NCBI GenBank assembly: GCA_001775055.1
Contig: MFBU01000014.1
Location: 59,833-118,534 of the forward strand
Origin: Candidatus Curtissbacteria bacterium RIFCSPLOWO2_02_41_11
GTDB lineage: Bacteria > Patescibacteriota > Microgenomatia > Curtissbacterales > GWA2-41-24
DNA length: 58,702 bases
Reading direction: 5' to 3'
This document shows, piece by piece, positions 1 to 58,702 of the stretch. Under the pieces are notes generated by a model, which made no database searches, had not been told where the DNA came from, and was given only the letters and a program-made list of their open reading frames with translations. Positions within the stretch are counted from its first letter, which is position 1, and each line of letters starts with the position of its first letter. The position numbers and the translations under genes were made by a program.

Positions 1-1
1 T

Positions 2-1759
2 TTTGAGGATTTTTGTGAGGTTCACTTAATCAAAAATAATAAAGTAGTCACTTCCCAAACTTCTAAATCTCCTATTTCTGCACAAAAGATTGTTGGACTA
101 GTTGGTAGATTAAAAGAAGAAAGTCAAGAGCTCCCGTCAAGAATTATTGTCTTTGGGGCAAATGAAAGTTCTGACATTTTCCAAAAGTTATCAGCGGTCA
201 ACTGGCATGATATTTTTGTTCATGAACCAAAAATTGATATTGTCAGTGATGAAGATTTGGCAAAATCAGTTGCCTATGCCCAGGCTCAGGATATTTTAGG
301 ATATGAGCCGACAATCGGTTCAGATACCAAAGGTAAAAAAGAAATAAAAGAGAGCATTGCCGAAGCTTCCGGTGAATTCGGCTTCATTGAGGGTGAAGAT
401 ATTTTGCTTGATAAAGGGGATGAAGAGTCTGATCGTAAGATGCCTCCACTTGAGCAAAAACCAGATGAGGATTTAATAAAAAAACCGCATGCGTTTGAGA
501 AGGAAGAATATGCTGTTGAAATTGACTCAACAGCCGCAAGTCCTGCCGAGGCAGAATCTGCCGAAAAACCGGATTTTGGTGAACAATTGGCAACTGTTGC
601 CTATCTGCCAAAGATTTTCGGCCTTTTAAAAAAACGGCCACCCCTTAAAAATTTGCTTATTGCCGTCGCTATTTTATTGATCATTTTCCTTATTGGGAGT
701 TTTGTAGCCGCCCAAACATTAACTGAAGCAAAAATACGCATAAAAGTTAATGCCAAGCCCCAGGAATCGAATTTTAATGTCAGTGCCGCAAGCGGCGGTT
801 CATTCGACCAAGACAGGCAGCAGATTGCGGCGGAAGAAATCTCGGCTCAGGCCTCCGGTAACCAAAAGGCGGTAGCTACCGGCTCTAAAAAATTGGGTGA
901 AAAAGCCCACGGTGAGGTGACTGTTTTAAACTGGACGACTTCTCCCAAGGATTTTCCCTCCCAAACAGTGATTCTTTCCAAGGATGGCCTAAAATTTACG
1001 CTTGATGCTGATATAGCAGTTGCCTCCCGAAGCGCTTCAACTCCTGGACAGAGCAAAGTCACTGTCAAAGCAGTGGAAGTTGGGCCAAACGGCAATATTG
1101 ATGCGGGTAATGACTTTACTTTTCAGCAGTTTGATGATCTTTTATATTCGGCGCGCAATGACTTGGCCCTTACCGACGGAGCCGAGAGACAGGTAACGGT
1201 GGTTTCCCAAGAAGACCAAGACAGGCTTAATAAATCACTGACTGACTTGCTAACGGACAAAGCCAAACAAGATCTAATGTCAAAAGCTTCCGGCAAAAAA
1301 TTGGCAGATGAGGCGATTGTTGTTAAAGTTCTTAAAAAAGCATTCGATAAAAAAATCGATGAGGAGGCCTCACTGGTTAATCTGGATATGGAAGTTGAAG
1401 CCTCGGCAATCGTTTATGATGAGAATGATTTGAAAAAGCTGCTGGCAGAGTCCATCACCAATCTTCCCGAAAATCTGGAAGCCAGACCGGAAAATGTTGA
1501 AATAACTAAAATTGATTCTCAAAGAAAGAATGATACTCTTAGCCTTTCCGGAAGATTTCAGGCAGAGCTTGTGCCGAAATTTAATGAGGATGAACTCCGC
1601 GGAAAAATTGCCGGCAAAAGCGTTAAAGAGATAAGAGCAATTATTAAGGAGGTACCGGAAGTTACAGATGTTATTGTCGAATTTTCGCCAAACATTCCCC
1701 TTTTTAATCCGATTCCGCGCAATAAATCAAAGATAAAATTTGCAGTTGAGGCAAGTTAA
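2..1759 (+). CDS. 5'-truncated hypothetical membrane-anchored protein (one TM helix, large C-terminal extracytoplasmic domain)
   Basis: The frame of ORF 257..1759 has no stop back to nt 2, so the TTG at 257 is probably internal. Hydrophobic helix LLIAVAILLIIFLIGSFVAA. No nameable catalytic motif. Confidence 0.6.
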   Translation, partial: FEDFCEVHLIKNNKVVTSQTSKSPISAQKIVGLVGRLKEESQELPSRIIVFGANESSDIFQKLSAVNWHDIFVHEPKIDIVSDEDLAKSVAYAQAQDILGYEPTIGSDTKGKKEIKESIAEASGEFGFIEGEDILLDKGDEESDRKMPPLEQKPDEDLIKKPHAFEKEEYAVEIDSTAASPAEAESAEKPDFGEQLATVAYLPKIFGLLKKRPPLKNLLIAVAILLIIFLIGSFVAAQTLTEAKIRIKVNAKPQESNFNVSAASGGSFDQDRQQIAAEEISAQASGNQKAVATGSKKLGEKAHGEVTVLNWTTSPKDFPSQTVILSKDGLKFTLDADIAVASRSASTPGQSKVTVKAVEVGPNGNIDAGNDFTFQQFDDLLYSARNDLALTDGAERQVTVVSQEDQDRLNKSLTDLLTDKAKQDLMSKASGKKLADEAIVVKVLKKAFDKKIDEEASLVNLDMEVEASAIVYDENDLKKLLAESITNLPENLEARPENVEITKIDSQRKNDTLSLSGRFQAELVPKFNEDELRGKIAGKSVKEIRAIIKEVPEVTDVIVEFSPNIPLFNPIPRNKSKIKFAVEAS

Positions 1760-2491
1760 GTGAGTTTAGCCGTTTACATTAAGGCTCCGCCAATTTATCG
1801 AAAATTACCTAAGATTGCCAAAGATCACAGCAAGCGTGACCGTTTTTTTTACGGATTGATTTCGGCGGTTGGCGCATTTTCAATAGGTTTTGCCATTTGG
1901 CCCTATTTTGCTTGGCAATTAACCACTGCTTCAAAACTGACCCAAAAGATTGAAAAGTTTCCGATTCCCCAAGCCCAAGTACTGTCGGCAAGCACCATTC
2001 TGGCAAACGAAGTTCAAGTTGCCAAAGACTCGGATGGCTTTTCTTACTTCACGACGACTTATAAACCAGAAGGTACAAGACCAACCGAATTTTTTATAAC
2101 CGTTCCTAAACTTGAAATTAAGGATGCGCGTGTTTTGATCGATAGCCTGCGTTTTGACAAAAGCCTGGCTCATTTTCCAGGTAGCGCTCTACCCGGAGAA
2201 GTCGGCAATTCGTTTATCACCGGCCATTCAGTGTTGCCTCAATTTGCCGACCCAAAAAATTACTGGGCAATTTTTACCAAACTTTCGGATCTTGAGATAG
2301 GGGATAATGTTTATGTTGAGATTTCCGGCCAAAAACTAAGTTTTGTCGTCCAATACGCTAAAATTGTCGATTCCCGCGATCTTTCGGTTCTTTTACCAAT
2401 TTCGGCAACCGGCCGTAATTTAACGCTAATGACCTGTGTTCCTCCCGGCACTAATTTAAAGAGATTAGTTGTCATCACTGGTTTGCTTTAA
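1760..2491 (+). CDS. sortase-family transpeptidase
   Basis: N-terminal TM. ITGHS (His), LTLMTC (TLxTC Cys) and a downstream Arg (KRLVV) follow the sortase catalytic arrangement. GTG start directly after the previous stop. Confidence 0.85.
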   Translation: MSLAVYIKAPPIYRKLPKIAKDHSKRDRFFYGLISAVGAFSIGFAIWPYFAWQLTTASKLTQKIEKFPIPQAQVLSASTILANEVQVAKDSDGFSYFTTTYKPEGTRPTEFFITVPKLEIKDARVLIDSLRFDKSLAHFPGSALPGEVGNSFITGHSVLPQFADPKNYWAIFTKLSDLEIGDNVYVEISGQKLSFVVQYAKIVDSRDLSVLLPISATGRNLTLMTCVPPGTNLKRLVVITGLL

Positions 2492-2533
2492 AGCGGGTTC
2501 GAACTCCATTTCAATTTCTGCTAGACTATAGCC

Positions 2534-3178
2534 ATGAGCAAAAATGGTTTTGTGCTGCCTTTGGTATTAGTTGCGGCTGTCGGATTGGCGATAGCAGGAG
2601 CGGCTGTTTATTCCCAAATAAAACTGAATGTCACACAGCCGCCTCAACCCCTTCAAGAAACAAATCATGAGTCTCCCTCTTTAAATCAAACGCCAGTCCC
2701 AAGTCCGACTGCTACTGCCAAATCCATAATTGATAAGGTAACCGGTGTTCTTAGTATCCAAGAAGTTAATAGTAACAAAGATGCTTATGTTGGAAAGCAA
2801 ATAAGTGTCAGAGGCAAAATATATGTCCGGCATAATTATTCGTTGATGCCTTGCAACGCCAATGATCCCGAAACTTGTAATCCTGAAATTGGTGATCCGA
2901 CGCTTCATCTTGTCAATCCGGATAGTTCATCCATAACCCCGAGCGGTGGCCAAATTCTTGATCTTTATCGAAGCGTTTCTGGCGGAAAATATGAACCTGC
3001 TACCTGTAAGACTATCAATCAAAACACCGTTGATTGCGGAAAGTATCAGCAAAACGAAGTTACCGTTATTGAAGGGATATTTACCAGGGATAAAATTCCT
3101 TATCAGCAAGTAGGCGATTCCGCCGGCAACATCAAAACCCTCAAATACCAAGACATCTATTTCTTGGTTATTGAATAA
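2534..3178 (+). CDS. hypothetical secreted/membrane-anchored protein
   Basis: 214-aa ORF with an N-terminal hydrophobic signal/anchor (FVLPLVLVAAVGLAIAGAAV). No recognisable motif. Confidence 0.6.
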   Translation: MSKNGFVLPLVLVAAVGLAIAGAAVYSQIKLNVTQPPQPLQETNHESPSLNQTPVPSPTATAKSIIDKVTGVLSIQEVNSNKDAYVGKQISVRGKIYVRHNYSLMPCNANDPETCNPEIGDPTLHLVNPDSSSITPSGGQILDLYRSVSGGKYEPATCKTINQNTVDCGKYQQNEVTVIEGIFTRDKIPYQQVGDSAGNIKTLKYQDIYFLVIE

Positions 3179-3233
3179 TTAATTTATTTTTCCAATATTT
3201 GACAATTGATCTACAACCTTCGACAATTAGTTC

Positions 3234-3617
3234 GTGATTTTGGGAATTGATCTTGGGCAAAAGACCACTGGCATCGCTATCTCCGAGGGTAATTTTGCAT
3301 CCCCATACACAACCATCAAACACCAAACAATTAAAGAGGCAGTTTCTAAAATATCTAAAATTTGTGATGAGTTAGGTGTTAAAAAGCTGGTTGTCGGTTT
3401 TGTCGAAGGCAAAATTAAATCCTATTTTCAAAAATTTGCCAAAATTTTTGAAAGAATCAATCCAGAAATTGAGGTTATTTTGTGGGACGAAACCATGACT
3501 ACTAGACAAGCCCGAAGTTACATGATAAAACTGCAAATACCTAAGATTAAAAGAGCAAAAAAGGAACATCAAGTAGCGGCTTCTATTATTTTACAAAGCT
3601 ACCTTGACAGTTTATGA
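3234..3617 (+). CDS. ruvX: Holliday junction resolvase-like nuclease RuvX/YqgF
   Basis: N-terminus ILGIDLGQKTTGIAIS is typical of the YqgF family. 127 aa. GTG start. Confidence 0.85.
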   Translation: MILGIDLGQKTTGIAISEGNFASPYTTIKHQTIKEAVSKISKICDELGVKKLVVGFVEGKIKSYFQKFAKIFERINPEIEVILWDETMTTRQARSYMIKLQIPKIKRAKKEHQVAASIILQSYLDSL

Positions 3618-3823
3618 TTAAAAAAATACTTGCTCCGGTTCAGGCCTGGATTTTGCTTCAGGGCAAATGTGTGGGTTGTGGCCGAAGTTTAGCACTAAGT
3701 CGCAAAATTGAAAGAGGCAACAATACCCAAAAAGTAATTTGTTCCTGTGGCCGCATTTTTATCTTCGATAAAAGAACGGGTAAGTATCACCGGGCAACCT
3801 TTGTGGAGGCCAAAGTTGATTAG
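3614..3823 (+). CDS. small four-Cys zinc-ribbon protein, function unknown
   Basis: CVGCG ... CSCG motif pair. ATGA start/stop overlap with ruvX. Confidence 0.5.
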   Translation: MIKKILAPVQAWILLQGKCVGCGRSLALSRKIERGNNTQKVICSCGRIFIFDKRTGKYHRATFVEAKVD

Positions 3824-4802
3824 GAAGAAATTTCTTATCTTTTCCATTTTATTTGTCGTTTTAATACTTGCGCCGATCGTTTTAAATCAGTACTACAATT
3901 ATTTACTCAAATCCCGATCGACACAGGAATCCTTCCAAATTTTCATCATCAAGCCCGGCCAGCCGATTGCCCAAATTGCCAAAAATCTTGAAAAAGCGGG
4001 ACTTGTCAAAAATGCCCTTGCCTTTAGACTTTTAGTTGCCCAGATGGGAATTGCCAAAAATATCCAATATGGTGATTTTCGCTTGTCACCTAACAAAACT
4101 TCCCGTGAGATCGCTCAGGAGCTAACTCATGGCGCAATAGATGTGTGGGTTACTTTGCCTGAAGGCATGCGTGTCGAGCAGCAGGCTGATTTGATTGAGT
4201 CCAAGCTGAAAGTTTCCTCCAATGACAAATATCAGTTTGACAAGAAAGAATACATTAAGCTTGCCCAAGAAGGTTATATGTTCCCGGATACTTATCTGAT
4301 TGCCAAAGATGCTGCCGCCAAAGATATCGTTGAAAGACTGCGCCAAACTTTTGATGAAAAAGTTGCTAAGAATTTGTTAGTGACAAGCTCAGGTCTGAGC
4401 GAGGATGAGATTGTGATTTTGGCTTCACTTATTGAAAAAGAGGCCAAAAGCGATGAAGAAAGGTCGACAATTGCCGGAATTTTATTAAACAGGGTCGACG
4501 TAGGTATGGCTTTGGAAGTTGATGCAACAGTTTCTTATGCCAAAGGTTATGATAGCGCAAATAATACTTGGTGGCCAACGGTAACCGTAGCTGATTACAA
4601 AAGCGTGAAATCATCTTATAATACTTATCTTAATGCGGGTTTGCCACCGGCACCCATTGCCAGTCCTGGTCTTGAGTCCATTAGATCTGCAGCTAGTCCT
4701 GCCCAAACAGACTACTTTTACTATCTTCATGATTCAAAGGGCCAAATCCACTATGCCAAGACAGTTGAAGAACACAACAAAAACATCCAAGATTTTCTCT
4801 AA
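3816..4802 (+). CDS. mltG: endolytic murein transglycosylase MltG (YceG-like)
   Basis: N-terminal TM, then LASLIEKEAKSDEER...AGILLNRV and YNTYLNAGLPPAPIASPG, as in YceG/MltG. Start uncertain: TTG 3816 is chosen, but the ORF is open from 3747. Confidence 0.85.
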   Translation: MIRKKFLIFSILFVVLILAPIVLNQYYNYLLKSRSTQESFQIFIIKPGQPIAQIAKNLEKAGLVKNALAFRLLVAQMGIAKNIQYGDFRLSPNKTSREIAQELTHGAIDVWVTLPEGMRVEQQADLIESKLKVSSNDKYQFDKKEYIKLAQEGYMFPDTYLIAKDAAAKDIVERLRQTFDEKVAKNLLVTSSGLSEDEIVILASLIEKEAKSDEERSTIAGILLNRVDVGMALEVDATVSYAKGYDSANNTWWPTVTVADYKSVKSSYNTYLNAGLPPAPIASPGLESIRSAASPAQTDYFYYLHDSKGQIHYAKTVEEHNKNIQDFL

Positions 4803-4822
4803 AATTAGTTTGAATTGTAAAA

Positions 4823-4851
4823 TTGACACTTAATATCAAATTTGATATAAT
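4823..4851 (+). promoter_or_regulatory. consensus-like sigma70 promoter with embedded 16-bp perfect palindrome (putative HigA-like operator)
   Basis: TTGACA(4823)-N17-TATAAT(4846) preceded by TG. The spacer contains ATATCAAATTTGATAT. The -10 box ends only 3 nt before the ATG at 4855, so the transcript start or leader is unclear. Confidence 0.5.
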
Positions 4852-4854
4852 TTA

Positions 4855-5211
4855 ATGGATTTTAAAATAGTCTTTTACAAAGACAGTTTTGGCAAAAGTC
4901 CTATTGAAGAATTTTTTCTAAAACTTGCCAGCAGCAATAGATTACTATTGGCCAAAGCTCGGGAAGGGATCGAGAAGTTAAGAAATAGAGCTTATCACAG
5001 AGAACCTTTATCCAAGTACATAGAGCAAGGATTATGGGAACTAAGAGTAAGATCAAATAATGACATATTAAGAATTCTGTATACTTTTACTAAAGGACAA
5101 ATAATTATTTTATTGCACGTTTTTATTAAAAAACAACAAAAAACGTCCAAAAGTGAACTGGAAATTGCCAGGAAAAGACTCAAAGAATTAATAGCAAGGA
5201 AAGATTCATGA
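4855..5211 (+). CDS. RelE/HigB-like toxin (phage Gp49-like family)
   Basis: 118 aa. Motifs GLWELRV...ILRILYTF...IILLHVF are typical of Gp49/HigB-like toxins. 4-nt overlap with the downstream HTH gene. Confidence 0.75.
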   Translation: MDFKIVFYKDSFGKSPIEEFFLKLASSNRLLLAKAREGIEKLRNRAYHREPLSKYIEQGLWELRVRSNNDILRILYTFTKGQIIILLHVFIKKQQKTSKSELEIARKRLKELIARKDS

Positions 5212-5528
5212 AAAGAAAAAAGGATGATTTGGACAGATTAACAGAAAAACTTCTTAAAAAAGATCCTTCTTTAAAAGAAGAGTTTGAAAGGGCAGGCCAA
5301 GCCTGGGATATTGCATTTCAAATTTATGATCTTAGAAAAAAAGCAGGGCTTACTCAAGCACAGTTAGCAAGACTCGTTGGAACAAAACAATCTAATATAG
5401 CCAGAATCGAATCTGCAGATTATACAGGTTATACATTCAAGACCTTGGAAAAGGTTACTAAAGCTCTAAAATCTAAATTAGAGATAAAAATTGTTCCTAC
5501 AACTTACATAAGATCTGTCCAAGCCTAA
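5208..5528 (+). CDS. HTH XRE-family antitoxin (HigA-like)
   Basis: HTH segment GLTQAQLARLVGTKQSNIARIE. Translationally coupled to the upstream toxin-like gene. Confidence 0.75.
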   Translation: MKRKKDDLDRLTEKLLKKDPSLKEEFERAGQAWDIAFQIYDLRKKAGLTQAQLARLVGTKQSNIARIESADYTGYTFKTLEKVTKALKSKLEIKIVPTTYIRSVQA

Positions 5529-5571
5529 TTTTTTTCCCCCCCGAATCCGTCCCAAAGTTAATTACCAAGTA

Positions 5572-5607
5572 GTTGTAGAGTAACCACAAACGGAAGTACA
5601 ATTGGTC
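5572..5607 (+). repeat. 36-nt repeat X, copy 1 (second copy at 6076..6111)
   Basis: gttgtagagtaaccacaaacggaagtacaattggtc vs gttgtacataaaatctcaacggaagtacaattagtc. They share an exact core aacggaagtacaatt. The two copies flank the XRE gene 5694..5999. Confidence 0.5.
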
Positions 5608-5623
5608 TGTTGAATATGACAGC

Positions 5624-5652
5624 TTGACATTAAGTAACTTATAAGTTACCAT
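5624..5652 (+). promoter_or_regulatory. putative promoter with 16-bp perfect palindrome operator upstream of XRE gene
   Basis: TTGACA(5624)-N17-TACCAT(5647). The palindrome GTAACTTATAAGTTAC (5634..5649) overlaps the spacer and -10 box. Confidence 0.45.
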
Positions 5653-5693
5653 ATGAAAAAGAATATTTTCTTAGATAAGGAGATTAAAACAGT

Positions 5694-5999
5694 ATGAATC
5701 GTAAAATTAAACAAGCTGTCAAAAGAGGAGAATTAGTTGACTATACTGATCTGTTTGCCAGCTATTCTAAGAAACGCCAGCAGGAAATCTTGAAGCGAGC
5801 TAGATATTTAAAAGCTGCAATGGAGCTGAAAAAATTAAGAAAGCAGCTTAGAATCTCCCAAAATGAACTGGCTCGTAAGATGAAAGTAAAACGAGAATAT
5901 ATTACTCGAATTGAGAGCGGAGAGCAAAATATAACAATTGAAACCTTAAACAGGATAGCCGAAGCAACCGGTAAAGAGTTTGAGTTTCATTTTAAATAG
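5694..5999 (+). CDS. HTH XRE-family transcriptional regulator (possible orphan antitoxin)
   Basis: HTH ISQNELARKMKVKREYITRIESGEQN. 101 aa. Confidence 0.75.
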   Translation: MNRKIKQAVKRGELVDYTDLFASYSKKRQQEILKRARYLKAAMELKKLRKQLRISQNELARKMKVKREYITRIESGEQNITIETLNRIAEATGKEFEFHFK

Positions 6000-6075
6000 C
6001 TATTTCCTCTAAGTTACTAGATACATTTTAAACCTTTTTTGTCAAAAAATTCCGGGATTCATCCATTCCCTGACT

Positions 6076-6111
6076 GTTGTACATAAAATCTCAACGGAAG
6101 TACAATTAGTC
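6076..6111 (+). repeat. 36-nt repeat X, copy 2
   Basis: See 5572..5607. About 27/36 identical by eye. Confidence 0.5.
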
Positions 6112-6226
6112 GGCGTAGAAGACTAAATGGTGAGTTTGGTCGAAGACGGTGAGGCTTTGTCGAACTGCCGAATCCATCAGCTTGGTTTAATGATCCTGAG
6201 GTCAAGACCGAAGGTCTCAGACTCGA

Positions 6227-6289
6227 ATGGGCAAGCGCGGTGATAGAAGATATAGAGAAGAAGATATTGAGAAGTTTATAAAAATTTAA
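6227..6289 (+). pseudogene. relic 3' end of a MerR/excisionase-type HTH gene
   Basis: Encodes MGKRGDRRYREEDIEKFIKI*. An in-frame stop lies upstream at 6197. Paralogous to 7085..7144. Confidence 0.55.
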
Positions 6290-6299
6290 AAAGCGGCTT

Positions 6300-6965
6300 A
6301 TGATAAACGCAACAAATAAAAAGATGGAGAAAAATACCAAACCAGCAAAATTTGTCTGCTATGCATTTATAGATGCAGCCAATTTATTTTATGGCGGAGA
6401 AAAAAGTTTAGGGTGGAGCATCGATTATAAAAAACTCTTGATCTATTTAAAGGAAAAATTTAAAGTTAAAAAGGCATTTTACTATGCTGGAGTTGAGCTC
6501 AACGGATTTCCTTATTCAATAATCGATTCCAAACCAATAGATTTATATAAACTCCTCTCATTTCATAATAAAAAGCTCTCAACAAAACTCTCAGAAGCCA
6601 AACTTTTAATTAGTCAAAAGCATATCCAAAGAATCAAATTTTATCGAAAGTTAGAAAAGTTTGGATACATGATGAGGTTAAAACCAACAAAAATTTATTG
6701 GGAAAATGAAAAACCGATTAAAAAAGCAAATTGTGACGTTGATATGACTTTTGATCTCATGCGCTACATGGAACAATATTCCCAAGCAGTAATTCTCTCG
6801 GGTGACGGCGACTTTGCTGTGGTAATTAAATATCTTATGAGTAAAGGAAGAAAAATTCATATACTGGCACGATCGGAAAGGACGGCTAAGGAAATAAAAC
6901 AGCTGGCTGCCGAAAGATTTATGGATTTTAATTATTTGAGAGAAAGGCTGAAGTACGAAAAATGA
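6300..6965 (+). CDS. NYN-domain (LabA/DUF88-like) predicted RNase
   Basis: FIDAANLFYG near the N-terminus, then CDVDMTFDLM and ILSGDGDFAVVIKYL: the acidic motif pattern of NYN/LabA proteins. Confidence 0.75.
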   Translation: MINATNKKMEKNTKPAKFVCYAFIDAANLFYGGEKSLGWSIDYKKLLIYLKEKFKVKKAFYYAGVELNGFPYSIIDSKPIDLYKLLSFHNKKLSTKLSEAKLLISQKHIQRIKFYRKLEKFGYMMRLKPTKIYWENEKPIKKANCDVDMTFDLMRYMEQYSQAVILSGDGDFAVVIKYLMSKGRKIHILARSERTAKEIKQLAAERFMDFNYLRERLKYEK

Positions 6966-6991
6966 ACAAAAAAGAAGGGAACCCATCTAGG

Positions 6992-7144
6992 ATGCCCTTC
7001 ATGTTTAGTAGCAATATTATAATTTACGATAAACTTCTGGTCAAGAGGTAAGTGGATTGGAAATTAAAAGCAATTATAATCAGCAAGCGCGGTGACAGGC
7101 GTTATAAAGAAGAAGATATTGAAGAACTAATAAAACACAAATGA
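6992..7144 (+). pseudogene. small MerR/excisionase-type HTH gene disrupted by in-frame TAA
   Basis: Reads MPFMFSSNIIIYDKLLVKR*VDWKLKAIIISKRGDRRYKEEDIEELIKHK*, with the stop at 7049..7051. The C-terminal half is paralogous to 6227..6289. Confidence 0.5.
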
Positions 7145-7181
7145 CAAAAACTCAAAAAAGAGTAAAATTAAGCTCCTAAAC

Positions 7182-8111
7182 ATGAAACAGCTCATCATTG
7201 GTTTGTACACAATTCTGACAGTCACAATAGCGAATAACAGGTTTTACTTGGCGCGTATGCTGGGTTTTAGAAGTGAATTGGAGCTTAGAGATTTTTTTAT
7301 AAAAAAGAAAAAAACTTTGCTTGATGGGGGACAATTTATATTTATGCCAAGAGAAAATCTTAAGCATCGTCTTTTATATATCACGATTACAAAAGATGAG
7401 AAAGAAAATTATATAGAATTTTATAAAAATATTTCCAAAATACCTATCGTTTCTCAACTATTTTTTATCACTTATTCTAGTTCTAAACACTGGAAGGACT
7501 GCAACTTTAATGCGAGAATTGATGGAAAAATAGTCAATATCAAAATTCCCCAACCAAATTTTACAGTCTATGGGTTTAAGAATGGTAAGTTTGAAAAATC
7601 CCGCATTGAAAAAATCGTCGATAATTTTGAAAAGAAAAATAGTTTGAGCTTTGGACGACAAAAAGAAAATAAACTTTCTTATCTTTCAAAATATGCTATA
7701 GACTCAGTAGAATCTGTATATTCGAATCGTTTTTTTCTCGATGTTATTTTAAGGGAATATCGAAAAGGTATGATTGACTTCGATGGAATTTTGAAAAAAG
7801 ATGAAAACTATTTACTACTAGAATCAAAGGAAAAAGATGCTGGAGGGAATGAAGGGGATAAGTACTTTGGGTGGGATTCTAGAAGGTTGCCTTGGTACTT
7901 ATATATTAAAAATGTTAGCGGACTTGAGACGTTTTATGTGATAAGGGAGGTTGATAACCAAACGGATAGAAATTTTGTTGATTGGAGATGCATAAGTCTA
8001 AATGACTTTTCCGAATCAGCTTCTTGGTTATCGGAAAGTGGAGGTGGAGGGAATGTTGGGACGATTACTTGTCCGGTTGGGGCTTTTAAGAGCTTAAAAG
8101 AACTTCTGTAA
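7182..8111 (+). CDS. candidate PD-(D/E)xK restriction endonuclease partnered with the Dcm/Vsr genes
   Basis: IDFDGI...LLLESKEKD fits D...ExK. Convergent with vsr, overlapping it by 18 nt. No family can be assigned by eye. Confidence 0.5.
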   Translation: MKQLIIGLYTILTVTIANNRFYLARMLGFRSELELRDFFIKKKKTLLDGGQFIFMPRENLKHRLLYITITKDEKENYIEFYKNISKIPIVSQLFFITYSSSKHWKDCNFNARIDGKIVNIKIPQPNFTVYGFKNGKFEKSRIEKIVDNFEKKNSLSFGRQKENKLSYLSKYAIDSVESVYSNRFFLDVILREYRKGMIDFDGILKKDENYLLLESKEKDAGGNEGDKYFGWDSRRLPWYLYIKNVSGLETFYVIREVDNQTDRNFVDWRCISLNDFSESASWLSESGGGGNVGTITCPVGAFKSLKELL

Positions 8112-8525
8112 CTGATACATTATTTTTTTTGCCGGCTGAACATTTTTACTAACATTAAATTCGTGTTCCCAAATCCTTAGAACACTCCACCCTTCTTTTT
8201 TTAGACTTCTATTCACTTCTCTGTCCCTTATTAAATTACGCCTAATTTTAGGGAGCCAAAAATTCTTATTAGTTTTTGGTGCTACAAAATGGTGCTTACA
8301 TTTATGCCAAAAACACCCATCAATAAAAATGGCTACTTTTTTTCTTGTAAAAACTACATCAGGCTTTCCAGTCAGTTTGTAATTAAGTCTATAACCCCTT
8401 ATGTTGTTGATGAACAGTAATTTTCGAAGTTGAATCTCCGGACTTGTGTCTCTAGAGAGAATTCTCGACATGTTAAAGCTTCTTTGCTGCGGTGTTAACA
8501 CATCCATGCTAAAGATTATATTCAC
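8094..8525 (-). CDS. vsr: very short patch repair endonuclease Vsr
   Basis: RSFNMSRI..SRDTSPE, GKPDVVF, VAIFIDGCFWHKC match Vsr motifs. The true start may be the internal Met (MDVLTPQQRS) at 8507. Confidence 0.9.
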   Translation of the reverse strand: MNIIFSMDVLTPQQRSFNMSRILSRDTSPEIQLRKLLFINNIRGYRLNYKLTGKPDVVFTRKKVAIFIDGCFWHKCKHHFVAPKTNKNFWLPKIRRNLIRDREVNRSLKKEGWSVLRIWEHEFNVSKNVQPAKKIMYQLQKFF

Positions 8526-8551
8526 CCGAATATAAGTTTTCTAGGGGAGAA

Positions 8552-9619
8552 TCAGCCTAAGGTTAAATTTGAGTATCCGTGTTCAGCCAATATGTCAGTG
8601 ATTTTTAAAGGTTTATTTTCTCTCGTTGAAACTTTTTGAGTTTTCATTGAAATTAAAACATTTTTAGCTAGTTCTCTGATAACCGGAACCGACACACTGT
8701 TTCCGAATTGTTTATATGCTTGTAGATCACTAACTGGAATCATAAAAGAGTCGGGGAATCCTTGAAGACGTGCTGCTTCACGGGGTGTTAATTTTCTAGG
8801 ATTTTTTCCTTTTTGCTCAATTAAAATTTCCGACCCGTCCTTATAGTATCTGGCGGATATTGTGTTCGTGTATGAAGATTTTTCGCTGAATAGTCCATAA
8901 CCGAATCCATTTCCTTTTAATCTGTGCTCAATTTTTCTTCTTTTATGACCAGACCAAAGTTTGTCAGATATTGTATATTTTGGATCAAATTTTTTTTCAA
9001 GAATATCGCCTACTTTTGTTTTTTCTCTTGATGGGTTAGGGAAAGAAAAGCCAGCTTTACCAAGAAATGCCACTATATAAATTCTTTCCCTATTTTGAGG
9101 TAAACCAAAATCCTTTGCATTCAAAACCTTATGATAGACATTGTAACCAAGCTGGGTTAGAGTTTTATTAATTACTCTTAGCGTATTGCCGTTGTCGTGT
9201 GTACGAAGTCTCTTTACATTTTCCAAAAAAACAACCTTAGGCTTATGATAGTCTACTATTTTTGAAATATCGAAAAACAAAGTTCCTCGGGTGTCCCCGA
9301 AGCCTTTTTTAGTGCCTGCCTGTGAAAAAGGCTGGCAAGGGAAACCTGCTAAAAGAATATCAAAAAAAGGAATTTGCTCAGGTTTTATTTTTGTAATATC
9401 ACCACAAGGTATTTCTTTAAAATTGGCTTGATATGTAATCTGACAAGGACGATCCCATTCAGAAGAGAAAACACATTCGCCACCGAGGTCTTCAAATGGG
9501 ATTCTAATACCTCCAATTCCCGCAAAGAGATCAATGAATGTAAATTGTGACTTCATTTTTGAATTTGGGCTATCGAATAAAGATTTTATTTGGAGACTGT
9601 TTAATTTCGGGTAGGGCAT
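8552..9619 (-). CDS. dcm: DNA (cytosine-5)-methyltransferase
   Basis: FIDLFAGIGG (motif I), GFPCQPFS (motif IV), ENV (VI), QNRERIYIV (VIII), TPREAARLQGFPD, GNSVSVPV (X). The start may be the internal Met at 9556. Confidence 0.95.
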   Translation of the reverse strand: MPYPKLNSLQIKSLFDSPNSKMKSQFTFIDLFAGIGGIRIPFEDLGGECVFSSEWDRPCQITYQANFKEIPCGDITKIKPEQIPFFDILLAGFPCQPFSQAGTKKGFGDTRGTLFFDISKIVDYHKPKVVFLENVKRLRTHDNGNTLRVINKTLTQLGYNVYHKVLNAKDFGLPQNRERIYIVAFLGKAGFSFPNPSREKTKVGDILEKKFDPKYTISDKLWSGHKRRKIEHRLKGNGFGYGLFSEKSSYTNTISARYYKDGSEILIEQKGKNPRKLTPREAARLQGFPDSFMIPVSDLQAYKQFGNSVSVPVIRELAKNVLISMKTQKVSTRENKPLKITDILAEHGYSNLTLG

Positions 9620-9765
9620 TGGCTAAATAATACGAATAAAACCCGAAATTGTCAATAGCCCAAAAGGTTTTCTCCTTCTACTTTTAGAATACTTCAGTAT
9701 ATATGAAATGTCTACACAGAAAGGTTCAGGTTGCTCTTAATAAATTCTAGGGTCTCACATCTGAA

Positions 9766-9816
9766 GAAATTGCAATTGTGAAAGGACAAACTTTATCCGG
9801 AAGTTGAGAAGTATTT
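9766..9816 (+). repeat. island repeat R, copy 1
   Basis: gaaattgcaattgtgaaaggacaaactttatccggaagttgagaagtattt is similar to 11771..11820. Its second half is similar to 12309..12346 and its first half to 12964..12983. Confidence 0.6.
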
Positions 9817-9927
9817 AACGCAACCCATCCAATTATATCCTCCTCATAAGTAATTGGGATATTGACTTTCAAAACACAATATGTTACATAAAGAGCACAT
9901 TTATAATATAATAGACTTTTGTATAAC

Positions 9928-10143
9928 ATGGAAGAATCTAGACACGAGAGATTTAAGAGATTAGCCACGCTTCGGACAAATGCTGTTCTGGAAAAACTTC
10001 GCCTCCTAGGTAATCTCTCGAGCAAAACCAATTATGAATATACTGAAGAAGAACTTAGTAAAATTTTCGCTGCGATTGACGCACAACTTAGAATGATTAA
10101 AGCTTTATTTTCCGGCAAAAAGAAAAAGGAGTTTAAGCTATGA
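9928..10143 (+). CDS. small helical protein, translationally coupled to the GHKL ATPase gene
   Basis: About 71 aa. ATGA overlap with the ORF starting at 10140. No motif. ATG 9928 is preferred over TTG 9919. Confidence 0.5.
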   Translation: MEESRHERFKRLATLRTNAVLEKLRLLGNLSSKTNYEYTEEELSKIFAAIDAQLRMIKALFSGKKKKEFKL

Positions 10144-11651
10144 TGTTAAATGTTTTAAGTCAGCAAACTCCTAAAAGTAGTCGAAAGTTGGAATTTCGTG
10201 AACAATTCAGTCCACGTTTAATTTCGGCTCTTTATAAAAACTTTAAAGATGCAAATTCTGCGATTTTAGAACTTATCGACAATGCCATCGACGATAGAAT
10301 ACCCGGCAAACTATTTGTCATTACTGTTGAAGTCCATGGAAACAAAATCACTATTATAAATAAGGGCGGAAAGGGAATGGGACCACGGGAGTTAGAAGTA
10401 TTTTTCATTTGGGGGCAAAGTAAAAAAAGGGGCAAATTAGGTAGGTATGGTCAAGGGGGCAAAGCTGCGATGGGCTATTTGGGAAAATCTTGGAAAATTT
10501 CAACCACAAAAGCTGGCGATAAAAATGAATATATTATTGAAGAAAAAAATTGGGATGACAGAAGTGGAGGAATGAAACGTTATATACCCCTAGTCATTCC
10601 AGCGAGGCTCATTGAGGATGGAGTAGTACAAATCGACATTTGGAATCTTAAGAAAAAGATTCATAAAAAGGAACTGGCAATAGAACTAAGCAATGTTTAC
10701 CGTCCATTAATTCAATCTGAGGAAGTACGAATTATAGTAAATGGGAAAAGACTTATGCCATTTCCTATCCCCTTGTATTGGCCTGAGGATAAAATCTCTT
10801 TTAAAGTTAATGGAAAAAATAATATCTATGGATGGTTATCAATCCTTGAAGCCGGCAGTAGTATACGTGGAGGGGTGCGTTGTTACGAATACGGTAGACT
10901 AATTTCTGATAAAGAATTTTTTGGGCAAAAAGGTCCTACTTACAAAGAATCACTTGATAGTTTGATTGGAGAATTATACATAGATTTCGAAATTCCACTG
11001 TTAATGAACAAAACAGATTTTGACAGGGATTCTGAAAGCTGGAAAAAAATTAAACATGAGATGCAAATTCTCCTTGAACCTTATATCCAAAGCCTTCTGG
11101 ATACCCCAGAAAGAGATCTTCCTTCTGAAAAAGAAATAAAAGCAGTTGAAGATGCAGGTAATACATGGAAGGAGTTTTTGAAATATTTATTATATCAACA
11201 GAAAGAAGGAACATTACCTGGGTTACCAATTGATATTGGACAAAAACCACCCACTCCTAGAAAAGAAAATAGAAATGATACTGAGCAAGAAGAAATGAAA
11301 ATTATTGAAAAAAGCCAATACAATCCTGCAACTCCTCCACCTTTAGATAAAATAGGTGCCAGGAAACGTACTGGTGGATATCTTAGGCCTATCCCTAAAC
11401 CATTGCCAGAAACTGACAGATATCAAATTGGTGAGGAAAATGGAGAAAAAGTTATTTTTATAAATACAAGATTTCCAATTTACAAGTTACGAAGAAATCA
11501 ACTTCATCTTTATACATGCGAAACATTAGTTTGTGAATATGCAAAATCTGAAGATCCTGAAAGCCAAACCGTTAAAGAATATATCGAAGATATGAATGAA
11601 ATGCTAAAAAATTTAGGAATTTTTATCAAAACTAAAAAAATTAAAATTTAA
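10140..11651 (+). CDS. GHKL-superfamily (HATPase_c_3 / MORC-MutL-like) ATPase
   Basis: N-box ILELIDNAIDD and G-box GRYGQGGKAAMGYLG near the N-terminus. 503 aa. Divergent from dcm-vsr. Confidence 0.75.
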   Translation: MMLNVLSQQTPKSSRKLEFREQFSPRLISALYKNFKDANSAILELIDNAIDDRIPGKLFVITVEVHGNKITIINKGGKGMGPRELEVFFIWGQSKKRGKLGRYGQGGKAAMGYLGKSWKISTTKAGDKNEYIIEEKNWDDRSGGMKRYIPLVIPARLIEDGVVQIDIWNLKKKIHKKELAIELSNVYRPLIQSEEVRIIVNGKRLMPFPIPLYWPEDKISFKVNGKNNIYGWLSILEAGSSIRGGVRCYEYGRLISDKEFFGQKGPTYKESLDSLIGELYIDFEIPLLMNKTDFDRDSESWKKIKHEMQILLEPYIQSLLDTPERDLPSEKEIKAVEDAGNTWKEFLKYLLYQQKEGTLPGLPIDIGQKPPTPRKENRNDTEQEEMKIIEKSQYNPATPPPLDKIGARKRTGGYLRPIPKPLPETDRYQIGEENGEKVIFINTRFPIYKLRRNQLHLYTCETLVCEYAKSEDPESQTVKEYIEDMNEMLKNLGIFIKTKKIKI

Positions 11652-11700
11652 TCTGAAAACATAAGTTAATGGGATATATTCTACAATGCAACGGCCTCAT

Positions 11701-11820
11701 GCGGGCTTGCCCTGAGCTTAGTTTACACTGAGTTTATCGAAGTGAAGGGAAGGACGTCAAACGTCCCAGGGAAATTGCAATTGTGGAAGAATAAACTTTA
11801 TTCAGAAGTTAAAGAATATT
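11701..11820 (+). repeat. island repeat: GC-rich module + R, copy 2
   Basis: gcgggcttgccctgag...gaagggaaggacgtcaaacgtcccaggg followed by gaaattgcaattgtggaagaataaactttattcagaagttaaagaatatt. The GC-rich part recurs at 12915..12963. Confidence 0.65.
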
Positions 11821-11832
11821 ATGTCAACTAGA

Positions 11833-11973
11833 ATGAATAAAGAGAAGATTATGGATAGCCTCGAAAGTGAACTATTCTTGCTCGACAAAAAAGTTAATTG
11901 GAAAATCGCTGAATCGATGGAAATTGCCAAAAGCATGAATTATATTTTAAACAACTGGGAAGTACTTAAATGA
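11833..11973 (+). pseudogene. 46-codon fragment resembling an IS66-family transposase C-terminal segment
   Basis: AKSMNYILNNWEVL resembles the conserved Y-x-L-N-x-W-x-x-L segment of IS66 transposases. Far too short to be functional. Confidence 0.35.
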
Positions 11974-12215
11974 AAGCGATAATTATTGCAAGGGTTAGCA
12001 CCGAAGAACAAAGAGAAGCAGAAAATTCCTTACCTGCCCAGTTATCCAGACTTGAAAGTTATTGCCAGAGAAAAAATTTCGATATTATCAAGAAATTTAG
12101 CTTTGATGAAAGTGCTTATAAGAAAAAACGCAAAGATTTTGATGACATATATGAAAGCAATACCAGAGCAAAAACAAAGACCACCCCTTTGTTATGGCTG
12201 CGAGCACTTTATTAA
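11970..12215 (+). pseudogene. truncated serine recombinase (N-terminal catalytic fragment only)
   Basis: MKAIIIARVSTEEQ...SLPAQ is the resolvase/invertase catalytic Ser motif. Similarity is lost after about 60 codons, where another frame (11986..12306) takes over. Confidence 0.7.
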
Positions 12216-12308
12216 AGGCGGTGACTGCGAGCTCAAATTGTGGCCAATCGGTAATGTTTTTATGGATGTTATCAATTACACTTGTCCCTCTTTTAAGAAA
12301 AGGTAAAA

Positions 12309-12346
12309 GAAATCGACAAACGTTATCCAGAAGTTGAAAAGAGTTT
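12309..12346 (+). repeat. island repeat R, partial copy (second half)
   Basis: gaaatcgacaaacgttatccagaagttgaaaagagttt aligns to the 3' half of 9766..9816. Confidence 0.45.
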
Positions 12347-12366
12347 GGTTTATAAATATTAATGTT

Positions 12367-12765
12367 ATGACAAATTTTGATATTAACAAATTTAAAAACT
12401 TAAATACAGAAAGTCAAAGATATACCAGACGGATCAGCTTCTTAAATTCTATAGGTATCGATACTCAGCATATAGAGAAAACAGTTGAACAGGCCGCGCA
12501 GAATTTCACTGGCCATTTCAAATCTTTTGTGATTTACGGAGAACCACAGAGCGGAAAAACCGAAATGATGATTGCCTTGACTGCAAAATTGTTGGATTTT
12601 GGTTATAAAATCGTAATCATTCTCTTAAATGATAATTTGCAGTTACTGAATCAGAATCTCGACAGGTTTAGGAAATCCGGAATTGATCCTACCCCCGTCA
12701 ACGTTTGTGGTGATATTGGGGACGGTCCTCGGAAGTATTGTTACAGCAGGCCAAACAAAACATAG
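12367..12765 (+). pseudogene. truncated P-loop NTPase fragment (N-terminus of a Z1-domain-type protein)
   Basis: Walker A in FVIYGEPQSGKTEMMIALTAKLL followed by IVIILLNDN. The ORF ends after about 130 aa, just before repeat debris. The Z1 assignment rests on remembered family features and the gene neighbourhood. Confidence 0.5.
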
Positions 12766-12810
12766 TATAATTAGAAAAACAGATTGACAATCAGTTTATG
12801 ATTCGATAGA

Positions 12811-12850
12811 TTCGACAAGCCCTTCGACCGTGAGCTCAGGGTCGAATCGG
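12811..12850 (+). repeat. GC-rich palindromic element
   Basis: ttcgacaagcccttcgaccgtgagctcagggtcgaatcgg. A 7-bp stem ttcgacc/ggtcgaa surrounds gtgagctcag. GC-rich against the AT-rich background. Confidence 0.6.
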
Positions 12851-12914
12851 CTCACTATAAATTTACTCCCTCCAAAGGCGGGTAGGCACCACAGGTAAAC
12901 TCTATGGTCTCCCA

Positions 12915-12983
12915 CCGGCTTGCCCTGAGTTTTGCCGAAGGGAAGAACGTCAAACGTCCCAGGGAAATTGCAATCGTGGAAAA
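12915..12983 (+). repeat. island repeat: GC-rich module + R first half, copy 3
   Basis: ccggcttgccctgagttttgccgaagggaagaacgtcaaacgtcccagggaaattgcaatcgtggaaaa is near-identical in blocks to 11703..11790. Confidence 0.65.
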
Positions 12984-13022
12984 TTCTGAATTGGTAAATA
13001 TTATTTGATTTATCAACTAATA

Positions 13023-13445
13023 TTACAAATCCGATGCCAATTTATAGCCTTTTGATTTATAGACCTTATCAAAACTAAAGATCGCATCTGCTTCATATTC
13101 GTCTGCAACGGCCATAACTACACAGTCGAACAAGGTATTTTTCTTACCTGTTGTCGGCCTGAAATAGTTTATCGCATTTGTTAAAGTATTTTGATTTACT
13201 TCTGCAACATTAACGTTTGGATCAGCAAAAACAGCAGCTGTGCCGTAAGCAGTTGCACCGCTATTAAGTCTTCCTTGTAGCACAGTTGTAGCCTCTAAAA
13301 CCGCAGTTGCCGGATAAATAACCTGAGCGCCTAGATTATTAAGTTTATCTGAAATGCTAACAGCACGCCCGTGGTTAGAATCATTGGGATAAGCTTGGGC
13401 TACAATAGCATCTGCATCAACAATTACCACTGGCGAATTACTCAT
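13023..13445 (-). CDS. vapC: PIN-domain toxin (VapC-like)
   Basis: VVIVDADAIVA at the N-terminus plus later acidic residues. 8-nt overlap with the upstream small RHH gene. Confidence 0.7.
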   Translation of the reverse strand: MSNSPVVIVDADAIVAQAYPNDSNHGRAVSISDKLNNLGAQVIYPATAVLEATTVLQGRLNSGATAYGTAAVFADPNVNVAEVNQNTLTNAINYFRPTTGKKNTLFDCVVMAVADEYEADAIFSFDKVYKSKGYKLASDL

Positions 13446-13704
13446 TGCTGTTTTTATTTATTCCCCAAAGGTATTTATCTAAATTTGCAGATAAATCCCT
13501 GGGGCCTTTGGGCTTATACTTTTCTCCAACTTCGGCAATTTTGAGCAATGCACGGGCAGAAACAGTTCCTTGTTGAGCCACAGCAGAAATGCCTTTTTCC
13601 AAAGCTTGTCTTATTATTTCTGCCTTACTCTTTTTTTGAGTTTCAGCGGTAAGCTTTATTCTTTTTTCTAATTGTTCCGGAATATAAAGATATGTTTTTA
13701 GCAT
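13438..13704 (-). CDS. vapB: ribbon-helix-helix antitoxin (VapB/CopG-like)
   Basis: MLKTYLYIPEQLEKRIKLTAETQKKSKAEIIRQALEKG is an RHH pattern. The internal Met at 13704 is preferred over the ORF start at 13755. Confidence 0.65.
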   Translation of the reverse strand: MLKTYLYIPEQLEKRIKLTAETQKKSKAEIIRQALEKGISAVAQQGTVSARALLKIAEVGEKYKPKGPRDLSANLDKYLWGINKNSNE

Positions 13705-13770
13705 GTTATAAGTATAATATGTTGTACAACATGTTGTCAACCAGTTCCTTATCACAGAAGGTTTGTTGTC

Positions 13771-13835
13771 ACATCCACTTCCGAGGTGTACTGGGTTTGC
13801 ACATCGGGATTATTCCTCCATTCTCAAATTCTTCC
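13771..13835 (+). repeat. hairpin repeat family H, copy 1
   Basis: acatccacttccgaggtgtactgggtttgcacatcgggattattcctccattctcaaattcttcc. Differs from 14432..14496 at 2 positions. Stem ccgaggtg/cacatcgg. Confidence 0.8.
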
Positions 13836-14029
13836 CCGTCCTGAACGAAGTTGATTAAAGGGGGAGAGTCCTATAGTTGCTTTTGCAAAGAAAGAGTGTT
13901 AATATATACGTCAGTTTAAATCAGAAGCGTTTTAAAAGTTTTCGATACTTCAAGAAATTAATTTTTCTCCATATCTTTAAACTTCTAAATTCAAATCTTA
14001 TTTAAATACCCAAGAAAGGAGGTAGATAT

Positions 14030-14332
14030 ATGGCAAAAAGATTATTCGTTGGAAATCTTACCTACAGTGCGACAAGCGCACAATTAGAGGAACTTTTTTC
14101 TCAGGTAGGAAAAATTACCAGCCTAAATTTAATTACAGACAAATTTTCTGGCCAAAGCAAAGGTTTTGCTTTTGTGGAATTAACCACAGATGCAGAAGCC
14201 GATGAAGCGATTAAAAAATTCAACAATTTTGAATTGGATGGTCGAAAAATGGTCGTTAACGAGGCACGCCCTCAAGAGAAGAAAGACAGTTCAGGCGGCG
14301 ACAGAAGATACGACAAACCAAGAAGTTGGTAA
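14030..14332 (+). CDS. RRM-type RNA-binding protein
   Basis: RNP-2 LFVGNL and RNP-1 KGFAFVEL. Strong SD (aaggagg) upstream. Confidence 0.9.
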   Translation: MAKRLFVGNLTYSATSAQLEELFSQVGKITSLNLITDKFSGQSKGFAFVELTTDAEADEAIKKFNNFELDGRKMVVNEARPQEKKDSSGGDRRYDKPRSW

Positions 14333-14431
14333 GCTTTTTTAAAAAGTAGGCATTTTATGCAAAAGAGTGCAAACCAAAATGCGTTTTCGTTGCGGCAAAG
14401 TCCGTATCTTTTCTAGTGGCCCAAAAGCACT

Positions 14432-14496
14432 ACATCCACTTCCGAGGTGTACTGAATTTGCACATCGGGATTATTCCTCCATTCTCAAATTCTTCC
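14432..14496 (+). repeat. hairpin repeat family H, copy 2
   Basis: Near-identical to 13771..13835. Lies 73 nt upstream of the start of ORF 14569. Confidence 0.8.
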
Positions 14497-14568
14497 TTTG
14501 AATCTCATATATGTTCGTGCTTAAATGTCCAAACTAAGGTAAAATATATCTAAAGGAGGTGATTTAAT

Positions 14569-14895
14569 ATGAGCGATGATGATAAATCAAAAACAGATGA
14601 AGTTGCAGAAGAAGCAGCCGAAGAGACAAAAGCTGAAGTAGAGGAAGAAGCCGACGAAAAACCGGCAGAAGAAGCGGGTACCCAAGAGCCAGAAGCGGAG
14701 GAACCAGAAGCTGACAAACCGAAAGAGGAAGCAGCATCAGGCGATGCAACACCTGCAGAAGTTGACCAACAAGGCCGCCAGCTTTACAACGTAAAGTGCA
14801 GCAATTGCGGAAGAGATACACAAGTTCCTTTTAAGCCTTCGGGTGACAGGCCGGTTTACTGTCGAGATTGCTACATGCAAAAGAAAAACTCATAG
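14569..14895 (+). CDS. acidic protein with C-terminal CxxC...CxxC zinc ribbon
   Basis: E/A/K-rich N-terminal half, then CSNCGRDTQVPFKPSGDRPVYCRDCY. SD aaaggagg upstream. Confidence 0.7.
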   Translation: MSDDDKSKTDEVAEEAAEETKAEVEEEADEKPAEEAGTQEPEAEEPEADKPKEEAASGDATPAEVDQQGRQLYNVKCSNCGRDTQVPFKPSGDRPVYCRDCYMQKKNS

Positions 14896-14900
14896 TTTTT

Positions 14901-14928
14901 AAAAATATACTAATTGGTATATTTTTTA
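14901..14928 (+). terminator. rho-independent terminator-like hairpin
   Basis: aaaaatatac-taattg-gtatattttt followed by T residues, right after the stop at 14895. Confidence 0.6.
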
Positions 14929-15062
14929 CTAAAGCCTTATATGTGGGCTTTTTTGATATGGCTGAAATTGACACTTTTTACCTAAAAGTTCTAGAATTTC
15001 ACGATGAGAGATTCTTCGTATAGAGTAAACCAAGTCCGACCTCGTCGCTCAAATTCTGTAAT

Positions 15063-15091
15063 TTGACAAAACACTTGTCAGGTGGTATAAA
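15063..15091 (+). promoter_or_regulatory. putative rpoBC promoter
   Basis: TTGACA(15063)-N17-TATAAA(15086) with TGg directly upstream (extended -10). About 215 nt upstream of the rpoB start. Confidence 0.55.
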
Positions 15092-15308
15092 ATCAAACTA
15101 GACAATCCTTGAATAAGGGGTATTTTTTGTACCTTCTTATTTTTTGTCGTGAGAAAACCTGTGGATCATTCCTACAACTAGATTTAAAAGACCTCTTTTG
15201 GTCTTAGGTGATCCTCCCAAAAGATTTGCTAGTTTAACCCAAAGCCAGTATAGAGAAGTCAATTATTTGGGATAAACTGCACAAGTTTTAAACCAATTAT
15301 ATAAACTA

Positions 15309-18300
15309 GTGACAAAAAGAATCTCCTGGGGACAACCTTCCAATATCAATTTGCCCTCTCTGGACTTGATTCAAGTTCAGAGAGAATCCTTTAGTGAGTT
15401 TTTAGATAAGGGAATCCGCGAAATCTTGAATGAAGTTTCGCCAATCGAGGACTTTACCGGCAAAAACTTTACTTTAACATTTGGCAACTACAGCTTTGGC
15501 AAATCCAAATATGGCCCGCAAGAAGCCATTGAAAAAGGCGTGACCTATGATCTCCCTCTTAAACTTGAGGCCCAAGTTGTTAATAAGCAAACGGGAGGCA
15601 AAAATTCTCAAGAGGTTTTTTTGTGTGATCTGCCGGTAATGCTTGAGAAAGGTTCTTTTGTTATTAACGGTATTGAAAGGGCGGTTGTTACCCAACTGGT
15701 AAGAGCTCCCGGAGTTTATTATTCCGGCGAAATCGACCCCCAAAGTGGGAAAATGCTTTATAGCTGCGAGATCAGACCGCTTCATGGTTCTTGGCTGGAA
15801 TTTGCCATTACTAAAAACGATCTAATTACAGTCAAAATTGACAGACGCCGAAAATTCCCGGTAACTACCTTTTTGAGGGCAATCGGTTTTTCCGAAAGTC
15901 AATCAATCATCAAGCTGTTTAGCTTCGTAAAAGACGAACAGGCAAAAAAGCTTCTTAACAATACTTTTGCCAAAGATACCACAACCTTACAAGAGGAAGC
16001 ATTGTTGGAGATTTACAGAAGAATGCGCCCGGGCGATCACGTAATTTTGGATAATGCTAAGTCTTTGTTAGAAAACATGTTTTTTAACCCGCGCCGTTAC
16101 TCTTTAGGAAAGGTTGGTAGGTATAAGATTGAGAAGCGCCTAAAATATATCAAAGATCACTTGACAATCGAGGCTCACCAGGATAAAGACAGTCAAATCC
16201 TGACCCCCTCAGATTTTGTTGCTGCCATTGTTTATCTTTTCGAATTAATGGCAGGTCGTGGCCGAGTTGATGATATTGATCATCTCGGTAACAGAAGAGT
16301 CCGACGTGTTGGTGAGCTAGTTGCTCAAAACGCCTTTAGGGTCGGAATTTTAAGACTTGAGAGGGTAATTAAGGAAAGAATGAGCCTAACACCTACCGAT
16401 ACTGTCCCTTCTCCAGCATCATTGATTAATGCCAGACCAATAATTTCGGCAATCAATGAGTTTTTTCGATCTAGTCAGCTTTCAACAATTTTGGATCAGA
16501 CAAACCCTCTTTCGGAAGTGGATAATTTAAGACGCTTGACAGTAATGGGTACAGGTGGCATTGCCAGAGAACGCGCCGCTTTTTCGATTCGCGATATTAA
16601 TCATTCTCAATATTCAAGAATTTGTCCGATTCGTTCACCAGAGGGCCCGAATATCGGACTTGTTACCTATATGGCTCTTTATTGTCGGGTTAATGAATAT
16701 GGATTTTTGGAAGCGCCGTACCGCAGGGTTGTCAAGGATAAAAATGGCAAAGCGAAGGTGACTGATGAGATTATTTACATGGCCGCCGATGATGAGGAAA
16801 ATTATCATATCACCCATGCCCAAGTACCAATAGACTCCAAGGGCTATTTTTGGGAAGAGAGCATCCCGGTTCGCTATAAAGGTGAGTTTACGACCGCCTC
16901 CCGGGATTTGGTTGAATTTATCGATGTTGTCCCAAGACAGGTCGTGGGAACATCGGCGTCATTAATTCCATTTTTGGCCCATGATGAGGCTAATCGGGCA
17001 CTGATGGGTACTCATATGCAGTGTCAGGCCGTACCGCTGATAAAACCCAAGGCTCCGATTATCGGAACCGGCATGGAGGAAATTGTCGGTTTTAACATGG
17101 GCCGAGTTGTCAAAGCACCGCAAGATGGAGAAATAGTTTATGTTGACAGTAAAAAAGTTATTTTGAAAACAAAACCGCAAGGCGTGGCCAAATCTGGGGA
17201 GATTACTTTCCCTATCAACAAGTTTTCTCGATCTCCCCAAAGTACCTGTTATTCTCAAAGGCCACGGGTCGTTATGAGGCAAAAAGTAAAAAAGGGAGAT
17301 GTGCTTATCGACGGTTCAGCAACTGATGAGAGTGAGTTGGCCTTAGGTCAAAATTTGACTATCGCCTACATGAGTTTTGACGGCCTTGGTTACGAGGATG
17401 CAATTGTTATTTCCGATCGACTTTCCAAAGAAGATATTTTGACCTCAATTCATATTGAAGAATACGAGACTACTGTTGTTGAGACCAAACTTGGACCGGA
17501 AGAAACAACCCGTGATATCCCCAATGTTTCCGAAGAGGATTTGGCCAAACTGGACGAAAATGGCATCGTGGTTGTTGGTGCCGAAGTTAGGCCAAATGAT
17601 ATCCTCGTTGGCAAAATAGCACCAAAAGGTGAGACCGAGCTGACCGCAGAAGAAAGGCTGCTCCGCACAATTTTCGGCGAAAAGGCTCGCGAAGTCCGGG
17701 ATACCTCTCTTCGAGTGCCGCATGGTGAAAAGGGAACTGTTATCGATGTCAAAATTCTCTCTCGCGATAAAGGCGATGAACTGGAGCACGGGGCGCTGGC
17801 AAAAATCATTGTTAAAGTTGCCCAAATGCGTAAAGTGGTTGTCGGAGACAAACTCGCAGGGCGTCATGGTAACAAGGGCGTTATTTCCAAAATTGTGCCG
17901 ACTTCCGATATGCCTCACCTTGCCGATGGTACACCTATTGACATTATCATTAGTCCCCTCTCGGTACTTTCTAGGATGAATTTAGGTCAACTTTTGGAAA
18001 CTCATCTCGGTTGGGCTGTTCATACTTTAGGTTACAAGGTTGCCATGCCTGTTTTTGAGCATGTTTCTGAAGAAAAAGTTATTGAGGAGCTTAAACGTGC
18101 CAATCTACCTGAAGATGGCCGAATTACACTTTATGACGGCAGGACAGGTTTACCGTTTGATCGACCGATTGTCGTTGGCAATACTTACATTATGAAACTG
18201 ATCCACATGGTTGAAGATAAAACCCACGCCAGAAGTACCGGGCCATACTCCTTAATTACCCAGCAGCCACTGGGCGGTAAAGCTCAAATGGGTGGTCAAA

Positions 18301-18686
18301 GGCTTGGAGAAATGGAAGTTTGGGCACTGGAGGCATATGGGGCTGCTTACTCTTTGCAAGAAATGTTAACTATTAAATCTGATGATGTTGTAGGTCGTGC
18401 CAAAGCCTTTGAAGCAATCATTAAAGGGGAGGAGATTCCGCAGGCTCTAATCCCTGAATCATTCAAGGTATTAGTTAAGGAATTAAATAGCTTAAGTCTG
18501 AGTGTTAGCACAATTGGTGCCAAGACGATTGAGAAAGCCAAAATTAAACCACAGGAAGAGGAAGAAACCAAACGAGCTCAAGAATTTGCAAAAGTTGCTG
18601 GAGCGCAAGTGATCGCCCAAAGTTCGGAAATCGCCAAAAGTGACAGCGCTATGGAAGTTGAAGAGGTAGGAGGAACTGCCAGATGA
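15309..18686 (+). CDS. rpoB: DNA-directed RNA polymerase subunit beta
   Basis: 1125 aa. Conserved beta-subunit blocks, e.g. GNRRVR, NPLSEV, RLTVMGTGG, GDKLAGRHGNKGV, GGQRLGEMEVWALEAYGAA. GTG start. Confidence 0.98.
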   Translation: MTKRISWGQPSNINLPSLDLIQVQRESFSEFLDKGIREILNEVSPIEDFTGKNFTLTFGNYSFGKSKYGPQEAIEKGVTYDLPLKLEAQVVNKQTGGKNSQEVFLCDLPVMLEKGSFVINGIERAVVTQLVRAPGVYYSGEIDPQSGKMLYSCEIRPLHGSWLEFAITKNDLITVKIDRRRKFPVTTFLRAIGFSESQSIIKLFSFVKDEQAKKLLNNTFAKDTTTLQEEALLEIYRRMRPGDHVILDNAKSLLENMFFNPRRYSLGKVGRYKIEKRLKYIKDHLTIEAHQDKDSQILTPSDFVAAIVYLFELMAGRGRVDDIDHLGNRRVRRVGELVAQNAFRVGILRLERVIKERMSLTPTDTVPSPASLINARPIISAINEFFRSSQLSTILDQTNPLSEVDNLRRLTVMGTGGIARERAAFSIRDINHSQYSRICPIRSPEGPNIGLVTYMALYCRVNEYGFLEAPYRRVVKDKNGKAKVTDEIIYMAADDEENYHITHAQVPIDSKGYFWEESIPVRYKGEFTTASRDLVEFIDVVPRQVVGTSASLIPFLAHDEANRALMGTHMQCQAVPLIKPKAPIIGTGMEEIVGFNMGRVVKAPQDGEIVYVDSKKVILKTKPQGVAKSGEITFPINKFSRSPQSTCYSQRPRVVMRQKVKKGDVLIDGSATDESELALGQNLTIAYMSFDGLGYEDAIVISDRLSKEDILTSIHIEEYETTVVETKLGPEETTRDIPNVSEEDLAKLDENGIVVVGAEVRPNDILVGKIAPKGETELTAEERLLRTIFGEKAREVRDTSLRVPHGEKGTVIDVKILSRDKGDELEHGALAKIIVKVAQMRKVVVGDKLAGRHGNKGVISKIVPTSDMPHLADGTPIDIIISPLSVLSRMNLGQLLETHLGWAVHTLGYKVAMPVFEHVSEEKVIEELKRANLPEDGRITLYDGRTGLPFDRPIVVGNTYIMKLIHMVEDKTHARSTGPYSLITQQPLGGKAQMGGQRLGEMEVWALEAYGAAYSLQEMLTIKSDDVVGRAKAFEAIIKGEEIPQALIPESFKVLVKELNSLSLSVSTIGAKTIEKAKIKPQEEEETKRAQEFAKVAGAQVIAQSSEIAKSDSAMEVEEVGGTAR

Positions 18687-21600
18687 ATGAATTAATTGAT
18701 TTTGAAGCACTAAAGATAACACTGTCTTCTTCCGAAGATATCAAAACCTGGTCTTTTGGTGAGGTTACTAAACCGGAGACAATTAACTACCGAACCTTAA
18801 AGCCCGAAAAAGATGGCCTTTTTGATGAACGAATTTTTGGGCCAACAAAAGATTGGGAATGTTATTGCGGCAAATATAAGCGAATTAGATACAGGGGGAT
18901 TATTTGTGACAAATGCGGTGTCGAAGTAACCCAATCGCGAGTAAGACGTGAGCGCATGGGGCATATTACTCTAGCCGCTCCGGTAGTCCATAATTGGTTT
19001 TTCAAAGGAAGTCCTTCTAAATTAGGTTTAATTTTGGATCTTTCTCCCCGAAGCTTGGATGCGGTTGTCTATTTTGCTTCATATTTGGCAATTGAAGTAG
19101 CTGACGAAGTTAAGAAACAAGTCATTAAAAAATTAAATGGAGAGCTTGAAAAGAAACGCAAAGAAGGGCAGTTGGAACTCAAGAAGAAGTTGGAAGAGCA
19201 GGAAAAAGAAGCTCAAAAGGAGATTTCGAAAATTAAGACTGGGGGTAAGGTTAAAGAGCAAACGGATTTGAAGATAGAAGAGGCTAGACTGTCGATGCGC
19301 CAAAGACAGGCAAAACTCCGTGATGAGAATGCTGTGGAGATCTTGCGGCTTGAGGAAATCTACAAAAATATTACCGATATGGTTTCTTCGATTAAACCCC
19401 TGGATATTCTTTCGGAGGAAGAGTATTTGAAACTAGCCGATTATAATGCCGAAGGTTTCCTCAAAGTTGGTATGGGGGCTGAAGCTTTATATCAGGTTCT
19501 TGAAAAAATCGATTTAGCCGAGCTTTCCATAAAGCTGCGTGAAGAAATACTCAGGGCAACCGGCCAAAAGTACATTAGAGCTACCAAAAAACTTCGGGTT
19601 GTCGAAAGCATGAAAAAATCCGGTATTTTGCCAACTTGGATGATAGTCAAAATTTTGCCGGTTTTACCGCCGGATTTAAGACCAATGGTCCAGCTTTCTG
19701 GGGGCAGATTTGCCACTTCTGACCTTAATGACCTTTACCGAAGAGTTATTAACAGAAACAACCGACTCAAAAAATTAATTGAATTGGGTGCACCGGAAAT
19801 AATCTTGCGCAATGAAAAAAGGATGTTGCAGGAGGCTGTTGATGCTCTTATTGATTCCCAGCGCATTAAATCAACCAGAGCATCTCAGGAGCTGAGATCT
19901 CTTTCCGATATGCTTCGGGGTAAACAGGGAAGATTTAGGCAAAATTTGTTGGGTAAACGTGTCGACTATTCAGGCAGATCGGTAATTGTAGTTGGACCGG
20001 AATTAACCTTAAATCAGGCGGGTATTCCTAAAGAAATGGCTCTTGAGATGTTTAAACCTTTTGTTCTTCGCGAAGTCATTGCCAAAGGGTACGCACCAAA
20101 TGTCAAAAGCGCCAAACATTATCTTGAGCGCAGAAGTGGTGAAGTCTGGGATATTTTAGAGGAAGTTACCAAAAACCATCCTATTCTTTTAAATAGAGCG
20201 CCGACTCTTCATCGTTTGGGGATTCAGGCATTTTACCCAATCTTAATAGAAGGTGATGCCATTAGAATCCATCCTTGTATTTGTGCCGGTTTTAATGCCG
20301 ATTTTGACGGTGACCAAATGGCTGTGCATGTGCCGCTCTCTGCCAAATCAAAAGAAGAAGCGGCTAACTTAATGGTAGCAGGCAAAAACTTACTGCGACC
20401 TGCTGACGGTTCACCAATAACCTTACCCAATAAGGAAATGGCGCTGGGAGTATATTACCTGACATCTCAGGATGCCCAGAGTTCTGAGTATCAAAATGTC
20501 TTCGCAAATGAACTGGATGTCATTTTGGCTTTGAATTCCGGCAAGATCAGGCTTAGGCAGCCGATAAAAATGAAAGCCGCAGGCGAAGTCATCGAGACAA
20601 CAGCAGGTAGGGTTCTATTTAACATGCAACTGCCCGAAGTCCTTCGTTTTATCAATGAAGCAGTCAGCGCTTCAACCATCAAAAGGTTAATTTCGGTGGC
20701 TATTGATCAGCTTAGCGAAGCTGAAGTTATTGATCTTATTGACAGGCTCAAAGGTTTTGGTTTTGAAGGAGCGACGTTTTCTGGCCTTTCGGTATCGGTT
20801 TTTGACTGTATGATTGTCGATGAGAAAAAACAAATTCTTCAAAAGGCAGAAAAAGAGGTTGAGGCTATTGAGAAGAATTTTAGACAGGGACTAATTACCA
20901 AAGATGAACAAAAGCGCCTCTCACAAGAAGTTTGGCTTTCAGTTACCAATAATTTGGCAGATTTAACTTGGAAGAGCTTGCCAAAGGATAACTCAATTAA
21001 AATTATTTCCGATTCAGGCGGTTCTCGGGCTACTGCCGAACAAATAAAACAGTTGGCAGCAATTCGTGGTCTAGTAACCGATCCGTCAGGCCAAATTGTA
21101 CCCCTTCCAGTAAAGTCAAATTTTAGAGAAGGGCTTTCAGTTTTTGAGTACTTTACTTCTGCCCGAGGTGCCAGAAAAGGTTTAGCCGATCGGGCTATTA
21201 AGACTGCCGAGAGCGGATATTTAACCAGGAGATTGGTTGATGTAGCTCATGATGCAATTATTAGAGTGGAAGACTGCGCAACTCATGAGGGAATTATTAT
21301 TTCCAAAAACGACCGTCGCTTAGCATCATTTACTGCAAGACTAGTAGGTAGAGTAACAGCCGCCGACATAATTTTTTCAAAGACTAAAAAAGTTTTGGTT
21401 AAGGCTGGTAGTCTTATTGATGAGCAAATGGCATCTGAAATAGAAAAAAACGGTTTTGAGGAAATTCTAGTCAGGTCTGTTCTTGCCTGTGAAGCTAAAT
21501 ACGGCTTATGTGCTATGTGTTATGGAAAGGATTTGGTTACCAGAAATTTAGTAGCAATTGGAACACCGGTTGGGGTCATTGCCGCCCAAAGTATTGGTGA

Positions 21601-22366
21601 GCCTGGCACTCAGTTGACAATGAGGACATTTCATACCGGTGGTATTGTCGGTTTGGACATTACCCAGGGTTTGCCGAGAGTAGAGGAACTTTTTGAAGCC
21701 AGGATGCCAAAGTTTGCTGCGGCTATTTCAGACATCACCGGTAAGATTAAAATTGAAGAATCTCCTCAAGGATTTCTGATTAAAATTAAAAGTACCAATC
21801 TCAAACCGCCGGTTGAACGTGAGTATTTTGTCCCGCCAACTTCGGAACTAACTGTTTCTAATGGTCAGCTAGTTACTGCCGGAATGCCCCTCTCAAGCGG
21901 CTATTTGGATGTTAAGGAAATTCTGGCAGTTTCCGGACTGCGCGCTGCCCAAAAATACATCACCAGTGGAGCTCAAGAGGTTTATGAAAGCCAGGGAGTA
22001 ACTATTAATGATAAACATTTCGAAGCCATTGTGCGAAAAATGAGTGACAAAGTTAGGATTGAATCGCCCGGCGATACGGTCCTTTTACCTGGAGAGCTAA
22101 TTGATAAAAATCGTTTTGAGGAAGAAAACGCTAAGGTTCTCGCAGAAGGCGGGGAGCCGGCAACTGCGCAAGTAATCATCCTGGGAATTACCAGGGCAGC
22201 TCTTTATACCGAGAGTTTTCTTTCAGCCGCTTCATTCCAAGAGACAACCAGGGTCTTGACCGATGCTGCTATTGAGGGCAAAGTGGATAATCTCCTTGGT
22301 CTTAAAGAAAACGTCATTATCGGAAGACTCATACCAACATCGCCCGAAAGGGCGCAGATACAATGA
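18683..22366 (+). CDS. rpoC: DNA-directed RNA polymerase subunit beta'
   Basis: 1227 aa. Zn-finger CYCGKY...CDKCGVEV, catalytic NADFDGDQMAVH, LNRAPTLHRLGIQAF. ATGA overlap with rpoB. Confidence 0.98.
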   Translation: MNELIDFEALKITLSSSEDIKTWSFGEVTKPETINYRTLKPEKDGLFDERIFGPTKDWECYCGKYKRIRYRGIICDKCGVEVTQSRVRRERMGHITLAAPVVHNWFFKGSPSKLGLILDLSPRSLDAVVYFASYLAIEVADEVKKQVIKKLNGELEKKRKEGQLELKKKLEEQEKEAQKEISKIKTGGKVKEQTDLKIEEARLSMRQRQAKLRDENAVEILRLEEIYKNITDMVSSIKPLDILSEEEYLKLADYNAEGFLKVGMGAEALYQVLEKIDLAELSIKLREEILRATGQKYIRATKKLRVVESMKKSGILPTWMIVKILPVLPPDLRPMVQLSGGRFATSDLNDLYRRVINRNNRLKKLIELGAPEIILRNEKRMLQEAVDALIDSQRIKSTRASQELRSLSDMLRGKQGRFRQNLLGKRVDYSGRSVIVVGPELTLNQAGIPKEMALEMFKPFVLREVIAKGYAPNVKSAKHYLERRSGEVWDILEEVTKNHPILLNRAPTLHRLGIQAFYPILIEGDAIRIHPCICAGFNADFDGDQMAVHVPLSAKSKEEAANLMVAGKNLLRPADGSPITLPNKEMALGVYYLTSQDAQSSEYQNVFANELDVILALNSGKIRLRQPIKMKAAGEVIETTAGRVLFNMQLPEVLRFINEAVSASTIKRLISVAIDQLSEAEVIDLIDRLKGFGFEGATFSGLSVSVFDCMIVDEKKQILQKAEKEVEAIEKNFRQGLITKDEQKRLSQEVWLSVTNNLADLTWKSLPKDNSIKIISDSGGSRATAEQIKQLAAIRGLVTDPSGQIVPLPVKSNFREGLSVFEYFTSARGARKGLADRAIKTAESGYLTRRLVDVAHDAIIRVEDCATHEGIIISKNDRRLASFTARLVGRVTAADIIFSKTKKVLVKAGSLIDEQMASEIEKNGFEEILVRSVLACEAKYGLCAMCYGKDLVTRNLVAIGTPVGVIAAQSIGEPGTQLTMRTFHTGGIVGLDITQGLPRVEELFEARMPKFAAAISDITGKIKIEESPQGFLIKIKSTNLKPPVEREYFVPPTSELTVSNGQLVTAGMPLSSGYLDVKEILAVSGLRAAQKYITSGAQEVYESQGVTINDKHFEAIVRKMSDKVRIESPGDTVLLPGELIDKNRFEEENAKVLAEGGEPATAQVIILGITRAALYTESFLSAASFQETTRVLTDAAIEGKVDNLLGLKENVIIGRLIPTSPERAQIQ

Positions 22367-22377
22367 GTCTAAAGATA

Positions 22378-22399
22378 ATATCAGACGAAGTGCTGATAT
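22378..22399 (+). repeat. ATATCAG/CTGATAT palindromic element A (minimal form)
   Basis: atatcag-acgaagtg-ctgatat. Lies between the rpoC stop and the relic rpoC 3' end. Confidence 0.65.
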
Positions 22400-22448
22400 A
22401 ATTGGCCGATTGATTCCAACCAGCCCTGAACGTGCAAGGATTCAGTAA
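22398..22448 (+). pseudogene. relic second copy of the rpoC 3' end
   Basis: Encodes IIGRLIPTSPERARIQ* vs authentic IIGRLIPTSPERAQIQ* (22316..22366). Almost every codon differs synonymously. It is in a different frame from rpoC. Confidence 0.8.
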
Positions 22449-22469
22449 ACCGGTCAATTCTGATATAAT
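22441..22469 (+). promoter_or_regulatory. putative rpsL promoter (extended -10)
   Basis: TGaTATAAT at 22461..22469 with a weak -35 TTCAGT 17 nt upstream. A second TGATATAAT lies at 22394..22402 inside element A. Confidence 0.45.
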
Positions 22470-22492
22470 CTGAAGATCAATTGGAGCATAGT

Positions 22493-22987
22493 ATGCCGAC
22501 AGTTAATCAACTTATAAGAAAAGGTCGAAAGTCAAAGCCAAAAAGAATAAGAGCAACGGCGCTTCGCCGTGCTTTTAACACGCATAAAAATAGGTACGTT
22601 TATTATCCTTCCGGTCAAAAAAGAGGTGTTTGCGTGGTTGTTAAAACCATGACACCCAAAAAACCGAATTCGGCGCTTAGAAAAGTTGCCAGAGTCCGTC
22701 TTTCCAATAAGCAAGAAGTAACTGCTTATATTCCAGGAATTGGCCATGAACTGGCCGAGCATTCGGTTGTTTTAATTCGCGGTGGCAGAGTTAGGGATTT
22801 ACCCGGAGTTAAATACCACATAATTCGAGGTAAATACGATACCACTGGTGTTGTTGGCAGGAAACAAGGACGCTCTTTATACGGTACTAAAATATCGGGT
22901 GCAGTTACGGGAGCCCAAGCGGCAGCAACTGTTGGTCAGGCGGCAGCAGTCTCACAGGCTCAAGTCGAAGCACCAGCAGAAGGCTAA
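22493..22987 (+). CDS. rpsL: 30S ribosomal protein S12 with about 30-aa Ala/Gln-rich C-terminal extension
   Basis: [13 protein letters not shown]...[15 protein letters not shown]...[20 protein letters not shown] 22493 is preceded by ggag. Confidence 0.95.
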
Positions 22988-23095
22988 TTTAAAAAGTAAA
23001 AATGAAAAAGGAAAAAGTAAATTTTCAATTTTCACTTGCCGAAAGCAACGCAAAGCTTTTCAATTTTCAATTTTGCGACCGAAGGGAGCATTATT

Positions 23096-23590
23096 GTGCC
23101 ACGAACTGGTAAGGTTGAAAAAAGACAAATTGCGCCAGATCCAATCTATCAAAGTCCTCAAGTTGCCAAGCTTGTTAATAAACTGATGATTTCCGGTAAG
23201 AAAGCTTTGGCGCAAAGAATTATTTATGAAGCTTTTAAATTAATTGCCAAAAAAGATAAAGATCCACTGGCGACATTTGAAAAGGCTCTGGAAAATGTTA
23301 CACCCAAAATGGAAGTTCGGCCAAGAAGAGTCGGTGGAGCTTCTTACATGGTCCCGATGGAAGTTAGAGGTGTCAGAAGAATGTCGCTTGCCATTTCTTG
23401 GTTGGTTGTTGCAGCCAGAAGCCGCACCCCTAGTGAAGTAGAAAAGCTTAAGAATAAACCGCTGATGATTTCTAAACTTACAGCCGAGATTTTAGATGCT
23501 GCCGAAGGCACTGGAAAGGCAGTTGCCAAAAGGGAAGAAATGCACCGCATGGCTGAGGCAAACAAAGCGTTCGCACACTTCAGGTGGTGA
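23096..23590 (+). CDS. rpsG: 30S ribosomal protein S7
   Basis: VPRTGKVEKRQIAPDPIY...MEVRPRRVGGASYMVP...ANKAFAHFRW. GTG 23096 follows gaagggag. The ORF track start at 23036 is probably too early. Confidence 0.95.
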   Translation: MPRTGKVEKRQIAPDPIYQSPQVAKLVNKLMISGKKALAQRIIYEAFKLIAKKDKDPLATFEKALENVTPKMEVRPRRVGGASYMVPMEVRGVRRMSLAISWLVVAARSRTPSEVEKLKNKPLMISKLTAEILDAAEGTGKAVAKREEMHRMAEANKAFAHFRW

Positions 23591-23602
23591 ACGAACGCTT
23601 TG
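23563..23602 (+). other. perfect 11-bp inverted repeat enclosing the rpsG stop codon
   Basis: caaagcgttcg (23563..23573) pairs with cgaacgctttg (23592..23602). The loop contains ...agg tgg tga. Confidence 0.7.
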
Positions 23603-23675
23603 TGCAGTCCTCCTAAATTTGCTCCTCGAGCCGTCTATGGATAATAGTGAAAAGGCGAGAGGTAAGAATTGGAGG

Positions 23676-23708
23676 GCAAATAAGGCTTTCGCACATTTTC
23701 GTTGGTAA
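23676..23708 (+). pseudogene. relic copy 2 of the rpsG 3' end
   Basis: gca aat aag gct ttc gca cat ttt cgt tgg taa = ANKAFAHFRW*. Identical peptide to the authentic end, with synonymous differences. Confidence 0.8.
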
Positions 23709-23783
23709 CGAAAATACTTGCAACTGCCTTGCGAGTACTGCGCTTGCTATCTAGATCGTTGTCAGATAGCACTCCGTACTCTA

Positions 23784-23810
23784 AAGGCTTTTGCCCACTT
23801 TCGTTGGTAA
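23784..23810 (+). pseudogene. relic copy 3 of the rpsG 3' end
   Basis: aag gct ttt gcc cac ttt cgt tgg taa = KAFAHFRW*. Confidence 0.75.
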
Positions 23811-23921
23811 TAGACTACTCGCCACAAATTCACCCAATGTGCTATAATCTGCGCTTAGTTTTGATTATTGTCAACAAGGCTATTTTTCTGCTTAAATAAA
23901 ATTTGTTAAGGATATTTGAAT

Positions 23922-24215
23922 ATGGTGCAAGCTAAAGCTCAAAAATTAAAACAATTAAAAAACAGGCTCAAAGAGCTTGAAGAAGTCAAGCTCAAAGAGG
24001 CGCTGGCCAAATATGGCGAGGCCTACCAAGAGTCCGGTTCGGCCTGGAATGAAAATGCTGCCTGGGAGCTTGCGGATGAAGAAGTTTCGGTACTTCGTGC
24101 AATGATTACCGAAATCAAAAATGAAATCAGAAATCTTGAGCATCCGGCAATTTCCCAGCTTAACGTTGAACCTCAAACTTCAAAAGCTGGTAAAAAATAT
24201 TCCAATTCCAAATAA
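23922..24215 (+). CDS. small coiled-coil protein resembling the GreA/GreB N-terminal domain only
   Basis: GEAYQESGSAWNENAAWELADEEVSVLRAMITEIKNEI parallels the GreA pattern (..GD..ENAEY.AA.E.Q....I..I). There is no C-terminal domain. aagga SD lies 8 nt before the ATG. TGcTATAAT at 23839..23847 lies upstream. Confidence 0.45.
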   Translation: MVQAKAQKLKQLKNRLKELEEVKLKEALAKYGEAYQESGSAWNENAAWELADEEVSVLRAMITEIKNEIRNLEHPAISQLNVEPQTSKAGKKYSNSK

Positions 24216-24228
24216 GACAGAAACTGCC

Positions 24229-24279
24229 ATGACACAGAAACAAAATAGACTGTATCCGCTTGACCGAATTCGCAATATA
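24229..24279 (+). pseudogene. relic copy of the fusA 5' end
   Basis: MTQKQNRLYPLDRIRNI vs authentic [17 protein letters not shown] (24374..). Divergence is synonymous. Homology stops exactly where palindromic element B begins. Confidence 0.75.
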
Positions 24280-24339
24280 TCAGCAGGTCGCCTTGGCACA
24301 ATTCTTCGAATTCGTGCCAAGGGCGCTCCTCTGATATAT
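24275..24339 (+). repeat. ATATCAG/CTGATAT palindromic element B
   Basis: atatatcagcaggtcgcc-[ttggcac aattc ttc gaatt c gtgccaa]-gggcgctcctctgatatat. The outer arms are the reverse complement of those in element C. The inner hairpin differs. Confidence 0.75.
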
Positions 24340-24373
24340 TGCTTGTTAGACTCGATGTCGAAAGGAGTTAATC

Positions 24374-26503
24374 ATGCCTGATAAAAACTCTCGACTATAT
24401 CCATTAGAAAGAATACGCAATATTGGTATTATTGCCCATATTGACGCGGGCAAAACCACGACAACTGAACGAATCCTTTTTTATACAGGCAAGACTTATA
24501 AACTGGGCAACATCGATGAAGGTAGCACCGTAACCGATTGGATGGCCCAGGAGAAAGAAAGAGGAATCACCATTGTATCGGCAGCAGTTACCACCTTCTG
24601 GATACCAAAAGAAGGTCCCTTTGCCGGTACTGAAACTCGGATTAATATCATTGATACTCCGGGTCACGTTGACTTTACGGCCGAGGTTGAAAGGTCACTT
24701 CGCGTTTTGGATGGTGGTGTAACAGTTTTAGACGCCGAGGAAGGCGTTCAATCGCAATCGGAAACAGTTTGGCGTCAGGCCGACAAATACAAAGTACCCC
24801 GAATTTGCTTTATCAACAAAATGGATAAAATGGGGGCAGACTATTTTGCCACTCTTAAATCAATCCGTGAGCGCCTTGGGGCTCCGGCCTGCCCATATAA
24901 TTTGCCATTAGGCCGCGAAAATGAATTTCAGGGAATCATTGACCTTTTGACTCAAAAAGCCTACGTCTGGAAAGACGAAACTGGTATGAAATTTGAAGAA
25001 ATTCCCATTCCAGAAGAGGAAAAGGCCAATGTTGAAAAATATCGGCACGAGCTTGTGGAAAAGATTGCCGAAAATGACGATACTTTACTCGAAAAATATT
25101 TAAAAGGCGAGCAAATTGAGACCGACGAGCTTAAGAAAGCTTTGAGGAAAGCCGTTATTACCTATAAAATCGTCCCGGTTTTGGCAGGTTCCAGTCTTCG
25201 CAATAAAGGAGTCCAGCCGCTTCTTGATGCAGTTGTTGATTATTTACCATCACCTCCAGATATTGTCGAGATTCAAGGAATTAATCCGAAAACCGGCGGA
25301 AAGGAAGTTCGTAAGCAAACTATAGATGCTCCTTTCTGCGGTTTGGCTTTCAAAATCCAAATTGATCCGCATGTCGGCAAACTTACTTATGTGCGAATTT
25401 ATTCCGGTACTTTAAAATCCGGGACTTCGGTTTTAAACGCCACTAGACACGATCGTGAAAGAATTGGCCGAATTCTTTTGATGCATGCCAATACCAGGGA
25501 AGAAATTGCTGAAAGCTATGCCGGAGAAATTATTGCTATTGTCGGACTCAAAAACACGGCCACAGGCGATACTCTTTGCAATGAGGCCGCTCCGATAATC
25601 TTAGAAACTATATCCTTTCCCGAACCGGTTATTTCCATGGCCATCGAACCTAATACCAAAGCGGATCAAGAAAAACTAGGTTACGCCTTAGGCAGGCTTA
25701 GTGAGGAAGATCCTACTTTTAAAATTAAAAGCGATTTTGAAACCGGTCAAACGATTATTTCCGGTATGGGCGAACTTCACTTAGAAATTTTGGTTGATCG
25801 TATGAAGCGCGAATTTGCGGTTGACGCCAAAGTCGGCAGACCTCAAGTTGCCTATAAAGAAACCATCGCAGGGCAAGCAACAGGTGAAGGTAAATACATT
25901 AGGCAATCCGGAGGCAGGGGTCAGTACGGCCATTGTTTCCTGCGGGTCGAACCTAAACCCCGCGGCGAAGGCTACGAATTTAAATCCGAAATCAAAGGCG
26001 GGGCGATTCCACAAGAATTTATACCGTCTGTTGAGAAGGGCGTTCGCGAAAAAATGGATATGGGTGTTTTAGCGGGTTTTCCGATGGTTGATATGAAAGT
26101 TGCTGTTTATGACGGAACTTATCACGATGTCGATTCTTCGGATATTGCCTTTAAAATCGCAGGAAGCTTGGCGCTCGAAGCGGCCGCCAAAAAAGCAGGC
26201 CTTACTCTTCTTGAGCCGATTATGAAAGTTGAAGTAACCATTCCTGAACAGTTCATGGGAGATGTTATTGGCGATTTATCGGCAAAACGGGCTCAAATTC
26301 TTTCAAGCGAACACCACGGCAAAAGTGTCATCATTACTGCTTTGGTACCACTTTCGGAAATGTCCGGATATGTGACAACTTTACGTTCTATGACTCAAGG
26401 CAGAGGTTCTGTCTATATGGAACCTTCTCACTACGAAGAAGTCCCCCAAAATATTGCAGATAAAATAGTGGCGAAAGCGAAAGGGGAGAGTAAAGAAAGC
26501 TAG
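24374..26503 (+). CDS. fusA: elongation factor G
   Basis: [38 protein letters not shown]. 709 aa. Confidence 0.98.
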
Positions 26504-26530
26504 CAAATTATAGGTGTACCACGAGTGGTC

Positions 26531-26608
26531 AGAGTATCAAGAGTACCACAAGCTTTTTAAGTTTTAAGCTCGTGATACCCGCGGTACTTTTAAAACCTTT
26601 GATACTCT
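26531..26608 (+). other. long imperfect hairpin downstream of fusA
   Basis: agagtatcaa (26531..26540) pairs perfectly with ttgatactct (26599..26608). An inner stem gtaccacaagc/gctcgtgatac is built from repeated words gtaccac/gtatcaa. Confidence 0.55.
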
Positions 26609-26732
26609 TAAATTCACCTCTTGCATTAGCCTGCCAAAATAGTATAAACTAGGCATTACAATCAGTCTAACTGACTGATGTTTTATTGCAATCAAAATTA
26701 CCCAAATTTCGAAGAAATTTGGATTTGACGGC

Positions 26733-27914
26733 ATGGCAGAAAAATTTGAAAGAACTAAACCGCATGTTAATATCGGCACCATTGGTCACGTAGACCATGG
26801 TAAGACCACGCTAACTTCGGCTATCACCAAAGTCTTGGCCAAAAAAGGTTTGGCTCAAGAAAAAACTTTCGATCAAATTGATAACGCTCCGGAGGAAAAA
26901 CAGCGCGGCATAACCATCAATATTACTCATGTGGAGTATGAAACCGAGAAGCGCCACTATGCCCATATTGACGCTCCAGGCCATGCAGACTATATCAAGA
27001 ACATGATTACCGGTGCTGCCCAGATGGACGGCGCAATTTTGGTGGTCTCTGCGCCTGACGGCCCTATGCCTCAAACCCGCGAACATGTACTTTTGGCAAG
27101 GCAAGTTAATGTCCCGGCCATTGTTGTCTATTTAAATAAGGTCGATATGGTTTCTGACAAAGAACTTTTGGATCTGGTTGAACTGGAGATTCGAGAGTTA
27201 CTTGATAAATACCAGTTTGACGGCAAAAATGCCGTCATCATTCGCGGTTCTGCCCTTAAAGCTTTGGAAGACGATGCCGAGGCAGTCAAATCAATTGAGG
27301 ATTTAATGGCCGCAGTTGATGAAAAAATTCCTACACCTGCTCGCGACCTCGACAAACCTTTCCTCATGCCTATCGAAGATGTTTTTTCAATTAAAGGTCG
27401 GGGAACTGTTGTTACCGGTCGTGTTGAGCGTGGCGTGGTTAAGGTTAATGAAGAGATTGAAATCGTCGGCATTAAACCTACCAAAAAGACAGTCGTTACC
27501 GGAGTTGAGATGTTCAGGAAGCAACTAGATCAAGGTCAGGCCGGTGATAATATCGGCGTCTTGCTTCGCGGAGTCGAAAAAGATGATGTTGAGCGCGGTC
27601 AGGTCTTAGCCAAACCGGGAACTACTACTCCCCATACCGAATTTGAAGCCGAGGTCTACATTTTAGCCAAAGAGGAAGGTGGCCGTCATACGCCATTTTT
27701 TACAGGTTACAGGCCTCAATTTTACATCAGAACTACCGATGTCACCGGCGAGGCCACTTTGCCTGAAGGCACGGAAATGGTCATGCCCGGCGACAACATC
27801 AAAATGAAAGTCAAACTTATTGCACCGGTTGCCCTAGAAGAAGGCTTAAGATTTGCAATTCGCGAGGGCGGCCACACGGTTGGCGCCGGCGTGGTTGCCA
27901 AGATTCTTGCCTAA
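26733..27914 (+). CDS. tuf: elongation factor Tu
   Basis: [32 protein letters not shown]. 393 aa. Confidence 0.98.
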
Positions 27915-27924
27915 TGCAGGAATC

Positions 27925-27959
27925 GACCCCTAGGCATTTGCCGCAGGGGTCTTTTTTTT
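27925..27959 (+). terminator. rho-independent terminator after tuf
   Basis: gacccct-aggcatttgccgc-aggggtc followed by T8. Confidence 0.85.
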
Positions 27960-27965
27960 GATATC

Positions 27966-28047
27966 ATATCTCAGCTCAGCTGAGTCTGATATATCAGAGG
28001 AGCGCCATTGCGAGGACTTTAGTCTCGCAAGGCGACCTGCTGATATA
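27966..28047 (+). repeat. ATATCAG/CTGATAT palindromic elements C0 (27966..27992) and C (27989..28047), sharing the junction ctgatatatcag
   Basis: C = atatatcagaggagcgcc-[attgcgagga cttta gtctcgcaa]-ggcgacctgctgatata. C0 = atatc(tc)ag-ctcagctgag-tctgatat. Confidence 0.7.
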
Positions 28048-28226
28048 CAATTGACGATCGCAAGATCTGAAGTGTGAAGTTAGAAATGCGAAGCTTGATT
28101 TTTGAAGTGAGAAAAATCGATTATAGCCAACTTTCAAATCAACTCGAATCTCACTTCGATATCTAGATTCCAACCCCTTACTTCTCACTTCTATTGTAAA
28201 CTTTCTGTCCGAAGGAGGTGTTACGA

Positions 28227-28538
28227 ATGCCAGAGGTTGAGGTAACAGAACAGGAAATGCATGCAATTGAGAGCTGGATTATTCACAATTCAAGACATTA
28301 TATGTTGAACATCGTTGGGAATCGGGATAAAAGAGAAAAGGGTGTAGCACATATTGCCGATGGAGAACCAATAGTTTTCCGTCCACTTTTTAAAGATGTC
28401 GCTAATATTTCGGGATACGGTATGTCTACAAGCAATGAAGTTTTAGTCAAACTAAGACAAGCTGGAGTCCAAAGACAAGGAATTATTGATGCAATCGATC
28501 AGGCGGCTTCGAGAGCGAAAGCTGATTTGGGGATCTAA
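28227..28538 (+). CDS. hypothetical protein inserted between tuf and rpsJ
   Basis: About 103 aa. aaggagg SD 8 nt before ATG 28227. No recognisable motif. Confidence 0.5.
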   Translation: MPEVEVTEQEMHAIESWIIHNSRHYMLNIVGNRDKREKGVAHIADGEPIVFRPLFKDVANISGYGMSTSNEVLVKLRQAGVQRQGIIDAIDQAASRAKADLGI

Positions 28539-28579
28539 GAAGTACAGAGCTAAAATTAGCACTTTAAAACAAAATAACC

Positions 28580-28888
28580 ATGCCAAAGGGAAGAATTCGG
28601 GTTAAATTAAAAGCTTACGATGCGCGGGTAATGGACGCGGCTTGTCGTGATATTATAAACACGGCTTTATCAACCGGAGCCAAAATTTCCGGGCCAATTC
28701 CCTTGCCAACCAAAATCCAAAGATTCACGGTTTTGACCAGCCCGCACACTGATAAAGACGCCCGTGAGCAGTTTGAGATGCGTATTCACAAGCGCTTAGT
28801 TGATATTATCGAGCCAACGAATAAGACAATTGATTCGCTAACTCATTTAGACCTACCGGCTGGAGTAGATATTGAAATTAAAATGTAG
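28580..28888 (+). CDS. rpsJ: 30S ribosomal protein S10
   Basis: [10 protein letters not shown]...[10 protein letters not shown]...[25 protein letters not shown]. Confidence 0.97.
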
Positions 28889-29182
28889 ATACGAATGTAT
28901 CCTAATTTGATTAGTCCGAATTTATCCTAACATTCGGATTCATTCGGAGTAATTTCATTCGGATAAATTCGTCAATCAGGAGGTATTTGACAAAAACTAA
29001 ATAAACAATTAACCATTAACAATTGACAATTGACATTTGACATTGTTAATCGGTGGGACACCTGAAGACATCTAAGGAGTCCTGCTTTTTTGCTGCTTGA
29101 ATCCGAATTGATCCGAATCAAGTTAATCCAAATTAACTCGAATATTAGGATTTATTAGGAGTAATAATTAGGAAAAATTAGG

Positions 29183-29935
29183 ATGATAAATACGATATTG
29201 GGCTTAAAAAAAGGAATGACAGCTCAATTTGATCAACATGGCCGGCGAATTCCGGTTACAAATATCGTGGCAGAGCCCAATGTCGTTTTGGCAATCAAGG
29301 ATGGCCGTATTCAACTGGGTTTTGGCCGAAAAAAGAAATTTAAAAAAACCGAAAATGCCTATGTTAAAAATGTCGGCTATGCTCCAAGGTTTATTAAGGA
29401 AGTAAAAATTGATAATGAAAAGCAAGAAATCAAAATCGGAGACAAAATGACTGTCTCCGTTTTTGAGCTCGGCGATTTGGTTAAAGTAACCGGTATAACT
29501 CTCGGTAAGGGATTTACAGGAGTAGTTAAAAGATGGGGTTTTGCCGGCGGGCCAAAAACTCACGGCCAATCTGATCGACACAGGGCTCCAGGTTCCATTG
29601 GTCAAACTACCACTCCGGGTCGTGTTTTTAAAGGTAAAAAAATGGCAGGACACATGGGTGTTGGCAAATTAACAGTGACTGGTCTTGAAGTTGTCAATAT
29701 TGACCCAGCCAAAAACCTGCTGGAGGTTAAAGGTTCGGTTCCAGGTAGCCGCAATGGTTTTTTGATTATTGAAAAAACCGGCAAGCTTAAGAGCTATACT
29801 TCGGCTCCACCACCGAAAGAAAAAGAAGAAGAGACAAAGGCCAAAGAGAAATCAGAAGAGTCAGAGGAAATAAAGGAGCCAAAGGGAGAAAGTAAAACAG
29901 ATCCTAAAGAGGAAAAAGAAACAGAGGAGAAATAA
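29183..29935 (+). CDS. rplC: 50S ribosomal protein L3 with Lys/Glu-rich C-terminal tail
   Basis: GLKKGMTAQFD..G..IPVT, GKGFTGVVKRWGFAGGPKTHGQSDRHRAPGSIG. Confidence 0.97.
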   Translation: MINTILGLKKGMTAQFDQHGRRIPVTNIVAEPNVVLAIKDGRIQLGFGRKKKFKKTENAYVKNVGYAPRFIKEVKIDNEKQEIKIGDKMTVSVFELGDLVKVTGITLGKGFTGVVKRWGFAGGPKTHGQSDRHRAPGSIGQTTTPGRVFKGKKMAGHMGVGKLTVTGLEVVNIDPAKNLLEVKGSVPGSRNGFLIIEKTGKLKSYTSAPPPKEKEEETKAKEKSEESEEIKEPKGESKTDPKEEKETEEK

Positions 29936-29937
29936 TT

Positions 29938-30750
29938 ATGGCAGGGAAAAAAGCTAATAAGATACCAAAAACTACAATAGTTCAAGCTGGCCCCAAAACT
30001 AGTTCTAAAACAGTGGATAAAAAAAGGATCACAGAGGTCACGGAAAAGAAATCACAGAGGTCACGGAAAACACAAAAGACCGTCAGGAGTAAACCTACCG
30101 CTCAAGGAGTTTCGGCTGCTCTTTATGATATTAACGGCCAATCTCTTGGCAAAGTTGTGCTTCCCAAAGAAATCTTCGGACAAAAACCTAATAAAAATCT
30201 TCTTGTACAGGCCATGCGTATCTACTCGAGTAATCAATCAGCCCATTGGGCACAGACTAAAACCCGCGCCGAAGTGCGCGGCGGCGGAGCCAAACCCCGG
30301 CGTCAAAAAGGTTCTGGCAAGGCAAGGGCAGGGTCAATCCGTTCGCCGCTTTGGGTGGGCGGCGGTGTTGCACTTGGCCCAAAGTATCGAAAAATCAAAC
30401 TAACTTTGCCTAAAAAAATGAAAAAGAAAGCCTTAGTTTTTGCCCTTTCTTCAAAAGCGCAGGCAGGGGATATTAAAGTAATCAAAAATATTGAAAACAT
30501 CCAAGCAAAAACGAAAATAGTCGCTGGTTTACTGAATAAATTGAAAACAAAGGATAATACACTTTTAGTAATTTCTGACAAATCAAATGATCAAAAGAAT
30601 TTGATTTTGGCGTCACGCAACATCAAACAAATTTCGGTAAGTCGCGTCAACAATCTTAACGCTTTTGAGATAGTTAAAAGCAACAATCTCTTGTTTTCCA
30701 AAGAGGCTTTGGCCGCCTTAGTTGGCGAAAAACCGGTAAAACAACTATGA
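29938..30750 (+). CDS. rplD: 50S ribosomal protein L4 with about 55-aa basic N-terminal extension
   Basis: KTRAEVRGGGAKPRRQKGSGKARAGSIRSPLWVGGGVALGPK. Confidence 0.95.
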   Translation: MAGKKANKIPKTTIVQAGPKTSSKTVDKKRITEVTEKKSQRSRKTQKTVRSKPTAQGVSAALYDINGQSLGKVVLPKEIFGQKPNKNLLVQAMRIYSSNQSAHWAQTKTRAEVRGGGAKPRRQKGSGKARAGSIRSPLWVGGGVALGPKYRKIKLTLPKKMKKKALVFALSSKAQAGDIKVIKNIENIQAKTKIVAGLLNKLKTKDNTLLVISDKSNDQKNLILASRNIKQISVSRVNNLNAFEIVKSNNLLFSKEALAALVGEKPVKQL

Positions 30751-31118
30751 AAAATATAATCAAAAAAGCAATACTCTCGGAAAAGGCTTATAAGTCAATG
30801 GAGAAAGGTATCTATACTTTTCTGGTTGATGCGCGTTCAACCAAAAAAGAAATTGCTAGACAAGTGGCCTCTCACTTTGCAGTCGAAGTGGTAAAAGTCA
30901 ATGTTGGCAATGTTGCAGCAAAGTCAAAAAGAATTGCCAAAAGCCGAAAACAGGTAAAAACGGGCGGAGGTAAAAAGGCCATGGTTTATCTCAAAGCCGG
31001 ACAAACAATCGCAGTGCTTTCACCAAAGTCAGAGGCCAAAGGTAAAAAAGCCAAAGAAAAAGGCCAAAGCAAAGAAAAAGATATTCAGCAGGTAACAGCA
31101 GAAGGTAAGGAGGGTTAA
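30747..31118 (+). CDS. rplW: 50S ribosomal protein L23
   Basis: Position and size match, with the pattern ILSEKAY...YTFLVD...KKEI...KVNV...KKAMVYL. Confidence 0.9.
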
Positions 31119-31936
31119 TGGCAATTAAAATTTATAAACCAAAAACACCAGGTCAAAGATTTAAAAGCGGTTTGGCTTTTGGCGATGTTACCAAGACGAA
31201 ACCGGAAAAGTCGCAAATTGCACCTCTTACAAAAACCGGCGGTAGATCAAGGGGACGGGTTACTGCAAGAAGCAAGGGTGGCGGTCATAAAAGAAATTTT
31301 AGATTAATTGATTTTGTTCGCAGCAAAAAAGATATTATGGCTCGTATTGCCGCTATTGAGTATGATCCCAATCGTTCGGCCAACATTGCCCTTCTTCATT
31401 ACACGGATGGGGAGAAGAAATATATTTTAGCACCGCAGGAACTTAAAATTGGCGACCAAGTTTTCGCCGGTGAAAAAGCCGAAATCAAACCGGGCAATGC
31501 CCTGCCTCTTGGCAAAATGCCGATTGGCACTGTTGTTCATAATATTGAGTTAATCCCCGGAGCCGGAGGTCAGATAGTCAGATCCGCCGGTGCCGGTGCG
31601 ATTGTTGCAGCTAAAGAGGGAAAGTGGGTACATCTTAAGCTTCCTTCCAAAGAAATAAGAAAGGTTCACAGTTTAAGTTATGCAACTGTTGGTCAAGTTG
31701 GTAATATTGATTGGAAAAATATTACTTTTGGCAAAGCGGGAAGATTGCGTCACATGGGCAAGCGACCAAAGGTTAGAGGTGTAGCCATGGATCCGGGATC
31801 ACACCCGCATGGCGGCGGTGAAGGCAGGTCCGGTATCGGCATGCATCCAAAAACTCCTTGGGGCAAACCGGCTTTTAAAAAAACCAGAAACAAAAAGAAA
31901 CCATCAAGCAAGTTCATTTTACAACGAAGGAAGTAA
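31118..31936 (+). CDS. rplB: 50S ribosomal protein L2
   Basis: [46 protein letters not shown]. Confidence 0.98.
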
Positions 31937-31983
31937 AATATGAGATTGCGAAGCAAGGCTGATATTTTATCTAGGAGGAAATA

Positions 31984-32268
31984 ATGAGCAGGTCATCTAA
32001 AAAAGGTCCGTATGTGGACCAGAAATTGTTAAAGAAAGTTTTAGCTCAAAAAGAGTCCGGCAAAAAAGAGCCCATTAAAACTTGGGCTAGAAACAGCCAA
32101 ATTCCGCCGGAATTTGTCAATCATACTTTTTCTGTCCATAACGGCCGGATTTTTATCAATGTTTTTGTCACAGAGCCGATGGTTGGCCACCGACTTGGAG
32201 AATTTGCACCGACAAGAACTTTTCGCGGTCACGGTAAGATTACAGAGAAATCCAGCGCCAAAAAATAG
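31984..32268 (+). CDS. rpsS: 30S ribosomal protein S19
   Basis: [43 protein letters not shown]. Confidence 0.97.
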
Positions 32269-32394
32269 AATGCGAATTTGTACGAATATAATTACACGAA
32301 TAGAAACGAATATTTTAATCAGCGAAGATCAGTCATCAATCCGCGGTAATCAATTGCTGATTAAAAAAACACCAAAAGTCAATCAGGAGGCTGT

Positions 32395-32820
32395 ATGGAA
32401 ATAGTAGCTGTGGCAAAGAATGTACGCATATCACCGCAAAAGGCAAGGCTTGTTGTCGATCAGATCAAAAAAATGGGGCCTCAGGAAGCAATAAAAATGC
32501 TGGATTTTATCCCAAAAGGCGCATCATCAGCCATTAAAAAAATTATTGCGTCCGCAATAGCTAATGCAAAAAATAATTTTGGTTTATCCCAGGACACTTT
32601 GACTTTTAAGGAAATTTCGGTGACAAAGGGGATTGTTTTTAAAAGGTATAGGGCAGTCTCGCGAGGCCGAGTCCATCCAATATTAAAGAGGACAAGCCAC
32701 ATAAAAGTAGTTTTGAAGAGTGAGCAGAAAAAAGAAGTATCACAAAAAGAGGTATCACAAGTATCAAAAGTACCAGAAGTATCAAAGGTGCCAGAGGTTG
32801 AAAAGAAAAATGAAAAATGA
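32395..32820 (+). CDS. rplV: 50S ribosomal protein L22 with repetitive C-terminal tail
   Basis: RISPQKARLVVDQIK, ...SAIANA.NN. The tail is EVSQKEVSQVSKVPEVSKVPEVEKK. Confidence 0.95.
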   Translation: MEIVAVAKNVRISPQKARLVVDQIKKMGPQEAIKMLDFIPKGASSAIKKIIASAIANAKNNFGLSQDTLTFKEISVTKGIVFKRYRAVSRGRVHPILKRTSHIKVVLKSEQKKEVSQKEVSQVSKVPEVSKVPEVEKKNEK

Positions 32821-32924
32821 AAATTTAAAAATATTTTTCAATTACTATTCACTATTTACTCTTTTCGATTCCTCGAAAATACGCTCTCGTATTCACTATT
32901 CACTACCGACCGAATGGAGGTCCT

Positions 32925-33566
32925 GTGGGTCAGAAAGTTAATCCAGTTGGTTTTAGACTTGGTAACCTCTACACTTGGAGCTCGCGCTGGTTTGCGGCTA
33001 AAAACAATCTTTTTGCCGAGTATCTTTTAGAGGACCAAAAAATTAGGAAATTTTTAATGGAGGTTCTTAAGGCGGCAGGTATCTCTAAAGTAGAGATTGA
33101 ACGTTCTTTTGACAAAAGAATTATAACAATTCATGTTTCAAGGCCAGGGGTTGCCATCGGTCGAGGAGGAACCGGACTTGAACAATTAAAAGATGCTTTG
33201 ATGAAAAAATTCAAAATTACTGATTCCGGCAAACTGGACATTAAATTTGAAGAAGTAAAGTCACCTGATTTGGACGCTTATCTTGTGGCAACGAACATTG
33301 CCGACCAACTCGTCAGGCGCATCCCATTTAGAAGAGTGATGAATCAGGCTCTTGAACGAGTCAAAAGATCCGGAGCCAAAGGCGTGAGAATTTCTTTGGC
33401 CGGCAGGCTTGGCGGTTCGGAAATTGCCAGGCGCGAGACAGTCAAAGATGGGTCTATCCCCCTGCAGACATTAAGAGCCCAAATAGATTTTGCCAAGATC
33501 GATGCCAAGGTGCCTAGAGCCGGCATCGTTGGTGTTAAAGTTTGGATAAACAAAGGTGAATCCTAG
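32925..33566 (+). CDS. rpsC: 30S ribosomal protein S3
   Basis: GQKVNPVGFRLG....W.S.WFA, KH-like IERS...I.IH..RPG.AIGRGG. GTG start after ggagg. Confidence 0.97.
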   Translation: MGQKVNPVGFRLGNLYTWSSRWFAAKNNLFAEYLLEDQKIRKFLMEVLKAAGISKVEIERSFDKRIITIHVSRPGVAIGRGGTGLEQLKDALMKKFKITDSGKLDIKFEEVKSPDLDAYLVATNIADQLVRRIPFRRVMNQALERVKRSGAKGVRISLAGRLGGSEIARRETVKDGSIPLQTLRAQIDFAKIDAKVPRAGIVGVKVWINKGES

Positions 33567-33596
33567 AATGATTAAAATTTTCAATTTTCAATTGAG

Positions 33597-34001
33597 ATGC
33601 TAGCGCCAAAAAGAGCAAAATATCGGAAACAATTTAGAAACAGGATGAAAGGACTGGCTACCCGTGGCAGTAGTATAGCTTTTGGGTCATTTGGCTTAAA
33701 AAGTCTCGAGACTGCTTGGGTTACTGCCAGACAAATTGAGGCAGCTAGGCGGGCAATGACCCATTACACCAAAAGGGGAGGTCGTATTTGGATAAGAATC
33801 TTTCCAGATAAACCGGTAACTAAAAAACCGGCGGAGACAAGAATGGGTTCAGGAAAAGGCGATGTTAACGAGTATGTTGCCGTTGTCAAGCCGGGCACGA
33901 TCCTTTTTGAAATGGGAGCACTGGATGCAAAAGTTGCCCAAGAAGCAATGAGACTGGCAGCGCATAAGTTACCAATCAAAACTAAGTTAGTATCAAAATA
34001 G
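33597..34001 (+). CDS. rplP: 50S ribosomal protein L16
   Basis: [48 protein letters not shown]. Confidence 0.97.
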
Positions 34002-34021
34002 CAAAAGAAAGGAAATATGTT

Positions 34022-34282
34022 ATGAAAAAGAAAGAGTTAGACGAGATAAAAAGTAAAAGCATAAGTGAGCTTAGGAACAAAATTAGCCAGCTGGAAAAAG
34101 AGAAAATCAATGCTCTCCTAGAACTTAAAATGGCTAAAGTCAAAAATGTTCATGCCGTTAGGGGTATTAAGAAAGATATTGCCAAGGTAAAAACAATTCT
34201 GAACTTAAAACTTTTTCTGGAAAAAAGTCAGGCTATGACCAATAAGCCAGAGGGCAAGGAGAAAGAAAATGCCGCAAATTAA
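34022..34282 (+). CDS. rpmC: 50S ribosomal protein L29
   Basis: Position between L16 and S17. Pattern [21 protein letters not shown]. Confidence 0.9.
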
Positions 34283-34499
34283 AACGGGAATTGTGGTTTC
34301 TGGCAAAATGCAAAAAACAGTTGTGGTTAAAGTTAGCACTAAGGTCAAGCATCGACTTTATAAAAAATTAATTACAAAAACTAAAAAATTCAAAGCCCAT
34401 GATGAAATAGGAGTCAAGATTGGCCAAAAGGTAAAAATTATTGAAACAAGGCCGATTTCAAAAGATATCCATTTTAAAGTCGTGGAGGTTTTAACTTAG
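34269..34499 (+). CDS. rpsQ: 30S ribosomal protein S17
   Basis: [18 protein letters not shown]......H.LYKK......K..AHDE....IGQKV.I.ETRPISK. Confidence 0.95.
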   Translation: MPQIKTGIVVSGKMQKTVVVKVSTKVKHRLYKKLITKTKKFKAHDEIGVKIGQKVKIIETRPISKDIHFKVVEVLT

Positions 34500-34868
34500 A
34501 TGCTTATTAGAAGATCAATATTGACTGTCGCCGATAATAGCGGTGCTAAAAATCTTAGAATTATTGGAATTGGTAAAGGTTCTGGCAGGCGCTTTGTCGG
34601 AATCGGTGATGTAGTAACTTGCACAGTCTTTGGTGCAAGCCCGATTGGTCAAGTTAAGGATCATGAGATTGTTCAAGCCGTGATTGTCAGAACAAGAAAA
34701 GAAACCCGCAGGAGAGACGGTTCATATATAAGATTTTCCGATAACGCGGCAGTTATTATTGATGCAAGTAAGGTGCCAAGAGCAACAAGGATTTTTGGAC
34801 CGGTGGCTCAAGAAATAAAAAATAAAGGATTTAGTAAAATTGCATCTTTGGCTAAGGAGGTAGTTTAA
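34500..34868 (+). CDS. rplN: 50S ribosomal protein L14
   Basis: MLIRRSILTVADNSGAK......IG, RRRDGSYIRFSDNA.VII. Confidence 0.97.
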   Translation: MLIRRSILTVADNSGAKNLRIIGIGKGSGRRFVGIGDVVTCTVFGASPIGQVKDHEIVQAVIVRTRKETRRRDGSYIRFSDNAAVIIDASKVPRATRIFGPVAQEIKNKGFSKIASLAKEVV

Positions 34869-34870
34869 AA

Positions 34871-35179
34871 ATGTTTAAATTCAAGGTTGGCGACGAGGTA
34901 TTAGTCACTTCAGGTCGAGACAAGGGCAAAAAAGGCAAGGTCGAAAAGGTGTTTCCTTCCGAATATAAACTCGTTGTTAGCAAAGTCAATATTTATAAAA
35001 GACACAGAAAGGCGACCAGGCAGCGAGGTGCAGGTATTTATGAGATTGCCCGACCGATTTCCGTTTCTAAAGTGGCTATTATTTGTCCCAAATGCGCCAA
35101 AGTGACAAGAGTCGGTTTTGGTGTTGATGGAAAAGCCAAAAATAGGATTTGTAAAAAATGTAAAGGAAGTCTTTCATGA
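34871..35179 (+). CDS. rplX: 50S ribosomal protein L24 (with CxxC...CxxC ribbon)
   Basis: KVGDEVLVTSGRDKGKKGKVEKV (KOW). CPKC...CKKC at the C-terminus. Confidence 0.93.
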   Translation: MFKFKVGDEVLVTSGRDKGKKGKVEKVFPSEYKLVVSKVNIYKRHRKATRQRGAGIYEIARPISVSKVAIICPKCAKVTRVGFGVDGKAKNRICKKCKGSLS

Positions 35180-35718
35180 CAAATTTAATTACCAAATATC
35201 AACAAGAGGTCTTACCAAAATTAAAAGAGGAATTTGGACTAGTTAATAATTTGGCCATACCAAAAGTTGAAAAAATTGTTCTAAATAGTAGCGTGGTTGA
35301 GGCAATTGAAAATAAAGAAGTTCTCGAAAGGGTAAAAGACCAACTGGCGATAATTTCTGGCCAAAGACCTGCTGTCAGACGCGCCAGACAATCAATTTCC
35401 GCCTTTAAATTAAAAGAAAAAGACCCCATTGGTGTAGTAGTGACCTTAAGAGGGAAAAAAGCCTGGAATTTTTTGGAAAAATTGATTGCGATTGTCATAC
35501 CCAGAATGCGTGATTTTCGAGGACTTTTACAATCAAAGTTCGATAAAAACGGCAATTATAGCTTGGGAATGCCTGAACAAATCCTTTTTCCTGAGATAGA
35601 TTATTCTAAAATCGACAAAATCAGAGGCTTAGTTGTAACGATAGTTGTAAAAAACAGCAATAGAGAAAAATCCCAAAGACTCTTGGAGCTTTTAGGAGCA
35701 CCATTTAAGAAGAACTGA
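35176..35718 (+). CDS. rplE: 50S ribosomal protein L5
   Basis: PKVEKIVLNS, ISGQRP...RAR.SI..FKL.E..PIG..VTLRG...W.FL.KL, RDFRG. Confidence 0.97.
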   Translation: MTNLITKYQQEVLPKLKEEFGLVNNLAIPKVEKIVLNSSVVEAIENKEVLERVKDQLAIISGQRPAVRRARQSISAFKLKEKDPIGVVVTLRGKKAWNFLEKLIAIVIPRMRDFRGLLQSKFDKNGNYSLGMPEQILFPEIDYSKIDKIRGLVVTIVVKNSNREKSQRLLELLGAPFKKN

Positions 35719-35725
35719 GGTTTAA

Positions 35726-35911
35726 ATGGCCAAGAAATCAAAAATTGTAAAAAACGAAAAAAAACCAAAGTTTGAAGTAAGACACAGAAATCGCTGTAAG
35801 ATTTGTGGTAGACCTCGAGGTTATTTGCGTAAATTTGGGATTTGCCGGCTTTGTTTTCGCGATCTGGTACATCGGGGTGAAATACCCGGTGTTCAAAAAG
35901 CATCATGGTGA
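35726..35911 (+). CDS. rpsZ: 30S ribosomal protein S14 type Z (zinc-binding)
   Basis: 61 aa. [22 protein letters not shown]. Confidence 0.95.
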
Positions 35912-36013
35912 ACATTAACGAATATAAACGAATAAAATTAAATTTAATATGAACGAATATTCGCACAAATTAGTCAAAATTAGTTTAAATTTGCAAGTAA
36001 CCGGAGGTTACCA

Positions 36014-36409
36014 ATGGATCCTGTAGCTGATATGTTAGTGACAATCAAAAACGGATATATGGCCAAGAAGGCACAAGTAATAATTCCTTATTCAAAGTTT
36101 AAATTTGAAATAGCCAAAATATTAGAAAAAGAACAATTTATTGGTAAGGTTACCAAAAAGGATTCCCGCCTGCCGGCAGGCAAGGCAAAAATCGAAGTGG
36201 AGCTTTTATACGATAAACAAAAGCCTAAAATTTCTGAAATTAAACGTGTTTCAAAATTGGGACTTCGCGTTTACACAAAAGGTAAAAATATCAAAGGTAT
36301 TAAGGGAGGTAAAGGAATAATTATTATTTCAACTCCCAAAGGCGTCATGACGGGAAGCCAGGCAAAAGCTAAAAATCTTGGAGGAGAGGTCATCTGCCAA
36401 GTTTGGTAA
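36014..36409 (+). CDS. rpsH: 30S ribosomal protein S8
   Basis: DPVADMLV.IKNG, ...IIISTPKGVMT...AK..N.GGEV.C.VW. Confidence 0.96.
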   Translation: MDPVADMLVTIKNGYMAKKAQVIIPYSKFKFEIAKILEKEQFIGKVTKKDSRLPAGKAKIEVELLYDKQKPKISEIKRVSKLGLRVYTKGKNIKGIKGGKGIIIISTPKGVMTGSQAKAKNLGGEVICQVW

Positions 36410-36456
36410 AAAATATAAAAATCAAATGATAAACTTAAATTTTAAATCGAAAATTT

Positions 36457-36543
36457 CAAAATTGGATCAGGCTTCGCCTGGACAATTTTGTCCATTAGGG
36501 GAAAGAGAATATTAAGGGAAAACCGTAAGGTTTGCCCTTAAAG
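36457..36543 (+). repeat. two-hairpin intergenic element E, copy 1 (upstream of rplF)
   Basis: caaaattggatcaggcttcgcctggacaattttgtccattaggggaaagagaatattaagggaaaaccgtaaggtttgcccttaaag aligns along its full length with 41049..41137 and 43029..43114. Confidence 0.8.
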
Positions 36544-36551
36544 TCAGTATT

Positions 36552-37103
36552 ATGTCTAAAATCGGTAAACAACCAATAATAATTCCACAAGGCGTAAGTG
36601 TTAATATCATGGACTCTGGGGTAAATGTTTCAGGACCCAAAGGAAATCTTTCTTTTAACTTCAGGCCTGAAATAAAAGTGGAAGTTGAGAATGGGAAAGT
36701 TAAGGTAATTAGAAAAACTGAGAACAAATTCTCCAAATCACTTCACGGTTTAACCAGAAGCATAATTGCTAATATGATCAAAGGAGTAGAAGAGGGTCAC
36801 CAAAAAATTTTGGAGATAGTGGGAGTTGGCTATCGCGCCGCTAAAGAAGGCGATAATTTAGTTTTAAATGTTGGTTATTCTCATCCAGTGGTGATTAAGT
36901 CCATAGCCGGAGTTCAAGTTGAAACCAAAGAAAATAAAATTATCATTTCAGGCGCGGACAAAGTTCTGGTTGGCGAAACGGCAGCAAGAATTAGAAGGGT
37001 TAGACCACCGGAACCTTATAAAGGTAAGGGAATTAAATATGTTGATGAAATTATCAGAAGAAAAGCTGGTAAAACTGTTAAGGCTGTTGGTGGTAATCTA
37101 TGA
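36552..37103 (+). CDS. rplF: 50S ribosomal protein L6
   Basis: SKIGKQPI.IP.GV.V.......V.GPKG.L, VGVGYRA, YSHPV, PEPYKGKGI.Y. Confidence 0.97.
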   Translation: MSKIGKQPIIIPQGVSVNIMDSGVNVSGPKGNLSFNFRPEIKVEVENGKVKVIRKTENKFSKSLHGLTRSIIANMIKGVEEGHQKILEIVGVGYRAAKEGDNLVLNVGYSHPVVIKSIAGVQVETKENKIIISGADKVLVGETAARIRRVRPPEPYKGKGIKYVDEIIRRKAGKTVKAVGGNL

Positions 37104-37465
37104 AAAACAAAAGATTGCAAAGGGTCGCAAGGCATCGAAGAGTCAGAAAAAAAATTAGTGGTACATCCAAGTTACCAAGACTTAGTGTATTTCGGTCAAA
37201 TAAACATATATATGCACAATTAATAGATGATCAAAGCGGTACCACGCTTATCTCGTCAGCGGATTTAAATTTGTCGGTACTTCATAAAAAATCAAAAGAA
37301 AGAATGCAAAGATTGAATACAGCTTTTGAGATTGGCAAGATTTTAGCCCAAAAGGCAATTAAAAAGAATATTAAAAAGATTATTTTTGATAGATCTGGTT
37401 ATAACTACCACGGACGAGTCAAGGCATTTGCCGAAGGCGCAAGAGTTGGGGGATTAAATTTTTAA
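37100..37465 (+). CDS. rplR: 50S ribosomal protein L18
   Basis: RHRRVRKKI.GT...PRLSVFRSNKHIYAQLIDD..G.TL, FDR.GY.YHGRVKA.AEGAR..GL.F. Confidence 0.96.
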   Translation: MKNKRLQRVARHRRVRKKISGTSKLPRLSVFRSNKHIYAQLIDDQSGTTLISSADLNLSVLHKKSKERMQRLNTAFEIGKILAQKAIKKNIKKIIFDRSGYNYHGRVKAFAEGARVGGLNF

Positions 37466-37466
37466 A

Positions 37467-37928
37467 ATGGCAACTACCGAAGAAGTATTTATGGGGCAAG
37501 CAAGAGAGTTTGAGGAAAAAGTCATACAGGTAAACCGTGTTTCCAAGAAAACAAAGGGGGGTAACAAAATTGGATTTTCAGTTCTAATTGTTGTGGGAGA
37601 TAAAAAAGGTCGAGTTGGAGTAGGCTTGGGGAAAGCGCGAGATGTAGCTTCAGCTATTAGAAAAGGGGCCAACTATGCCAAAAAGCACTTAATTAATGTT
37701 CCTATCGTAAAAGGAACAATTCCCCATGATGTTTACCTAAAAAGGGGAGCAGCAAAAATTCTTCTCAAACCGGCACCAGAAGGTTCTGGCATTATTGCTG
37801 GCGGTGCAGTTCGAGCAGTTGTTGAGGCAGCAGGGATTAGAAATATTTCAAGTAAAGTTCTTGGCACTAAAAATAAAGCATCTAATGTCTATGCAACACT
37901 TGAGGCATTGCAAGGATTTATAAAATGA
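37467..37928 (+). CDS. rpsE: 30S ribosomal protein S5
   Basis: [12 protein letters not shown]...F..L.VVGD..GRVG.G.GKA..V..AI.K. Confidence 0.96.
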
Positions 37929-38407
37929 GACTTGATACTTTACCAAAAATTACAACAAAAAGCGCAAAAAGAGTTGGCCGAGGTCACGGGTCTGGCAAGG
38001 GTAAAACAAGTGGGCGTGGGACAAAGGGGCAAAAAGCCAGAGGGAAACTTCCAATCACCCATCCGCATTTTGAAGGCGGCAGTCGACCGCTTATTAAAAG
38101 ACTTCCCATAAGACGAGGCAAGGGCAACCCGAAAATTTCCAAGAAGCCGCTTGTCGTTAATATTGAAGCTTTAAACATTTTGCCCAAATCTGTAGCCCAG
38201 ATTAATCTTGAGACTTTAATTAAATTAGGTATCGTTGATGAGGATGATGCCAAAATTTACGGGGTCAAACTTTTGGGTGATGGTCAGGTTGATAGACCAT
38301 TTACTGTTTATCTCCCTATTTCAAAAAATGCAACCTCGAAAATTGAAAAGTCCGGTGGAAAAATTATCCTAGTTAATAAAATCGAAAGAAAGGCCGAAAA
38401 TAAATGA
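37925..38407 (+). CDS. rplO: 50S ribosomal protein L15
   Basis: [29 protein letters not shown] overlap with rpsE leaves no room for an L30 gene. Confidence 0.96.
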
Positions 38408-39696
38408 ACTATTTTAGAACAATTTTAAAAATATTTGAAATCAGAGATTTAAGAAAACGGATCCTATTCACGTTTTTTATTTTTCTGATTTTTCGAATTT
38501 TTGCTCACATTCCGGTACCAGGCGTTGATATTGCCTCTTTGAAAAGACTTTTTGCCGAAAGTCAGTTGCTTTCACTTTTGGATATTTTTTCCGGCGGAAC
38601 TTTGGCAAATTTTTCTGTAATGTCTCTTGGTTTAAATCCCTATATCAACGCAAGTATTATTATGCAACTCTTGCAAATGGTATTTCCGAAACTGGAGGAA
38701 CTAGCCAAAGAAGGAGAAGCGGGGCGGCAAAAAATTAATCAGTATACTCGTTATTTGACTGTACCTTTAACCACTATTCAAGCTTTTGGAATGTATGTTT
38801 TGCTAAAGAATTCCCAAATAATTTCTCAAGTTAATCCTTTAACTCTTTTGTCTCTTGTTGCCACAATTACCGCTGGAACTATTTTTTTGATGTGGTTAGG
38901 AGAATTAATTTCGGAAAATGGTATTGGCAATGGGATTTCTATGGTGATTTTTGCAGGTATTGTCGGAAGGTTACCGATTGGTTTTGCACAAACAGTATCG
39001 GTTTTTGATCCAACACAGGTCAAAAATATCTTAATCTTTGTGATTATGGCTCTAGTTGTGATTGTTTCTATTGTTGTTGTGACCGAAGCTAGACGTCCTA
39101 TTCAAGTTAATTATTCAAGAAGAACCAGTGGACAAGCAGCGGTTGCTAGTTATATTCCATTTAGGGTTAATCAGGCGGGGGTAATTCCCATTATTTTTGC
39201 TATTTCCCTAATTTTACTGCCGACTACTTTTGCCAGATTTTTTGAAAGATCGCCTAATATACTTATTGCCAATTTAGCACAGGATATACAAAGATTTTTT
39301 TCTCCCCAGGGTGTTTTTTATAATGCAACTTACTTTTTATTGGTTGTTGCTTTTACATATTTTTATACGACGGTTGCCTTTAATACCAAACAAATTTCTG
39401 AAATGCTGATGAAACAAGGCGGTTTCTTGCCGGGAATCCGGCCAGGAAGTCCTACTAAGGCCTTTTTAGATTTCGTTTCTATGCGCGTTACATTTTTTGG
39501 AGCAATATTTTTGGGACTGATTGCTGTACTGCCATCAATCGGTCAGGCTTTTACCGGTATTACAACGCTTTTAATTGGCGGAACCGGGATTCTAATAGTT
39601 GTGGCTGTAGTTCTTGAGACATCCAAACAAGTTGAATCACATTTAGTAATGAGAGATTATGATGCTTTTTTAAGAAAGGGGGCATCAAAAGTTTAG
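38404..39696 (+). CDS. secY: preprotein translocase subunit SecY
   Basis: 430 aa, multi-[53 protein letters not shown]. Confidence 0.97.
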
Positions 39697-39711
39697 CTTT
39701 GGTATTTTTTT

Positions 39712-40263
39712 GTGAAAATAATTTTTTTGGGAAGCCAAGGCTCTGGAAAATCGACTCAGGCGCAACTTGTTGCCAAAAAGCTCAATTTGCCCTGCATTGA
39801 AATGGGTCGGCTTTTTAGAGATAGGGCCAAAGATAAAGATCCGAAAGTACAGGAAATAAAGAGGGCACTTGAGGGCGGTGAGTTAGTGCCAGATGAAATT
39901 GCCGTAAAAAGCTTGAGGGAGAGACTTTTAAAACCCGACTGTGCCAATGGTTATGTATTAGATGGTTATCCCAGAAATTATGCCCAACTTGAAGGTCTTC
40001 AATCCGATATCGATAAAGTCTTCTATATTAAGGTTTCCGATCAAGAAGGTATCAGGCGATTGATTGCAAGAGCCAGGCATGATGACAATCTCTCTATTAT
40101 TACTAGAAGATTACAGATCTATCATCAACAGACCGAACCACTTCTTGTCTATTTTAGGCAAAAAGGGATTCTTGTAGAAATTGATGGAAACCAGAGCATC
40201 GAGGAAGTAGCAGATGATGTTCAAAAGCGTTTAGAAAATGAATTTGACAAAAGACCATCCTAA
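39712..40263 (+). CDS. adk: adenylate kinase (short form)
   Basis: IIFLGSQGSGKSTQA (P-loop), GELVPDEI, YVLDGYPRN. GTG start. Confidence 0.93.
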   Translation: MKIIFLGSQGSGKSTQAQLVAKKLNLPCIEMGRLFRDRAKDKDPKVQEIKRALEGGELVPDEIAVKSLRERLLKPDCANGYVLDGYPRNYAQLEGLQSDIDKVFYIKVSDQEGIRRLIARARHDDNLSIITRRLQIYHQQTEPLLVYFRQKGILVEIDGNQSIEEVADDVQKRLENEFDKRPS

Positions 40264-41008
40264 GTTTGTAAAAAGTGATCAGGAAATAGAGCTTATGAAA
40301 ATATCGGGAAAAATTTGCGCGCAAGTCCTCAAAAAAGTTTTGGAAAATGTCAAGGTCGGTGTTACTTGTTTTACGCTTGATAAAATTGCCAAGCAAGAAA
40401 TTGAAAAGAGAGGAGCATCTTCTTCTTTTATGACGGTCGATGATTACAAATGGACCATTTGTACTACAGTTAACCAGCAGGTTGTTCATGGTATTCCGAA
40501 TAAACAGTCCCTTAAAAATGGCGATATTTTAGGAATTGATATTGGGGCGCTTTACCACGGTTTTCATAGCGACATGGCCATAACCATACCAATTGGTAAG
40601 GTTTCGACAGTTGTAGATAAATTTTTAGCAGAAGGCAAGAAGACTTTAGAAAAAGCCATAAGCTGTGCCAAAATCGGCAATCGGATTGGTGATATCTCGG
40701 CAACTATCCAGCAAGGTGTAGAGAGCGCCGGTTACTCAATTGTTAAAAGCCTGACTGGTCATGGAATCGGTCACGAGCTTCATGAGGAGCCGATGGTGCC
40801 AGGATTTGGCAAAGTGGGAACTGGACCAAAAATTCGGCAAAACATGGTATTGGCAATTGAAGTGATCTATACTCAAGGCTTGGGAGAAGTTAAGTTAGAA
40901 AAGGACAATTGGACAATATCAAGCGTTGATGGTTCATTGGCAGGGTTATTTGAACAGACTGTCTTAATAAACGGAAATGGCCCCATAGTATTGACGCCAT
41001 ACTTATGA
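40238..41008 (+). CDS. map: methionine aminopeptidase type I
   Basis: VKSDQEIELMK.SGKI, HGIP, GDILGIDIG, HSD, GHGIGHELHE.P, LAIEV. Confidence 0.95.
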   Translation: MNLTKDHPKFVKSDQEIELMKISGKICAQVLKKVLENVKVGVTCFTLDKIAKQEIEKRGASSSFMTVDDYKWTICTTVNQQVVHGIPNKQSLKNGDILGIDIGALYHGFHSDMAITIPIGKVSTVVDKFLAEGKKTLEKAISCAKIGNRIGDISATIQQGVESAGYSIVKSLTGHGIGHELHEEPMVPGFGKVGTGPKIRQNMVLAIEVIYTQGLGEVKLEKDNWTISSVDGSLAGLFEQTVLINGNGPIVLTPYL

Positions 41009-41048
41009 TTAGGTACAATATAGTTTTAAGAAAAACATCTCTAGAATT

Positions 41049-41137
41049 AAATTTGAATCGAGCTTCGCTTGTTCAAATTTGTCAATTAAAGGAAAGGGGA
41101 ATATAAAGGGGAAAACCGTTAGGTTGTCCCCTTAAAG
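41049..41137 (+). repeat. two-hairpin intergenic element E, copy 2 (upstream of infA)
   Basis: taaatttgaatcgagcttcgcttgttcaaatttgtcaattaaaggaaaggggaatataaaggggaaaaccgttaggttgtccccttaaag. Ends 1 nt before the infA ATG. Confidence 0.8.
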
Positions 41138-41138
41138 T

Positions 41139-41378
41139 ATGAAACCCGGCGTAATTGAAGTCGAAGGAGAAGTAACCGAGGCGTTACCAAATACTATGTT
41201 TAGGGTTAAGGTAGCCTCTGGTCAACTACCGAATGTTAATGAAGATAAGATTGTTTTATGTCACCTATCCGGCAGAATGAGAATACATTACGTGCGAATA
41301 TTACCCGGTGATAAGGTAAAGTTGGAAATGACGCCATATGATTTAACTAAAGGAAGGATAACTTTTAGGTATCGGTAA
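41139..41378 (+). CDS. infA: translation initiation factor IF-1
   Basis: [18 protein letters not shown]......[10 protein letters not shown]...VRILPGD.V..EMTPYDL.KGRI.FRY. Confidence 0.96.
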
Positions 41379-41389
41379 TAATAACCAAT

Positions 41390-41503
41390 ATGAAAGTTCA
41401 AGCTTCAGTTAAAAAAAGATGCATTAATTGCAAAATTGTTAAAAGAAAAGGCAGATTGTATGTGATCTGTCCTAATCCGCGTCACAAACAGCGACAGGGA
41501 TAA
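41390..41503 (+). CDS. rpmJ: 50S ribosomal protein L36
   Basis: Not in the ORF track (37 aa). Hand translation gives [37 protein letters not shown]. Confidence 0.93.
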
Positions 41504-41504
41504 A

Positions 41505-41933
41505 ATGGCCAGAATTGCAGGAGTGGATTTACCAAACGAAAAAAGAATTGAAGCGGCTCTGCCGTACATTTTCGGTGTTGGGCCAACTTTGGCTAAAAAA
41601 ATTGTTGCTGATTGCAATCTAGACCCTAACATAAGAACCAAAAATTTGAGCGAGGAACAAATTAATAAAATTGCTCGGGCGGTAGAAAAATACAAGGTTG
41701 AAGGAGATTTAAGAAGGGAAATTCAGGGAAATATCAAAAGATTACAAGAAATTGGTAGCTATCGGGGAATTCGACACAGCAAAAACCTGCCGGTAAGGGG
41801 CCAAAGGACAAGAGTTAATGCCAGAACTAAGAGGGGTAAGAGGATTACTATTGGAACAGTCAGAAAAGAGATAGTTGAAAGAACGGGTAAGACTATAGCA
41901 GTAAAGCCCACAAAGGAAGGAACGGCTTCTTAA
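41505..41933 (+). CDS. rpsM: 30S ribosomal protein S13
   Basis: [12 protein letters not shown]...AL.YI.G.G, YRG.RH...[12 protein letters not shown]. Confidence 0.97.
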
Positions 41934-41949
41934 ATAAGCCGTAATCATC

Positions 41950-42363
41950 ATGACACAGAAAATTAAAAAAACAAAAAATCAAGCTATAACCTTGAAAAAA
42001 AAAGCCGTAGATAAAAATATCACCTATGCTAGGGCATATGTAACTGCAACTTTTAATAATACTCTGATTACAATCACCGATACCAATGGTTCAACCGTCG
42101 TTTGGGGTTCAGCAGGCGCATCCGGTTTTAAAGGTGCCAGAAAATCAACTCCTTATGCAGCCACCACTGCCGTTGAAGAAGTTGCCAGAAAGGCTAAAGA
42201 AAAAGGCATTAGCAGCATCGAAGTCTATGTTAAGGGACCTGGTCCGGGAAGAGATGGCGCCATTAGGGCTTTTAAGGCAGCTGGACTTAATATAACGATG
42301 ATTGTTGATGTAACCCCAATTCCGCACAATGGTCCAAGAGCATCAAAAAGGAGGCGTGTCTGA
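41950..42363 (+). CDS. rpsK: 30S ribosomal protein S11
   Basis: A.V.ATFNNT.ITITD..G..V.W.SAG..GFKG.RKSTP.AA, V.GPGPGR..AIRA....[17 protein letters not shown]. Confidence 0.97.
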
Positions 42364-42971
42364 TGGCCAGATATACAGGTGCAAAACATAAACTTTGTAG
42401 GAGAGAAGGGATTGCCCTTTGTGGTTTACCTAAGTGTCCGGTTCTAAGAAAAAATGCCCCGCCACCTGGTCAACATGGTCAAAAAGGGCGCAGAAAACTG
42501 TCGGAATATGGAGTGCAATTAAGAGAGAAACAAAAAGTAAAAAGAATGTATGGACTTTTAGAAAGGCAATTTAAGAAATATTATCAATTGGCATCTGCCC
42601 AACGAAGTTCAACAGGAGAAGCACTTCTTGCACTTTTGGAAAGACGTCTTGATAATGTTGTCTACAGACTTAATCTAGCCAGAAGTCGCGCTCAGGCCAG
42701 GCAATTAGTTTCTCATGGGCACGTTTTTGTTAACGAGAAAAAAATAACTATTCCTTCATATAATGTTAAAATTGGCGATGTTATTTCACTTTCCGCCGAG
42801 ACCGCGAATTTAGACTTTATCAAAAAGCTGACAGAAGAAACTAAGGAGACAAAACTGCCTTCATGGCTTAAGAAGAAAGCGACAGTCGGTAAAATTGAAT
42901 CTTTGCCCAAGCGAGAAGAATTTGATGTCGACATTAATGAAAGATTAATTGTTGAGTATTACTCAAGGTAG
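42363..42971 (+). CDS. rpsD: 30S ribosomal protein S4
   Basis: MARYTG.K.KL.RREG, S.YG.QLREKQK.KR.YG..E.QF..Y, RLDNVVYRL..A.SR.QARQLV.HGH..VN. Confidence 0.97.
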   Translation: MARYTGAKHKLCRREGIALCGLPKCPVLRKNAPPPGQHGQKGRRKLSEYGVQLREKQKVKRMYGLLERQFKKYYQLASAQRSSTGEALLALLERRLDNVVYRLNLARSRAQARQLVSHGHVFVNEKKITIPSYNVKIGDVISLSAETANLDFIKKLTEETKETKLPSWLKKKATVGKIESLPKREEFDVDINERLIVEYYSR

Positions 42972-43028
42972 CTAGAAATGCCCAAGGGCTAAACGACTAA
43001 TGACTAATGCAATAAGGAATATAAAATC

Positions 43029-43114
43029 CAAAATTAGATCTCGCTTAGCCAGTCTAATTTTGTCCATTAAAGGAAGAGGAATACTAAGGGGAAACCTTTG
43101 GTGTCCCCTTAGAG
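43029..43114 (+). repeat. two-hairpin intergenic element E, copy 3 (upstream of rpoA)
   Basis: caaaattagatctcgcttagccagtctaattttgtccattaaaggaagaggaatactaaggggaaacctttggtgtccccttagag. Confidence 0.8.
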
Positions 43115-43134
43115 TCTAAAAGGAGGTGAAATAA

Positions 43135-44055
43135 ATGCTTGATTTATCACTTATTGAAGTTAAAACAGAGAAAGAGACACAAGATTTTGGCAAATTTATT
43201 ATAGAACCACTGGATCAAGGTTATGGCCATACCATCGGTAATTCTTTAAGAAGAGTTCTTTTGACCTCTCTATCTGGTGCGGCTATCACCCAACTTAAAA
43301 TTTCAGGTGTTCGTCATCAGTTTACATCTCTGTCTGGCATGACCGAGGACATTGTCGAATTTATCCTCAATCTTAAAAAAGTAAGATTGATAGTCTCATC
43401 TGACAAACCGGTTAAATTAACTCTCGATGTCAAAGGGCTCAAAGAAGTTAAGGCAAAAGATATAGAGAAAGCTGCTGGTGTTGAAATTATTAATGCGGAT
43501 TTGATACTGGCTCATCTTGCTGATTCAAAATCAAAATTAACAGCACATTTAATAGCTGAAAATGGAACAGGTTATTCTTTGGCCGAAGAAAGAAGGAGCG
43601 GTGAAATTGGCGTTATCCCCATTGATGCAAATTTTTCACCTGTTGTCAGTGTTAATTATAAAGTAGAGGCTACTCGTGTCGGCAGGTTGACAAATTATGA
43701 CAAATTAACACTTGAAGTAACAACTGATGGAACTATCAAACCATCTCAAGCCGTAAAACAAGCGGCGAAAATATTGGTTGATCACTTTTCGATAATTCAC
43801 CAACCACCAGTTGCAGGTAAACGCCAGAAAGTAGCTGAAAAAACACCAATCTCTGATGATCTCTTGAAGACTTCACTTGAAGAATTAGATTTGCCGGTAA
43901 GACTAACCAACAGTTTGAAGTCTGGAAAAGTTGAAACAATTGGAGATTTTCTAGCCAAGGACAGAAAAGATCTACTTAAAATGAAGAATATGGGACCAAA
44001 ATCAATTAATTTAGTTGAAGAAAAATTAAAAGAGAAAGGAATAAGTGTAAAGTGA
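43135..44055 (+). CDS. rpoA: DNA-directed RNA polymerase subunit alpha
   Basis: G.F.IEPL..GYGHT.GNSLRRVLL.SL.GAA, C-terminal LEELDLPVRLTNSLK....ETIGD. Confidence 0.97.
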   Translation: MLDLSLIEVKTEKETQDFGKFIIEPLDQGYGHTIGNSLRRVLLTSLSGAAITQLKISGVRHQFTSLSGMTEDIVEFILNLKKVRLIVSSDKPVKLTLDVKGLKEVKAKDIEKAAGVEIINADLILAHLADSKSKLTAHLIAENGTGYSLAEERRSGEIGVIPIDANFSPVVSVNYKVEATRVGRLTNYDKLTLEVTTDGTIKPSQAVKQAAKILVDHFSIIHQPPVAGKRQKVAEKTPISDDLLKTSLEELDLPVRLTNSLKSGKVETIGDFLAKDRKDLLKMKNMGPKSINLVEEKLKEKGISVK

Positions 44056-44519
44056 AACACTTAGTCTTTGGTAGAAAACTTGGCCGTGACACCAATGCAC
44101 GCAAAGCACTTCTTGCCAATTTGGCAAGTTCACTATTTATAAATGGTGCTATTGTTACCACGCTTGTTAAGGCTAAATTTGCTAGGCCTTATGTTGAAAA
44201 GCTAATTACTCAAGCCAAGACTAACAAGCTTACACCTAAAAGGCTTTTAGCTTCGGTTTTAGCGCATCAGGCATTCATAAAATTAACTGGCGAAATTGCT
44301 CTTGGTTTTGCCCAAAAGACAAGTGGTTATACCAGAATTATTAAACTTAGACCAAGAGCCGGCGATGCTGCAGCGATGGCTAGGATTGAACTTCTACCTT
44401 GGGAGAGATCTTCAAAATTAGCCGTTCCTCATCAAGCGCTGACTAAAAAAAGCGCAAAGAGATCAAAAGGTAATCGGCGAAAATCGGCATTAAAATCCGC
44501 GACATCAGGGGAAAAATGA
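44052..44519 (+). CDS. rplQ: 50S ribosomal protein L17
   Basis: KLGRDTNARKALL.NLA.SL......I.TT..KAK..RPYVEKLIT. GTG start overlapping the rpoA stop. Confidence 0.95.
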   Translation: MKHLVFGRKLGRDTNARKALLANLASSLFINGAIVTTLVKAKFARPYVEKLITQAKTNKLTPKRLLASVLAHQAFIKLTGEIALGFAQKTSGYTRIIKLRPRAGDAAAMARIELLPWERSSKLAVPHQALTKKSAKRSKGNRRKSALKSATSGEK

Positions 44520-44926
44520 GAAACATTAAAGCAAAAGATATAAATAGAAAGTGGCATTTGATTGATGCCAAAAATAAGGTGCTGGGCAGGCTAACATCAG
44601 AAATAGCCAAAATTTTGATGGGGAAAAATAAGAGCTACTTTACACCCAATTTGGATACTGGAGATTTCGTAGTTGTCGTTAATGCCAAGGATGTGATGCT
44701 TTCTGGCAAAAAAGAAAATCAAAAAAATTATTATCGCCATTCCGGTTATCCAGGCGGGATGCGTATTTCAACAGCCGCTCAGGTGCGGGTCAAAAAACCA
44801 GAGGATTTAGTCAAACATGCGGTTGTCGGTATGCTTCCCAAAACCAAACTTGGCAAGTTGATGGTTAAAAAGCTTTTTGTTTTTCCAGAGGCAGAACATT
44901 CATATAAAGATAAATTTAAAAGTTAA
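44516..44926 (+). CDS. rplM: 50S ribosomal protein L13
   Basis: W.LIDAK...LGRL.SEIAK.L.GK.K..FTP..D.GD.VVV.NA, Y..HSGYPGG. Confidence 0.96.
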   Translation: MRNIKAKDINRKWHLIDAKNKVLGRLTSEIAKILMGKNKSYFTPNLDTGDFVVVVNAKDVMLSGKKENQKNYYRHSGYPGGMRISTAAQVRVKKPEDLVKHAVVGMLPKTKLGKLMVKKLFVFPEAEHSYKDKFKS

Positions 44927-44951
44927 AATTAAAATGTAAAAATTGCCAGCC

Positions 44952-45401
44952 ATGCCAATAACAGAAAAAGATCAGACACCGGAATCAGTCAAAAAAGACA
45001 AAAAGAGTACCACCGACTATATTGTCGCTCATGGACGAAGAAAGGAAGCTGTCGCCAGGGTAAAATTATTCAGAGGGAAGGGTCAGATTGTCGTTAATGG
45101 TAAACCAATAGACCAATATTTTCCATCAGAGGTAGCTAAAATTAAGTGGCAGAGACCCTTTAATTTAACAAAATTGGATAATCAATACTCCGCGACTGTT
45201 AAAGTTGAAGGTTCCGGTAAAAGCTCGCAGCTTGATGCGGTTGTCCACGGTCTATCTCGTGCTCTTGTTCTTACTAATGCGGATTTTCGGGGAGTTTTAA
45301 AAAAAGCTGGCCTTTTAACTCGTGATCCACGCGTTAAAGAACGCCGTAAATACGGCCTGGCTCAAAAAGCCAGAAAAGGCAAGCAAAGTCCAAAGAGATA
45401 A
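44952..45401 (+). CDS. rpsI: 30S ribosomal protein S9
   Basis: GRRKEAVARV.L..G.G.I.VNG, GGG.S.Q..A..HG..RAL, LT.D.R.KERRKYG...ARK..Q..KR. ATG 44952 is preferred to TTG 44943. Confidence 0.95.
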   Translation: MPITEKDQTPESVKKDKKSTTDYIVAHGRRKEAVARVKLFRGKGQIVVNGKPIDQYFPSEVAKIKWQRPFNLTKLDNQYSATVKVEGSGKSSQLDAVVHGLSRALVLTNADFRGVLKKAGLLTRDPRVKERRKYGLAQKARKGKQSPKR

Positions 45402-45512
45402 AATCTAAAATTCTTCTTTGGAATTAATATTTTTAACGAGAAATTAGTCTAGCCTCTTGACCTCAACAACATCTTCAAGAGGTATTGACGCACCTGAATG
45501 TGCCTGACGCAC

Positions 45513-45695
45513 TTAATCTGCAGACTCGGCTTCTGTTTGGCAATAAGCAAAGCCTTTTTCAAGACTGACCACTGCCGAAAGTGGCCGAAGTCCAGCCGCA
45601 GTAGCATTCGTCTTATAATCCTCCCAGCCCTTGACCATATCAGCCTCTTGCATTCCCTCCGGTAATTTGTGAACTCCTAAAAACACTGCCATCAA
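45513..45695 (-). CDS. small DUF4242-like protein
   Basis: MAVFLGVHKLPEGM...KGFAYCQTEAES resembles the short SCO4226/DUF4242 fold family, judged from memory of the motif pattern. 60 aa. Confidence 0.4.
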   Translation of the reverse strand: MMAVFLGVHKLPEGMQEADMVKGWEDYKTNATAAGLRPLSAVVSLEKGFAYCQTEAESAD

Positions 45696-45950
45696 ATATC
45701 ACCTCCTTTTTAAATAAACATAAAAATGTCGGCCTTGTTAGACGAAATTAGGAACCTTTGGCATACTATCAATTCTTGGGAGTTTAGTCCAGCAAATGTT
45801 GGAAGATTTCTCAATTCATATCCTGCATTTGCAATTTCTGGCAGCTCTTTTTAATGATTTCCGAACCGCAAACTGGGTTACAATTATCAAATATCCTGAG
45901 TTAGCTTATCAGAAGTCAATGGAATTTCTAAGCAATTAGTTGAACCCCCC

Positions 45951-46184
45951 TTATTTTATCGATACGTAAACTAGAGCTAAGGTTGATAGAACTAGGCCAA
46001 TAGTAGCTACAGCTAACGTCCACGTTGCCACAGTAAGTTTATTCGTTTGTTTTGCAATAGCTTCTTGCAGTTTCACTTCTATAATTGCTTTAGCGATATC
46101 AAATTGTCTAGAAGTACTACCTTCCGTAGCACTCAAATCCTCAACTAATTTTTCAATGCTATCTGTATATCTCGGTGCTGGCAT
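45951..46184 (-). CDS. hypothetical tail-anchored membrane protein
   Basis: C-terminal TM WTLAVATIGLVLSTLALVYV. The internal Met (MPAPRYTD) is preferred as the start. Confidence 0.4.
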   Translation of the reverse strand: MPAPRYTDSIEKLVEDLSATEGSTSRQFDIAKAIIEVKLQEAIAKQTNKLTVATWTLAVATIGLVLSTLALVYVSIK

Positions 46185-46310
46185 TTTTATATCAACATAC
46201 AAGTAGAATCTACACCACTTAGAGGCTAAAAGTAAAATTACGCCCATAACCTACTTAGAACATGGGCACAATGCAACATTTGAGTTCAAAATTATTAAAA
46301 AGCGTACGAG

Positions 46311-47302
46311 GTAATTAGATCGTGGACACCTTGTACTTCTGTAAATACTCCTCAGGTGTATCAAAATTGAGTGAGTAATGCAACCGTTCGCTATTGTAGT
46401 AGTCGGTCCACTCCTCCAAAGCAGTATTCAGTTCTTCCAGCGTAAGATCTCTGGTATCCACCAGATTGTAGAATTCATCATCGTCAGTCTTGTGCGATCT
46501 CTCAACACAGCCGTTCTGGTCGGGAGTATGGATCCAGGTATACTGATGGGCGATATTTTTGCCTTCAAGGTACTTTAAGGGTTCTGTCTGGAACTCCAAA
46601 CCATTGTCAGTCTGTATTCTTTGGGTGTTGATGCCCTTTTTAACAGCATGCGTTAAAAGTTTCTCCAAGAAGTCAACTGTACTTTGGGCGCCAATCTGAC
46701 TGTAGGCGCGGATATATCGCCATTTGGAAACCACATCAATGGCTGTATACTGATACCTTTTCCTGCCGTCCAGGAATTTAGTATCAATCTGCACCAGCTC
46801 TCCAGGCACAGAAGCATGATTGAAAAGCCTGGTGGCTCGTCGCTTCCTTCTGTGCCTCTTGATAATCAAACCGCGTTTCTTCCACCAGTTGTAGATAGTC
46901 TTTGGCGAGCATGGAGGAACTCTACCTTCCTTTAGCCACAGCTGATACAGATAGTAGTGGCTCTTGGCAGGATGATCCCTCTTCCACTGGCAAGATCTCA
47001 ACCACAACCTGCCATGGTATTGTCCTTGTGGACTTTGGCCGTCTTGATCTTGTCTTGATGGTGGTTAAGTTGTATCTTTTGTACCTTTTCTTCCACTTGT
47101 AGAAGGTTGATTTACCAATGCTCATCAGTCTGCATAAATACCTGACGTTGACCTTACCATCCCTTCGCATCATCTCGTAAGCATCCATAACCTTAAGTCT
47201 TAGGAGCTCACCAGCATCAAGGTCTACATTGTGTATTCTCAATCGAAAACACCTCCTTTCCCAGAAGATATTCTAGTTAAGAAGTGTCCACGATGTGTTT
47301 AC
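46311..47302 (-). mobile_element. insertion sequence with DDE (rve-type) transposase, IS481/IS3-like, frameshifted
   Basis: Terminal inverted repeats gtaa..a.atcgtggacac at 46311..46329 and 47284..47302 (reverse complement). GTACGA occurs on both flanks (possible target duplication). The transposase is split into ORFs 46922..47242 and 46315..47007. Confidence 0.8.
46315..47242 (-). pseudogene. DDE transposase interrupted by a frameshift near 46.95-47.0 kb
   Basis: N-terminal HTH part (SIGKSTFYKWKKRY) is in one frame. The catalytic part (GELVQIDTK, YQYTAIDVVSKW, TDNGLEF, HTPDQNGCVERSH) is in another. Confidence 0.75.
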
Positions 47303-47403
47303 ACAGTACGAAAAGTTGTCCAAATGGGTTAATCAGCATAAAATGATTTATGTCTACATCCTCGCAGCTTCTGAAGAAAATAGGAGGACATTCATTATAA
47401 ATA

Positions 47404-47730
47404 ATGAAAAGTTGGGCTGAAGAAAAATTTAGACAATTTGTCAAAGCAAATTTTCCCAGCGTAAGGGTAACAAAGAAGGGGTTGCCTGATTTTATGGTTA
47501 TTAAAGATGACAAAGTGATAGGCTTCATAGAAGTTAAAAGAGTCAGTTTATTAAAAAGTGAGCAACTTAGAACTGAACAAAAAATGTTTCGAGATTTCTG
47601 CAGTAAAAATAACATCCCATATCAGGTCTGGACGCCAAACATGGCAAAAACTAATTGGTTAAATGGTAATGAACATCATCGTAAAATTTGGCGTGAAGGT
47701 GTTGATGTTTTAGCACTTACTGCAAAATAA
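47404..47730 (+). CDS. VRR-NUC / PD-(D/E)xK small nuclease
   Basis: KKGLPDFMVIKDDKVIGFIEVKR = GxPD...ExK signature. 108 aa. Confidence 0.65.
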   Translation: MKSWAEEKFRQFVKANFPSVRVTKKGLPDFMVIKDDKVIGFIEVKRVSLLKSEQLRTEQKMFRDFCSKNNIPYQVWTPNMAKTNWLNGNEHHRKIWREGVDVLALTAK

Positions 47731-47770
47731 GCTTAACTTAAAATAGGTAGGGAATTTTTCTATCACAGAA

Positions 47771-47808
47771 ATCACTTCCGATTTGGACTAGCTTTGCACA
47801 TCGGGAAT
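47771..47808 (+). repeat. hairpin repeat family H, copy 3
   Basis: atcacttccgatttggactagctttgcacatcgggaat. Stem ccgatttg/cacatcgg. The upstream tatcacagaa also matches the flank of copy 1. Confidence 0.65.
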
Positions 47809-47812
47809 CAAG

Positions 47813-47844
47813 AAGTCGGGGAGAGGGGCTCACAATTGAACCGC
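47813..47844 (-). pseudogene. degenerate fragment of the tRNA-Pro 3' half
   Basis: aagtcggggagaggggctcacaattgaaccgc vs aagtcggggtgggcgg---acttgaaccgcc at 50147..50174. Same orientation, and same position relative to an H-family hairpin. Confidence 0.5.
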
Positions 47845-47941
47845 TTTTAGGAGATTTAAACCGCTTACATGAGGCTTTTAAACCTGCTTTTGCTTAAAAG
47901 TGGTAGAATAACGTGCTAATATTAAATTGGAGGTGAAATAA

Positions 47942-48220
47942 ATGCCAGCAAAACAAAACTTAGTAGGAAAAAATATATTAAAACGGGAGATTGAATACTA
48001 CGAAAAGAATAAGCAGGAATATCTAAAGGAGTATAAAGGCCAATTTGTCCTCATCAAAGGGGACAGTTTCGCAGGGTCATTCACAACAGATGCAGAGGCT
48101 TATAAAACAGGAGTACAGAAATTTGGAAATGAACCATTTTTGATTAAACAGGTCTTAGATAAGGACGAAACAATTGCCTTTCCCGCCTTGGCTGTTGGAT
48201 TAGTCAATGTCAGTTTATAA
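47942..48220 (+). CDS. small protein coupled to the retropepsin-like protease gene
   Basis: 92 aa. SD ggaggtg upstream. Overlaps the next ORF by 14 nt. Confidence 0.55.
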   Translation: MPAKQNLVGKNILKREIEYYEKNKQEYLKEYKGQFVLIKGDSFAGSFTTDAEAYKTGVQKFGNEPFLIKQVLDKDETIAFPALAVGLVNVSL

Positions 48221-48689
48221 TCATTTTCTTTTACAAAACACACCACAAGGGAACACGATCAACCCTGGAGTCCTGTTTGAAGCAGGTCCAATAATAAATA
48301 TTGAAATATCAATTCCTAAAGCATTGGCCGATGTTTATTCTCAAACTGGACAAACGATTCCGCAACCAAAAATAGGGATTGCTTTAATTGATACTGGAGC
48401 TAAAAAGAGTTGTGTGCATGATTCAATTATGCAAGACCTAGGCGTTAGTACAATAGGACAAGTAATGTCTGGAACTGCTAACGGACAAAGACCATGTAAA
48501 TTATTTCCAGCTTTTTTCAATTTTCCAGGAACTGGGATATCTGTCGATTTTACTTCTGTAGTAGAAGTTAATTTATCTGGACAAATAATAAATGGTGAAC
48601 AAATTATCGCGCTTGTCGGTAGGGACCTACTTGCGAACACAATTTTCGTCTACAATGGACGGGTTGGTTTATATACTTTGGCGATTTGA
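48207..48689 (+). CDS. retropepsin-like aspartic protease
   Basis: IALIDTGAKKS (D-T-G-A active-site motif) and C-terminal IIALVGRDLL (hhG-x-D-h-L), as in clan AA retropepsin-like proteases. Confidence 0.7.
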   Translation: MSVYNHFLLQNTPQGNTINPGVLFEAGPIINIEISIPKALADVYSQTGQTIPQPKIGIALIDTGAKKSCVHDSIMQDLGVSTIGQVMSGTANGQRPCKLFPAFFNFPGTGISVDFTSVVEVNLSGQIINGEQIIALVGRDLLANTIFVYNGRVGLYTLAI

Positions 48690-48744
48690 TTTTCGAATAA
48701 AGTTATTTAACTCCCCAACTTCTCAATAACCGCAAGAATATCAA

Positions 48745-48957
48745 TTACTTTATAACTGGTCTTTTTAGAAGGAAAGCAAACGCATTTGTTTGTGTTTTGT
48801 TCGAAAAAAACCCAGCGCTTGTAATTGGTACAATGGCAACTAATTCCCAACAATCATTACCAAGTTCGTTTAGTTTTTCCACAGTTTTCTTCTCATCGAG
48901 ATTCTTAGCGTAAACACCGCCAGCGTTAATGTTAATTGATATATATTCCCACTTCAT
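48745..48957 (-). CDS. DUF4177-like small protein
   Basis: MKWEYISI...LNELGNDCWELVAIVPI pattern. Confidence 0.5.
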   Translation of the reverse strand: MKWEYISININAGGVYAKNLDEKKTVEKLNELGNDCWELVAIVPITSAGFFSNKTQTNAFAFLLKRPVIK

Positions 48958-49043
48958 TAATACTAATTTTCTAATTTTTCTATTACTATTTTACTATCAT
49001 TTGCAGGTCTATTTTCTAATGAAAGAATATGTGCCGCACATAT

Positions 49044-49292
49044 TCAAAACTCTTTACCAGTTTGCATATACCAAATAGCGTTAATCAAGAAGGTGGCTAT
49101 TCCGCCAAAGATAACTAACAATTGCCAAAAAGAGCTATTATCAATAGCCATACCAAATCCTTTACCGCTCTTTATTTGTAATGTGATAATAAAGACGTAG
49201 AAAATGGCAAATATTATAACGCCTTGCATGATATGATTATCAACCTCCTTCAACAACTTCCCCTTAAAAACAAAAATCTTAATTATTGGCAC
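49044..49292 (-). CDS. small membrane protein
   Basis: Two predicted TM helices (GVIIFAIFYVFIITL; LLVIFGGIATFLINAIW). Start uncertain. Confidence 0.4.
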   Translation of the reverse strand: MPIIKIFVFKGKLLKEVDNHIMQGVIIFAIFYVFIITLQIKSGKGFGMAIDNSSFWQLLVIFGGIATFLINAIWYMQTGKEF

Positions 49293-49391
49293 CTTTCTTT
49301 TAGGTCTTGGACTGATTATTGTTGGAATGTTAGTATATTACCTCTGGCCGACACCTGTTGGTACAAGAACTTTTAATGCTTAACTTACCTT

Positions 49392-50093
49392 CTATAAATT
49401 CCTTGTTTTACCCCCATAAGTATCAGTTTTTTTATGACAATCAATACACAATGTTTGACCATTACTAACATCGTATCTAAGTTCGGGAAATATTGAAAAA
49501 GGTTTAATATGATCTGCATGTAATTCAATTGTTTTGCCTAGACCTTTTTGGTTTTTAATTCCACAAATTTGGCAAGTATAATTATCACGTTCAAAAATTG
49601 CTTCTCGCCAAGTTCTATATTTTAAAGACCTTCGTATTATTTTATTAAGTGGAGATATCCCACCTTTCCAATTGGAACTCTTTATCCCACTAGAACTTAA
49701 TCGCATTTTCTCTTTGGTTTCTAAAGAGTGATGTTTATCAGACATACCTGACATTTTTAATCCCTTATTCCAAGATGGTTGTCCTTTTTTAAATTCTGTA
49801 TTTATGTTGTAGTGTTCCCCCTTTTTGAATAGTTGTTTATTATTTATTGCCCAAGGAGCTTTTTTCCCCTTTAGAGACTCACTTAATCTTTTTCTAGTTT
49901 CAGCAGATTTAATACGACCTTTGAGGGTTTCACTGATTTTTCTTCGAGTTTCTTCTGATTGAACATAGCCATTATGTCCTAAAATAAATCTATGTGGCTT
50001 CCCTTTAACCCACCCCATTCTCCTGGAAGTATATTTTGAAATAGGAGCAGGTTTTCCACAGCCACACTCACAAAGTATTTGTTTACTGGGCAT
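49392..50093 (-). CDS. free-standing HNH endonuclease with NUMOD3 repeats (homing-endonuclease-like)
   Basis: Three repeats ETRRKISETLKG / ETRKRLSESLKG / ETKEKMRLSSSG (NUMOD3-like). C-terminal CQICG...HADHIKPFS...NGQTLCIDCHKKT (HNH). Confidence 0.8.
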   Translation of the reverse strand: MPSKQILCECGCGKPAPISKYTSRRMGWVKGKPHRFILGHNGYVQSEETRRKISETLKGRIKSAETRKRLSESLKGKKAPWAINNKQLFKKGEHYNINTEFKKGQPSWNKGLKMSGMSDKHHSLETKEKMRLSSSGIKSSNWKGGISPLNKIIRRSLKYRTWREAIFERDNYTCQICGIKNQKGLGKTIELHADHIKPFSIFPELRYDVSNGQTLCIDCHKKTDTYGGKTRNL

Positions 50094-50110
50094 TATATGT
50101 CTCCTATCAA

Positions 50111-50146
50111 ACCCGGTGTGTATTAGCTTGACACATCGGGAATATT
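50111..50146 (+). repeat. hairpin repeat family H, copy 4 (immediately 3' of tRNA-Pro on the minus strand)
   Basis: Stem cccggtgtg (50112..50120) / cacatcggg (50132..50140), 9 bp including one G-U, with an 11-nt loop. Confidence 0.65.
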
Positions 50147-50149
50147 AAG

Positions 50150-50223
50150 TCGGGGTGGGCGGACTTGAACCGCCGACTTCCAGACCCCCAGCCTGGCGTT
50201 CTAGCCAACTGAACTACACCCCG
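50150..50223 (-). tRNA. tRNA-Pro (anticodon GGG)
   Basis: The reverse complement CGGGGTG-TA-GTTC-AGTTGGCTA-GAAC-G-CCAGG-CTGGGGG-TCTGG-AAGTC-GGCGG-TTCAAGT-CCGCC-CACCCCG-A folds as a cloverleaf. Anticodon loop C-U-GGG-G-G. Confidence 0.9.
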
Positions 50224-50380
50224 GCGTCGAGATGGACTCAGCTTTTCGTCCTGCAACTATTGTTGCAGGATCTTTACGCTTCGTCATCTCTCCTTTTCAA
50301 ATGCCGTTGGCATTTGATTCTTTGTATTTTATCACCACTTGTAATTTTGGCAAATCTATAGTAAAACTACTCTGGACTAT

Positions 50381-51451
50381 ATGACCACGGACGCTAAAAA
50401 ACAAGCGATTCTAACTGCCATTTCCCAAATCGAAAAAGCTTATGGTAAGGGTTCCATCATGAAGATGGGTGAATCAATCGGAAAATTGGAGATTGATGTT
50501 ATCCCAACAGGTGCAGTGCCGGTTGATTTGGCTTTAGGTGTTGGCGGTCTCCCACGAGGCCGAATTGTTGAAATCTTCGGACCGGAGGCTTCTGGCAAAA
50601 CAACCCTGGCCCTTGCAATTATTGCTCAGGCTCAAAAAAACGGTGGTCAAGCCGCGCTAATTGATGCCGAGCATGCGCTTGATCCAGCTTGGGCGCAAAA
50701 AGTCGGCGTAAATTTAGATGATCTTTTAATTTCCCAGCCCGATACCGGTGAGCAGGCACTGGAGATAACCGAGACTTTGATTCGCTCCGGAGCGATTGAT
50801 GTAGTTGTTATAGATTCGGTCGCCGCACTGGTTCCGCGTGCCGAAATTGAGGGTGAAATGGGTGATTCGATGATGGGTGTTCAGGCAAGACTGATGTCCC
50901 AGGCGCTGCGCAAATTAACCGGTGCCATTTCCAAATCCAAAACTATTGCCATCTTTACTAATCAACTGCGCGAAAAAATCGGCATTATGTTTGGCAATCC
51001 GGAAGTTACCCCAGGCGGCCGTGCCCTCAAATTTTATTCCTCAGTCAGACTGGATGTTCGTAAGATAGACAATATAAAGGAAGGCGATCGAGTAATTGGT
51101 TCACGCCATCGCGTCAAAGTTGTCAAAAATAAAGTTGCTCCGCCATTTCGAATTGCCGAGTTTGACATTATGGGGGAGGAAGGAATTTCCAAGGAGGGCG
51201 GACTCTTGGATGTAGCAGTAGAGCTTGGTCTGGTTACTAAATCAGGAGCCTTTTTTCGTTGGGGCAACAAAATGATCGGTCAAGGTAGAGAATCGGCCAA
51301 AGCCTATCTTGCTGAGCATAAGAAAGAAGCGGCTCTACTTGAAAAAGAAATCTGGGCTAAGGTCAAAAAAGGTTTGCCCCAAAAACCGCCAAAAGTCAGC
51401 AATTCCGAAACAGAGGATGAAGAGATTCTTGAAGAGCTAGCTACAGTATAA
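50381..51451 (+). CDS. recA: recombinase RecA
   Basis: [63 protein letters not shown]. Confidence 0.98.
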
Positions 51452-51453
51452 AT

Positions 51454-52107
51454 GTGCCTCGGATAACTTCAGTCAAACCCCAGAAAAGAAAAGAGAGATT
51501 TAATATTTTTTTGGACGGCAAATTTGCTTTTGGGGTAGATGAAAATATACTCGTTAAAAATCATCTAAAAGTTGGCAAAATATTAACCGGAGATCAGATC
51601 GACAAACTGATTAAAGAAACAGTACTTGGAAAACTTTTTGATCAGGCCCTTCGTTTTTTATCTTATCGTCCACGAAGCGAAAAAGAAATTACTACTTATC
51701 TTGCCCAAAAAATTGCTAAAAGAGAAAATATTAAGTTTCGAGAAGCCAAAGAAAGTCCGCTCATTGGCGCCGTCGCTCTCAAACTCAAAAGGTATAACTA
51801 CCTTGACGATCGCCAATTTGCCAAATGGTTAGTTGGCTTGCGAATCAAATCGGCTTCACGTGGTCTTTCTCTTATAAAACAAGAACTGATTCAAAAAGGT
51901 ATAGACAAAGAAATTATTCAGTCACTTCTTAGTAAATACCCAAACCAGACACTTATAGCTAAAAAAGCAATTGAGAAAAAATTAAAAAGATGGCAGGGGC
52001 TTTCAGAGTTGGGTTTAAAGAAAAAAGTCTATGCTTATCTTGCTTCCCGCGGTTTTGATTTTGAAACAATTAAAGAAGTATTTGCCTTTTTGCTAAAAAG
52101 GCGCTAA
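51454..52107 (+). CDS. recX: regulatory protein RecX
   Basis: Position right after recA. Helical-repeat pattern (ALRFLSYRPRSEKEI..YL, ..DD..FA..), GTG start. Confidence 0.8.
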   Translation: MPRITSVKPQKRKERFNIFLDGKFAFGVDENILVKNHLKVGKILTGDQIDKLIKETVLGKLFDQALRFLSYRPRSEKEITTYLAQKIAKRENIKFREAKESPLIGAVALKLKRYNYLDDRQFAKWLVGLRIKSASRGLSLIKQELIQKGIDKEIIQSLLSKYPNQTLIAKKAIEKKLKRWQGLSELGLKKKVYAYLASRGFDFETIKEVFAFLLKRR

Positions 52108-52257
52108 AATCAGAAAAACCGGAAAGAAAACTTAGCAAGAAGCAAGTTTTTAAAAGATGAAGTTTTTAATTAAAGCCGAGAGATTCGCGCTTAATTCTAC
52201 TTAAAGACCGTAAACTCGGTTTTTATTCTTGCTGTTTCTTTCCCATAAAATTGAACT

Positions 52258-53775
52258 ATGTCGCCACTTGGGATATTTGGAGATCAGAAACCGAAACAAC
52301 ATACCCAAAAATTACCTCAGAAGCCTAAAAAGGTAATAGTTTCTATTGGCAAACAAGTCGGCAAAGGTAGTTATCCGCCTGACGCAAAAGTTACTGCCCG
52401 CGAAATCATTCAAGATGCCAGAGACGAGGCCTTCCGCATTAAAAAAGCTGCTGAAGAAGAAGCCTCAAAAATTAGACAAGAGTCTCTAGAGCTTGAAAAA
52501 AGACTGGCCCAAAAAGAGGATTTACTGGATGAGCGGACCGTTCAGGTCGAAAAGCAGGAAAAACAACTGACTACTCTTAGAGAAGCATTATTAATTCAAG
52601 AGGAAGAACTCGCAAAACTTAGAAGTGAACTGGTTAATAAACTAGAAAAAATCAGCTCATTAACCGCTGAGGAGGCCAAGAAGTTAATTTTGGAAAATTT
52701 ACAGTCTCAGCTTAAAAATGAAATTGCCAAAAGGATTAAAGAAGCAGAGGAAGAAGTAAAGGCTCAGGCAGAGTTTCGCGCTCGCGAAATTTTAGCCAAT
52801 GCCATGATAGCTGGCGCCACTGATTGGGTCGCCGAATATACCGTTTCTTCAGTAAAGTTGGAATCTAGCGAAATTAAAGGAAGAATTATCGGCAAGGAGG
52901 GACGAAATATTCGGGCCTTTGAACTGGCGACCGGAGTTGATGTTGAACTTGATAGTGAAGATACCAATGAAGTCAGGCTTTCTTCATTTGATCCAATTAG
53001 ACGCGAAATCGCCAGAGTTGCTCTTGAATGGTTGGTTAAAGATACCAGGATTCAACCAGCAAGAATAGAGCAATTGGTTGAGAAGGCAAAAGCACTGGTA
53101 AGTCAAAATATGTCAGATGCTGGCAGGCGGGCAGCAGCTGAAGTCGGTCTTTATAATTTAAGTCAAGAGTCGCTTGATGGTTTAGGCAGACTGAAATTTA
53201 GATATTCCTATGGCCAAAATCAATTAATTGCCGCAGTTGAAACGGCTAAAATCGCCAAAAAAATAGCCGAGGAATTGGGTGCTAATACCACAACTTGTGC
53301 AACAGGAGGACTTTTTCATGATATCGGCAAAATCGAAGTTGAAAAAGAAGGCACTCACGTCCAGTTGGGAGTCGAACTTGCTAAAAAGTGGAATTTCCCC
53401 AAGGAAGTAATTGACTGTATTGCCCAGCATCATGAAGACGAACCGTTTTCGTCCACCGAATCGGTAATTGTCCATATTGCCGATGCTGTTTCCGGTGCAA
53501 GACCCGGCGCTCGCCATGAACCGGTTGAAGAGTACATTAGAAGATTATCCAATATTGAAAATATTGCCACTTCATTTGCCGGTGTTGAAAAGGCTTACGC
53601 AATTCAGGCTGGCAGAGAAATTAGGGTTATTGTTGAACCGACAGTTGTCGATGATACTGGTATTGTTACTCTTTCTCACCAGATTAGGGAAAAATTGGAA
53701 AAAGAATTGACTTATCCTGGTCAGATTACGGTCACAGTTATTCGCGAGGTCAGAGCAATTGATGTTGCCAAATGA
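52258..53775 (+). CDS. rny: ribonuclease Y
   Basis: Coiled-coil N-terminal region, KH motif GRIIGKEGRNIRAFE, HD domain GGLFHDIGK...QHHE. Confidence 0.93.
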   Translation: MSPLGIFGDQKPKQHTQKLPQKPKKVIVSIGKQVGKGSYPPDAKVTAREIIQDARDEAFRIKKAAEEEASKIRQESLELEKRLAQKEDLLDERTVQVEKQEKQLTTLREALLIQEEELAKLRSELVNKLEKISSLTAEEAKKLILENLQSQLKNEIAKRIKEAEEEVKAQAEFRAREILANAMIAGATDWVAEYTVSSVKLESSEIKGRIIGKEGRNIRAFELATGVDVELDSEDTNEVRLSSFDPIRREIARVALEWLVKDTRIQPARIEQLVEKAKALVSQNMSDAGRRAAAEVGLYNLSQESLDGLGRLKFRYSYGQNQLIAAVETAKIAKKIAEELGANTTTCATGGLFHDIGKIEVEKEGTHVQLGVELAKKWNFPKEVIDCIAQHHEDEPFSSTESVIVHIADAVSGARPGARHEPVEEYIRRLSNIENIATSFAGVEKAYAIQAGREIRVIVEPTVVDDTGIVTLSHQIREKLEKELTYPGQITVTVIREVRAIDVAK

Positions 53776-53893
53776 AATTAGGCTCCCTGCCTAACTTCAT
53801 TTGACAATTATCTTTTTTAAGATATAATTCTGGTTATTGAAACAATCATTCGGATAAATTCGGATTAATCCATTCGGATAAATTAGGATACAT

Positions 53894-54166
53894 ATGACTA
53901 AAAAAGAACTCACCGAAAAACTTTCCAAAAAAGTAGGCCTGACAAAAAAAGCAGCCTTTGAATCTGTTAATTCGGTTTTTGGTCTAATTAAAGATTCCCT
54001 TTCAAAGGGTGACAAAGTGATTATAACCGGCTTTGGAACTTTTGAAGTCAGGAATAGAGCAACAAGACGCGGCCGAAATCCCCAAACCGGCGACACTATC
54101 CAAATTGCCGGCCACAAACTTCCAGGCTTCACTGCCGGCAAAACCCTCAGAAGATTGATTAAATAA
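53894..54166 (+). CDS. hup: DNA-binding protein HU
   Basis: MTKKELTEKLS...GFGTFEVRNRATRRGRNPQTGDTIQI. Confidence 0.95.
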   Translation: MTKKELTEKLSKKVGLTKKAAFESVNSVFGLIKDSLSKGDKVIITGFGTFEVRNRATRRGRNPQTGDTIQIAGHKLPGFTAGKTLRRLIK

Positions 54167-54175
54167 AGGGATTTT

Positions 54176-54664
54176 TTAAGCAGCTTTTTCTTTAATTCGA
54201 CTCAGCTTCTGTTGTTTTCTTTTTTCGACTAGCTCGGCCATAAATTCTGGTAGAGATTTACCCTCGGGGTTTATAATTTTTCCATCCACCTCTGTTACTT
54301 CGACCTCGACAGGTTTCTCGACCAGTTTTTCTGCAGCCTGTTGCTCGTCTTGGGCAGCTCTAACCCTTACGTATTCAGGTAAAGGTAAACCCTCCTGATT
54401 GATAACATTTATTGGCTTTTCGTCCTCATTCTCAATTGGCTGAGCAATTCCTGAATCGACGATCCTTCTTACCCTGTCAGGAATTACTTTTCTACCTAAA
54501 GTATTCTGGGGAAAGTCTATAATTACTCCTGTTAATTCTCTTTCCACACCTGTTGGTTCGATTACAGTATCGTTAGTCCCATCAAATTCGGCAAGAAGCC
54601 GCCTCAGGATTTTAAAGGCTTTTCTTGCGCTATTGCTTCTGTCCAGCAAGTTATGTTCTGGCAT
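54176..54664 (-). CDS. hypothetical acidic protein with internal duplicated segment
   Basis: 162 aa. INQEGLPLPEYV and INPEGKSLPEFM are repeats. No known motif. Confidence 0.5.
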   Translation of the reverse strand: MPEHNLLDRSNSARKAFKILRRLLAEFDGTNDTVIEPTGVERELTGVIIDFPQNTLGRKVIPDRVRRIVDSGIAQPIENEDEKPINVINQEGLPLPEYVRVRAAQDEQQAAEKLVEKPVEVEVTEVDGKIINPEGKSLPEFMAELVEKRKQQKLSRIKEKAA

Positions 54665-54800
54665 TTTAACTCACCTACTAATAATTTAACCCGCTCGACC
54701 GAGTAAGTCAAAAAGCGGGTGATTTCATTTCTTGCAGAACGAAATATACTCTTTCTAGCCTCAAAAGTCAAATGAAATTTAGTGTGTTAGAATTGGCGAT

Positions 54801-55775
54801 ATGAGTATTATCCAAGTTAAAAATTTAACTAAAGTCTATTCAGTTGCCCAAAAACAGCCAGGAATTGTCGGTACTTTAAAATCATTTTTCCATAGGCAAT
54901 ATAAACATATTAGGGCTGTTGATGACATTTCTTTTAAAATTAATGAAGGCGAACTGGTTGGTTTTATCGGCCCCAATGGCGCAGGCAAAACTACAACTCT
55001 AAAAATTCTTTCTGGTCTTCTTTATCCCACATCAGGTCAAGTTTCGGTTGACACTTATATCCCATGGCAAAGAAAACCCCAGTTTCAAAAAGAAATAGCC
55101 TTTGTTGCTGGCCAAAAGAACCAGCTTTGGTGGGATTTACCGGCCTATGAAACTTTTCTTCTAAATAAAGAAATTTATGAAGTTCCAGATCACGATTTTA
55201 AAGAGAGGCTAAGTTATCTTGCCAAAATGCTTGATATCGCCGATTTACTCAATACTCCAGTCAAAAAACTCTCCTTGGGCCAGCGGATGAAGGCGGAACT
55301 GGTTGCTGCTCTAGTTCACGAGCCTTCGATTTTATTTCTTGATGAACCGACAATTGGTCTTGATATCATCGCTCAAAAAAATATGCATGATTTCATCAAA
55401 GGTTACAATTCAAAATTTGGTGCAACAATTATGCTTACCTCTCATTACATGGGCGATGTTGAAAAACTCTGTGATAGGGTAATCATTATCAACAAAGGAA
55501 AAATTGTTTATGATGGCAAACTTGCCCAAATTGTCGACCGATTTGCCAAGCATAAAGTTATTAGTTTGGATTTTGGAAAAAAGATTGAAAGAGAAAAACT
55601 CAAGGATTACGGTAAGGTTCTCACTTTCGATTTGTTGAATGCAAAAATTGAAGTCGAGAGGAACAAAGTCGCAGATATCACCTCGAGACTCTTAAAAGAT
55701 TTACCAATTGTCGATCTTTCGATAGAGGAACCGCCGATCGAGGAAATCATCAGATTATTTTTTACAAAAGAATGA
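54801..55775 (+). CDS. ABC transporter ATP-binding protein
   Basis: Walker A GPNGAGKTT, signature LSLGQRM, Walker B ILFLDEPT. Confidence 0.93.
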   Translation: MSIIQVKNLTKVYSVAQKQPGIVGTLKSFFHRQYKHIRAVDDISFKINEGELVGFIGPNGAGKTTTLKILSGLLYPTSGQVSVDTYIPWQRKPQFQKEIAFVAGQKNQLWWDLPAYETFLLNKEIYEVPDHDFKERLSYLAKMLDIADLLNTPVKKLSLGQRMKAELVAALVHEPSILFLDEPTIGLDIIAQKNMHDFIKGYNSKFGATIMLTSHYMGDVEKLCDRVIIINKGKIVYDGKLAQIVDRFAKHKVISLDFGKKIEREKLKDYGKVLTFDLLNAKIEVERNKVADITSRLLKDLPIVDLSIEEPPIEEIIRLFFTKE

Positions 55776-56569
55776 TTAAATATTTGGCAATCGCCAGAAT
55801 CACTTTTGCTAATCTTTTGCAATATCGATGGGATTTCTTGATTTCGCAATCAAGGATAATTTTACTTTTAATTACTTTATATTTCCTTTGGACTCAAGTC
55901 TTTAAGGCAAAAGCTACACTTTTCAACTTCAGTCAGGCACAGATTATCACCTACGTTTTTTTGGCATCAATTGTCAGGCAGTTCGTTCTAATTAGCGCTA
56001 CCGACCAAATTGCCCAGGAACTGCAGTCTGGGGGAAAATTTTTCTCATATCTTCTCCGTCCGGTCGGTTATTTCCGTTTTTGGTTCACCGTTGATTTAGT
56101 CTACAAAATTACCAGTTTAATTTTTATCATCTTGATAACTTCGGTCATGCTTAACATTTTAAACATCACTTTAACTTGGCCGACGGAGGTTTTCTCAACT
56201 TTACTATTTCTCGTTTCTATTTTTATTGCTTCTCTAATTTACTTTTATATCGGAATTCTAGTTTCCACAACCGGTTTCTGGACCAGCCAAGTTTGGGGAC
56301 TGCAATTTTTGGTGGTTTTGATTTTGGAATTTTGCGCCGGTTCTTATTTTCCTATCGATGTCCTGCCGGCCAATTTGCAATCAATTATTAAACTGACGCC
56401 TTTTCCTTATCTTTTATACTACCCAATTAGTATTTTTCTGGGGAAGTTGTCACTTGTTGAGTCAATCAAAGTTATTACCATCGCCGTTTTGTGGCTTGCA
56501 GCCATTTTTATTATTACCAAATTTATCTGGAACAAAGGTTTAAAAGTTTATGAAGCCTGGGGAGGTTAG
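55772..56569 (+). CDS. ABC-2 family transporter permease
   Basis: 265 aa, about 6 TM segments. ATGA overlap with the ATPase gene. Confidence 0.8.
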   Translation: MIKYLAIARITFANLLQYRWDFLISQSRIILLLITLYFLWTQVFKAKATLFNFSQAQIITYVFLASIVRQFVLISATDQIAQELQSGGKFFSYLLRPVGYFRFWFTVDLVYKITSLIFIILITSVMLNILNITLTWPTEVFSTLLFLVSIFIASLIYFYIGILVSTTGFWTSQVWGLQFLVVLILEFCAGSYFPIDVLPANLQSIIKLTPFPYLLYYPISIFLGKLSLVESIKVITIAVLWLAAIFIITKFIWNKGLKVYEAWGG

Positions 56570-57355
56570 ATGAAATATTTCAGGGTATGGTTAAAGTTGG
56601 GAAGAATGCGGTTTAGGGAGTATTATATTGAATCACGTCTTCATTCGACATTTTTAATTTCTGGAAAACTCGTTCGTTTTTCTTTCTTTTTAATTTTTAT
56701 CATTGCGCTTCTTACAAAAACCGAAAACTTAGCTGGTTTTGGCCTATACCAAACGATACTCTTTTTCATGACCTTTAATCTAATCGATATTACCAGCCAA
56801 TTTTTATTCCGAGGAGCCTATTCAATTCAATGGAACATAAACAAAGGGCAGTTTGATCTAAGCCTAACTCAGCCAATTAATGTGTTGTTCCGGATGGCTT
56901 TTGACATTATTGACCTGCTTGATTTAGCTACTCTACTCCCGGTGCTGGCGGTTTTGGGGTTTGTTATCGCCAGACTTTCAAGCCAAGTCACCTTTAGTGG
57001 CTTTTTGCTTTATTTACTGCTTTGTTTAAATGCGTTATTAATCGCCATGGCAATTCATATATTTATAATTAGTTTTTCGATCTTAACACAGGAAATTAGC
57101 AGTGAGATTTGGATTTACCGGGATTTAATGAATATGGGTAGGTTTCCTATTGACATTTACTCAAAATCAGTTCAAATGGTTTTAACCTTTCTACTGCCTA
57201 TTGCGGTGATGGTAACATTTCCCACCAAAGTTTTACTTGGTGTTTTGTCATGGCAATGGATTATGCTTTCTTTTTTTATCGGAGCAATTTTTATCTTTTT
57301 AAGTCTTAAATTTTGGAAATTTGCCCTAAAAAATTATTCTTCTGTCTCCTCATGA
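56570..57355 (+). CDS. ABC-2 family transporter permease (second subunit)
   Basis: 261 aa, multi-TM. Starts directly after the previous stop. Confidence 0.8.
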   Translation: MKYFRVWLKLGRMRFREYYIESRLHSTFLISGKLVRFSFFLIFIIALLTKTENLAGFGLYQTILFFMTFNLIDITSQFLFRGAYSIQWNINKGQFDLSLTQPINVLFRMAFDIIDLLDLATLLPVLAVLGFVIARLSSQVTFSGFLLYLLLCLNALLIAMAIHIFIISFSILTQEISSEIWIYRDLMNMGRFPIDIYSKSVQMVLTFLLPIAVMVTFPTKVLLGVLSWQWIMLSFFIGAIFIFLSLKFWKFALKNYSSVSS

Positions 57356-57367
57356 TAAGATTAACAT

Positions 57368-57739
57368 ATGGAAAAGCGAGACGGGCCAATTTTGCATGAG
57401 CAAAAAAGTTTCGGCTATGCTATTGAGGGTATTGTTTACAGTTTTAAAAAAGGAACTCATTTCAAAATTCATGTTATCGTTGCCGTTATTGCCATTATTT
57501 TAGGAATTATCTATTCCATCAGCACTTTTGAATGGTTAACTATCATTTTGATCTCCTCGGCAGTGATTGCAGCCGAAACCATCAATACCGCGATTGAGGA
57601 AACTTGTGATGTTTTACATCCCGAGCATCACCCCGGAGCGAGGCTTGCCAAACATTGCGCTGCCGGAGGAGTACTAATTTTATCAATCGCCGCAGTTATC
57701 ATCGGACTAATAATTTTCTTGCCAAAAATCTTTGGTTGA
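57368..57739 (+). CDS. dgkA: diacylglycerol/undecaprenol kinase (DgkA family)
   Basis: 123 aa, 3 TM. INTAIEETCD and AKHCAAGGVL motifs are typical of prokaryotic DAGK. Confidence 0.85.
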   Translation: MEKRDGPILHEQKSFGYAIEGIVYSFKKGTHFKIHVIVAVIAIILGIIYSISTFEWLTIILISSAVIAAETINTAIEETCDVLHPEHHPGARLAKHCAAGGVLILSIAAVIIGLIIFLPKIFG

Positions 57740-57884
57740 GTTTCACTTCTTGTGTTAAAATTCCCTCTGGTAATTATTAATTTTCCATTTACCATCTACC
57801 ATTTATTTATTAATTACTCAATTTGAGAATTTTCAAATGGAAAATAAATGGAATATGGAAAGTGGAAATTGGAAAATTTAATTT

Positions 57885-58702
57885 ATGAAACCATCATTTT
57901 TCATCAAAACCTTCGGTTGTCAACAGAATATCGCCGATTCCCAGCGTATTGCCAGTTATTATTTAGCACGAGGTTATCAGGAAGCCAAATCGATAAAATC
58001 GGCAAGCGAAGTAGTCATCAATACTTGCATGATTCGCCAGTCCGCAGAAGATCGAGTCACGGGATTGGTCAAAAATATAGTCAAATCTGCCAAAGGGCGG
58101 TCCAAAATCATTATCACCGGTTGTATGGTTGGTATGGCCACTCGTGATGACACCGGTAACTATCTAAGAACTCTCCGAAAAAGAATGCCAGAAGTCGATG
58201 AGTTTTTACCACTTGAGGAAGTAGGATTTGATTATCCGGCACTTCGAAACGATGTCACTCACGCGTGGGTGCCGATTTCCAACGGTTGTAATAATTTTTG
58301 CACTTTTTGTGTTGTTCCCTTTACCCGCGGTCGCGAAATCTCAAGACCCTTTAAAGATATCATCAACGAGATTAAAGAATTAGCATCAAAAGGCTGCAAG
58401 GAAGTCACCCTTCTTGGTCAAAATGTCAATTCGTATGGCTCGGACATAATTAGTTCAAAGTTCAACCCGTCCTCGACCGAGTCGAGACGAGGTCGGGAAG
58501 TTCAAAGTTCAAAGTTTTACAAATTGCCAGATGGAAGAAAAGTTAAACCGGTGATGGTAAAACATTTGGGAAGATTACGAATTCCAACTTTATTTCCTTA
58601 TTTATTAGAGGAAGTATGCAAAATCAGGGGGATTGAAACGGTTAAATTCATCTCCTCAAATCCCTGGGATTTTTCCGACGAGTTGATTAAGGTTATTGCC
58701 CA
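57885..58702 (+). CDS. miaB: radical-SAM methylthiotransferase (MiaB-like), 3'-truncated by window end
   Basis: Not in the ORF track (no stop before the window end). Hand translation gives FFIKTFGCQQN...VINTCMIRQSAE...GCM... and the radical-SAM CNNFCTFCVVP. Contains an in-frame GC-rich palindrome at 58466..58497. Confidence 0.85.
   Translation, partial: MKPSFFIKTFGCQQNIADSQRIASYYLARGYQEAKSIKSASEVVINTCMIRQSAEDRVTGLVKNIVKSAKGRSKIIITGCMVGMATRDDTGNYLRTLRKRMPEVDEFLPLEEVGFDYPALRNDVTHAWVPISNGCNNFCTFCVVPFTRGREISRPFKDIINEIKELASKGCKEVTLLGQNVNSYGSDIISSKFNPSSTESRRGREVQSSKFYKLPDGRKVKPVMVKHLGRLRIPTLFPYLLEEVCKIRGIETVKFISSNPWDFSDELIKVIA
58452..58516 (+). repeat. GC-rich palindrome flanked by AGTTCAA heptamer repeats, inside the miaB coding frame
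   Basis: agttcaaagttcaa-cccgtcctcgaccgagtcgagacgaggtcggg-aagttcaaagttcaaagtt. The reading frame stays open (..SSKFNPSSTESRRGREVQSSKF..). Confidence 0.7.

Follow-up and report, generated by a model that had tools for sequence, protein, structure and literature searches.

Three copies of a two-hairpin element in a ribosomal-protein operon

The window, a 58.7-kb stretch of DNA from a Candidatus Curtissbacteria (CPR) genome, contains a ribosomal-protein operon that holds three copies of an element of approximately 90-110 bases with two hairpins. The full copies (n = 3) span positions 36455-36546, 41046-41140 and 43027-43117. They lie in the spacers between the genes for S8 and L6 (copy 1), Map and InfA (copy 2) and S4 and RpoA (copy 3), and their parts are listed in Table 1. 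The elements are real: alignment, repeat search and a covariance model all recover them where a preliminary description of this DNA had placed them, and its assignment of the downstream genes to rplF/L6, infA and rpoA was right. The three copies align over about 92 nt with a mean column identity of 84%, and among the direct repeats of the window they rank first (family D1; ungapped identity 65-77%). Moreover, a window scan finds the core string TTTGTCMATTARRGGAA with 0 mismatches exclusively at these three sites. A covariance model built from the three copies scores those same copies at E = 6e-21 to 5e-18 and detects no further copy on the + strand of the 58.7-kb window.

Both hairpins fold in 3/3 copies, with whole-element z-scores of -3.0 to -4.4. 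Folded alone, hairpin 1 reaches -9.9 to -14 kcal/mol and hairpin 2 -14.9 to -17.4 kcal/mol. The paired changes between copies in hairpin 1 are as described before, and so are the A.G mismatch of hairpin 2 and the joint change of its arms (GGG/CCC vs GGGG/CCCC). The loop of hairpin 1, however, comprises 3 nt (TTC, TTC and TTA) closed by a G-C pair, and not the 5 nt described before. Finally, a GGAGG-type Shine-Dalgarno (SD) sequence is present at RpoA and at neighbouring genes in the window, whereas L6 and InfA have none of their own; in line with the description, the element carries SD-like purine runs.

Table 1. Parts of the three copies of the element and of their flanks (positions are those of the window).
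Feature	Position	Strand	Remarks
Copy 1, -10-like boxes 5' of hairpin 1	36427-36435; 36449-36454	+	TGATAAACT and GAAAAT, respectively; weak match to the family TAnAAT box at the same position
Copy 1, hairpin 1 (S8/L6 spacer)	36457-36490	+	-14 kcal/mol; covariation
Copy 1, linker TCC and purine box	36491-36511	+	TCCATTAGGGGAAAGAGAATA; read from the sequence and the three-copy alignment
Copy 1, hairpin 2	36512-36541	+	UUAAGGG-A-AAACC / GGUUU-G-CCCUUAA; -14.9 kcal/mol; outer pair covaries family-wide
Copy 1, AAGT tail, 7 nt, rplF (L6) start	36542-36554	+	ATG at 36552; no SD
Copy 2, upstream promoter-like sites	40991-41047	+	TTGACG-17-TACAAT (40991-41019) across the Map stop codon; TAGAAT (41042-41047) adjoining hairpin 1
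Copy 2, hairpin 1 (Map/InfA spacer)	41048-41081	+	-11.8 kcal/mol
Copy 2, linker and purine box	41082-41105	+	TCAATTAAAGGAAAGGGGAATATA; homologous to the SD region GGGAAAGGGGAAATTATG of the hairpin-2-less L012 InfA
Copy 2, hairpin 2	41106-41133	+	-17.0 kcal/mol
Copy 2, AAAGT, infA start	41134-41141	+	ATG at 41139, immediately after AAAGT; no SD
Copy 3, promoter-like site adjoining hairpin 1	43000-43027	+	ATGACT-16-TAAAAT; promoter scan 9/12
Copy 3, hairpin 1 (S4/RpoA spacer)	43029-43062	+	-9.9 kcal/mol
Copy 3, linker and purine box	43063-43083	+	TCCATTAAAGGAAGAGGAATA; three-copy alignment
Copy 3, hairpin 2	43084-43112	+	CUAAGGGG../..CCCCUUAG; -17.4 kcal/mol; outer C-G for U-A; covariation
Copy 3, AGT, 6 nt, rpoA SD and start	43113-43137	+	rpoA's own SD GGAGG (43122-43126), ATG at 43135; L012 and L185 laid out alike

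The element is a family with covarying stems

The preliminary description had proposed a search beyond the window and an analysis of covariation. A metagenome pattern scan found at least 113 stretches with the pattern of the element; among the matches listed there are approximately 50 distinct full-length copies (>55 bits) and 79 distinct sequences. A covariance-model search of Rfam returned no family match, in line with the earlier remark that the element resembles no known ribosomal-protein leader. The element is thus a large family, absent from Rfam, in Curtissbacteria-like (CPR) bacteria. Its consensus order is a TAnAAT box, hairpin 1, TCC, the purine box AAGGGAAAGGGAA, hairpin 2, AAAGT, approximately 6 nt and the start of the downstream unit. 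Hairpin 1 is A/T-rich and has approximately 15 bp, with a conserved apex (AUCUGGC-UUU-GCCAG) that includes a bulged U. Hairpin 2 consists of 12 pairs and one A.G mismatch (UUAAGGGAAAACC / GGUUUGCCCUUAA). The purine box, predicted to be single-stranded, contains three GGA/GGG motifs, and its positions -8..-1 before GAATA are conserved family-wide even though they lie outside the search pattern.

Computed on an alignment that had not been fitted to the structure, 91.3% of the cells are paired, compared to 79.2% in shuffles, and 19 of the 28 pairs show double changes (160 cells vs 51 in shuffles). None of 500 shuffles reaches the observed values, and slid controls are 29-59% paired. Compensatory changes across the family support both predicted hairpins. 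The stem of hairpin 2 is constant at 13 positions and followed by a conserved unpaired A; its loop varies from 3 to 8 nt, and in L139 a 40-nt insertion into the loop leaves the stem intact, which points to a folded hairpin and not to a dimer operator. Very few of the pairs are G-U (about 1% of cells), and the stems pair equally well on both strands (94% paired; 8-17 G-U pairs antisense vs 10-13 sense). This is unusual for selection on the sense RNA only and fits a DNA-level or strictly Watson-Crick constraint. The modules also occur apart: hairpin 1 can stand by itself, and the purine box with hairpin 2 can stand without it. Hairpin 1 followed by AAUUUUGU appears terminator-like in a scan.

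Position relative to downstream genes

Every copy with an identifiable downstream gene is co-oriented with it and ends 3-28 nt before its start. Many copies lie 3-17 nt 5' of ribosomal-protein genes that have no other SD. The SD-less genes behind the element are those for L6, InfA, S4, S12, S7, S8, S19, L3, L16, L20, L36, EF-Tu and SecY. Their starts are found 4-17 nt past hairpin 2, most frequently at 9-10 nt, and are not preceded by GGAGG, which other genes of the same genomes do have. In total, the family precedes more than 15 different ribosomal-protein genes as well as EF-Tu, IF1, SecY, RpoA, AtpE and HrcA, and its copies are concentrated at the genes with the highest expression. Moreover, it precedes tRNAs, tmRNA and unidentified structured RNAs, and is not specific to the ribosomal-protein operon.

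This range of targets bears on the idea of a regulator, either an autoregulatory leader for ribosomal proteins or a riboswitch-like attenuator that senses a ligand or a protein. One factor would bind either at the apex of hairpin 1 or at the purine box and thereby control how strongly translation genes are expressed. The conservation of both these sites, the terminator-like hairpin 1 with its downstream sequence and the presence of copies in ribosomal-protein operons are compatible with it. However, known autoregulatory leaders mimic the rRNA site of one protein and occupy one operon position, whereas here the same element stands before many different units. It also has neither a multi-helix junction nor a pocket-like architecture and matches no leader or riboswitch of Rfam. 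We consider such a regulator highly improbable.

The occupied junctions vary between species. The S8/L6 and S4/RpoA spacers are filled in the window but measure just 6-16 nt in L011, where L6 begins 6 nt past the S8 stop, and in L012 copies precede SecY, S4 and RpoA. Such differences between close species, together with the separate occurrence of the modules, could indicate a selfish repeat of the MITE, REP or BOX type that spread through intergenic spacers and affects expression only incidentally; a MITE-like insertion had indeed been considered in the preliminary description. In GC-richer genomes the module is, furthermore, flanked by a tRNA gene and by a second copy of that tRNA's 3' end, with presence/absence differences among related genomes, and Watson-Crick-only changes in the arms would be compatible with templated mutation from one arm to the other in DNA palindromes. 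Against this, Curtissbacteria-type copies show neither end-joining terminal inverted repeats nor a target-site duplication, and paralogues within a genome are just 65-77% alike in hairpin 1, while orthologous copies are conserved (InfA between the window, L011 and L132; L6 between the window, L140 and L197). The fixed orientation and distance, the enrichment at highly expressed genes and the fact that the element replaces the SD of essential genes also argue against a mobile origin, which we therefore regard as very unlikely.

The majority of copies are intercistronic or lie between stable RNA genes, and functional starts cluster 3-12 nt past hairpin 2 in coding and non-coding RNAs alike. Together with the constant stem of hairpin 2, its variable loops and the unpaired A behind it, this could suggest a processing ('punctuation') signal: an endonuclease would cut beside hairpin 2 and release the downstream mRNA, tRNA or tmRNA, with a short or absent leader, from a polycistronic precursor. 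The cut could be made, for example, by RNase P or RNase Z, which would recognise the 12-13-bp helix as a mimic of a tRNA acceptor/T-arm minihelix, or by a single-strand nuclease guided by the hairpin. tRNAs and tmRNA are substrates of RNase P, which is in favour of this reading. There is, however, no CCA-like tail, the conserved purine box and hairpin 1 would be left unexplained, and (near-)leaderless translation of ribosomal-protein mRNAs in a genome that uses SD sequences would itself need explaining. A processing signal of this kind seems improbable.

Candidate promoters and transcription starts

According to the preliminary description, the element contains a block that resembles a sigma70 promoter, with TTGTC(C/A) as the -35 and TATTAA, TATAAA or TACTAA as the -10 box, and might serve as an internal-promoter or translational-control unit. 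It is reasonable to connect the element with the start of transcription or translation, but the promoter is not supported as drawn. The proposed -10 box lies in the stem of hairpin 2, where it covaries with the bases of the 3' arm (TAcTAAGGGG..CCCCTTAg; TACCAAGGGG..CCCCTTGG). Not one of more than 100 copies has a T at the last position of the hexamer, which is rejected by a promoter scan, and the proposed -35 box is family-wide just TTnTCC. A better -10 candidate is the position-fixed TAnAAT box found 1-3 nt 5' of hairpin 1. In about half of 50 copies the box is canonical and ends 1-2 nt before hairpin 1; most of the others have near-matches. Copies at the head of S12 operons have an additional perfect TGATATAAT 9-27 nt further upstream. 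In copy 2, the TTGACG-17-TACAAT site scores 10/12 in the promoter scan, and a TGnTAnAAT-type box past the Map stop is kept in L011, L012, L013 and L132. Finally, the gene upstream of the L101 copy is divergent, so transcription of this copy requires a promoter of its own.

The main alternative, which we judge rather unlikely, is that the element is a strong promoter that is active as duplex DNA and serves highly expressed genes and stable RNAs. Transcription could then start within the 5' arm of hairpin 2 (from TTGTCC-N16-TATTAA, or with AATATT as the -10 box), or approximately 7 nt past TAAAGT, which would yield leaderless mRNAs and stable RNAs that begin at or near their mature 5' ends. The hairpins would be by-products, would form in read-through RNA only or would be extruded as DNA, and looping out of hairpin 2 would produce a correctly spaced TTGTCC-N16-TA/AAGT. 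The constant spacing of 16-18 nt between TTnTCC and TATTAA, the stems that are equally good on both strands and almost free of G-U pairs, and the mixture of downstream mRNAs, tRNA, tmRNA and other structured RNAs are in line with this. The same is true for the GC-richer genomes, where the module is the sole A/T-rich island 5' of the downstream RNA, and for the absence of an SD, which would fit leaderless mRNA. Moreover, the functional unit starts 5-7 nt past the T of TAAAGT in approximately 24 of 42 cases, be it with AUG, with the GGAGG of RpoA and AtpE (6 nt), with G1 of tmRNA (6 and 5 nt) or with G1 of one tRNA (5 nt). Starts at this distance would be expected if a -10 box lay at the 3' end of hairpin 2, and they count against an element that acts as RNA.

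However, the conserved TATTAA has the wrong sixth base in all copies, and its third base follows the 3' arm, TACCAA going with CCCCTTGG. Since the loops differ in length by 5 nt (by 40 nt in L139), no -35 box can lie at a fixed distance from TAAAGT. For InfA (0 nt past AAAGT), L16 and L36 (3 nt each), one tRNA (L135) and others, the start lies 0-4 nt past the hexamer, which is too close. A start site 3' of hairpin 2 cannot serve InfA, L16 and L36, and their RNA must begin upstream. In the hairpin-2-less InfA and L16 copies of L012 there is no space for such a promoter, and still their purine box stays at SD distance. Finally, adjacent genes such as those for S12 and S7 each have a copy, approximately 0.5 kb apart, and most copies are intercistronic. 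To our knowledge, cruciform-dependent promoters for cellular RNA polymerase are very rare.

A proposed gene-head cassette with a candidate split ribosome-binding site

The AAGGGG in the 5' arm of hairpin 2, previously suggested to be a sequestered SD, is 27-37 nt from the AUG and hence too far. The purine box is the better candidate, since copies that lack hairpin 2 hold it 5-6 nt from the AUG (L012 InfA, GGGAAAGGGGAAATT-ATG; L012 L16, TATTAAGGGAAAGGGAAAGTT-ATG); InfA of L013 reads TAAGGGGACACAT-ATG. Moreover, because L6 of L011 begins directly behind S8 without the element, a copy inserted at this junction had to bring its own initiation signal.

The element is most likely a portable "start-of-gene" signal, placed directly before highly expressed genes, tRNAs and tmRNA. 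As to how it works, we tentatively favour a transcribed gene-head cassette that joins a -10 box of its own to a structured leader and to a purine box acting as a ribosome-binding site bridged across hairpin 2. Each copy would be a self-contained unit that begins with the sigma70-type -10 box (TAnAAT). It would be transcribed from this box and, inside operons, also by read-through, and would act mainly as RNA. For genes without another SD the purine box would provide a Shine-Dalgarno-type site, and hairpin 2 would fold away the approximately 30 nt between this site and the AUG, resulting in a split ribosome-binding site. The two hairpins may jointly insulate or stabilise the new 5' region. Before tRNAs and tmRNA, the cassette would serve as promoter and leader, the latter being removed by RNase P. 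What the sequences show directly is the anatomy and conservation of the parts, the covariation of the stems, their placement and orientation towards starts, the missing second SD and the occupancy that varies between species; the transcription start, the SD function of the purine box in copies with hairpin 2, the bridging and the stabilisation are inferred.

Further observations do not fit the cassette RNA easily. A start 7 nt past TAnAAT would fall within the 5' arm of hairpin 1, whose outer pairs also covary. The bridged path from SD to AUG, ignoring the helix, amounts to 4 + 3-16 nt, typically about 13, and is longer than the 5-6 nt of the hairpin-2-less copies. Finally, the purine box is equally conserved before tRNA and tmRNA, where ribosome binding is not needed.

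Comparison with known systems

Rfam contains ribosomal-protein leaders for S10, L4, S4, S8/spc, L20 and others, and such leaders were reportedly treated by Eckert and Weinberg in 2020. Like these, the cassette is a structured non-coding sequence in or ahead of ribosomal-protein operons, but it gives no covariance-model match and is not bound to one protein, to one operon or even to ribosomal-protein genes. The boxB-boxA antitermination leaders of rrn and lambda and the two-hairpin put RNA of HK022 are promoter-proximal RNAs of highly expressed, partly untranslated units. The cassette shares their layout of hairpin, conserved linear block and hairpin; its purine box, however, does not resemble boxA in sequence.

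Correia (CREE) repeats of Neisseria and BOX/REP elements are short, hairpin-forming, partly modular intergenic repeats of strain-variable occupancy, which are co-transcribed with their neighbours and can act as a source of promoters or affect how stable an mRNA is. The cassette resembles them in size, hairpins, modularity and variable occupancy. Unlike them, it has no terminal inverted repeats, TA duplication or near-identical copies, has a strict orientation and spacing relative to the downstream start and replaces the SD of essential genes. Gram-positive 5' stabilisers comprise 5'-terminal stem-loops and the STAB-SD of cryIIIA. By analogy, a hairpin near the 5' end and an SD-like sequence 5' of the real start could protect the mRNA from 5'-end-dependent decay, although these stabilisers are single-gene leaders and the cassette is a repeated family.

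In genes 38 and 25 of phage T4, a hairpin between SD and AUG restores functional spacing, folding reducing the effective distance from 22 to 5 nt and from 27 to 11 nt (PMC3014915). The cassette differs from these genes in that it recurs at many genes, including those for tRNA and tmRNA, and in that it also contains a -10 box and another hairpin; the flanks of its predicted hairpin 2 total approximately 8-20 nt. As in the T4 genes, however, a stable local hairpin stands between an SD-type purine run and the AUG, in front of a gene that has no SD at the normal distance.

A two-hairpin cassette recurs before genes of the ribosomal cluster

The window carries rpoB, rpoC and the genes for S12, S7, EF-G and EF-Tu, followed by the S10-spc-alpha ribosomal cluster, from which the L30 gene is absent. 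Three copies of a two-hairpin cassette form its strongest repeat family, and the positions assigned to them in the preliminary description proved exact when read from the window sequence. Each copy folds as two hairpins, well above shuffled controls. The core string matches only these three copies in the window, and two covariance models found no further + strand copies there. Identical copies of the locus are contained in Rifle aquifer assemblies. The element had been said to match no known ribosomal-protein leader. This agrees with an Rfam search at gathering and relaxed thresholds, which returned nothing for it: over the window there was only tRNA elsewhere, and in the element region only noise (E > 1). 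Nor was the element described in the literature searched, which covered the motif string, CPR promoters and Curtissbacteria leaders.

Positions and contexts of the cassette copies and of other features (L-numbers are handles of comparison sequences from related genomes and metagenomes; L011 and L012 are species representatives)
Feature	Sequence	Position (strand)	Context	Detail
Cassette copy 1	window	36457-36543	S8/L6	spacer 142 nt
Cassette copy 2	window	41049-41137	Map/InfA	spacer 130 nt
Cassette copy 3	window	43029-43114	S4/RpoA	spacer 163 nt
Terminator-like apex	window	36467-36481	copy 1	plus ACAATTTTGT
Full cassette copy	L012		L15/SecY	
Short hairpin 1, then core and hairpin 2	L012		S11/S4	
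Core and hairpin 2	L012		S4/RpoA	
Hairpin 1 alone	L012		S3/L16	
Weak cassette match	L012		Map/InfA	~20 bits
Copy with hairpin 2 lost	L012		InfA	GGGAAAGGGGAAATT-ATG
Copy with hairpin 2 lost	L012		L16	TATTAAGGGAAAGGGAAAGTT-ATG
Sequence before the start	L013		InfA	TAAGGGGACACAT-ATG
Purine box and hairpin 2	L139	2330-3230 (-)	3' of tRNA gene	
tRNA region compared	L164	7120-8140	tRNA-Leu/tRNA-Val spacer	
Cassette, then GACCCC..GGGGTC hairpin	L101	8492-8620	no gene	
Cassette, then GACCCC..GGGGTC hairpin	L115		no gene	
Cassette, then GACCCC..GGGGTC hairpin	L165	2540-2690 (-)	no gene	
S7 gene 3' end, three times	window	23564-23590, 23682-23708, 23784-23810	within 250 nt	..KAFAHFRW stop
Coiled-coil ORF	window	23913-24215	S7/EF-G spacer	~100 aa
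Repeat family D7	window	28889-29182	S10/L3 spacer	ATTCGGAT/TCCGAAT
Repeat family D7	window	53836-53869		
34-nt repeat, four times	window	13776-13809, 14437-14470, 47773-47806, 50108-50141		CACTTCCGAGGTGTACTG..TTTGCACATCGGGA
tRNA	window	50150-50223 (-)		
rve integrase gene	window	46315-47007		
Long A/T-rich spacers	window	32266-32397, 32818-32927, 35909-36016		

Relatives of its SecY assign the window to Candidatus Curtissbacteria (Microgenomates, CPR), and the closest species representatives by SecY identity are L011 (86%) and L012 (80%). A covariance model built from the three window copies found one copy in L011, at Map/InfA only, the S8/L6 and S4/RpoA spacers of this species being just 6-16 nt long. 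In L012 it found four to five copies, full or partial, at a set of junctions other than the window's, and in the remaining 78 species representatives none. A scan of public metagenomes with the pattern GAATAYWAAGGGRAA-N8-16-CCCTTA yielded at least 113 stretches; among the matches listed, the covariance model scored at least about 50 full-length copies at more than 55 bits and recognised at least 79 distinct sequences. Fifty distinct copies with their flanks, aligned by MAFFT, give the consensus (T)AAAAT-C, hairpin 1 (AAATTTGnATCTGGC TTT GCCAGTnCAAATTT), nTCCAnT and the purine box region AAGGGAAAGGGAATA, followed by hairpin 2 (TTAAGGGAAAACC Gn TA GGTTTnCCCTTAA), AGTAAAnAnn and ATG.

Orthologous copies are alike (InfA in the window, L011 and L132; L6 in the window, L140 and L197), and paralogous copies inside one genome have diverged to 65-77% likeness. 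The family is therefore old and vertically kept, with gains and losses at single junctions; those of S12, S7, EF-Tu and L3 are empty in the window species and occupied in other genomes. As judged from the sequences, the spread of the cassette is not due to a recent transposition burst. The earlier suggestion of a MITE-like insertion has to be given up: the ends are not complementary, no direct repeat flanks the element, each hairpin is a self-contained palindrome, paralogues are not near-identical, and copies with a recognisable downstream gene share its orientation. That the cassette is a selfish repeat is quite improbable.

Complementarity in the hairpins is conserved on both strands

Covariation was assessed on the MAFFT alignment, which is not fitted to structure, with 500 shuffles as controls. 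Paired cells amount to 91.3% vs 79.2% in shuffles, and two-sided changes are found in 19 of 28 pairs and 160 cells, vs 51 cells in shuffles. None of the 500 shuffles equalled the observed pairing or double-change values, pairing falls to 29-59% when the partner is slid by 1-3 columns, and the model-fitted alignment gives an agreeing picture. Thus, the compensatory base-pair changes first noticed between the window copies are supported beyond both kinds of control.

Of hairpin 1, only the apex (AUCUGGC-UUU-GCCAG) and a bulged U are constrained in sequence. A terminator scan listed only the apex of window copy 1; in the hairpin-1 consensus, 2-3 A's lie between the stem and the U's, which pair with the 5' A-run. 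Hairpin 2 is almost invariant; its outer U-A pair is replaced by C-G in 9 of 50 copies, two C-G pairs are present in a single copy (TACCAAGGGG..CCCCTTGG), and one lineage has a GGAG/CTCC variant. Its loop measures 3-8 nt, and one copy carries a 40-nt insertion inside it, on which grounds a dimeric operator at hairpin 2 was dropped. Two further proposals were also abandoned: pairing of the purine box with the hairpin-2 3' arm, which shows no covariation, and a resemblance between hairpin 2 and 16S helix 45 plus 3' tail, which is superficial. Speculatively, the mirror repeat AAAGGGAA-TATT-AAGGGAAA might form a purine-motif triple helix; AAGGGAA is its own mirror image, and mirror and direct repeat are separable in one lineage only (GGAG/CTCC with GAGGAA).

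G-U pairs are nearly absent (~1% of cells), and the reverse-complement alignment pairs equally well (94.0%; 8-17 G-U pairs antisense vs 10-13 sense). Neither tolerance of G-U nor better pairing on the sense strand was found. The constraint is thus one of plain Watson-Crick complementarity on both strands, a pattern that selection on sense RNA only does not usually leave behind, and this symmetry argues for a promoter acting at the DNA level.

A -10-like box precedes hairpin 1

The preliminary description had listed a promoter-like block, TTGTCC-N16/17-TATTAA, between the hairpins. Its -10 hexamer (TATTAA, TATAAA or TACTAA) is not upheld: it belongs to the hairpin-2 stem and covaries with the 3' arm, it ends in A, never in T, both in the three window copies and in every family member seen, and the promoter scan rejects it. 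Only TTnTCC of the -35 persists across the family, its T's belonging to the hairpin-1 3' arm; the two hexamers stay 16-18 nt apart. About 25 of 50 copies have another hexamer (TAAAAT, TATAAT, TACAAT or TAGAAT) that stops 1-2 nt short of hairpin 1, the others having mostly near-matches; these counts, like the distances to starts below, are approximate, having been read off alignment A5 by eye. With A2 and T6 conserved and its position fixed, this TAnAAT box has the marks of a sigma70 -10. The scan also reports TTGACG-17-TACAAT before window copy 2, the -10 region of which is kept as TGnTAnAAT in four species with or without the cassette, and ATGACT-16-TAAAAT before copy 3. At S12, the copies are preceded, at a distance of 9-27 nt, by an additional perfect TGATATAAT. 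Searches for RNA runs containing the loci tried returned none.

The hairpin-2 3' end overlaps yet another hexamer resembling a -10, TAAAGT. Of 42 cases, about 24 have the functional start (AUG, GGAGG, tmRNA G1 or, once, tRNA G1) 5-7 nt past this hexamer, and eight, including window InfA, have it 0-4 nt past. This 5-7-nt rule and the association with stable RNAs join the strand symmetry in favour of a DNA-level promoter, our main rival explanation, which we regard as possible if rather doubtful. Promoters of other kinds were dropped: sigma54, as the GG-N10-GC spacing is absent, and a sigma28-like TAAG-N15-GCCCTTAA and an ECF-like GAAAAC/CGT, as their spacing changes with loop length.

The purine box is a candidate ribosome-binding site

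All copies with a recognisable downstream gene are co-oriented with it and end shortly before its start. According to a script-computed table of ORFs and starts, an ATG follows hairpin 2 by 4-17 nt (mode 9-10) in genes for ribosomal proteins (L6, S4, S12, S7, S8, S19, L3, L16, L20 and L36), InfA, EF-Tu, SecY, HrcA-like and FtsE-like proteins, and in some unnamed genes. GGAGG is absent from all of these; RpoA, AtpE and L14 retain their own, 4-7 nt after AAAGT. The cassette also abuts tRNA genes (L135, L097/L202, L183, L131) and tmRNA (L105; L191 by sequence), and stands ahead of further structured sequences. With at least 15 ribosomal-protein genes, tRNA, tmRNA, AtpE, SecY and an HrcA-like gene behind it, it is not tied to the operon or position of one protein, and an autoregulatory leader is highly improbable. 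An RNA processing signal is distinctly unlikely. Copies are mostly intercistronic, those of S12 stand at the operon head, and the gene upstream of the L101 copy is divergent, so that read-through cannot reach this copy.

In two L012 copies without hairpin 2, a gap of 5-6 nt separates purine box and AUG. Together with InfA of L013, they indicate that the box behaves as the Shine-Dalgarno sequence (SD) of the clade for those genes and has to be part of their mRNA. In copies that keep hairpin 2, it stands between box and AUG, giving the layout of a split ribosome-binding site: an upstream SD-like run, a stable intervening hairpin and no SD at normal distance. The flanks around hairpin 2 sum to 4 + 3-16 nt, typically ~13, from box to AUG. 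Since in L011 the L6 gene starts 6 nt after S8 and lacks an SD of its own, the window S8/L6 cassette must itself supply initiation. The hairpin-2 5' arm, previously considered as a possible sequestered SD, lies 27-37 nt from the AUG and was dropped in this role.

Tentatively, we favour as the most probable explanation a portable gene-head cassette that would be transcribed and act as a structured leader. The TAnAAT box would provide its own transcription, the purine box would be the ribosome-binding site, bridged across hairpin 2, and the hairpins would insulate or stabilise the 5' region. A wider proposal, which we consider unlikely, is that in Microgenomates-type CPR one universal module heads the top-expressed units (among them ribosomal-protein cistrons, EF-Tu, tRNAs, tmRNA and small RNAs), replacing promoter and SD. 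The hairpin system may then act as punctuation, setting the 5' ends of leaderless or hairpin-bridged mRNAs and of stable RNAs alike. Alternatively, the promoter may depend on extrusion, the -35/-10 spacing TTGTCC-N16-TA|AAGT being correct only with hairpin 2 extruded from the DNA, which would account for the Watson-Crick-only, strand-symmetric covariation.

Related modules and other repeats

In GC-richer genomes, such as L139, purine box and hairpin 2 occur directly 3' of tRNA genes, with a second hairpin-2-like hairpin (TAAGGGGAAAgattgTTTCCCCTTA) ahead and AGGAGCGA after. Behind it, the 3' end of the same tRNA is repeated from the T-loop on, together with as much as 75 nt of flank. The arrangement resembles an att-type duplication caused by a very small integrated element or what remains of one. 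In the related genome L164, only 60 nt separate tRNA-Leu and tRNA-Val, so that the insert is absent there. In L101, L115 and L165, a conserved TACTGGCCAGTACCTTAACTGAAAGGGCTT and another hairpin lie beyond the GACCCC..GGGGTC hairpin. This sequence, for which Rfam gave no match, may be a small RNA of ~110 nt or a terminator plus regulatory site. Several ORF-free stretches, conserved and structured, come after the module in L091, L114, L136, L145, L171 and L192; in L108 and L130; and in L107, L164, L178 and L182. They include aacaaatTTGGGCGAATAGCCCGCC..., a ~100-nt long hairpin (aaaacgttcggac...gcccgaacgtttt) and CCTGAGCACGGCnCTGTTTTACnAGnGnnAGCGGAnGG, upstream of ThrRS, which suggested SRP RNA. 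None has an Rfam match at E <= 0.05, and an identity as SRP RNA of the sequence after some GC-rich copies is left without support.

In the window itself, the S7/EF-G spacer, downstream of the tripled S7 3' end, measures 780 nt. D7 repeats, both direct and inverted, crowd the S10/L3 spacer and are also present in the L36/S13 spacer of L012. The S10/L3 spacer further contains a block (CGGTGGGACACCTGAAGACATCTAAGGAGTCC) conserved upstream of L3 in L094, and may form a distinct leader for L3/L4. One 34-nt repeat (50108) lies 8 nt past a tRNA 3' end and flanks, with that at 47773, 2.3 kb of small ORFs and an HNH/NUMOD3 endonuclease. The long A/T-rich spacers, also found in L011 and L012, consist of short tandem and inverted repeats (CGAATAT, TTCACTA, CACTGAA, CAAATTT/GAAATT) immediately before a normal GGAGG, and such ribosomal-cluster spacers differ wholly between these close species.

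Discussion

To our knowledge, almost nothing is known about how transcription and translation start in CPR/Patescibacteria, because nearly all are uncultured. A module of ~50-110 nt with more than 100 natural variants, strong structural support and a fixed position before ribosomal-protein genes, EF-Tu, tRNAs and tmRNA therefore offers a handle on CPR gene expression. Genetic tools yet to be developed might use it as a strong expression cassette, and it could mark gene starts and small RNA genes when metagenome-assembled genomes are annotated. It further shows that the 'universal' S10-spc-alpha cluster is divided into different units among closely related species.

Finally, the cassette may represent a natural, large-scale case of hairpin-bridged ribosome binding or of structure-dependent start-site definition. 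It shares the order of SD, hairpin and AUG with genes 38 and 25 of phage T4, where this layout was demonstrated experimentally (PMC3014915), whereas for the cassette it is read from sequence.
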